From NCBI GenBank assembly GCA_035463515.1, contig DATHTG010000463.1, positions 1 through 28,593 of the forward strand: 28,593 nt of DNA, given 5' to 3'. This document shows, one piece after another, positions 1-28,593 of this stretch. The position numbers were made by a program, and so were the translations under genes. The notes beneath the pieces were generated by a model. The model saw nothing but the letters and a program-made list of their open reading frames with translations. It did not search any database and was not told the DNA's origin. This DNA is from Candidatus Limnocylindrales bacterium (lineage in GTDB: Bacteria > Chloroflexota > Limnocylindria > Limnocylindrales > CSP1-4). Each line of letters starts with the position of its first letter. Position 1 is the stretch's first letter.

Positions 1-724
1 CGCCGCCCGCGTGGCTCGACGTCCACGGGTCCCTCGTCCACTCCCAGTCGTTCCCGGTCACGTCGAACAGGCCATAGCCGTTGGCGGGGAAGGAGCCGAC
101 CGGCGATGTTCCGGCGTGGCGATCGAGCATCAGGTTCTGCCACGGGAACTCGCCCTGCCAGGTGTTCGCCATCATGCGTCCGCGCGGGGAGAACTCCTCC
201 CCCCAGGCGTAGGTCGCGCCGTCCAGTCCGCCGCGCGCGGCGAACTCCCATTCCGATTCGGTCGGTAGGTCCTTCCCGGCCCGCGTCGCGTACGCCAGGG
301 CATCCTCGAACCCCACGTGCGTGACGGGGTGTCGCTCGCGACCACCGACGTTGCTCCGCGGTCCTTCCGGGTGGCGCCAGTTCGCCCCCGGGACGTACCG
401 CCACCATCGCCGGTGGTCGTCCAGCGGCACAGGGCCAGGCGTCGGTTGGAACACGAGCGAGCCCGCGGCGAGATCCTCCGGTCTTGCACCTGGATACAGC
501 GAGGCGTCGGGGATCCGCTCCGCCATCGTGACGTACCCCGTGTCGAGAACGAAGCGACGGAACTCCGCGACCGTCACCGGGTGTTCGTCGATCCAGAACG
601 GTTCGACGGCGACCTGGCGGACGGGACGTTCCTCGGGATAGAAGTCGACCGAACCCATCGCGAACGCACCGCCCGCGATCCAGGCCATCCCCTTCCGCGT
701 GGCGTGATCGCGACGATCAGGCAC
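1..724 (-). CDS. Formylglycine-generating enzyme family (SUMF1/FGE-sulfatase) protein, 3'-truncated by the window edge
   Basis: Manual translation (absent from the ORF track because there is no stop in the window): MAWIAGGAFAMGSVDFYPEERPVRQV...FWIDEHPVTVAEFRRFV...WWRYVPGANWRHPEGP...HPVTHV...LPTESEWEFA...MANTWQGEFPWQN...PVGSFPANGYGLFDVTGNDWEW. Start is GTG 724 (overlapping the upstream stop) or ATG 688. Confidence 0.93.
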   Translation of the reverse strand, partial: MPDRRDHATRKGMAWIAGGAFAMGSVDFYPEERPVRQVAVEPFWIDEHPVTVAEFRRFVLDTGYVTMAERIPDASLYPGARPEDLAAGSLVFQPTPGPVPLDDHRRWWRYVPGANWRHPEGPRSNVGGRERHPVTHVGFEDALAYATRAGKDLPTESEWEFAARGGLDGATYAWGEEFSPRGRMMANTWQGEFPWQNLMLDRHAGTSPVGSFPANGYGLFDVTGNDWEWTRDPWTSSHAGG

Positions 725-1625
725 GGTGGGGAACCTCTTCGCCTGCCGCAGCGGCGCGCGGCTCGCTCGGGAGGTGACTTCCGCGCGGGCGCCGCGAGAA
801 CTCACCTGCGAGGAGGAACAGCAGCAGCATCGATACGAGGCTGATCGTCGCGAGGTAAACGAGCGTGTCGGAACGGTGCGCGAAGTCGACGTTCGCGACG
901 ATGAACGCCGCAGCGAGGTTCCGCTGGCCGGCGCCCAGGGCCATCACCCGCCGCTCCACCCCCGCCGGCACCGCAACGACGAAGCCGGCCGCGGCCGCGA
1001 CGCTCGTAAGGAGCGCAGCGGCAAGGAGCCCGCCCGTGCCGATCAGGCCGAGGAGCCCTGAGAGGTTCTGGCCGATGGAGACCAGGACGAGAAGGACCAG
1101 GGTCACGTTCGAGACGATGCCGACCGTCGCCCGGTACCCCAGGGCCTCCTCCTCGTACCTCGCGCGAACGACCAGGCCCGCCGCGAGTGGCAACAACATC
1201 TGGAGCGACAGCGATGTCGCGACCGACCCCGCCGCCACGTTCGCCTCAGGGAGGAGGATCTCGAGGAGCACCGGCAGGAACGCGACGGTCGCGATGATCT
1301 GCATCGTGACGAGGGCGACCGCCGACGCGGCATCGCCCTTCGCGATCTGCACGAGCTTGGGGATCATGGGCGCGCCGGCGGCCGACGCGATGAGCACGAG
1401 CCCGATGCGGAGGTCATCCGAGAGATCGAAGACCGCCGCCAAGAGCACCGCGACCAGCGGAACGAAGATGAAGTTGACGACGAGCGTCGCGACGACGAAC
1501 CGCCAGTTGCGAAGGGGTGCCACGATCTCGCCCACGGTGAGTCCGAGACCCATCGCGAACATCGTCGTCAGCGCGAAGGCCAACGTGAACAGCTGCGAGA
1601 GGTCCCCCAGCAGCTCGCGGTTCAC
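717..1625 (-). CDS. Bile acid:sodium symporter (BASS/SBF) family membrane transporter
   Basis: 302 aa, multiple TM segments, motifs MFAMGLGLT, NFIFVP, AAGAPMIPKL, GQRNLAAA; GGAGG RBS before GTG 1625. Confidence 0.85.
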   Translation of the reverse strand: MNRELLGDLSQLFTLAFALTTMFAMGLGLTVGEIVAPLRNWRFVVATLVVNFIFVPLVAVLLAAVFDLSDDLRIGLVLIASAAGAPMIPKLVQIAKGDAASAVALVTMQIIATVAFLPVLLEILLPEANVAAGSVATSLSLQMLLPLAAGLVVRARYEEEALGYRATVGIVSNVTLVLLVLVSIGQNLSGLLGLIGTGGLLAAALLTSVAAAAGFVVAVPAGVERRVMALGAGQRNLAAAFIVANVDFAHRSDTLVYLATISLVSMLLLFLLAGEFSRRPRGSHLPSEPRAAAAGEEVPHRA

Positions 1626-1640
1626 GGCACCTCCCGCCGA

Positions 1641-3995
1641 TCACTCCACCGTTAGCGCGGCTCGCATCCGCTCCTGCGGTGAGATGTCGTGATCGTTGTC
1701 GCGTCCCCCTTCGGGGATGCGGATCTCGACCCAACGCACCTCGCCGCTGAACGCATGCACGGCGTAGTCAGGCGTCACGGCCGAACCGAGGTCGTTCCCG
1801 ATCTCGAACGGCTCGTCGCTCGCGAACGGGAGCGGCTGCGTCCGCTCGACGCGACCCTCTCCGGCAGGGCGATCGTCGATGAAGAGGCGAACCGTGCCAC
1901 CCTTCGCGGGACCTCCGCCGTCATACTCGAAGTCCATCCGGACGTGATGGCGGCCTTCGGGGATCTGCTCGGTCCCCTCGACGTGGAACAGCTCAACGCC
2001 GTAGAAGTTGTAGCAGTACCGGGGTTGGCCGTGCTTCGCGTAGAGCGCCCAACCACCGACGAAGCCTCCCTGTGCCGCGATCACGCCCTCGCAGTCGTCC
2101 GAGGGCACCACGACCTCGGCCGTCACCGAATGCGACTTGTTCTTCGTGCTGATGATGGTGAACGCGTTCAGGCGTCCGATGCCCTGGTACAGGCGCTGGC
2201 GGGTCCCGCGCGCGAGCACGGGCCGGCCGGCATGGTCGGGGTCGGCGCGTTCGGCTGCCCGATCGTCGAGCGGGAGGACCTGATACTTCGCGGCTTCGAT
2301 CAGGAACAGTCGCTGGAGCTCCTCGAGCACCTCGGGTCGCTCTGCTGCGAGGTCGTGCGCTTGGGTCCAATCCGTGTTCGTGTCGTACAGCTCCCACGTG
2401 TCGTCCGCGAGCGATCGCTCAGGCCAGTTCTCCACCGGAGGGTTGTGCGCCGTGACGGCCGTGAAGCCCTTGTGGTAGATGCCGCGGTTGCCGAGGACCT
2501 CGAAGTACTGCGTCTCGTGCCGATCCGGTGCATCGGGCGCGTCGAAGCTGTAGGCCATGCTGACGCCTTCGATCGGTTGCTGCTGCACGCCGTGCACGAT
2601 CAGCGGCTGCGGCAGGTTCGCGGCCTCCAAGAGGGTCGGCGTGACATCGATCACGTGGTGGAACTGGTGACGCATCTCGCCCCGCGCCCGGATGCCCCGC
2701 GGCCAGTGAACGATCAAACCGTTGCGGGTCCCTCCCCAATGCGACGCGACCCGCTTCGTCCATTGGTACGGCGTATCCATCGCATGCGCCCATCCGAGCG
2801 AGTACTGCGGATACGACCGCGGCGTCCCGAACGAGTCGAGACGCTCACGCAGGAAGTCCGGCGTCTCGATGTCCGCCATCCCGGTCATCGTCAACGACTC
2901 GTTCCAGGTGCCGTGCAGCGTCCCCTCCCCCGAGGCTCCGTTGTCACCGGTGATCACGTAGATCAGCGTGTCCTCGAGCGCGCCGAGCTCTTCGATCGCG
3001 TCGACGACCCGTCCGATCTGCACATCGGTGTGCTCGAGGAAGGCCGCGTAGAGCTCCATCCCGCGCACGAGCACCGGCTTCATCTCGTCGGACACGTCGC
3101 GCCAGGCGGGGATCCCCTCGGGACGGAGGGTGAGGTCGCAGTGGGGCGGGACGATCCCCAGCTCCTTTTGGCGTGCGAACGTCCGCTCACGCGCTGCGTC
3201 CCAGCCGTCGTCGAACTCGCCCCGGTACCGGTCGAGCCAGTCAGGCGGCACATGGATCGGCGCGTGGGTCGCGCCGGGCGCGAAGTACAGGAAGAACGGC
3301 TTGTCCGGCACGAGGCTCCGTTGCTGGCTGAGCCAGCGCTGCGCTCTCGTCGCGAGGTCCTCCGTGAGGTGGTACCCCTCCTCGGGTGATCGGTCAGGTT
3401 CGACCGGCGTCGTGCCCTGCGTGAGGCTCGGGTAGAACTGGCTCGTCTCGCCCCCGATGAAGCCGTAGAAGTACTCGAAGCCGTTGCCGGTCGGCCATCG
3501 GTCGAACGGACCCATGGGGCTCCACTCCCACGACGGCACTTCGTGGCACTTGCCGAGCTGGGCTGTCGAGTACCCGTTCAGCCGGAGCGTCTCCGCGATC
3601 GTCGCCGCCGTGTTCGGACGCACCGAGGTGTACCCCGGGGCCGCCGTCGCCATGTCGGAAACCGTCCCCATGCTGACGGAGTGATGGTTCCGGCCCGTCA
3701 GGAGCGACTGTCGCGTGGGCGAGCAGATCGCCGTCGTGTGGAAGCGCGTGTAGCGGAGCCCTCCGGCCGCGAGCCGCTCGAACGTGGGGGTGCGGCACGG
3801 GCCGCCGAAGGCGCTGTTGGCGCCGAAGCCCGCGTCGTCCAGGAGGACGAGCAGGATGTTCGGCGCGCCGTCCGGCGGGCGGAGCGGCTCGATCGGCTCG
3901 TAGTCGACGTCTTCGTGCTCCGCGAGGTACATCGTTGCGCCCACCTGAGGTCGGTCCGGGATCGGAAGGACCTCACGTCCCGTCCCTGCGCTCAT
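1641..3995 (-). CDS. Cys-type arylsulfatase (actinobacterial AtsA/B/D-like, about 784 aa)
   Basis: PNILLVLLDDAGFG, CSPTRQSLLTGR (CxPxR FGly motif), GKCH, FLYFAPGATHAP, GDNGAS. Start moved to ATG 3995 behind a GAGGAGG RBS; the ORF track's 4151 start is over-extended. Confidence 0.95.
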   Translation of the reverse strand: MSAGTGREVLPIPDRPQVGATMYLAEHEDVDYEPIEPLRPPDGAPNILLVLLDDAGFGANSAFGGPCRTPTFERLAAGGLRYTRFHTTAICSPTRQSLLTGRNHHSVSMGTVSDMATAAPGYTSVRPNTAATIAETLRLNGYSTAQLGKCHEVPSWEWSPMGPFDRWPTGNGFEYFYGFIGGETSQFYPSLTQGTTPVEPDRSPEEGYHLTEDLATRAQRWLSQQRSLVPDKPFFLYFAPGATHAPIHVPPDWLDRYRGEFDDGWDAARERTFARQKELGIVPPHCDLTLRPEGIPAWRDVSDEMKPVLVRGMELYAAFLEHTDVQIGRVVDAIEELGALEDTLIYVITGDNGASGEGTLHGTWNESLTMTGMADIETPDFLRERLDSFGTPRSYPQYSLGWAHAMDTPYQWTKRVASHWGGTRNGLIVHWPRGIRARGEMRHQFHHVIDVTPTLLEAANLPQPLIVHGVQQQPIEGVSMAYSFDAPDAPDRHETQYFEVLGNRGIYHKGFTAVTAHNPPVENWPERSLADDTWELYDTNTDWTQAHDLAAERPEVLEELQRLFLIEAAKYQVLPLDDRAAERADPDHAGRPVLARGTRQRLYQGIGRLNAFTIISTKNKSHSVTAEVVVPSDDCEGVIAAQGGFVGGWALYAKHGQPRYCYNFYGVELFHVEGTEQIPEGRHHVRMDFEYDGGGPAKGGTVRLFIDDRPAGEGRVERTQPLPFASDEPFEIGNDLGSAVTPDYAVHAFSGEVRWVEIRIPEGGRDNDHDISPQERMRAALTVE

Positions 3996-4148
3996 CCCAG
4001 CCTCCTCAGCGCTCGGTCGTGTCGGCTCTCCCTGAGCGCAGCTGCAACGGATCGCTCCGTGGGGTATGTCTCGGGACTGATGATGAGCGATGCAGGCGAT
4101 CGCGGGCAAGCGTCCGATGGAGGCTCGCTTCGGCGCGACGCTCGCGCA

Positions 4149-4174
4149 CATCGACCTCGCTCTCGAGGTCGATG
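4149..4174. repeat. Perfect 11-bp inverted repeat CATCGACCTCG-CTCT-CGAGGTCGATG
   Basis: Read directly; lies in the divergent intergenic region between the sulfatase and SulP. Confidence 0.8.
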
Positions 4175-4252
4175 CCTTCTCTCACGGGTCGACGAGAGCG
4201 TCGACGCGTACCGTGCGTGGAACGATCGGTACGACGCTGCTGGGAGTGATCG

Positions 4253-6055
4253 ATGAGCGCCGCTGACGGCGAGCAGGAGCGATCGGCCGGATCAGGTGAG
4301 CGATCCGACGCCGACCCGGAACTGCCGTTCGTCGATCAGCCGGGGCTGCGACGGCTTCGCGAGGCGGTCGCCAACGTCACCGATCACCTCCCTGGAAGGC
4401 GAACGCTGCTGCAAGACGCCGTCGCCGGACTCACGGTAACGGTCAGCACCGTGCCGGACGGGATGGCGAACGGGCTCCTCGCCGGTGTGAACCCGATCTA
4501 CGGCCTGTACGCGAACATGGTCGGGCCGGTCGTGGGGGGTGCCATCGCCAGCACGCGGCGCATGGTCATCAACAACACCAGCGCGGTATCGCTCGTCGCC
4601 GGGCAAGCCCTCGTCGATCTCGGTGGAGGCGGCGACGAGCGACTCTTCACCATGGTGATGCTGGCAGGCCTGATCGCGCTGGGGCTCGGCATCCTCGGTC
4701 TCGGTCGGCTCACGCGGTTCGTCTCGTTCTCCGTGATGACCGGCTTCATCGCCGGCATCTCCGTCGTGCTCGTGTTGAGCCAGTTGCCGACGATCACCGG
4801 GATCGGGGTCGCTGACGGGAACAGCGTGACGGAGACGTTCCGGCTCGTGGCCACCCTCGGGAACCTCCACCTGGCAACCCTCGCGTTCGCGCTGTCGACC
4901 ATCGTCTTGGCCGTCGGCCTGCCGCGCATCGGGCTCGAGCGCGGCGCGAGCCTGATCGCGATCGTCGTGCCGACGGTCGTCGTCGCGCTCGGCGGATTCG
5001 ACGACGTGGCCTTGGTGTCCGACGTAAGCGAGATCCCGCGCGGGATCCCGGCTCCGGTCCTGCCTTCGTTGTCCCATCTGTCACCCGAACTCATCACCGG
5101 CGCGATCGCCGTGGCCGCGATCTCCCTCGTCCAGGGGTCAGGGGTGGCGCAGAGCGTGCCGAACGCCGACGGCGATCCGAGCGATCCATCTCGTGACTTC
5201 GTCGCTCAGGGAGCCGCGAACCTCGCCGCAGGCCTCGTCCGCGGGCTCCCCGTCGGCGGCTCGCTGTCGGGAACGGCGGTCAACGTGACCTCGGGCGGCG
5301 CCGGTCGGTGGGCGGCGATCTCGTCCGGCATCTGGATGGCGGCCATCGTCCTCGGCGCGCCTGCGCTGATCGCGCGCGTGGTGATGCCGGGCCTCGGCGC
5401 CTTGTTGATCCTCGCGGGGATCCGCAGCATCCATCCGTCGGAGGTTCGATCGGTATGGCGTGCCGGATGGCCATCGGTCGTAGCCGCGACGACGACGTTC
5501 GTCTCCACGCTCGTGCTGCCGATCCAGGTGGCCGTCGGCTTCGGTGTCGCGTTGTCGACGGTGCTGTACCTGAGCGAGTCGTCCAACGACGTGTCGGTCG
5601 TTCAGCTCGTGCGCCGATCGGATGGACACATCGAGGAACGGGAGGCGCCGAGGCGTCTCGAGGACCGCAGCGTCACGGTGCTCGACGTGTACGGGCAGTT
5701 GTACTTCGCAGCGGCGCGCACCTTCGGGCGCCTGCTGCCGGAGGTGCGCAGCGCCGACGCGCCGGTCGTCGTGATCAGATTGCGTGGACGAACGAACCTC
5801 AGCGCGACCCTCGTCGACGTCATCACACGGTACGCCGACGAACTGAAACGGGCGGGCGGGCGGCTGTACCTCTCCGGCGCGAGCCGTGCGGCGCTCGAGC
5901 ACCTCGAACGCAGCGGGTTCCGCCGCAGCGAACACGTACGCGTGTACGAAGCGACGTCGATCCTCGGAGAGTCCACCAGCGAAGCCGAGGCCCACGGCGG
6001 CGCATGGCTCGTCGACAAGGGCGACCGCGAGCCGGAGGCGGCCGACGACGCATGA
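4253..6055 (+). CDS. SulP family inorganic anion transporter with C-terminal STAS domain
   Basis: DAVAGLTVTVSTVPDGMANGLLAGVNPIYGLY, FVAQGAANLAAGL..GLPVGGSLSGTAVN, STAS-like GQLYFAAA; 600 aa, hydrophobic core. Confidence 0.92.
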   Translation: MSAADGEQERSAGSGERSDADPELPFVDQPGLRRLREAVANVTDHLPGRRTLLQDAVAGLTVTVSTVPDGMANGLLAGVNPIYGLYANMVGPVVGGAIASTRRMVINNTSAVSLVAGQALVDLGGGGDERLFTMVMLAGLIALGLGILGLGRLTRFVSFSVMTGFIAGISVVLVLSQLPTITGIGVADGNSVTETFRLVATLGNLHLATLAFALSTIVLAVGLPRIGLERGASLIAIVVPTVVVALGGFDDVALVSDVSEIPRGIPAPVLPSLSHLSPELITGAIAVAAISLVQGSGVAQSVPNADGDPSDPSRDFVAQGAANLAAGLVRGLPVGGSLSGTAVNVTSGGAGRWAAISSGIWMAAIVLGAPALIARVVMPGLGALLILAGIRSIHPSEVRSVWRAGWPSVVAATTTFVSTLVLPIQVAVGFGVALSTVLYLSESSNDVSVVQLVRRSDGHIEEREAPRRLEDRSVTVLDVYGQLYFAAARTFGRLLPEVRSADAPVVVIRLRGRTNLSATLVDVITRYADELKRAGGRLYLSGASRAALEHLERSGFRRSEHVRVYEATSILGESTSEAEAHGGAWLVDKGDREPEAADDA

Positions 6056-6062
6056 GACGACG

Positions 6063-7853
6063 ATGACGGACATGCGGATCGAGGACTACGCGCTGATCGG
6101 TGACACCCAGACGGCCGCTCTCGTCGGTGCCGATGGATCTATCGACTGGCTCTGTCTTCCCAGGTTCGATTCCGCGGCCTGCTTCGCAGCGCTTGTGGGT
6201 ACGCCCGACAACGGGTACTGGCGCCTCGGCCCTGCCGACGGTTCACCCGCTACGAGCCGTCGGTACCGGGGTGACTCACTCGTCCTCGAGACGACGTTCG
6301 AGACGGCGTCGGGAACCGTTCGCGTCGTGGACTGCATGCCACCACGTGCGCGTGACCCCGACGTGGTTCGCGTCGTCGAAGGCGTCAGCGGACGGGTTCC
6401 GGTCCGGATGGAACTCGCGATCCGGTTCGACTACGGCCGCTCGATCCCGTGGGTCCGACGGGTCGGTGGGCGCCTGTCCGCCGTGGCCGGTCCGGACGCC
6501 GTGGTCCTCGAGACGCCGGTGGCGACGGTTGGCGAGGGGTTCCGCACCGTCGCGAACTTCGAGGTCTCGGCGGGCGACCGCGTGCCGTTCGCCCTCGAGT
6601 GGCATCCATCGCACGAGCCGTTCGGCGCAGTCGTCGACGCCCTCGAGGAGGTGCGCGAAACCCAAGCATGGTGGGAAACGTGGGCGCAGCGGTGCACGTA
6701 CGACGGCGAATGGCGCGACGCCGTCGTTCGGTCGCTCATCACGCTCAAGGCACTCACGTACGCGCCGAGCGGCGGCATCGTCGCGGCGCCGACCACGTCG
6801 CTGCCCGAGCAGCTCGGCGGGGTCAGGAACTGGGATTACCGGTACTGCTGGCTGCGCGACGCCACGTTCACACTCGACGCCCTGATGGCGGCCGGATACG
6901 ACGGCGAGGCGCAGGCGTGGCGCGATTGGTTGCTCCGCGCCGTCGCCGGTTCACCGGGGGACCTGCAGATCATGTACGGATGCGGCGGCGAGCGTCGACT
7001 CCCCGAGATGACGCTCGAGTGGCTCTCGGGGTACCGGGGCGCTCGTCCGGTTCGGATCGGGAACGCCGCCGTCGACCAGCTCCAGCTGGACGTGTTCGGC
7101 GAGGTGATGGACTCGATGCATCAGGCGCGTGATATCGGCATCCCTCCCGATCCGTACAGCTGGGATCTCCAGCGGACGTTGATGGATTTCCTCGAGTCCA
7201 CGTGGACCGAACCGGACGAGGGGATCTGGGAGGTCCGCGGACCACGGCGTCACTTCACGCACTCGAAGGTCATGGCGTGGGTGGCAGCCGATCGTGCCGT
7301 CGACGCGGTCGAGCGGTTCGGGCTCGACGGTCCGGCCGACCGTTGGCGCGCCCTCCGTGAGGCGATACGAGCCGAGGTCGACGAGAAGGGATGGGATGCC
7401 GAGCGCGGCACGTACACGCAGTTCTACGGCAGTCGCGAACTCGATGCGTCGCTCCTCATGCTGCCGCTCGTCGGATACCTCCGCGCGGACGACGCGCGGA
7501 TGCAGGGAACGCTCGCTGCCATCGAGCGAGAACTGTGCCGCGACGGGCTCGTCTACCGCTACGAGCAGTTCGACTCCTCGGTCGACGGTCTTCCACCTGG
7601 CGAAGGAGCGTTCCTCGCCTGCACCTTCTGGCTCGCCGACAACTACGCGCTCGCAGGACGGCCCGACGAAGCTCGGACGACGTTCGAACGTCTGTTGTCG
7701 CTTCGGAACGACGTCGGTCTGCTCGCGGAGCAATACGACGTCGTGACGGGCCGTCAGACAGGGAACTTCCCGCAGGCGTTCTCGCACGTGCCGCTGGTGA
7801 GCACGGCACTGAACCTCTCATCGCCGCGAGCGCCGACGGCGACGCGCGGGTGA
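6063..7853 (+). CDS. Glycoside hydrolase family 15 (trehalase/glucoamylase-like), copy 1
   Basis: MRIEDYALIGD, IDWLCLPRFDS, AAPTTSLPE..GGVRNWDYRYCWLRDA, GIWEVRG, LLAEQYD, GNFPQAFSH. Start is ATG 6063 or 6072, just after the SulP stop. Confidence 0.93.
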   Translation: MTDMRIEDYALIGDTQTAALVGADGSIDWLCLPRFDSAACFAALVGTPDNGYWRLGPADGSPATSRRYRGDSLVLETTFETASGTVRVVDCMPPRARDPDVVRVVEGVSGRVPVRMELAIRFDYGRSIPWVRRVGGRLSAVAGPDAVVLETPVATVGEGFRTVANFEVSAGDRVPFALEWHPSHEPFGAVVDALEEVRETQAWWETWAQRCTYDGEWRDAVVRSLITLKALTYAPSGGIVAAPTTSLPEQLGGVRNWDYRYCWLRDATFTLDALMAAGYDGEAQAWRDWLLRAVAGSPGDLQIMYGCGGERRLPEMTLEWLSGYRGARPVRIGNAAVDQLQLDVFGEVMDSMHQARDIGIPPDPYSWDLQRTLMDFLESTWTEPDEGIWEVRGPRRHFTHSKVMAWVAADRAVDAVERFGLDGPADRWRALREAIRAEVDEKGWDAERGTYTQFYGSRELDASLLMLPLVGYLRADDARMQGTLAAIERELCRDGLVYRYEQFDSSVDGLPPGEGAFLACTFWLADNYALAGRPDEARTTFERLLSLRNDVGLLAEQYDVVTGRQTGNFPQAFSHVPLVSTALNLSSPRAPTATRG

Positions 7854-7943
7854 GGCTCGTTCATCCGCGGAACGGACCGGCGACCTCAATCATCATGCAA
7901 CGACTCCGGTCGATCCCGACGCGTCCACATCTCCGGCGCGGGC

Positions 7944-8459
7944 TCATCCGCCGTCGCCTGGACCTGGCCGACGCGCCGCTTCGAGAGCCTCACGCAACCT
8001 CCGGTCCCCTTCTTGACTCAGGGTCGTCACCATGACGCGGCCGCCGAAGCGCTGCATCGCCTCGAGGACCGCATCCGCATCGACGCTATGCGCAAGAACG
8101 AACAGCGCCGAACGATCTGTGTGCATCGCCGACGCGATCTCCTTGATGAAGTCATCGTCGATCCCATAGTCGGAGAATGCGCCGACGACGGCGCCCGCAC
8201 CCGCACCCACGAGTGCTCCCAGCGCCGGGGCGAGGAACAGCATGCCGATCAGCGCCCCGCTGGCGGCACCCGTAGCAGCACCGACGACCGCCGGCGGTCC
8301 CACGTACTGACGCAGCCGGAGTTTGCCGTCGTCGCCTCGAATAGCGACGACTGCATCCTCCACGACGATCTTGTCGTCGACCTGCAACTGCGCGAGGACT
8401 CGTCGGACCTCGGCCGCCGTGTCCTCATCCGGATAGCTGATGACGCAGAGATCGCTCAT
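7944..8459 (-). CDS. DUF1269-family membrane protein
   Basis: MSDLCVISYPDE..A..V...L..L...VEDAVV, glycine-zipper GAATGAASGALIGMLF..ALGALVGAGAG, DYGIDDDFIKE; GGAGG RBS. Confidence 0.85.
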   Translation of the reverse strand: MSDLCVISYPDEDTAAEVRRVLAQLQVDDKIVVEDAVVAIRGDDGKLRLRQYVGPPAVVGAATGAASGALIGMLFLAPALGALVGAGAGAVVGAFSDYGIDDDFIKEIASAMHTDRSALFVLAHSVDADAVLEAMQRFGGRVMVTTLSQEGDRRLREALEAARRPGPGDGG

Positions 8460-8480
8460 GCAGCCTCCGATGCGCGCGCG

Positions 8481-8864
8481 TCAGTCGTCCCACCACGACA
8501 GGGGATAGCCCGCATCGTTCCACGCGATGAGCCCACCGTCGAGGACGGCGACGCGTTCCGCAGCGAAGCCTGCGTCGATGATCCGCCGCGCCGCCCGGGC
8601 GCTGGTGTACTCATCCGGTCAGGTGCAGTAGAAGATGACGGCTCGTTCCTCCGGGACGGAACGTAACGAAGGGTGATCGGGTGATCGGCGGATCTCCGCG
8701 AACGGGAGCGAGATCGCATCGGCGGCGTGCGCCTCGCCGAACGATGCCGCGTCCCGCGTGTCGACGAGCACGGCGCGACCGGCGTGCACGAGCGACCGAG
8801 CTTCGGCCGCAGAGACCCGCCTGATCCGCTCGAGCTCGGACCGGTTGACGCGTACGTCGCTCAT
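8481..8864 (-). CDS. Rhodanese-like domain protein with in-frame UGA (probable selenocysteine at codon 82), 127 aa
   Basis: MSDVRVNRSELERIRRVSAAEARSLVHAGRAVLVDTRD..F.EAHAADAISLP...AVIFYCT-UGA(8621-8619)-PDEYTSARAARRIIDAGFAAERVAVLDGGLIAWNDAGYPLSWWDD*. The C-terminal rhodanese signature LxGGxxAW appears only after the UGA. Confidence 0.85.
8577..8615 (-). promoter_or_regulatory. Candidate bacterial SECIS hairpin immediately 3' of the UGA
   Basis: Counting from the UGA, GAUGA(+4..+8) pairs with UCAUC(+38..+42) and GCGCC(+17..+21) pairs with GGCGC(+27..+31) around a G-rich apical loop CGGGC(+22..+26). Paired by eye, no folding software run. Confidence 0.55.
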
Positions 8865-8901
8865 CCGCTCTCCGCCGTATCGCTGAGGTCGATCACCGCA
8901 C

Positions 8902-8925
8902 TTCCCGACCAGCACGCTCCGAAAC
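8902..8925 (-). promoter_or_regulatory. SigB/SigF-type promoter candidate GTTT-N15-GGGAA upstream of the rhodanese
   Basis: Minus strand reads GTTT CGGAGCGTGCTGGTC GGGAA, about 38 nt before ATG 8864; the same motif and spacing recur at 18825. Confidence 0.55.
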
Positions 8926-9026
8926 GTCGCAGGTCGACGAGGAGCTCATGACCGGCCGATCACCCTTGAGCCCAGCAGCAGGCGCGGAAGGAACTCGATC
9001 GGACGCTCGGCCAGAGGGGGCGGAGC

Positions 9027-9533
9027 TCAGCGTGAGATGCCGAGCCCGCCTTGCGTCTGGGCGCCGTATCGTTCCTTCTCGCCGTCGAGGTCGAGGCGTC
9101 GGATCCGCTTGCGGGCGTCTAACGCCGCATCGTCGAGCAGATCCTTCGGGACGATCCAGGCCACTTCGAACTCGAGGCCGTCCGGATCGCGCGCGTACAG
9201 GCTCTTCGTCGATCCGTGGTCGCTCGTTCCCGTGAGCGCATCGTTCGCAGCGAGGATCGCCGCGAGCCGTTCCAGCTCGGCCAGCGTGTCGACCTCCCAC
9301 GCGAGGTGGTAGAGGCCCACGGCCGCGCGGCCGGCCTGCGACGGGCCGGCGCCGGCGCCGACCTCGAACAGGCCCAGGTCGTGGTCGTTCTCCGAGCCGG
9401 GCGCCTGAAGGAACCTGGCGCCAGAGAACCCGTCGGGGGTCATCGGGATGACCCGGAACCCGAGAACGTCGGTGTAGAACCGCACGCTCCGCTCTAGGTC
9501 TCGGACGTAGAGGACCGCGTGGTTCAGTCGCAT
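9027..9533 (-). CDS. VOC/glyoxalase superfamily protein (CatE-like)
   Basis: MRLNHAVLYVRDLERSVRFYTDVLGF, HDLGLF, GLYHLAWEV, DHGSTKSLYARDPDGLEFEV. Start is 9533 or 9542. Confidence 0.9.
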   Translation of the reverse strand: MRLNHAVLYVRDLERSVRFYTDVLGFRVIPMTPDGFSGARFLQAPGSENDHDLGLFEVGAGAGPSQAGRAAVGLYHLAWEVDTLAELERLAAILAANDALTGTSDHGSTKSLYARDPDGLEFEVAWIVPKDLLDDAALDARKRIRRLDLDGEKERYGAQTQGGLGISR

Positions 9534-9612
9534 GATCGGCATACGTCGAGGTTACGGCGCCGCTTCGGCTGCGGCCTCTCCGGACGGGCCGATGACGCGT
9601 CGTTCCAAGCGA

Positions 9613-9637
9613 CCTCCGAACGACCGCGGTTCGGAGG
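9613..9637. terminator. Perfect 9-bp hairpin CCTCCGAAC-N7-GTTCGGAGG, possible intrinsic terminator after the ADH operon
   Basis: Inverted repeat seen directly; no U-tract, so the function is inferred. Confidence 0.35.
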
Positions 9638-9722
9638 CATCTCGGATCGACACCAGCCGCCGCCACATCGGAGCTGCGGGCCGTTCGGTGATGAGCGTAT
9701 GCGCGAAGGCGATCCTGGCGCG

Positions 9723-9911
9723 TCAGGCTCCTGGGCGCGTGCTGCTCGCTCCCGCGGACGGATGATCCCCTTCCGGCTCTTCGTCGACCAGCAGGGCCGG
9801 CGGATCGCTCGCCGGAAAGGACAGGCGCCCCGCCTCGTCGAGGAGCGCATCCATCCGACTCCGTTCGTGTTCTTCCGCGCGGCGACGGGTCGACTCGTCC
9901 TGCGGAGTCAT
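9723..9911 (-). CDS. Small acidic protein (62 aa) with SFPASDPP motif
   Basis: MTPQDESTRRRAEEHERSRMDALLDEAGRLSFPASDPPALLVDEEPEGDHPSAGASSTRPGA; ATG overlaps the ADH stop (ATGA, 9911-9908). Confidence 0.7.
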   Translation of the reverse strand: MTPQDESTRRRAEEHERSRMDALLDEAGRLSFPASDPPALLVDEEPEGDHPSAGASSTRPGA

Positions 9912-10954
9912 CGGTGTGGGACGACCACAGCGCGTGAGTCGAGCTCGCCGTCGCGGAGGCGACGGTACGCATCGAGCGCCTCGCTCATCGAGAAGCGCTC
10001 GATATCCGGAGCGATCATCCCTTGACGGTAGAGGTCCACGACCTCGTGAAGGTCCTCGATCGTGCCCCAGTAGCTGTTGCTGAGCGTCGCTTCGTACGGA
10101 TTGCGGAAGAACGACCACTCTGCGGTGCCGTCGGCGATGCCGACCACCTGGATCGCCCCGCCGACCGCCACGGTCGCCTGCGCGAGGGCGATCGTCGGGC
10201 TCGCGCCGACGAAGTCGAACGCCGCGTCGACACCCCGCCCGCGCGTCAGCTCGCGGATCGCCTCGACCTGGCCCGTCCCGCCCTCGACCGTCAGTGCGCC
10301 GAAGTCGCGGGCTCGCGCCATCGCATCGGGCTTCATGTCCGTGGCGATCACCTGAGCGCCCGTGATGGCCCTGAGGATCTGCACCGCCACGAGGCCGAGT
10401 CCGCCCAGGCCGATCACGAGGACGTGCTTCCCTCCTCCGGCGAGGCGAGGGAGGGCGAGCTTGATCGCGTGGTACGAGGTCAGCCCGGCGTCAGCGAGCG
10501 GTGCGGCGGCGATGGGGTCAGCATCATGCAACGGGACGAGGTTCCGGACGGGCGCGGTCATGTACTCGGCCATCCCGCCGTTCCGTCCGAGCCCGGTTCC
10601 GAGGTAGCCGACGTCGCCAGGGTTCTCGCAATAGGTGTCCTGGCCGCGCGAGCACGCCCTACACCGGCCGCACCCGATCGGTCCGTAGACGAGGTAGGCC
10701 GCTCCTGGTTCGAGCCCGCGGACGCCCGAGCCGAGCGCTTCGATCCATCCGGCGGTCTCGTGCCCGAGAACGAACGGCGGCGTCATCAGACCGTCGTTCG
10801 GATCGGACTCGAATCCGTCAAAGATCGCGACGTCCGAGTGGCACGCGCCCGCCCCGGCCACCTTCAGGAGAACCTCGCCGTGGCCGGGATCAGGGACATC
10901 GATGTCCTCCATCGTCGGGAACGTCTTGAACGCGCTGAACATGACCGCTCGCAT
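9908..10954 (-). CDS. Zn-dependent NAD(P) alcohol dehydrogenase (MDR family)
   Basis: GACHSD, GHE, structural Zn motif CGRCRACSRGQDTYC, DAGLTSYHA, Rossmann GLGGLG; GAAGGGG RBS. Confidence 0.95.
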   Translation of the reverse strand: MRAVMFSAFKTFPTMEDIDVPDPGHGEVLLKVAGAGACHSDVAIFDGFESDPNDGLMTPPFVLGHETAGWIEALGSGVRGLEPGAAYLVYGPIGCGRCRACSRGQDTYCENPGDVGYLGTGLGRNGGMAEYMTAPVRNLVPLHDADPIAAAPLADAGLTSYHAIKLALPRLAGGGKHVLVIGLGGLGLVAVQILRAITGAQVIATDMKPDAMARARDFGALTVEGGTGQVEAIRELTRGRGVDAAFDFVGASPTIALAQATVAVGGAIQVVGIADGTAEWSFFRNPYEATLSNSYWGTIEDLHEVVDLYRQGMIAPDIERFSMSEALDAYRRLRDGELDSRAVVVPHR

Positions 10955-11349
10955 CGCATCCCCTTCGGTCCGGCTTCGAGGATCAGCGTTCCGCCGCCTG
11001 CGTGACGCTCGAAGGTGGTGCAGCCTGGAGCTACGTACGCTCGGAGTACCCGTCGACGACTCGAGATACGCGCTCAGGACATGACCTGGGCAACGCCGCT
11101 ACGGGCCCTCCGCTTCCTGCTCGGTCGAAGCCCCGTGAGGACGCCGCCGCATAAGCAGAGACGACACGGCTCAGTCTGGCGAAGCTCACAGAGGTCGCCG
11201 CCATCGAGACGCGGGTGAGATCGGCGTCCGCTTGTGATCCTGCGTGGGTGCTGGCCTGCGGCAGGCGAGCGACCACGGTCATACCAGCCGTTCGCCCGTC
11301 TCGGGGCGGAACCCCCTTCCACGCCGCGGGTGCCAGCGCAGCGCGGCAG

Positions 11350-12051
11350 TCACGTATCGAGCATCGGGAAGTCGTCGGCAAGCGTCGCCAGCACGTGATC
11401 CGCGCCGGCGGCTCGGAGGTCATCGATCGAATACCGCCCGCTCGCCACCCCCACAGCTACGGCTCCCGCCGACCTCGCCGCATTTACGTCGAGCGGCGTG
11501 TCGCCGACGACGAGAACGGACGTCAGATCGAAGGGGCTGCCGTGAAGCGCGGAGGCCCGATCGATCGCCATCTTCGTAAGCCGGAAACGATCCGGCGAAT
11601 CGCTCCCGTATCCCCCGAACAAGAAGAATCGATTGAGATCGGCGCGACCGAGCTTGACGCGAGCCGCTCCCTCCATCGCGCCGGACACGATGCCGAGCGT
11701 CGCGCCCGCGTCCGAGAGACGAACTAGCAGGTCCGTCGCCCCGTCGAGGATGCGGTAGTCGGCGGACGTGGCCACCTCGTCGGACAGCCGCCGGAGGTAG
11801 AGCGCCAAGATCGCGTCGAGCTCCTCATGCGTTGGCTCTCGACCGAGCGTCCCTTCGAACGTCTTGCGCGCAACTACGGTGTCGGTCTCGCCGGCGTCCG
11901 AGTGCGAGCCGATGTCAGCCGGGATGCCGTGGAGCCGGTCGAAGGCGAATCGCCAGCTGCGGGCGCCCGCTCCACCGCTCGAGATGAGCGTTCCATCGAC
12001 GTCGAACAGGACCAGCTTCAGCCTCGCGCTCGAGATGTTCGTCGTTGCCAT
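11350..12051 (-). CDS. HAD-superfamily hydrolase (phosphoglycolate phosphatase-like)
   Basis: LVLFDVDGTL (motif I, DxD), GIVSG, GGYGSD, VVGDTPLDV (motif IV). Start moved to ATG 12051. Confidence 0.88.
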   Translation of the reverse strand: MATTNISSARLKLVLFDVDGTLISSGGAGARSWRFAFDRLHGIPADIGSHSDAGETDTVVARKTFEGTLGREPTHEELDAILALYLRRLSDEVATSADYRILDGATDLLVRLSDAGATLGIVSGAMEGAARVKLGRADLNRFFLFGGYGSDSPDRFRLTKMAIDRASALHGSPFDLTSVLVVGDTPLDVNAARSAGAVAVGVASGRYSIDDLRAAGADHVLATLADDFPMLDT

Positions 12052-12166
12052 CCGACGCGGTCCGTCGATCGGGGTCCGGCGCTTCATCGAGTGCCTATGC
12101 GATGTCCGCTGCATGATGCGGACAGCGCTCCGTGATGAGCCGACACACGGTGGAAGGCGGCCATGC

Positions 12167-13414
12167 TTAGGCTGCGATGCCGGTCCGCGGCGGCGCGAGA
12201 GCATCGATCCGGACGTCCTCGTCGCGGAGCAAGGTGCGTGGAACGAGCGCTCGCGCCGCGATCAGCCGCTTGGCTTGTTTCAGGTCGCCCGATCGCCCGA
12301 TCGCAGCCGCGGCGACCACCCGCTCCTCCTGGGTGTAGATCGCCACGAAGTCGCTCCCCTCGACATCGCCGCGGATCGCGACGTCGTCCCACGGTTCGTG
12401 GAGCCCGTAGTACTGGAGCTCCCGCCCGTACTGCTCGGACCAGAAGAAGTGGACCGGGTCGTAGGCGTCCCCGGCCCCGACGATCGCTCGTGCGACCGCG
12501 GCCCCCTGCTTGACCGCGTTGTTCCAGTGCTCGACGCGGAGATGGCGGCGCGCCGTGGGATGCCAGTGTCGCGCGACGTCACCTGCGGCGAATATCCCGG
12601 CGACCGACGTGCGGCCGAACGCGTCCACGACGATGCCGTCGTCGACGCGGATCGGCGTGTCGAGCACCAGAGAGACGTTCGGCTGCATCCCGAGGCCGAC
12701 GATCACGACGTCTGCTTCGAGGGTTCGACCGCGTGACGTCACGACCCGCTCGACTCGGTCTGCGCCGTCGAACCGGGCAACGGTGTCACCGAGCACGAGT
12801 CGTACGCCGTGATCACGGTGCATCCGTTCCACGACTCGGCCGATCTGCGGGCCGACCGCTCCGGCGAGCGGCGTCGACGCCCCGTCGATCGCTGTTACCT
12901 CGACGCCTATCTGCCGCAGGCTCGCCGTGACCTCGGAACCGATGAACCCCATGCCTACGACGACGACGCGACGCGCCGAGAAGACGTCGTTCCGGATCTG
13001 CGTCGCGTCGTCGACCGTGCGGAGCGTGTGGACACCCCGCAGATCGATGCCGGGGATCGGCGGTCGTCGGGGCGTTCCGCCCGTCGCGACGACGAGCGTG
13101 TCGAACGGCAGCCGTTCACCGGTCGCGAGGTCGATCCGGCGGACCGACGCGTCGACGCGCTCGGCCCGGACACCGAACCGTCGATCGATGTCGGCGTCCG
13201 CGTAGAACCGCTCCTCATGGACGTGCGCCGCCTCGATCGGTTCCTCGCCCCGGAGGAACCCCTTGGACAGCGTTGGGCGTTCGTACGGAGGGTGCGGTTC
13301 TTCCCCGACCAACGTGATGCGGCCCTCGAAGCTTTCATCGCGAAGCGTGCCCGCCACGGTCGCCCCGGCGAGGCTCGCACCGACGATCACGACCCTCTCG
13401 CGTGTGCTCGTCAC
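12167..13414 (-). CDS. FAD-dependent NAD(P)H:ferredoxin reductase (HcaD/putidaredoxin-reductase-like)
   Basis: IVGASLAG, PYERPTLSK, VVATGGTPR, VVVGMGFIGSE, TSVAGIFAAGD, RVEHWNNA, FFWSEQY; ATG overlaps the upstream stop. Confidence 0.92.
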   Translation of the reverse strand: MTSTRERVVIVGASLAGATVAGTLRDESFEGRITLVGEEPHPPYERPTLSKGFLRGEEPIEAAHVHEERFYADADIDRRFGVRAERVDASVRRIDLATGERLPFDTLVVATGGTPRRPPIPGIDLRGVHTLRTVDDATQIRNDVFSARRVVVVGMGFIGSEVTASLRQIGVEVTAIDGASTPLAGAVGPQIGRVVERMHRDHGVRLVLGDTVARFDGADRVERVVTSRGRTLEADVVIVGLGMQPNVSLVLDTPIRVDDGIVVDAFGRTSVAGIFAAGDVARHWHPTARRHLRVEHWNNAVKQGAAVARAIVGAGDAYDPVHFFWSEQYGRELQYYGLHEPWDDVAIRGDVEGSDFVAIYTQEERVVAAAAIGRSGDLKQAKRLIAARALVPRTLLRDEDVRIDALAPPRTGIAA

Positions 13415-14283
13415 ATCGATCCCTTCTTCCTTGATCGTGTCGAGGCGTCGAAACCCGACGCCGTTCGGTACCGGAGGAACAGCGCGGATCCGTGTCGGCG
13501 GATCGAGCGCAACGTCACCGAGGGGAACGCCCCGGGTCGGAACGCGACACCGTCGACGAGGCCTGGACGGCGGTCGGCCGATGAACGCCCGGCGATGAGC
13601 GGTGACACGGTCACGAATAGCTCATCGACCGAACCCGTGCCGACGAGACCGCCGAGCAGCCTCGGACCGCCTTCCGTGAGGATGCTCCGATGGCCGTCCG
13701 ATCGAACGGATGCGAGCGCGCTCGTCACGTCGAGCCGGTGGCCGTCCGTGCCCACGACGCGGACGTCGGCATCCGCGGAAACGTCGTCTCGGAGGCGATC
13801 GGCGCCGCGTTCTGAGGTGACCACGATCGATCCCGGCAACGCCGGATGCGGCGGCAGATCGCCGGTCGTCGTCAGGACGACGAGCTGCGGTCGGCTCGGC
13901 GAACCGCGGTTCACGGCCACCTCCGCGTAATCGGCCGCGCCGGCGAACGCCGCTTCGGCGGTCCACGACGTGCCTGGATGCGCCCGAAGCGTCCCGGCGC
14001 CGATCACGATCGCGTCGGCGTGCGACCGAAGAAGACCCATCACGAACCGATCACCCGGGTCTCCGGCGCTGATGTCGCGGGACGACCGCTCGCGGCTGCG
14101 GTCGGCCGCGACACCGTCGAGCGTCGACACCATGTTGGCGTAGACGACGGATCGGCCGAGCCCGAGACCACCGCCGTACGCCGCCGCGAGCGCAGGAGGG
14201 AGCGCGGCGGCCGCCACGTCATCCGCCACGTCGTCATACATCACGTCGAGACGCGGCAGGTCGGCCGGCGTGGAAGGACTCAC
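13411..14283 (-). CDS. RibD C-terminal/DHFR-fold reductase
   Basis: YANMVSTLDG, DRFVMGLLRSHADAIVIGAGTLR, ILTEGGPRLLG, DELFVTVSPLIAG. GTG 14283 overlaps the folE stop (GTGA). Confidence 0.85.
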   Translation of the reverse strand: MSPSTPADLPRLDVMYDDVADDVAAAALPPALAAAYGGGLGLGRSVVYANMVSTLDGVAADRSRERSSRDISAGDPGDRFVMGLLRSHADAIVIGAGTLRAHPGTSWTAEAAFAGAADYAEVAVNRGSPSRPQLVVLTTTGDLPPHPALPGSIVVTSERGADRLRDDVSADADVRVVGTDGHRLDVTSALASVRSDGHRSILTEGGPRLLGGLVGTGSVDELFVTVSPLIAGRSSADRRPGLVDGVAFRPGAFPSVTLRSIRRHGSALFLRYRTASGFDASTRSRKKGSM

Positions 14284-14957
14284 AGGCTGCGCTCCCGCGT
14301 CGCAGCCTGCAGGAACTCCCGGCGCATCTCCGGATCGCTCTCGTACGTTCCGCGCCAGAAGGTCGTCCACGTCCTCGAGCCCTCCTCACGAACGCCGCGC
14401 ATCTGGGTGCACAGGTGCACCGCCTCCACGTGCACCGCGACGCCGTGCGGTGCCAAGATCCGCACCAGCGCGTCGGCGATCTCCTGACCGATGCGCTCCT
14501 GCACGGTGAAGCGTCGGGTATACACGCGGACGAGCCGCGTCAGCTTCGAGATGCCGATGATGTGCTCGTGCGCCACGTAGCCGACGTGCGCCGTGCCGGT
14601 GAACGGCAACGCGTGGTGCTCGCACAGCGCCCAGAACGAGATCGGTCCCTCGATCACCTGGCTGATCCGGCAGTCGCTCCCGCCGTGGCATTCCGTGGGG
14701 AACGCCGTGACCGCCTTCGGATCGCCGTCGTAGCCGCCGGTCACGTCGAACATCGCCTGCAGGAAGCGCTTCGGTGTGTCGACGGTCCCCGGCGTGTCCA
14801 ACGGCATGCCGAGCGCGCGGAAGATCTCGGTGAGGTTCTCCTCGAACCGGCGGCGGTCGTCGTCGCCGATCGCGCGAGGGGCTCCGCGGACGCCGCTGAT
14901 GATGTCCTCGAAAGCGGTTCTCGCTCCGACGTCCGGGTGAGGTTCCGTCTCAATCAT
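14280..14957 (-). CDS. folE: GTP cyclohydrolase I
   Basis: DTPKRF, LCEHH, GISKLTRLV..YTRRFTVQER, HLCTQMRGV; the Zn ligands Cys/His/Cys are present. Confidence 0.92.
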   Translation of the reverse strand: MIETEPHPDVGARTAFEDIISGVRGAPRAIGDDDRRRFEENLTEIFRALGMPLDTPGTVDTPKRFLQAMFDVTGGYDGDPKAVTAFPTECHGGSDCRISQVIEGPISFWALCEHHALPFTGTAHVGYVAHEHIIGISKLTRLVRVYTRRFTVQERIGQEIADALVRILAPHGVAVHVEAVHLCTQMRGVREEGSRTWTTFWRGTYESDPEMRREFLQAATRERSL

Positions 14958-14991
14958 CGTTCAGCTCCTCTGAGGGGTTCGGCGCGTGGCG

Positions 14992-15435
14992 TCAGCGGCG
15001 GGTCGTGCGCCGTGCGTGCGCGGATGCCGCCAGCCGCGCGAGGGCGACGGCAGCGAGCAGTAGTCCGAAGTCACGCAGCGCGATGTCGTAGTAGCGCGGC
15101 GGGTCGATCGACAGCAGGTTCACGACGATCCCGCCGAGCCACGCCGCGACGAGCCAGCCGCCGAACCTCGGTGCGATCGCGACCACGACGCCGGCGACGA
15201 TCTCGACGACGCCGACGGCGTACATGAACTCCTGCGCTGTGCCAGGGACGAGCCCGTCGAGCCACGGGGCGAGGTACGTCGGCCACTCGACCATCACGTC
15301 GAAGAACTTGTCGAGGCCGAACAGGATCGGTGCGATCGTGAATCCCAACCGGAGGATGCGGAACGCCTGCTTCGCCGTCGCGTCCGTCGCTCCCCGAACC
15401 GCCACGGGTCCTGCCGCCTCCAGCGTCCGTGCCAT
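14992..15435 (-). CDS. DoxX-like membrane protein
   Basis: AFRILRLGFTIAPILFGLDKFF, YAVGVVEIVAG, WLGGIVVNLL, YYDIALRDFGL; about 4 TM segments; GGAGGAGG RBS. Confidence 0.75.
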   Translation of the reverse strand: MARTLEAAGPVAVRGATDATAKQAFRILRLGFTIAPILFGLDKFFDVMVEWPTYLAPWLDGLVPGTAQEFMYAVGVVEIVAGVVVAIAPRFGGWLVAAWLGGIVVNLLSIDPPRYYDIALRDFGLLLAAVALARLAASAHARRTTRR

Positions 15436-15449
15436 ACCGCTCCCTCCTC

Positions 15450-15475
15450 CTAACGCCCATCCTGATGGGTGTTAG
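15450..15475. promoter_or_regulatory. Palindromic operator candidate, copy 1: CTAACGCCCATC-CT-GATGGGTGTTAG
   Basis: 11 of 12 positions symmetric; directly upstream of the DoxX RBS in the divergent region. Confidence 0.7.
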
Positions 15476-15515
15476 AAGATGGTCTACACATCGCTGGCGC
15501 CATCTGTCAAGCGTG

Positions 15516-15541
15516 ATTTCGCCCATTGCGATAGCCGTTAG
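15516..15541. promoter_or_regulatory. Operator candidate, degenerate copy 2: ATTTCGCCCATT-GC-GATAGCCGTTAG
   Basis: Same 12-2-12 geometry; matches the symmetric consensus CTAACGCCCATC/GATGGGCGTTAG at 8/12 and 10/12 positions. Confidence 0.5.
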
Positions 15542-15600
15542 GAAGCAACGCCCAGGTCACCGCGGCTTTCACTAATGGACGTTGGTGATATCGTTTCGCC

Positions 15601-16338
15601 ATGGAAAACCTGAAGGACGCCGCCGGTGCCGTCGGCGCGCTCGAGGACGACCTTCGCCGGGAGATGTACCTGCATGTCCGGCGAGCCCGGACGCCGGTCT
15701 CGCGCGAAGAGATCGCCGACGCGCTCGGTATCTCTCGGAAGCTCGCTGCGTTCCATCTCGACAAGCTCGTCGAGCGCGGGCTCCTCTCCGCGACCTACGC
15801 GCGGCCGCCGGGCCGTGGGGGCCGGGGCGCCGGTCGGAGCGCGAAGTACTACGCGCCGTCGAGCCGCGAGGTCGACGTCACGATCCCCGAACGGCACTAC
15901 GACCTCATGGGCACGATCCTGGTGCGAGCGATCGACGACCAGCAGCCGGGCGAGGCGACGGCCGCCACGGCGAAGCGCGTCGCTCGCGCGATCGGCGAAG
16001 ACATGGGCCGGCGCGAGCGGGAACGTCGTCGCCTGCCGCGGCCGGGGGCCGAGCGCGCGATGTCGGTCGCGTCCGAGGTGCTGTCGTCGTGCGGGTACGA
16101 GGCCTACCGGGACGATGGAACGGTGCGCCTCCGCAACTGCCCCTTCCACGCGCTCGCGCAACAGAGCCGCGACCTGGTGTGCGGGCTCAACCGGGAGCTC
16201 GTCCAGGGTGTCGTGTCGGGTCTAGGCAACGACACGCTCGACGTCGCGCTCGCCCCGCTCCCCGACGGATGCTGCGTGCAACTCCGCCCACCGAACCGGA
16301 AAGCGCCGGAAGATGAGGACGAGCGCGCCGAGCGCTGA
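15601..16338 (+). CDS. ArsR/SufR-like HTH transcriptional regulator with C-terminal Cys cluster
   Basis: N-terminal wHTH (VSREEIADALGISRKLAAFHLDKLVERGLL, GRSAKYY); C-terminal RNCPFH..LVCGLN..CC. Confidence 0.88.
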   Translation: MENLKDAAGAVGALEDDLRREMYLHVRRARTPVSREEIADALGISRKLAAFHLDKLVERGLLSATYARPPGRGGRGAGRSAKYYAPSSREVDVTIPERHYDLMGTILVRAIDDQQPGEATAATAKRVARAIGEDMGRRERERRRLPRPGAERAMSVASEVLSSCGYEAYRDDGTVRLRNCPFHALAQQSRDLVCGLNRELVQGVVSGLGNDTLDVALAPLPDGCCVQLRPPNRKAPEDEDERAER

Positions 16339-16369
16339 ACGGAGCGAGCGATCGCCGGTCAAGCCCGCG

Positions 16370-18178
16370 ATGGCAGCGACCCGCCGACGGGATGGACACC
16401 AGGTGTACGCGCCGATCCGGGATCATGCAGCGATCGGGGACGGCCGGACCGTCGCCCTGATCACACGCGACGGCACGATCGACTGGCTGTGTCTGCCTGA
16501 CCTCGACTCTCCGAGCGTCTTCGGCTCGCTGTTGGACGCGCGCACCGGCGGAAGCTTCGTCCTCGCACCCAACGTCCCGTTCGAGGTACGCCGTCGGTAC
16601 GCGCCGTCGACGAACGTGCTCGAGACGACGTTCGAGACGGCAACAGGCTCGGTGCGCGTGCTCGATGCGATGACGTTGCCTGACGACGATGGCCTCGCAC
16701 CGACGCGTGAGCTGTGCCGTCGCGTGGAAGCGATCTCGGGGCGCGTTCCGATGCGGTGGCGGGTCGAGCCGAGGTTCGGCTACGGCGCCGCACGTTCGAC
16801 GATCGGCGAGCGGAGCGGCATCCCGGTGGCGACCTCAGGGAACCTCGCGATCGCGGTGCACGCGTGGGACGCGGGGACGCCCGCGATCACCGGCGGGACG
16901 ATCGGTGCGACATTCACCGCGACCACGGAAGCGCCCGCGACGATCGCGATGTCGGTGGCGGCGCAGGAACCGCTCGTCTTCCCGACGCGTGACGACGTTG
17001 AGCGACGCCTCGATGGCACGATCGCGTACTGGCGCGCGTTCGTCCGCGGGAGCTCCTTCCCGATGGCTTGGCGCGACGCCGTCGAGCGAAGCGCGCTCAC
17101 CCTCAAGCTGCTCGTCTTCGCGCCGTCGGGTGCCCTCGCCGCTGCGGCGACGACGTCGCTGCCGGAGTCGCTCGGCGGCGAACGGAACTGGGACTATCGC
17201 TTCTGCTGGGTCCGCGACGCCGCCTTCACGCTCTCGGCGTTGTTCCGTCTCGGCGACGTACGCGAAGCGGAGTCGTTCTTCTGGTGGCTGATGCACGCGT
17301 CGCAGCGATCGCATCCTTCGCTCGACGTCCTCTACGCGCTGGACGGCGGCTTGGGGAGCCGCGAGCGCACGCTGTCGCTCGAGGGGTACGCGGGATCACG
17401 TCCGGTGCGGATCGGGAACGCTGCCGCGGAGCAGATGCAGCTGGACGTCTACGGCGAGCTGCTCCACGCAGCATCGACCTACGTGTCCGCGAGGCACCGT
17501 CTCGACGCCGACATCGCGCGGCGTCTCGCGGGGATCGCCGATCTCGTCTGCGATCGGTGGGGGCGTCCGGACGCCGGCATCTGGGAGGTCCGCAGCACCG
17601 AACGGCACTTTACTCACTCCAAGATGATGTGCTGGATCGGACTCGACCGAGCGATCCAGATGGCGAGCGACGGCCACATCAGCGGGAACGTCGAGCGATG
17701 GACCGCGGAGCGGGACGCGATCGCCTCGTTCGTGGAGTCGCGCTGTTGGTCCGACGCGCGAGGAACGTACATGCGCGCGGCCGACGGTGAGGACCTCGAC
17801 GCTGCGGTCCTCCTCGGAGGGCTGATGGGCTACCGACCTGCGACGGATCGGCGCATGCGGCAGACCATCGACACGGTCGCGCGAGAGCTCCGCGACGGCT
17901 CAAGCATGCATCGGTACACCGGCGAGGACGGACTCAGCGGCGGCGAGGGCGCGTTCCTCGCATGCTCGTTCTGGCTCGTCGAAGCGCTCGCGCGGTCCGG
18001 ACAGGTGAACCGTGCATCCGCCTTGATGTTTGAGCTCTCGTCCCTCGCGAACGACGTAGGCCTGTACGCCGAAGAGATCGATCCGGATACGGGCGCGTTC
18101 CTGGGCAACTTCCCGCAGGCCTTGACGCACCTCGCCCTGATCGGCGCGGCCGTCGCGCTCGACGAGGAGGCAGCATGA
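16370..18178 (+). CDS. Glycoside hydrolase family 15 (trehalase/glucoamylase-like), copy 2
   Basis: YAPIRDHAAIGDGRT, IDWLCLPDLDS, TTSLPE..GGERNWDYRFCWVRDA, GIWEVR, LYAEE, GNFPQALTH. Start placed at ATG 16370. Confidence 0.92.
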   Translation: MAATRRRDGHQVYAPIRDHAAIGDGRTVALITRDGTIDWLCLPDLDSPSVFGSLLDARTGGSFVLAPNVPFEVRRRYAPSTNVLETTFETATGSVRVLDAMTLPDDDGLAPTRELCRRVEAISGRVPMRWRVEPRFGYGAARSTIGERSGIPVATSGNLAIAVHAWDAGTPAITGGTIGATFTATTEAPATIAMSVAAQEPLVFPTRDDVERRLDGTIAYWRAFVRGSSFPMAWRDAVERSALTLKLLVFAPSGALAAAATTSLPESLGGERNWDYRFCWVRDAAFTLSALFRLGDVREAESFFWWLMHASQRSHPSLDVLYALDGGLGSRERTLSLEGYAGSRPVRIGNAAAEQMQLDVYGELLHAASTYVSARHRLDADIARRLAGIADLVCDRWGRPDAGIWEVRSTERHFTHSKMMCWIGLDRAIQMASDGHISGNVERWTAERDAIASFVESRCWSDARGTYMRAADGEDLDAAVLLGGLMGYRPATDRRMRQTIDTVARELRDGSSMHRYTGEDGLSGGEGAFLACSFWLVEALARSGQVNRASALMFELSSLANDVGLYAEEIDPDTGAFLGNFPQALTHLALIGAAVALDEEAA

Positions 18179-18663
18179 TGGACCCTTGGGCCGCGGTCGC
18201 AGGGGGTCTAGCCGGCACCGTCGCGCTCACCACGATCCTCCGCGCCGCGACGGAGCTCCGGCTCACGCGAATCGATCTGCCGTTCCTCTTGGGCACCATG
18301 TTCACGTCGTCTCGGCCGCTTGCCAAGGCCGTCGGTTACATGGCGCACTTTGCGTTCGGTCTCATGTTCGCGCTCGGGTACTTCGCCTTGTTCGTATCTC
18401 TTGACACGAGTGGAGCGCTCCTCGGCGCAGCGTTCGGAGTCGCCCATGGTCTATTTGCAGGAACCGCGCTGGTGAACGTGCTCTTGCCGGTGATCCATCC
18501 GCGGATGGGATCAACGCTCGACTCGGCGAGATCAGCGCCGCTCCTCGAAGAGCCGGGCTTCATGATGCTGAACTACGGGCGCACGACGCCCCTGGTGTCG
18601 CTCGTGGCGCACGTCGCGTACGGCGCGATAGTCGGCGCGTTCGTTCAGCACGGTGTTCACTGA
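18175..18663 (+). CDS. Uncharacterised multi-pass membrane protein
   Basis: 162 aa, about 4 hydrophobic segments with intramembrane His residues (MAHF, VAHG, VAHV); ATGA overlap with the GH15 stop. Confidence 0.75.
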   Translation: MMDPWAAVAGGLAGTVALTTILRAATELRLTRIDLPFLLGTMFTSSRPLAKAVGYMAHFAFGLMFALGYFALFVSLDTSGALLGAAFGVAHGLFAGTALVNVLLPVIHPRMGSTLDSARSAPLLEEPGFMMLNYGRTTPLVSLVAHVAYGAIVGAFVQHGVH

Positions 18664-18824
18664 TCGCAGCGTCGCCAGTGGGCCGTCGACACACGGTCAT
18701 GCCAGCCGTCATTCCTGCCTGGGCGGCGGAGGCCATCACGGCCAGGCAGACGGTCCATGCTGACAGCCCCCGGGACCAGGCAGGGGGTCCCTCCTCGCTC
18801 AAGGTGCCCGCATCCAGTGCCTGA

Positions 18825-18848
18825 GTTTGCCGCGTCTTCGCATGGGAA
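18825..18848 (+). promoter_or_regulatory. SigB/SigF-type promoter candidate GTTT-N15-GGGAA upstream of the SRPBCC gene
   Basis: GTTT GCCGCGTCTTCGCAT GGGAA, 28 nt before ATG 18877. Confidence 0.55.
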
Positions 18849-18876
18849 GAACGAAAACAACCGGAGGAGGTTCTGC

Positions 18877-19323
18877 ATGGCGCAAGTGAAGGAGTCGGTT
18901 GAGGTCAAGGTGCCGGTAAGCACCGCCTACAACCAGTGGACGCAGTTCGAAGAGTTTCCCCACTTCATGGGGGGCGTCGAGCAAGTGCAGCAACTCGACG
19001 ACACGCACCTGCACTGGGTAGCTGAGATCGGTGGCAAGCGCGACGAGTGGGACGCCGAGATCACCGAGCAGACGCCGGATCAGCGCGTTGCCTGGAAGGC
19101 GACGAGTGGAAAGGGCAACGCCGGGATCGTCACCTTCGATCCTGTCAGCGACGACACGACGCGCGTCACGGTGCAGATGGACTGGCAGCCCGAAGGCGTG
19201 GTCGAGAACGTCGGAACGGCGCTCGGCTTCGACGACCGCCAAGTCGCGAAGGATCTCGAACGCTTCAAGGAGCTGATCGAGGACCGCGGCCGGGAGTCCG
19301 GGGCTTGGCGGGGACAAGTCTGA
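18877..19323 (+). CDS. SRPBCC/polyketide-cyclase family protein (148 aa)
   Basis: VKESVEVKVPVSTAYNQWTQFEEFPHFMGGVEQV, WDAEITEQTPDQRVAW, DLERFKELIE; GGAGGAGG RBS. Confidence 0.92.
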   Translation: MAQVKESVEVKVPVSTAYNQWTQFEEFPHFMGGVEQVQQLDDTHLHWVAEIGGKRDEWDAEITEQTPDQRVAWKATSGKGNAGIVTFDPVSDDTTRVTVQMDWQPEGVVENVGTALGFDDRQVAKDLERFKELIEDRGRESGAWRGQV

Positions 19324-19692
19324 CCTCCCGTTAGGCGGTCACGCCGAACTCCGCCCTAGGAGCCCTGAGGACGGCCAGCTCTACGTAACCCGGCCGCCTC
19401 CGGGCTCTTCCGTTCAAGCAGCGGGACGAGGCCGAGCCGACATCGACAGGAGTCGGAGGCTGCGGACCTACACCCGTGGGAACCTCCTCGATGCCTCATT
19501 GATCTGACTCCGTTTGACGACGCGTGACGCGTCACGCGATCGTGCACCCGTCACGTCGCGCTGGCACACGTACTTCCATAGGTTGCGAAGTCCAGAGCTC
19601 CCAGGCCTCGCGCCTGAGTGGACCGCTGACGTCAACCTCTGCGAGACTGCGGGTCCTGCCCTAGCAGCGGCCGCAAAGGGGGGTGTTGCGCC

Positions 19693-20487
19693 GTTTCCAT
19701 AACGCTGCAGCGCAACAACGTCCGGGTCAGCGGACTTGTGGATGGTCAGCCGATGCTTTTCGCGCACGGCTTCGGTTGCGACCAGAACATGTGGCGCCAC
19801 GTGTGGCCCGCGTTCGCCGCGGATCACCGGATCGTGCTGTTCGACCACGTCGGCGCTGGCGAGTCAGATCTCACCGCGTACGAGCGCGAGAAGTACGGGT
19901 CACTCGAAGGCTACGCGACCGACATCCTCGAGATCTGCCGAGAGCTCAACGTGACCGACGGCGTCTTCGTCGGTCACTCGGTCGCGGCCATGATGGGTGT
20001 CCTCGCCGCTGCGCGCGAGCCATCCCGTTTCGCGAAGCTCGTCCTGGTCGGGCCCTCGCCTCGCTACGTCGATGATGATGGCTACGTCGGCGGTTTCACC
20101 CGCGATGACATCGACGGCCTCCTGGCGTCGCTCGACAGCAACTACCTCGGATGGTCCGCCGCAACCGCGCCAGCGATCATGGGAACACCCGACCGCCCGG
20201 AGTTGGAACAAGAGCTCACGAACAGCTTCTGTCGCACCGATCCCGACATCGCACGGCACTTCGCGCACGTGACGTTCCTGTCGGACAATCGAGGCGACCT
20301 CGCGAACGTGTCCGTGCCGACGCTCATCCTGCAATGCTCGAACGACGTGATCGCTCCGACGGCCGTGGGTCGCTTCGTCCATCGAGAGATCCCCCGAAGC
20401 ACGTTCGTGCAGCTCCGAGCTACCGGGCACTGCCCGAACCTGAGCGCACCTGATGAGACCGTCGAGGCGATCCGTTCCTTCCTCTAG
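19693..20487 (+). CDS. rsbQ: RsbQ-like alpha/beta hydrolase (sigma-B regulation protein); start codon non-canonical or uncertain
   Basis: LQRNNVRVSG..QPMLFAHGFGCDQNMWR, FDHVGAGESD, GHSV, LDSNYLGWS, SFCRTDP, FLSDNR, GHCP. The first canonical in-frame start is GTG 19738, but homology extends back to about 19693. Confidence 0.9.
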   Translation, partial: VSITLQRNNVRVSGLVDGQPMLFAHGFGCDQNMWRHVWPAFAADHRIVLFDHVGAGESDLTAYEREKYGSLEGYATDILEICRELNVTDGVFVGHSVAAMMGVLAAAREPSRFAKLVLVGPSPRYVDDDGYVGGFTRDDIDGLLASLDSNYLGWSAATAPAIMGTPDRPELEQELTNSFCRTDPDIARHFAHVTFLSDNRGDLANVSVPTLILQCSNDVIAPTAVGRFVHREIPRSTFVQLRATGHCPNLSAPDETVEAIRSFL

Positions 20488-20532
20488 ACCGGCCTCGTGC
20501 ACGGCACGACGGCCAAAGGTCGCCATGGGGCG

Positions 20533-21684
20533 ATGACGGAGGCGTTCGACGAGCTCACGGAGCTCTACGAGGATTCTCCGACGGGCGCCATCTCGTCGCT
20601 CGTGGACGGAACGATCGTCCGCGTGAACCGGACGATACTGCGGTGGCTCGGGTACGCGCGGCACGAGTTCCTCGGCCGTTCTCTCGCCGAGGTGCTCGCC
20701 CCGGGCGACCGTATCTACTACGAGACGCACTACGCACCGCTCCTGCAGATGCAGGGCGAGGTGCGCGGCGTTGCGGTCTCGTTGCTCCGCGCCGACGGCG
20801 TACGTCTTCCCTGCATGATCAGTTCCGTTCTGCGGCCGCCTGCCGGCGATCGGCCGGCGGTGGTCTGGACGACGGTGTTCGACGCCACCGATCGTCGGAA
20901 GTACGAACAGGAGCTTCTTCGGGCACGGGAGGAAGCCCGCGCTGCAGGCGAGCGTGAACGTGCGCTCGCCCGCGCGTTGCAGCAGAGCCTCCTCCCACCC
21001 GAGCCGCCACGGATCCCGGGCCTCGACGTCGGGGCCGCGTACCACCCCGTCGGCCAGGGCCTCGACGTCGGCGGCGACTTCTACGACATCTTCGAGAACC
21101 GGAATGGCGACTGGACGATCATCATCGGCGACGTCGCCGGCAAGGGTGCCGAAGCGGCCGGCGTGACGGCGATCGCGCGGTACACCGCGCGGGGAGCCGC
21201 CGTCAGGCGTGCGCGTCCGAACCATGTGCTCCGGGCGGTCAATGAAGCCGTCCTCCGCGACAGGTCCGACCGCTATTGCACGATGTGCTGCTTGATGCTC
21301 CGCCAACGAACCGGCGAGGACCTCGACGTCACGGTGAGCGCGGGGGGGCATCCATTGCCCCTCCTCGTAAGCTCGGACGGCTCGATCGACGCGGTCGGCC
21401 TTGGCGGTACGATCCTCGGCACGTTCGAAGACGTCGACCTGCACGAGATCCAGGTGGTCCTCCGGCCCGGTGACATGCTCATCGCGCGCACCGACGGGAT
21501 CACGGACGGCCGCCGGGGCGATGAGTTTTTCGGTGAGGAGCGGCTGATCCGGGCCAGCGAGGAGCTGAAGGGCGCTCCCGCGGCAGTCGTCGCGAACGAA
21601 CTCGTGCGCCGGGTCGTCGAGTTCCAAGACGGCTGGCCGCGTGACGACATCGCCGTGGTAGTCGTACGCGTCCCTCCACGCTGA
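20533..21684 (+). CDS. PAS + PP2C/SpoIIE serine phosphatase (RsbP-like)
   Basis: N-terminal PAS (RIYYETHYAPLL.MQG), coiled coil, LQQSLLP, VGGDFYD, IGDVAGKG..AA, GHPLP, TDGITD, DDIAVV. Start is 20533 or 20497. Confidence 0.9.
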   Translation: MTEAFDELTELYEDSPTGAISSLVDGTIVRVNRTILRWLGYARHEFLGRSLAEVLAPGDRIYYETHYAPLLQMQGEVRGVAVSLLRADGVRLPCMISSVLRPPAGDRPAVVWTTVFDATDRRKYEQELLRAREEARAAGERERALARALQQSLLPPEPPRIPGLDVGAAYHPVGQGLDVGGDFYDIFENRNGDWTIIIGDVAGKGAEAAGVTAIARYTARGAAVRRARPNHVLRAVNEAVLRDRSDRYCTMCCLMLRQRTGEDLDVTVSAGGHPLPLLVSSDGSIDAVGLGGTILGTFEDVDLHEIQVVLRPGDMLIARTDGITDGRRGDEFFGEERLIRASEELKGAPAAVVANELVRRVVEFQDGWPRDDIAVVVVRVPPR

Positions 21685-21877
21685 CGATCGGCTGTGCGCG
21701 GCTGGGCTGGTTCGCGACGGTCACGCTCGGACGAAGCAACTGGCGCCCATGAGGAGGGCGCCACTCCACATATAGACGCGCACCCGATCGCCGAGCCCTT
21801 CGACATGATCGATCGCTCGAACGAAGGACGTGTCCGTGCACAACTTCATCGCTGCCGACGGTCGGGAAGGAAAGGAC

Positions 21878-22130
21878 CTAACCGGCGTGCGCCTCGGAAG
21901 GAACCACCCGACGGGGCACCGACGGAGAGACCATCTCCTGGATCCGCCAGCGACCCTTGCCTTGTCGCTTTACCGGTACATCGGCGTATCGGCGTCGCGC
22001 AGGAGGTCGTCGCCGCTCCGCGAACCCGGTGGAGGCTCGACCACGATTCCGATGCTCGCGCCGATCGTGACGTCGTCGGCATGAACGGCATCCTCGCTCG
22101 TCGGTATATCGACCCTTAGTGCGTACACGC
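21878..22130 (-). pseudogene. Truncated, frameshifted GGDEF (diguanylate cyclase) C-terminal remnant
   Basis: Manual translation gives VTIGASIGIVVEPPPGSRSGDDLLRDADTPMYR-TAA(21972-21970), then KRQGKGRW in the shifted frame. Upstream in-frame stops and no GG(D/E)EF motif; the 5' boundary is approximate. Confidence 0.7.
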
Positions 22131-22329
22131 ACACGGTTGCCCTGGATGCGGGTCACGCGTGACACGGTCACGCGTCTGCTCGCCGAGGCGGTCACGGACA
22201 ACGGCATGGCCGACTCCGGCTGCTGAACCGACCACCCTGCCAGCACCGACGACGGCTTGGCGCTCTTTTCCAATCGGCGCGGCACGGCTATGGTCCGAGA
22301 CCGCATGCCAACGATTGGCGCACACCGAT

Positions 22330-25300
22330 ATGGGTGAGCCGGGCGATCCCGTGGACGCGGATACGCAGGTCCGGACGTTTCTGATCGCGGACGTTCGCGG
22401 CTACACCCTCTTCACCCAAGAGCGGGGCGACGAGGCGGCCGCCAAGCTCGCTTCGAAGTTCGCCGACATCGCGCGGGAGACGGTCGAGGCGCGGCGCGGC
22501 ACGCTCCTCGAGCTCCGCGGAGATGAGGCGCTGTGCGTCTTCGCGAGCTCGCGCGATGCGATCCGCGCGTCGATCGACCTTCAGGAGCGGTTCGTTCAGG
22601 AGACCGTCGACCGGCCCGAGCTTCCGCTCACCGTCGGCATCGGGCTCGACGCGGGCGAGGCCGTCCCGGTGCAGGGCGGATACCGGGGCGGTGCGCTGAA
22701 TCTCGCGGCGCGCCTGTGCGGGCACGCTGCGGCGGGTGAGGTACTCGCGACGCGCGAGGTCACGCATCTTGCCCGTCGTCTCGACGGCGTCCGTTACCAG
22801 GAGCGTGGCGCGCTGACGTTCAAGGGCATCAGCGACCCGGTGACGGTCGTCCGCGTCCTGCCCGAAGACGGCGACCCGGCCGAGGTCCTGCGCCCGCACG
22901 TGCGGCGCCCGCCGGTAGCGGCGCGCCCGCGGAGACGATGGGCCGTGCCGGCCGCGGGAGCGGTCATCCTCGCGCTCGTCGCCGTTGCCATCCCCCTGCT
23001 CGACGACGATGAGCGTGCGGCGGCCGTCGACGTGGGTTCGAACTCCGTCGCGATGCTCGATGTCGGTGATGCATCCCTCGACCTCTCGGCCGCGATCGGC
23101 GATAGACCCGGCGCGATGACGGTCGCCTTCGAAAGCGTCTGGGTGACCCAGCCGGACCGCGGCCGCGTCGTCCGCCACGGCCTGGACGGGTCGGTCCGAG
23201 ACACGACCTCCGTCGGAACATCCCCGGCCGGCATCGCCGCCGGCGATGACGAGATCTGGGTGACGGACGCCGCGGATGGAACGATCAGCCGCGTTGACGT
23301 CGAGACGAACGAGGTGAGCCAGACCCTCGCCGCCGGCTCGCGCCCAACGGGCATAGCGAGCGGCGGCGGCGCGCTGTGGGTGGCCGACACGACCGGTGCC
23401 GCGGTCCTGCGCGTCGACCCGTCCGGCACGGAGAACCCCGAATCGATCCCGGTACCCGGCGAACCTTCCGGCGTGGTGTGGACGGAGGGCGGCTTGTGGG
23501 TCTCGTACGCACCCGACGGCATCGCGCGCATCGACCCCGCGACGGGCACGATCACCGATCGACAGAATGTGGGGACAGAGCCGACGGCGATCCTCTCAGC
23601 GCACGGCTCGATCTGGGTGGCGAACCACCTGGACGGTACCGTCTCGCGCATCGATCCCTCGAGCGCGGAGGTCGTGGACGTGATCCCGGTCGGCGACGGT
23701 CCGAGCGCCCTCGCGTCGGCCGGCGGCTCGGTCTGGGTGGCGAACGAGTACGAGGGCACGGTCGTCGAGATCGACGCTGAGACGAACGATGTCGCTCGCA
23801 CCGTCGCCCTTGACGCGTCCGCCGCATCGCTGGCGACCATCGACGAAAGCGTATGGGTCGCGGTCGGCGCCTCGAGCAGAGAGCATCGAGGCGGTATCCT
23901 CCGGATCGCAGCGGGCAAGCCCGATAGCCTCGACCCTGCGGTCGCGTACGACGTGCTCGCCTGGCAACTCCTGACGATCACGAACGACGGCCTCCTCGCG
24001 TACAAGCGCGTCGGAGGTGCCGAGGGCACGACCCTCGTCCCCGACCTCGCGTCGGCGCTTCCCGACGTCTCCCCCGACGGATTGATCTATCGGTTCCCGC
24101 TCCGCGACGGCATCCGCTGGTCCAGCGGCGAGCCGGTCGTTCCGGAGGACTTCCGGTACGGGCTCGAGCGCTCGATCGGCATCAGCGCCGACGCCGCAGG
24201 CATCCTGGGGGCTATCGACGGGGCCGACGCCTGTCATGAGGCCGCATCGGAGTGCGACCTGTCCGAAAGCATCATCCTCGAGGACTCCGCGATCACGATC
24301 CGCCTCGAACGCCCGGACCCCGACTTCCCGTTCAAGCTCGCGATGCCGTTCGCCTACCCGGCACCGTCGACGGTGCCAAGGGAAGACCAGAAGCTCGAGC
24401 CGCTTCCTGCCACCGGGCCGTACATGGTTCTCGAGGCGGGGAGGGAGGGCCTCGAGGTCGTTCGCAACCCCGAGTTCGAGCAATGGTCCGGTGCTGCACA
24501 GCCGGACGGCTTCGTCGACGCGATCTCGTGGAGGTTCAACGTTGGAGCGGATGTGGCGTTCGAGGAGCTCACCACGGGGACCATCGACTGGACGCCAGAC
24601 GCTCAGATCGAAGCTATCGAGTCGCTTCGGGCATCGAGTCCGAGTCAGGTCGTTTCGGCCCCGGATTCATCCATCTTGTTCGTCGCGTTCGACGTGCTGC
24701 AAGCGCCGTTCGACGATGTTCGGGTCAGACGCGCCATCAACTACGCCATCGATCGCGCGCGGGTTGTGGAACTGCTCGGCGGTGTGACACGTCAACGCGC
24801 GACGTGCCAGCTCGTGCCGCCGACCATACCGGGGTTCCAGCCAACGTGCCCCTACACGCTCGCTCCTGAAGGCGGACGGTGGTCAGCGCCGGATCTCGAC
24901 CGCGGGCGGGAGCTGATCCGAGCAGCTGGCAGCGTCGGTGAGCGGGTCACGGTATGGACTCCGCGAGGCAGCGGAGCACCCGACGGAACCTTCGAGGCGA
25001 TGACGCACGTCGCTGACGTGCTCAACGAGCTCGGGATGCGGGCCGAAGTGCGGGCTGTCCGCCCCGAGGCATACTTCGAAACGTACGTGTACGGCACCCG
25101 TGCTGGGACGGCTCAACACCCGGCGATCTTCTTCAGCGGATGGTTGCCCGACTTCCCGACCGCGAGCAACTTCATCGAGCCGCAGTTCGGCTGTGACGGT
25201 TCGGCGAACGCCTTCGGGGTCTGCGACGAGAGGCTCGAGCGGATGATGGACGAGGCAGCGGCTCTGCAGGCGATCGACCTCGGTGCGGCGAACCGCGCGT

Positions 25301-25452
25301 GGGCGGCCGTGGACCGATGGCTCGTCGCCGAGCAGGCGATGCTTGCGCCGCTGACGAACGGCGTCGTCTCCCATCCCCTCTCCGACCGCGTCGGGAACGC
25401 GCAGGTGCACCCGCTGTGGAGCTTGCTCCTCAGCCGTCTCTGGGTGCGCTGA
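22330..25452 (+). CDS. Class III nucleotide cyclase - TM helix - 7-blade YVTN-like beta-propeller - family 5 solute-binding domain fusion (about 1040 aa)
   Basis: TFLIADVRGYT, ELRGDE, GIGLDAGE, NLAARL; TM segment AVPAAGAVILALVAVAIPLL; seven G..P.GIA....WV...G.V.RID repeats; SBP5 motifs SLDPAVAY, LVPDLA, PLPATGPY, FDDVRVRRAINYAIDR. Start moved to ATG 22330. Confidence 0.88.
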   Translation: MGEPGDPVDADTQVRTFLIADVRGYTLFTQERGDEAAAKLASKFADIARETVEARRGTLLELRGDEALCVFASSRDAIRASIDLQERFVQETVDRPELPLTVGIGLDAGEAVPVQGGYRGGALNLAARLCGHAAAGEVLATREVTHLARRLDGVRYQERGALTFKGISDPVTVVRVLPEDGDPAEVLRPHVRRPPVAARPRRRWAVPAAGAVILALVAVAIPLLDDDERAAAVDVGSNSVAMLDVGDASLDLSAAIGDRPGAMTVAFESVWVTQPDRGRVVRHGLDGSVRDTTSVGTSPAGIAAGDDEIWVTDAADGTISRVDVETNEVSQTLAAGSRPTGIASGGGALWVADTTGAAVLRVDPSGTENPESIPVPGEPSGVVWTEGGLWVSYAPDGIARIDPATGTITDRQNVGTEPTAILSAHGSIWVANHLDGTVSRIDPSSAEVVDVIPVGDGPSALASAGGSVWVANEYEGTVVEIDAETNDVARTVALDASAASLATIDESVWVAVGASSREHRGGILRIAAGKPDSLDPAVAYDVLAWQLLTITNDGLLAYKRVGGAEGTTLVPDLASALPDVSPDGLIYRFPLRDGIRWSSGEPVVPEDFRYGLERSIGISADAAGILGAIDGADACHEAASECDLSESIILEDSAITIRLERPDPDFPFKLAMPFAYPAPSTVPREDQKLEPLPATGPYMVLEAGREGLEVVRNPEFEQWSGAAQPDGFVDAISWRFNVGADVAFEELTTGTIDWTPDAQIEAIESLRASSPSQVVSAPDSSILFVAFDVLQAPFDDVRVRRAINYAIDRARVVELLGGVTRQRATCQLVPPTIPGFQPTCPYTLAPEGGRWSAPDLDRGRELIRAAGSVGERVTVWTPRGSGAPDGTFEAMTHVADVLNELGMRAEVRAVRPEAYFETYVYGTRAGTAQHPAIFFSGWLPDFPTASNFIEPQFGCDGSANAFGVCDERLERMMDEAAALQAIDLGAANRAWAAVDRWLVAEQAMLAPLTNGVVSHPLSDRVGNAQVHPLWSLLLSRLWVR

Positions 25453-25697
25453 CCCGACGCACTGAAAATTGCCGTCAGGTACCGCCACAATTGGAAGCGC
25501 CCCAACACGCGCTCATGCAGGCCGTGGCGACCCACGAAGCTCCCCTGCCGTGTTTCGCTCGCATTTCCCTTGGGCCCGAATCGCCGAATGTTCACATCAT
25601 TAGCTGCAGGTCGGTCATCTCTCCTGGGCCCGACATGCAAGTTCGAAAGCGCTGCGACGGCCTCAACGTGCGTGACGCGAACGCGAACGAGAGGGGT

Positions 25698-26447
25698 TCA
25701 CGCCTCGATCTCGATCGAGTCGAGGATCGTCCGCATCTCCCGCAGATCCGCACTCGACGTCCCCGACCCGTGCTGCGTGAGGAACACCTGTCGCTGACCG
25801 CCTACGTCGACGATGTACACGCTCGCCACGCCATAGGGCAGGAGCACGAAGTACTTGTCGGCAGGCACGCTGTACCAGATCTGAAGGCCGATATCGCCCA
25901 AGCTGCATGCCTTCAGATCGAGGCCTTTCGGCACGGTAAGGTCGATCCGGACCGCCGGATGACCGCCGAGCGTGGCATCGACAGGACGGCTCGCGCTCGG
26001 GCCCGCCTGCTCGAGCAGCGCCTGCGCCAAGTCATCGACGCTCGCGCCGAATTGCCTCACCTCGCCTGCTTCGCCCTCACAAGCATCGGCGTAGATCCCG
26101 TCGACCACGACGGGGTAGAAGCCGAATTCCGCATCCGTGTCGGGATGCTTCGAGTAGACGTGACCGTACTGGACCGTCCAGCCCTCCGGGAACGTGACGG
26201 TGAAGTCAGCGACGGACCACTCCGAACTCGGCACCGGGTAGGTGCCGGGCTCGACAGCGACCGGTTCTTCGCTCTCTGGGAACGGAGTTGTCGTTGCATC
26301 CGGCGTCGAGGAGGGTGGCGCCGATGACGGTGGCGTCGGTGACTCACTCAGACCACCACCCCCGCAGCCCGTTAGGACGGCGAGCAGCATCACGACGGCG
26401 ATCGCACGTTGACCGCGAGTCCTGAGCTGCTTCGACCTCTCGTGCAC
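25698..26447 (-). CDS. Putative lipoprotein (249 aa)
   Basis: GGGGAGGG RBS then GTG 26447; signal peptide with lipobox LTGC, Ser/Pro/Thr linker, globular domain (TFPEGWT). The ORF track's 27284 start is an artefact. Confidence 0.8.
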   Translation of the reverse strand: MHERSKQLRTRGQRAIAVVMLLAVLTGCGGGGLSESPTPPSSAPPSSTPDATTTPFPESEEPVAVEPGTYPVPSSEWSVADFTVTFPEGWTVQYGHVYSKHPDTDAEFGFYPVVVDGIYADACEGEAGEVRQFGASVDDLAQALLEQAGPSASRPVDATLGGHPAVRIDLTVPKGLDLKACSLGDIGLQIWYSVPADKYFVLLPYGVASVYIVDVGGQRQVFLTQHGSGTSSADLREMRTILDSIEIEA

Positions 26448-26470
26448 GCCGTCCCTCCCCTGACCGAGGC

Positions 26471-27991
26471 TCACCGCGGATTGACTGCGCGGACGTCCCC
26501 GGTAGCCTGGCCAACGTCGGACCACTCGACGCGCGCTTCGGGCCGACGGCCTTCGTCGATCTTGCCGTCGTACTGGTATACGAACCTGCCCGTTCCCGCC
26601 CCCTCGAGCGCAACCACGGCCACGGAGGCGCCTTCGCCCGTCGGGATCATCACCGCCGGATACCGCCGGCCGTCGTCGGTCACTACGTCGATGGCGTCGA
26701 CGCCCTGGTACTGCGTGACGAACACGGCGGGCACCGGCGTCTCGAACGTCTGGACGAGTGACCCGTCGCCCCACCCGCGTTCGCACGGTTCGAGCGTGCT
26801 CGTCGCCGCGGGCTCGACGCACGTCGCTCCCCAGTAGCCGTCCGCCGCCGTCGAAAGCTTGACGGCCCACGTCGCCCCGAACGCGCGGACGGTCCCGACC
26901 CGCTCCGTGTCGGTGAGAGGCGGAAGTGACGAGAACAGGACCTCGCCGTCGGTGCCGAACGCGACCACCTCGAAGGGCCCCCCCTCCGGCTGCGGTTCGA
27001 ACACGAACGCGTCGAACCCGGCGTCCAAGCTCGGCGGGAGCTCGATCCGCTCCGCGACGAACGGCTCGTCGATGCCAGCGCGATGGAGCTCCACGCGAGC
27101 GACGTCGTCCGTTACGGCGCCGAAGGTCTCGAACCCAGCCGGCGTTTCGATCGGCTGCGATCCCGAGACCTCGATGGAGTCTCCGCTGCTGATGTTCCAG
27201 CCCTCGATCTCGCGGAGCGAGAGCTCCACCCTGCCGTTCGAGGGTCGTGCCTCGAGCGTCGACGTGGTGGACCCGTCCGACCACGCCTCGATGACGTAGG
27301 CCGCGTGACCGCGCCCCGTCCGGTAGAGGGCGAAGGCGTCGGTCGGCTCGATCGAATCCAGGATCTCGGCGGCGGTCGCACGATCGCGGTCGGACGCGTC
27401 GGGACCGGCGGCAACGACAGCCGTGTACCGGATCTCGAGGTCCGAGGCCGGCGCGGTCCGAACGTCCCCGGTCCGAACGTCCTCGATCGCCCCCGCACAG
27501 CGTCCGGCGACGTCCGACGCCGGCCCGAGGGTGACGGAGATCGCGATGCCGTCGGCGGGCAGGGACCGCGACCCGCCGGGCTCAGCGGGACAGACGGCGT
27601 TCGACAGCCCCGGGTCGAAGTTCGCGACCTCGAACAGCACGAGTGGTTCCTCCGTCGGGGGATGGATCTCGCTGTCCGTCGCCGGCCAGTGATCGACCAG
27701 GTACCAGTCACGAGGGCTCGACACGGTGACCGCGCCGCCGATCGTCGCCGTGAGCTCGAGCACCTGGCCGCTCGGCGGCTGCGGCGCCGGATCGGCCGGG
27801 ATCGCATCCCACGACAGCGACCGCGTGAGGAACGCCCCCACGGCGAGCGCCACGACAACGCCGACGGCGCCCGCACGGAACCGTCGGTTGCGTTCCTTGC
27901 GCTCGCGTCGACCGAGCAGCCGCTCGAAGTCGCCCGGCTCGAGATCGACCGTCCGGCTCTCGCGTTCGAGGACGTCCGCGATCCTAGGCAC
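26471..27991 (-). CDS. Single-pass membrane protein, putative anti-sigma factor
   Basis: Short charged N-terminus (LERESRTVDLEPGDFERLLGRRERKERNRR), TM segment AGAVGVVVALAVGAFL, large extracytoplasmic part; start overlaps the sigma factor stop. Confidence 0.72.
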   Translation of the reverse strand: MPRIADVLERESRTVDLEPGDFERLLGRRERKERNRRFRAGAVGVVVALAVGAFLTRSLSWDAIPADPAPQPPSGQVLELTATIGGAVTVSSPRDWYLVDHWPATDSEIHPPTEEPLVLFEVANFDPGLSNAVCPAEPGGSRSLPADGIAISVTLGPASDVAGRCAGAIEDVRTGDVRTAPASDLEIRYTAVVAAGPDASDRDRATAAEILDSIEPTDAFALYRTGRGHAAYVIEAWSDGSTTSTLEARPSNGRVELSLREIEGWNISSGDSIEVSGSQPIETPAGFETFGAVTDDVARVELHRAGIDEPFVAERIELPPSLDAGFDAFVFEPQPEGGPFEVVAFGTDGEVLFSSLPPLTDTERVGTVRAFGATWAVKLSTAADGYWGATCVEPAATSTLEPCERGWGDGSLVQTFETPVPAVFVTQYQGVDAIDVVTDDGRRYPAVMIPTGEGASVAVVALEGAGTGRFVYQYDGKIDEGRRPEARVEWSDVGQATGDVRAVNPR

Positions 27992-28508
27992 TGTCGACCT
28001 CCATCAGCTTGCGGAACGCGTCGCGCCCGTGGCGCGTAAGCGAGCGGATCGTCGCGTCCGTGACGCCCAAAGCGTCTCCCGCCTCCCTGGACGAGAACCC
28101 AAGCATCTCCGTCAGCACAAGCGCCGCTCGTTGCCGCGGCGGGAGCGAGGCCAGGACGTGGCGGATGACCTGCCGGTCGTCTGCGTCGGAGAAGTCGTCG
28201 TTCGAGGGCGCGAGACCTATGGTCCGGCGGACCGCGAGCATCGTCCGCCGATAACGCTTACGGAACAGGTTCATCGCGGTCCGGTAGAGGTACCCGACTG
28301 GATCGTCCATCCCAGCGACTCGGTCCCATCGCTCCCACACGCTGAGGAACGCGTCTTGCATCAGCTCCTCCGCCTCGGCCCGGTTCCCGGTCACGAGCCA
28401 GAGCCGCCGGAACAGGGTGCGAGCCTCAGCTTGATAGAAGGCTTCGAACGTGCGGGATGCCTCGAGCTCGTCGAGCGCCCCGTCCGAGACGACGATCGGT
28501 TCGGTCAT
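27984..28508 (-). CDS. ECF sigma-70 factor
   Basis: FEAFYQAE...LVTGNRAEAEELMQDAF..VWERW, GYLYRTAMN (region 2); LPPRQRAALVL..GFSSREAGDALGVTDATIRS (region 4). Confidence 0.93.
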   Translation of the reverse strand: MTEPIVVSDGALDELEASRTFEAFYQAEARTLFRRLWLVTGNRAEAEELMQDAFLSVWERWDRVAGMDDPVGYLYRTAMNLFRKRYRRTMLAVRRTIGLAPSNDDFSDADDRQVIRHVLASLPPRQRAALVLTEMLGFSSREAGDALGVTDATIRSLTRHGRDAFRKLMEVDSA

Positions 28509-28593
28509 GTCGGTGTATGAACCCTCGAGACCGCCCGAGCGTGCAAGTCCGCGTCGGGACGAGTGCGCCGATCATCGACCCCCCGCCGCTACG

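Follow-up and report, generated by a model that had tools for sequence, protein, structure and literature searches.

Rhodaneses that carry selenocysteine (Sec) two residues after a cysteine (CxU) were first predicted computationally as a selenoprotein family in 2005 and are listed as a selenoprotein in reviews (PMC9312934, PMC13188914). NCBI catalogues the family as NF041203 (rhodanese_LYCAU, 'rhodanese-related (seleno)protein'), a single rhodanese domain of about 126 residues in which Sec stands two residues after an invariant Cys, in the motif [LF]YC[AT]U. A rhodanese-related sulfurtransferase with Sec at both positions (UxU) has been described in Olavius symbionts (PMC1976440). Two kinds of Sec-free relatives also serve for comparison here: the Cys forms with a YC[ST]CPxE motif, among which BH2092 of Bacillus halodurans (PDB 3nhv, 3o3w) is the nearest structure, and the single-domain thiosulfate sulfurtransferases GlpE and PspE of E. 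coli (PDB 1gmx, 2jtq), whose six-residue loop is basic or neutral and contains a single Cys.

We analyzed a window of 28,593 nucleotides, which is the whole of the longest contig (C463) of a metagenome-assembled bin in the phylum Chloroflexota, and found on its minus strand a rhodanese gene with an in-frame TGA at the Sec position of this family. The features of the locus are as follows.

8902..8925, minus strand: promoter-like GTTT-N15-GGGAA motif upstream of the rhodanese gene; these letters are present in the sequence.
8868..8873, minus strand: likely ribosome-binding site GGAGAG preceding the ATG at 8864, as read from the sequence.
8481..8864, minus strand: predicted rhodanese selenoprotein gene, complete, 127 codons plus the terminal TGA (8483-8481), translated with TGA=U.
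8622..8627, minus strand: the C80 codon (8627-8625) followed by that of T81; the first position of the CxU motif is C80, an invariant Cys.
8619..8621, minus strand: in-frame UGA, codon 82, putatively read as Sec (F-Y-C80-T-U82-P-D-E); the TGA column is conserved, with Cys in other relatives.
8586..8605, minus strand: SECIS-like hairpin with core stem 8602-8598 / 8592-8588, loop CGGGC at 8597-8593, weak outer CC/GG pairs and a bulged A.
7944..8459, minus strand: downstream, co-oriented gene for a DUF1269 / glycine-zipper membrane protein (Pfam DUF1269, 4.5e-32).

The start codon of the rhodanese gene (ATG, 8864-8862) was backed by homologues that begin with MSD or MSE, and the codons for Y79, C80 and T81 at 8630-8622 lead directly into the TGA at 8621-8619. 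ORF calling under table 11 yields only an ORF of 81-98 aa at 8481..8864. A sequence-only reading of the window had claimed that the frame continues past this TGA into a rhodanese C-terminus and ends at 8481, just before the ribosome-binding site of the next gene. We verified this layout: another 45 codons are open after the TGA, via PDEYTSARAARR...GGLIAWNDAGYPLSWWDD, up to the TGA at 8483-8481, and the local motif of the read-through protein is F-Y-C80-T-U82-P-D-E-Y-T-S-A-R-A-A. The stop codon is separated from the start of the DUF1269 gene (8459) by 21 bases with a GGAGG in between, and the two genes are probably co-transcribed. No gene neighbourhood was conserved among the homologues, the neighbours differing at every homologue locus examined, and neither the DUF1269 neighbour nor the GTTT-N15-GGGAA motif was conserved at those loci. 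A few kb away from the rhodanese gene, a sulfatase gene (836 aa, minus strand) adjoins a gene for a STAS-domain permease of the SulP family (4253-6055, plus strand), the pair spanning 1641-6055 of the window; this is a sulfur-related context in which we found no sign of a functional link.

The read-through product matched Pfam Rhodanese (PF00581) over residues 18-117 (1.2e-10, 42.2 bits against a gathering score of 22.2). An AlphaFold model built with a 36-sequence alignment as input had a pLDDT of 93.8 and an alpha/beta rhodanese fold, and the top 50 PDB neighbours listed for the model were all rhodanese-fold proteins, the best being BH2092 (3nhv, TM about 0.73). By this model, an 81-residue product would miss half of the rhodanese fold. 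The best NCBIfam match was NF041203, with 58.5 bits against a curated cut-off of 115 (profile positions 15-123 of 126). Three close homologues scored 66-70 bits against the same profile, and the cut-off of 115 was reached in none of the 401 sampled genomes of the host phylum (best score, 107). The score against NF001195 was 38 bits, the cut-off there being 102. On these scores the gene reads as a divergent, sub-threshold relative of NF041203. As the family has been catalogued since 2005, it is a missed annotation and no new type of selenoprotein.

We then examined the column of codon 82 in homologues. TGA was present in 10 of 10 close homologues, which are 57-69% identical and stem from metagenome assemblies as well as named MAGs, and in 20 of 20 of the best host-phylum matches inspected, and the same TGA recurs in more than 30 homologues from at least three phyla. 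About 40 other relatives inspected had Cys at this column, which is the second Cys of YC[ST]CPxE; these came from named MAGs of Thermomicrobiales, Acidobacteriota, Burkholderiales and Sericytochromatia and from about 35 library representatives. The proposal that the UGA occupies the place of the second Cys of YCxCPxExSAR, as a Cys/Sec swap, was thus borne out, and TGA or Cys was conserved at the column as that reading had expected. Residues Y79, C80, C82 and E85 were invariant in the 36-sequence alignment. A word-indexed protein search returned only five close relatives, each interrupted at the same site: four were called as stubs of 80-81 residues ending in ...YC[AT], and one was called at full length by JGI only under TGA=W. 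In the DNA of all five, the TGA is followed by a conserved PDE[YH]TSARAAR...GG[LI][VI]AWN[EDQ]AGYP[ML][KS]WWD[ED]. An exhaustive HMMER search added many single-domain YC[ST]CPxE Cys forms, more stubs with LYCA or LYCT as their last residues, and a small number of 'W' calls. Scanning the species-representative genomes by pattern identified Sec forms in five MAGs, one labelled 'uncultured Actinomycetota' (60% identity) and four of Gemmatimonadota (51%); the Cys forms that it identified, with the motif YC[TA]CPDE, were in the Thermomicrobiales, Acidobacteriota, Burkholderiales and Sericytochromatia MAGs. Among 60 relatives of the host (36 of the same genus and 24 of the same order), nothing above 38% identity was found as an orthologue of the rhodanese, and conservation is therefore shown with metagenomic and other-phylum sequences.

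Selection on the two parts of the gene was compared by pairwise Nei-Gojobori estimates for the five closest sequences. The dN/dS values were 0.11-0.31 after the TGA and 0.14-0.33 before it; since they are equally low, the downstream part is translated. Contigs from four soil metagenome runs, each of a different study, span 8619-8621 without any difference, and neither TGC nor TGG, which had been named as signs of an error or a simple nonsense mutation, occurred there. These contigs differ from the window at other, scattered positions and so do not duplicate a single assembly. For the TGA, an error of sequencing or assembly is excluded.

Bacterial SECIS elements, by the criterion used in bSECISearch, are stem-loops located 16-37 nt from the UGA whose apical loop contains a G; those of the fdhF/FdhA type have an E. 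coli-like apical loop with G23 and U24. In the rhodanese gene, a stem-loop that has G in its apical loop follows soon after the UGA. This hairpin starts 16 bases past the UGA, with the stem at +20..+24 / +30..+34 and the loop at +25..+29, counted from the U of the UGA; the G-rich loop that the sequence-only reading had put at +22..+26 is this same loop, counted after the UGA. The core, GCGCC-CGKGY-GGCGC, was almost invariant in 30 Sec forms whose proteins are down to about 35% identical. All 5 core pairs form in 28 of these 30 Sec forms as compared to 1 of 10 Cys forms, so that the conserved hairpin is specific to the TGA forms. Within it, the third positions of the Ser-Ala-Arg-x-Ala codons were invariant across phyla. 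Changes in the stem were limited to G-C to G-U replacements plus two A·C mismatches, and there was almost no compensatory covariation because the stem hardly varies. Independently, short contigs of other organisms, from the same four metagenomes, accumulated at exactly 8585-8631, the interval made up of the UGA and the hairpin. At 5 bp the conserved stem is short, and only about one sequence in two keeps the outer two pairs. In none of 5 homologues did the 60 bases after the UGA fold with a better energy than their dinucleotide shuffles (z +0.25 to +0.91), so thermodynamics alone gives the hairpin no support in this GC-rich DNA. A scan of 8450-8700 against Rfam gave no match at E values up to 10. 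When the bin was searched for the TGA-N16-hairpin pattern, the rhodanese gene was the sole credible coding match. Like the fdhF/FdhA SECIS, the element is a hairpin in the coding region a few codons past the UGA, with G (GU in most relatives) in a 5-base apical loop. It differs in that the loop lies one codon farther from the UGA (G at +26/27 as opposed to +23/24), the conserved stem is only 5 bp, and the loop of the window, CGGGC, has no U.

The window contig carries no selA, selB, selC or selD gene, in agreement with the earlier reading; the Sec genes are located on other contigs of the same bin (2.56 Mb, 463 contigs, 71% complete). The machinery sought was found entire, with selA, selB, selD and tRNA-Sec all in the bin and FdhA as a second selenoprotein. 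Contig C150 holds tRNA-Sec (74.3 bits; ARAGORN anticodon TCA), selA (433 bits) and selB (281 bits) together, and selD is split between C150 and C238. The cluster is compact, in the order selB-selA-tRNA-Sec on one strand, with selD divergent on C150. The gene for FdhA, the formate dehydrogenase alpha subunit, adjoins selD on C238 and has a TGA in the classical CNRTUH context (CNRTUHAPS); its hairpin, GUCGCC-GGUCU-GGCGAC, lies at +16..+32 with the loop GGUCU at +22..+26.

The sequence-only reading had taken the host for a member of the Actinomycetota, which is very unlikely: WhiB was found in 1 of 81 sampled genomes of the host phylum and was not found in the bin. Among 14 control genomes WhiB matched only Corynebacterium, and the Actinomycetota MAG with the closest homologue has three copies; as a marker it is imperfect, since one Solirubrobacterales MAG also lacks it. 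The companion remark, that selenoproteins are sparsely documented in Actinomycetota, loses its point for the actual host phylum. There, selA scored above its curated cut-off in 308 of 401 sampled genomes, and TGA-bearing rhodanese matches occurred in about 65 of 400. By a hand count in which related genomes are not independent, selA was present in 63 of 65 phylum genomes with a TGA-rhodanese and in 244 of 335 others. The host phylum is an unusually Sec-rich lineage. The genomes with the nearest named Sec forms (the Actinomycetota and Gemmatimonadales MAGs) also carry selA.

It is by metagenomic binning that the window contig is tied to the sel genes. Although it is the longest contig of the bin, the window contig has the most deviant tetranucleotide composition among the 25 longest (0.0125 compared with 0.005-0.009 for most), and its GC content of 68.2% lies 1.4 SD below the bin mean of 69.6%. 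Blastn of the contig gave no synteny with 36 same-genus genomes, only scattered single-gene matches; no close orthologue of the GH15 genes was found in 18 same-genus genomes, and none of SulP in 36. These properties would fit either an acquired accessory region or island or a mis-binned contig. The last 128 bases of the window (28466-28593) are identical to the first 128 of bin contig C68, which is an assembly-graph overlap, so that C68 probably continues the window. The window has two GH15/trehalase-like paralogues that are 44% identical (6063-7853 and 16415-18169, plus strand); compared with the proteins of five named MAGs, they were 58-59% identical to those of Thermomicrobiales MAGs, the closest matches, and 40-46% to those of the Actinomycetota MAG. 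The C68 overlap and the GH15 similarity favour the window contig belonging to the bin.

Taken together, these data suggest, with a probability of about 0.88, that the codon 82 UGA of an intact 127-residue single-domain rhodanese gene is decoded as Sec. The hairpin in the coding sequence would recruit SelB carrying Sec-tRNA(Sec) to UGA82, where the ribosome would insert Sec rather than terminate; the final TGA at 8483-8481, which has no such hairpin, would terminate translation normally. We infer that SelB binds, that Sec is actually inserted and that the product has the chemistry considered below. A contig from another organism binned into the wrong genome would be compatible with a genuine selenoprotein family and yet leave this copy truncated in vivo, in a true host without Sec machinery. 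The composition of the window contig, its GH15 and SulP genes without same-genus orthologues and its lack of synteny point that way, as do the failure to find the rhodanese in 36 same-genus genomes and the fact that its nearest named relatives are Actinomycetota and Gemmatimonadota MAGs. We nevertheless consider this improbable. Both the hairpin and the frame after the TGA are wholly intact, with a low dN/dS, which is not expected for long in a Sec-incompetent host; every named genome with a close Sec form has selA; and the contig does not look actinobacterial, given GH15 genes closer to Thermomicrobiales, and shares the 128-base overlap with C68. Since the evidence internal to the gene is independent of the binning, the doubt about the latter lowers our confidence only slightly.

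The UGA might instead be read through outside the Sec pathway, either by a near-cognate tRNA as Trp, Cys or Arg or by a genome-wide reassignment of TGA, and the JGI call of one homologue under TGA=W and the W at this column in some database relatives can be cited for it. We rate this a shade less probable than a binning error. TGA ends translation in the usual way on this very mRNA (8483-8481) and, under table 11, throughout the window, which argues against reassignment. The only residue that alternates with Sec at this column is Cys, its chemical analogue, and UxU variants exist; the hairpin restricted to TGA forms, along with a full Sec machinery, is exactly what Sec decoding needs. Least probable of all, and hardly to be entertained, is that the TGA arose by simple nonsense mutation or through faulty assembly, the locus then being a pseudogene or the source of a truncated 81-residue protein. 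Gene callers do list the 81-residue form, but the same TGA occurs in the four independent metagenome runs and in the more than 30 homologues of at least three phyla, the protein after the TGA is under purifying selection, and the 81-residue fragment lacks half of the fold.

With UGA82 read as Sec, as we prefer, the protein can be placed among its relatives. It shares with NF041203 the single rhodanese domain of similar length (127 aa) and Sec two residues after the invariant Cys; the motif is FYCTU in the window and LYCAU in three close homologues. Unlike members of NF041203, it falls outside the equivalog, in a clade of its own whose loop and helix read PDEYTSARAAR and whose C-terminus reads WWD[DE]. 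This clade is well supported in the tree (99/94); besides the window protein it holds soil contigs, the sequences from the Actinomycetota and Gemmatimonadota MAGs, a single UxU form of the host phylum and a single Cys form. On well-supported branches the Sec label must have changed four times or more, and Sec and Cys have therefore been interchanged repeatedly. Eight rows labelled Cys (from L047-L062) were artefacts in which the motif had matched LCDCFLE in a transporter domain; they formed a separate long branch, which we ignored. Relative to the YC[ST]CPxE forms such as BH2092, the fold is the same (TM 0.72-0.74) and so is the length of the loop from the strand-end Cys to the helix, with Cys where the window has Sec. 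The mRNAs of the Cys forms differ in having no hairpin at +20..+34, and their downstream TSAR[AV]A is much less conserved. The single-domain fold and the nucleophile at the strand-to-helix junction are common to GlpE and PspE. In contrast to their basic or neutral loop with one Cys, the loop of the window protein is acidic (PDE) and has a second chalcogen residue; with C80 taken as the catalytic residue it would be longer by two residues, a comparison for which the alignments are ambiguous.

In the model, C80-x-U82 lies between the central beta-strand (residues 75-79) and the next helix (83-97), the active-site region of rhodaneses. C80 directly follows the strand, the canonical place, and U82 is at the N-terminus of the helix; two profile alignments disagree as to which of the two matches the canonical catalytic Cys. 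C80 and U82 are most likely reactive as a selenol/thiol pair, because both are invariant, either can be Sec (as in UxU), and both are at the strand-to-helix junction. As such a pair they would act as a selenenylsulfide redox couple or as a persulfide/perselenide carrier. The P-D-E loop is acidic, unlike the basic loops of thiosulfate sulfurtransferases, and the substrate of the Sec-rhodanese is therefore probably not thiosulfate, to judge by the loop. We also considered that the PDEYTSARAAR / WWD[DE] clade might form an orthologous group in its own right instead of having drifted from within NF041203, with a function perhaps other than sulfur transfer, for example a stress-induced Se-S redox switch, passed horizontally between soil phyla with its SECIS embedded. 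We hold this to be doubtful, if clearly less so than the rival explanations above. Possible pointers to a stress redox role are the acidic loop, the promoter motif, which is SigB/F-like, the DUF1269 membrane partner and Usp genes beside two homologues.

General knowledge of selenoproteins is unchanged by this locus, the family having been known since 2005 and catalogued by NCBI; its value lies in annotation. The gene and its close homologues are stored in public protein collections as stubs of 80-81 residues or under a TGA=W call, and they score below the NCBI cut-off of the one family model that would rescue them, so pipelines will keep truncating them. The nearly invariant mini-hairpin common to the surveyed Sec-rhodaneses could serve as a simple search pattern.

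Sec-rhodanese domains are common in the host phylum and include UxU forms and fusions to Na+/H+ exchangers. The UxU forms have the motifs YUTUPDE and YUAUPDE, in L110 (G318:C1:3195100-3195700, LYUTUPDE) and L116 (G244:C25:6420-6950, FYUAUPDE), with TGA at both motif residues in each. The UxU form of the Olavius symbionts has its motif at the same position; the window protein has Cys, not Sec, at the first of the two residues. In one fusion of the host phylum (L049:205-2004, G111:C14), a Na+/H+ exchanger domain (PF00999, residues 33-404) is followed by a C-terminal rhodanese. Its Sec stands at the column of U82 in the window protein (AYCTUPREATSARVAR), and the hairpin is shared as well; L047, L052, L054-L056 and L060-L062 have this architecture too. 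The true stop of the exchanger-rhodanese fusion is probably the second TGA; if so, the product would be a cation antiporter carrying a Sec-bearing cytoplasmic domain.

Follow-up and report, generated by a model that had tools for sequence, protein, structure and literature searches.

A recurrent folE-RibD_C gene module with a probable role in reduced-pterin synthesis or recycling

The tetrahydromonapterin pathway of E. coli and Pseudomonas consists of FolE, FolX, and FolM, with PhhA/PhhB. Our description of it derives in part from published work (PMC1971073), in which PF01872 proteins are also dihydrofolate reductase (DHFR) suspects of long standing. Rv2671 of M. tuberculosis is described as a DHFR (PMC12855090), and its inhibitor contacts are an Asn, an Asp, and a Glu (PMC10530724). 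Among GTP cyclohydrolase I (GCH I) enzymes, the Streptomyces paralogue AzaE of the azacitidine cluster diverts a ring-opened intermediate rather than solely making dihydroneopterin triphosphate (H2NTP), while two non-Aza enzymes from Streptomyces yield H2NTP only (PMC13749301).

The window, meaning the whole 28.6-kb stretch analysed, carries on its minus strand, in order, genes for a DoxX-like protein, FolE, a RibD_C reductase, a ferredoxin-reductase-type flavoprotein, and a HAD hydrolase, the same five that a reading made from the sequence alone had proposed. That sequence-only reading linked folE, the reductase, and the flavoprotein by GTGA/ATGA overlaps. The overlaps are there, but both are GTGA and none is ATGA: GTG 14283 overlaps TGA 14282-14280 at the folE/RibD_C junction, and GTG 13414 overlaps TGA 13413-13411 at the next. 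The HAD gene may start at ATG 12087 (79-nt gap, 245 aa) or ATG 12051 (115-nt gap, 233 aa); its counterpart in the closest relative has 245 aa, matching ATG 12087. We agree that no folB/K/P, queD, or rib genes adjoin the operon, none being found across the window, and that the flavoprotein has no ferredoxin or oxygenase partner there, P450 and Rieske types included. The assumption of an actinomycetotal host did not hold, as the genome belongs to another phylum, with WhiB at 0/41 in the phylum sample.

Table 1. Features of the operon and its divergent neighbours in the window
Feature	Coordinates	Strand	Evidence and remarks
DoxX-like small membrane protein, 147 aa	14992..15435	-	operon's leading gene; PF07681 17.1 bits, under 23.6 cut-off
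folE, cluster-type GTP cyclohydrolase I (FolE paralogue), 225 aa	14280..14957	-	PF01227 176 bits; NF006826 177.5
RibD_C-fold (DHFR-like) reductase, 290 aa	13411..14283	-	PF01872 87 bits
Ferredoxin-reductase/AIF-class NAD(P)H-dependent FAD flavoprotein, 415 aa	12167..13414	-	Pyr_redox_2 219 bits + Reductase_C 81 bits
HAD-superfamily phosphatase	11350..12087	-	stop at 11350; PF00702 + PF13419; DVDGT motif
Inverted repeat, candidate operator	15447..15478	.	core AACGCCCATCCTGATGGGTGTT
HTH_20 (ArsR-like) regulator, divergent from operon	15601..16338	+	PF12840 32 bits
GH15 trehalase/glucoamylase-family hydrolase	16313..18178	+	PF00723 210 bits + TREH_N; overlaps 3' end of regulator
DUF6789-like protein, after GH15	18175..18663	+	PF20587 26.6 bits, slightly below 27.1 cut-off

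The gene module is real, common to many genomes, and uncharacterised. At least 576 species genomes, drawn from several phyla, encode relatives of the reductase. We fetched 80 loci, 63 of which have 3-kb flanks. The linkage is far beyond chance: 55 of the 80 (47 of the 63 well-flanked loci) have folE no more than 3 kb from the RibD_C relative. A flavoprotein of the ferredoxin-reductase/AIF class lies within the same distance in 21/63 loci, and folE, RibD_C, and flavoprotein stay linked while gene order differs between lineages, the flavoprotein appearing in at least four distinct orders across several phyla. Gene-neighbourhood conservation, the check suggested by the sequence-only reading, thus yields a conserved core of folE and RibD_C with the flavoprotein often present. 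Several loci place an SDR between folE and the reductase, and FolB is near the pair in just 1/80. In a quarter of related loci folE is missing from the vicinity, and one lineage has the reductase with FolE entirely absent, suggesting that the generic activity of the family may be plain dihydrofolate reduction.

A second suggested check was whether a separate housekeeping folE exists, and it does. Along with two cluster-type copies (176 bits each), the metagenome-assembled genome (MAG) holds a canonical FolE of 253 bits on another contig; the window folE is a different gene from this housekeeping copy. A second, diverged folE/RibD_C/flavoprotein triad is present in the host MAG as well. In the window's class, the reductase is accompanied by at least two FolE matches in all eight genomes that have it, against exactly one in each of the 20 that lack it. 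Streptomyces chlorus has matches of 259 and 161 bits. Three further pair-bearing genomes carry FolE2, in one case adjoining HPPK and in another 7 kb from FolA. An accessory module, it comes with a dedicated cyclohydrolase. This enzyme exceeds the NF006826 cut-off of 162 and retains all canonical catalytic motifs (CEHH, GISKLTRLV, VQER, and HLCTQMRGV).

By sequence, the reductase is nearer to the DHFR analogue than to riboflavin RibD. Its closest solved relative is Rv2671 (profile E 1.9e-33), and the residues N50/D78/E204, invariant in the family, align with the inhibitor-contacting Asn/Asp/Glu of that protein. The NCBIfam models for riboflavin RibD and pyrimidine reductases all score far under their cut-offs: TIGR00227 at 52.6 against 150, TIGR01508 at 54.5 against 186, and NF010663-5 ('pyrimidine reductase family protein') at 72-79 bits against 184-274. 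PDB relatives of the flavoprotein are the putidaredoxin, BphA4, and TodA reductases (200-230 bits to ferredoxin reductases) and monodehydroascorbate reductase (MDHAR, about 115 bits), an enzyme that re-reduces ascorbate radicals. A further paralogue from this MAG is at least as near to the flavoprotein as its cluster-linked homologues are.

The remaining genes, DoxX-like, HAD, GH15, and DUF6789, are variable companions outside the core, and the first two are lineage-specific. Atlas look-alikes of the DoxX-like protein are DoxX-type clusters (0.97-0.98). It had been cast as a membrane redox link, but no homologue was found in the 80 related loci; it stands beside folE solely in the window's own lineage, where an 89%-identical relative keeps it upstream of folE. 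The HAD is weakly conserved and recurs in just two relatives: in the same position in the closest one, and as a homologue convergent to RibD_C in another (L019). GH15 is within 3 kb of the reductase relative in 6/63 loci, Streptomyces and a Propionibacteriales MAG among them, and the DUF6789-like family comes after GH15 also in L009, Streptomyces loci, and the closest relative.

The operon is accessory and probably repressor-controlled. A Cys-rich regulator had been recognised from the letters, and a four-Cys HTH regulator does recur with the folE-RibD_C pair: of its five cysteines, four are kept in seven homologues adjoining the pair elsewhere, within NCPF, VCG, and CCV of the C-terminal domain. 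A solved relative was sought and none was found. The inverted repeat (15-nt arms, 87% complementary) abuts the ribosome-binding site of the operon and is unique in the window, with a match in 1 of 100 shuffles; it was not found in related loci. The nitrosative or redox stress role that the sequence-only reading suggested is pure conjecture.

Pterin-4a-carbinolamine dehydratase (PCD) occurs in 14/63 well-flanked loci and beside the pair in 16/80, which points to unconjugated tetrahydropterin chemistry. The pair-linked PCD is catalytically intact by sequence (94.2 against an equivalog cut-off of 80, with the HHP..H histidines kept). It is only weakly enriched, in 60/79 genomes with the reductase and 107/171 without. 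In some loci PCD adjoins Calvin-cycle-type genes (PRK, RPE, LysR), and PCD-like proteins near such genes have another role. A CDP-alcohol phosphotransferase recurs in 16/63 loci, as does an architecture of FAD oxidoreductase, CDP-alcohol phosphatidyltransferase, FolE, and RibD_C (plus PCD). The window has no such phosphotransferase, nor was a homologue found in the 71%-complete MAG.

Taken together, we consider a dedicated reduced-pterin route the best reading, at about an even chance of being right, and synthesis or recycling of a reduced pterin the most likely function. At its core, a DHFR-fold (RibD_C) reductase and a flavoprotein would be coupled in translation to a dedicated GTP cyclohydrolase I. 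Because its catalytic motifs are intact, the FolE paralogue would turn GTP into 7,8-dihydroneopterin triphosphate. RibD_C, whose closest characterised relative is the DHFR analogue Rv2671, would then reduce the 7,8-dihydropterin ring with NADPH, giving a 5,6,7,8-tetrahydropterin of neopterin or monapterin type. The HAD might conceivably strip phosphate. More speculatively, the flavoprotein could re-reduce an oxidised (quinonoid/radical) pterin directly, as MDHAR does its substrate, or supply a partner with electrons. This route would end in a reduced, unconjugated pterin made apart from folate. Weighing against it, searches for known tetrahydropterin users found no aromatic amino acid hydroxylase in 5/5 pair-bearing genomes and no NO synthase in the own genome or in 13 family members.

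The main rival, which we regard as unlikely but serious, is an auxiliary folate module in which RibD_C is a dihydrofolate reductase replacing or backing up FolA, and the extra GTP cyclohydrolase I lets tetrahydrofolate synthesis be raised at its first and last steps jointly under some stress. The likeness to Rv2671, the old suspicion about PF01872 proteins (PMC1971073), and the members that occur without nearby folE or in the FolE-less lineage all favour it. So does the scarcity of canonical FolA: a search of the own genome found none, and of 251 phylum genomes only 5 had it, leaving 246 in which none was found. However, the family is present in only 32% of phylum genomes, though nearly all lack FolA, and is missing from same-genus genomes; it is therefore not the housekeeping DHFR. 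The reductase also coexists with FolA in three genomes (G002, G005, G131), folB/K/P almost never adjoin it, and its recurrent neighbours (PCD, flavoprotein, SDR, CDP-alcohol phosphotransferase) have no folate role.

It is also possible, though improbable, that these are co-regulated genes of a stress or dormancy island (trehalase-type GH15, glyoxalase, PAS-SpoIIE phosphatase, STAS) with no common pathway beyond folE-RibD_C, and that flavoprotein, HAD, and DoxX have unrelated substrates. Companions do differ between lineages; the window and Streptomyces loci carry GH15, glyoxalase, SpoIIE, and DUF2231 of general stress type, while a true transaldolase, GAPDH, PRK, and RPE are nearby in other lineages. 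Yet the GTGA coupling of three genes argues for a common pathway, as does the linkage of a same-class flavoprotein in several gene orders and phyla. We find it very improbable that FolE releases or passes on the ring-opened 2,5-diamino-6-ribosylamino-4(3H)-pyrimidinone triphosphate and that RibD_C reduces its ribosyl to ribityl, as RibD/Rib7 do, giving a new route into flavins, deazaflavins, or other products derived from the pyrimidine. Riboflavin pyrimidine reductases share the fold, family-conserved arginines missing in Rv2671 could bind phosphates, and AzaE offers a precedent for diversion, but the two other Streptomyces enzymes gave H2NTP only (PMC13749301). FolE here retains every residue needed for the full reaction, the riboflavin-reductase models fail, the nearest relative of the reductase reduces a pterin ring, and the neighbouring PCD fits pterins, not pyrimidines.

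The flavoprotein shares a two-domain FAD/NAD fold with Reductase_C with oxygenase-coupled NADH-ferredoxin reductases (putidaredoxin reductase, BphA4, TodA) and plant MDHAR, but is start/stop-coupled to a pterin-type reductase, with no ferredoxin, P450, or Rieske oxygenase in the window. The riboflavin reductases (RibD/RibG C-terminal domain, archaeal/fungal Rib7/ArfC) are likewise NADPH-dependent PF01872 proteins, whereas the window protein has no deaminase domain and is partnered by GTP cyclohydrolase I, not II. With Rv2671 (PDB 4XRB, 4XT4-8, 6DE5) it shares the RibD_C fold, the TEGGP motif of the NADPH site, and the diaminopyrimidine-contacting Asn/Asp/Glu; the alignment spans profile positions 42-234 only, and the window family adds about 40 conserved residues at the N-terminus and differs in having an Arg-rich C-terminus. 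AzaE (PMC13749301) is similarly an extra non-folate FolE paralogue beside a housekeeping GCH I, but it belongs to a nucleoside antibiotic cluster of nine genes, among them those for a cupin dioxygenase and a phosphoribosyltransferase, none of which is here. The CDP-alcohol-type loci share the FolE and RibD_C families and the flavoprotein class; in place of the phosphotransferase the window has the DoxX-like protein, HAD, HTH_20 regulator, and GH15. Compared with the tetrahydromonapterin pathway, FolX is missing from the cluster (the MAG has two FolB-family genes), phenylalanine hydroxylase was not found, a ferredoxin-reductase-class flavoprotein is added, and the reductase is of RibD_C/DHFR fold whereas FolM is an SDR. 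In both, PCD is associated, and in both, as we propose for this module, the product of GTP cyclohydrolase I would become a reduced unconjugated pterin through a dedicated NADPH reductase.

The minus strand between 11350 and 15435 contains all five genes that the sequence-only reading had proposed as an operon. The folE gene overlaps the RibD_C reductase gene, which in turn overlaps the flavoprotein gene, as had been claimed; both junctions are GTGA start/stop overlaps, rather than the described mixture of GTGA and ATGA. Atlas feature look-alikes of the 147-aa protein are DoxX-labelled clusters, a lead only. The HAD hydrolase has the superfamily's fold and its nucleophile motif, DxDxT. The absences noted earlier also hold: no folB, folK, folP, queD or rib gene lies in the 28.6-kb window, and the ferredoxin reductase has neither a ferredoxin nor an oxygenase/P450 as partner among the window's annotated ORFs.

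Features of the operon and its surroundings in the window
Feature	Position	Strand	Evidence or remark
DoxX-like membrane protein, 147 aa	15435..14992	-	PF07681 17.1 bits, below the cut-off of 23.6
GTP cyclohydrolase I (folE)	14957..14280	-	PF01227 176 bits
RibD_C-domain reductase	14283..13411	-	RibD_C domain
Flavoprotein	13414..12167	-	Pyr_redox_2 + Reductase_C
HAD hydrolase	stop 11350; start 12087 or 12051	-	PF00702 48.9 bits; DVDGT
Inverted repeat	15447-15478		15-nt arms; abuts the operon's ribosome-binding site; candidate operator
HTH_20 regulator	15601..16338	+	divergent from operon; overlaps start of GH15 gene
GH15 trehalase-family gene	16313-18178	+	start overlapped by HTH_20 regulator
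DUF6789-like gene			directly after GH15 trehalase-family gene
Second GH15 gene	5886-7853		40% identical to the GH15 at 16313-18178
GTTT-N15-GGGAA site	8902-8925	-
GTTT-N15-GGGAA site	18825-18848	+

A RibD_C profile was built from 25 relatives (alignment A1) and used to search species-representative genomes, at least 576 of which carry a relative. The best 80 relatives, whose loci were fetched (L plus a number below), include records from Streptomyces, Gaiellaceae, Propionibacteriales, Dormiibacterota, Baltobacteraceae, Acidobacteriota and Polyangiaceae. Neighbours within 3 kb of the reductase were counted by tblastn at the 63 loci flanked on each side by 3 kb or more. folE is present at 47 of these, a ferredoxin-reductase or AIF-type flavoprotein at 21, a CDP-alcohol phosphatidyltransferase at 16, pterin-4a-carbinolamine dehydratase (PCD) at 14, DUF488 at 11, a YfhO-like membrane protein at nine, and the window-type HTH_20 regulator and GH15 at six each. 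The window is a variant lacking the CDP-alcohol phosphotransferase. Conservation of the neighbourhood had been put forward as a check, and it is borne out for linkage, which is kept across lineages, but not for gene order, which varies between them. The order is flavoprotein-folE-RibD_C in Actinospica, folE-flavoprotein-RibD_C in Gaiellaceae, and CMD-folE-RibD_C with a convergent flavoprotein-transaldolase pair in one Streptomyces, and an 89%-identical relative has its genes arranged as in the window, down to the 147-aa gene, HAD, regulator, GH15 and DUF6789. DoxX-like homologues were found at none of the 80 loci, against the proposal that DoxX is the operon's membrane redox link, and a homologue of the HAD, also counted earlier as part of the set, occurs at just one. 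The conserved core is therefore folE and the RibD_C reductase, often with the flavoprotein, and DoxX and HAD are local additions.

folE is missing near the reductase in a quarter of related loci, and one lineage has the reductase and no FolE at all. Five loci without folE hold GH18, permease, PIG-L, amidohydrolase and Rieske oxygenase genes, and no neighbour shared by these stand-alone reductases was found among them. The sole apparent FolE-RibD_C fusion ORF (L026:7392-8852) most likely results from a frameshift in the long-read MAG, its FolE part ending at residue 164. At several loci an SDR is placed between folE and the reductase; considered as FolM, PTR1 or sepiapterin reductase, it was rejected, as it resembles generic FabG-type enzymes with no specific tie to any of the three.

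A fused NuoE-like 2Fe-2S/NuoF-like FMN/4Fe-4S protein directly follows RibD_C at L035:8800-10267 and at the same position in L038, in an operon that also holds an AIF-type flavoprotein, CDP-alcohol phosphotransferase and folE. At L064:8861-10522 and eight other loci, the gene after RibD_C encodes a membrane protein (about 550 aa) that matches no Pfam family; in the Atlas it resembles YfhO-type and 'PTPS_related' (PF10131) membrane proteins. Directly upstream of folE, in place of the DoxX-like gene, L048:6557-7255 and L009:6270-6899 encode a helical, secreted protein that has a signal peptide and matches no Pfam family; both loci carry the same regulator as the window. A true transaldolase (540 bits to NF002881) is linked with the flavoprotein, folE and RibD_C in Streptomyces and Gaiellaceae (L004:10130-11254, L020, L031, L036, L012, L014 and L073). 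Transaldolase-family stand-ins for FolB/dihydroneopterin aldolase have been predicted (De Crecy-Lagard et al. 2007, PMC1971073), a prediction that may bear on the pair-linked transaldolase of these two lineages.

The window's FolE passes PF01227 (176.3 bits against 27) and NF006826 (177.5 against 162). It misses the equivalog TIGR00063 (160.6 against a cut-off of 181.6), which places it, as judged by profile score, in a divergent subfamily. When aligned with solved GCH I structures, the zinc-ligand and catalytic motifs are present (ALCEHHALPF, GISKLTRLV, VQER and VHLCTQMRGV), and they are at least 90% conserved among 60 cluster-type FolEs, that is, paralogues encoded beside a RibD_C reductase. 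The window's FolE also has a five-residue insert, specific to the subfamily, that contains two partly conserved cysteines. Full GCH I chemistry, with 7,8-dihydroneopterin triphosphate as product, would be the default expectation for cluster-type FolE; GCH I paralogues can diverge in product, as exemplified by AzaE (PMC13749301).

A separate housekeeping folE, for which a check had been advised, does exist: a canonical FolE of 253 bits is encoded on contig C48 of the host MAG. PF01227 scores fall at 160-177 bits for cluster-type and 250-268 bits for canonical FolEs, and Streptomyces chlorus has one of each. Three other genomes in which the cluster copy is the sole FolE carry FolE2, in one case beside HPPK and in another 7 kb from FolA. 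Within the window's class, each of the eight genomes with the reductase has at least two FolE matches, against a single one in each of the 20 that lack it, and presence varies inside two genera. FolB lies near the pair at only one of 80 loci. Taken together, FolE copy number, FolE2 and the rarity of FolB linkage mark the pair as an accessory unit that is separate from the folate operon and whose two genes come and go together.

The host MAG is 2.56 Mb in 463 contigs and 71% complete, with the window as its longest contig. Actinomycetota, which the sequence-only reading had in view as host phylum, does not fit, WhiB being found in 0 of 41 genomes of a phylum-level sample that includes complete 1.4-1.5-Mb genomes; the phylum is presumably Chloroflexota. 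Of the MAG's 58 contigs of at least 10 kb, the window deviates most in tetranucleotide composition, and the module was not found in same-genus genomes, raising the possibility that the contig was horizontally acquired or mis-binned. A second, diverged folE-RibD_C-flavoprotein copy lies on the 2.5-kb MAG contig C91 (L003:42-2190), with protein identities to the window's genes of 65%, 41% and 47%, respectively. The copy is a genuine paralogous operon unless this DNA comes from a different organism in the bin. The MAG also has two FolB-family genes, 42% identical (C127:4301-4636 and C309:5315-5647). A FolX-like epimerase function is possible for one of them; alternatively, two organisms may share the bin.

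The reductase falls far short of the cut-off of every riboflavin-reductase model (TIGR00227, 52.6 against 150; TIGR00326, 35.7 against 156). It has no deaminase domain, and rib genes are absent from the window. It has the RibD_C fold and an NADPH motif of the type found in its best solved relative, M. tuberculosis Rv2671 (E 1.9e-33). A review (PMC12855090, which cites Cheng and Sacchettini 2016) classes Rv2671 as a dihydrofolate reductase and not as a riboflavin enzyme. An Asn, an Asp and a Glu of Rv2671 hydrogen-bond antifolates (PMC10530724); N50, D78 and E204 of the window's family, invariant in 25 members, align with its N44, D67 and TEGGP Glu. Two features set the family apart from Rv2671: an Arg-rich C-terminus and some 40 additional N-terminal residues, which are conserved. 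The family also differs from Rv2671-like proteins in missing the cut-offs of NF010663-5 ('pyrimidine reductase family protein'; 184-274) at 72-79 bits, and in genome searches Rv2671-like matches form a separate lower band, at 112-127 bits and from about profile position 41, whereas the window's family scores at least 164.

The flavoprotein has the architecture of the putidaredoxin-reductase/BphA4 class (Pyr_redox_2, 218.9 bits; Reductase_C, 81 bits). Its domains are those of oxygenase-coupled NADH-ferredoxin reductases, from which the window differs in that no ferredoxin, oxygenase or P450 is adjacent. PDB relatives include monodehydroascorbate reductase, which passes electrons directly to a small-molecule radical; by analogy it is conceivable, as speculation, that the flavoprotein would recycle a pterin. 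PCD lies 0.2-2.8 kb from the reductase at 16 of 80 loci, six of them without PRK/RPE within 3 kb, and this proximity supports unconjugated pterin chemistry. The pair-linked PCD exceeds the NCBIfam equivalog cut-off (94.2 against 80), and alignment with solved PCDs shows its catalytic His-His-Pro...His residues to be intact. Some loci have PCD adjoining Calvin-cycle-type genes, and PCD-like proteins in such a setting can have another role. The host MAG has one PCD (contig C162, 87.9 bits) and the window none; across the phylum, PCD co-occurs weakly with the reductase (60 of 79 genomes with it and 107 of 171 without, 76% against 63%). Aromatic amino acid hydroxylase (PF00351) was found in none of five genomes with the pair, one a complete chromosome, and NO synthase (PF02898) in none of 14 genomes, the host's own (71% complete) and family members.

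The Cys-rich regulator to which control of the operon had been ascribed is recurrent. Seven homologues adjoin folE-RibD_C in other lineages, including a Streptomyces, and all keep the four cysteines of the C-terminal domain (NCPF, VCG and CCV), which suggests a metal, Fe-S or thiol sensor. No solved relative of the regulator was found. The sequence of the inverted repeat was not found in any related locus, and at four regulator-bearing loci the intergenic regions showed no comparable repeat. Rfam gave no match in the window at gathering scores and none with E of 1 or below upstream of the operon, and neither sigma-70-type promoters nor intrinsic terminators were found in 11000-15700. The GTTT-N15-GGGAA motif occurs at exactly two sites in the window (two sites in 0 of 100 shuffles), neither upstream of the folE operon. 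The regulator-GH15-DUF6789 unit recurs beside folE-RibD_C in Streptomyces and other lineages, and a pterin-glycoside hydrolase is a conceivable role for GH15.

We favor an accessory operon that would make a reduced unconjugated pterin. Its main competitor is an auxiliary folate module in which the reductase family's base activity is dihydrofolate reduction. That could be the base activity given the loci and the lineage that keep the reductase without FolE, and given the rarity of canonical DHFR/FolA (PF00186), which was not found in the host genome and was found in only five of 251 phylum genomes at least 90% complete. PF01872 proteins are also known to confuse DHFR annotation (De Crecy-Lagard et al. 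2007, PMC1971073). However, the module is accessory, coexists with FolA in three genomes and keeps non-folate company, and we therefore find a folate booster unlikely. A route through a ring-opened pyrimidine intermediate, which AzaE makes thinkable (PMC13749301), is less likely still.

How a reduced unconjugated pterin would be used is a matter for a more tentative proposal, which as a whole we consider doubtful. Here the pterin would be the cofactor of no known pterin enzyme and would instead act as a small-molecule redox carrier or antioxidant. The flavoprotein would keep it reduced, the four-Cys regulator would switch the module on, and in sister clusters the CDP-alcohol phosphotransferase would anchor the pterin to the membrane, gene transfer having spread the module across soil bacterial phyla. 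Such a pterin-based redox system, if it exists, would be new. Even the simpler reduced-pterin reading, if true, implies pterin use beyond the known pterin enzymes, as those sought were not found in module-bearing organisms. The candidate operator and regulator form a defined pair open to testing.

The accessory unit is present in about a third of one phylum's sampled genomes, and also in Streptomyces, Gaiellaceae, Dormiibacterota, Eremiobacterota, Acidobacteriota and Polyangiaceae MAGs. Because FolA is not seen in most of these phylum genomes, the module bears on the long-standing 'missing DHFR' problem, of which the phylum is a large-scale case. A literature search returned no paper describing the cluster or naming its enzymes together. 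What is well established about unconjugated reduced pterins comes from animals and a handful of proteobacteria and cyanobacteria. The module would represent another enzyme solution, with a RibD_C-fold reductase in place of an SDR, plus a flavoprotein. The logic would be shared with other systems that dedicate a reductase to pterin, the FolE-FolX-FolM tetrahydromonapterin route among them, but the enzyme families are different.
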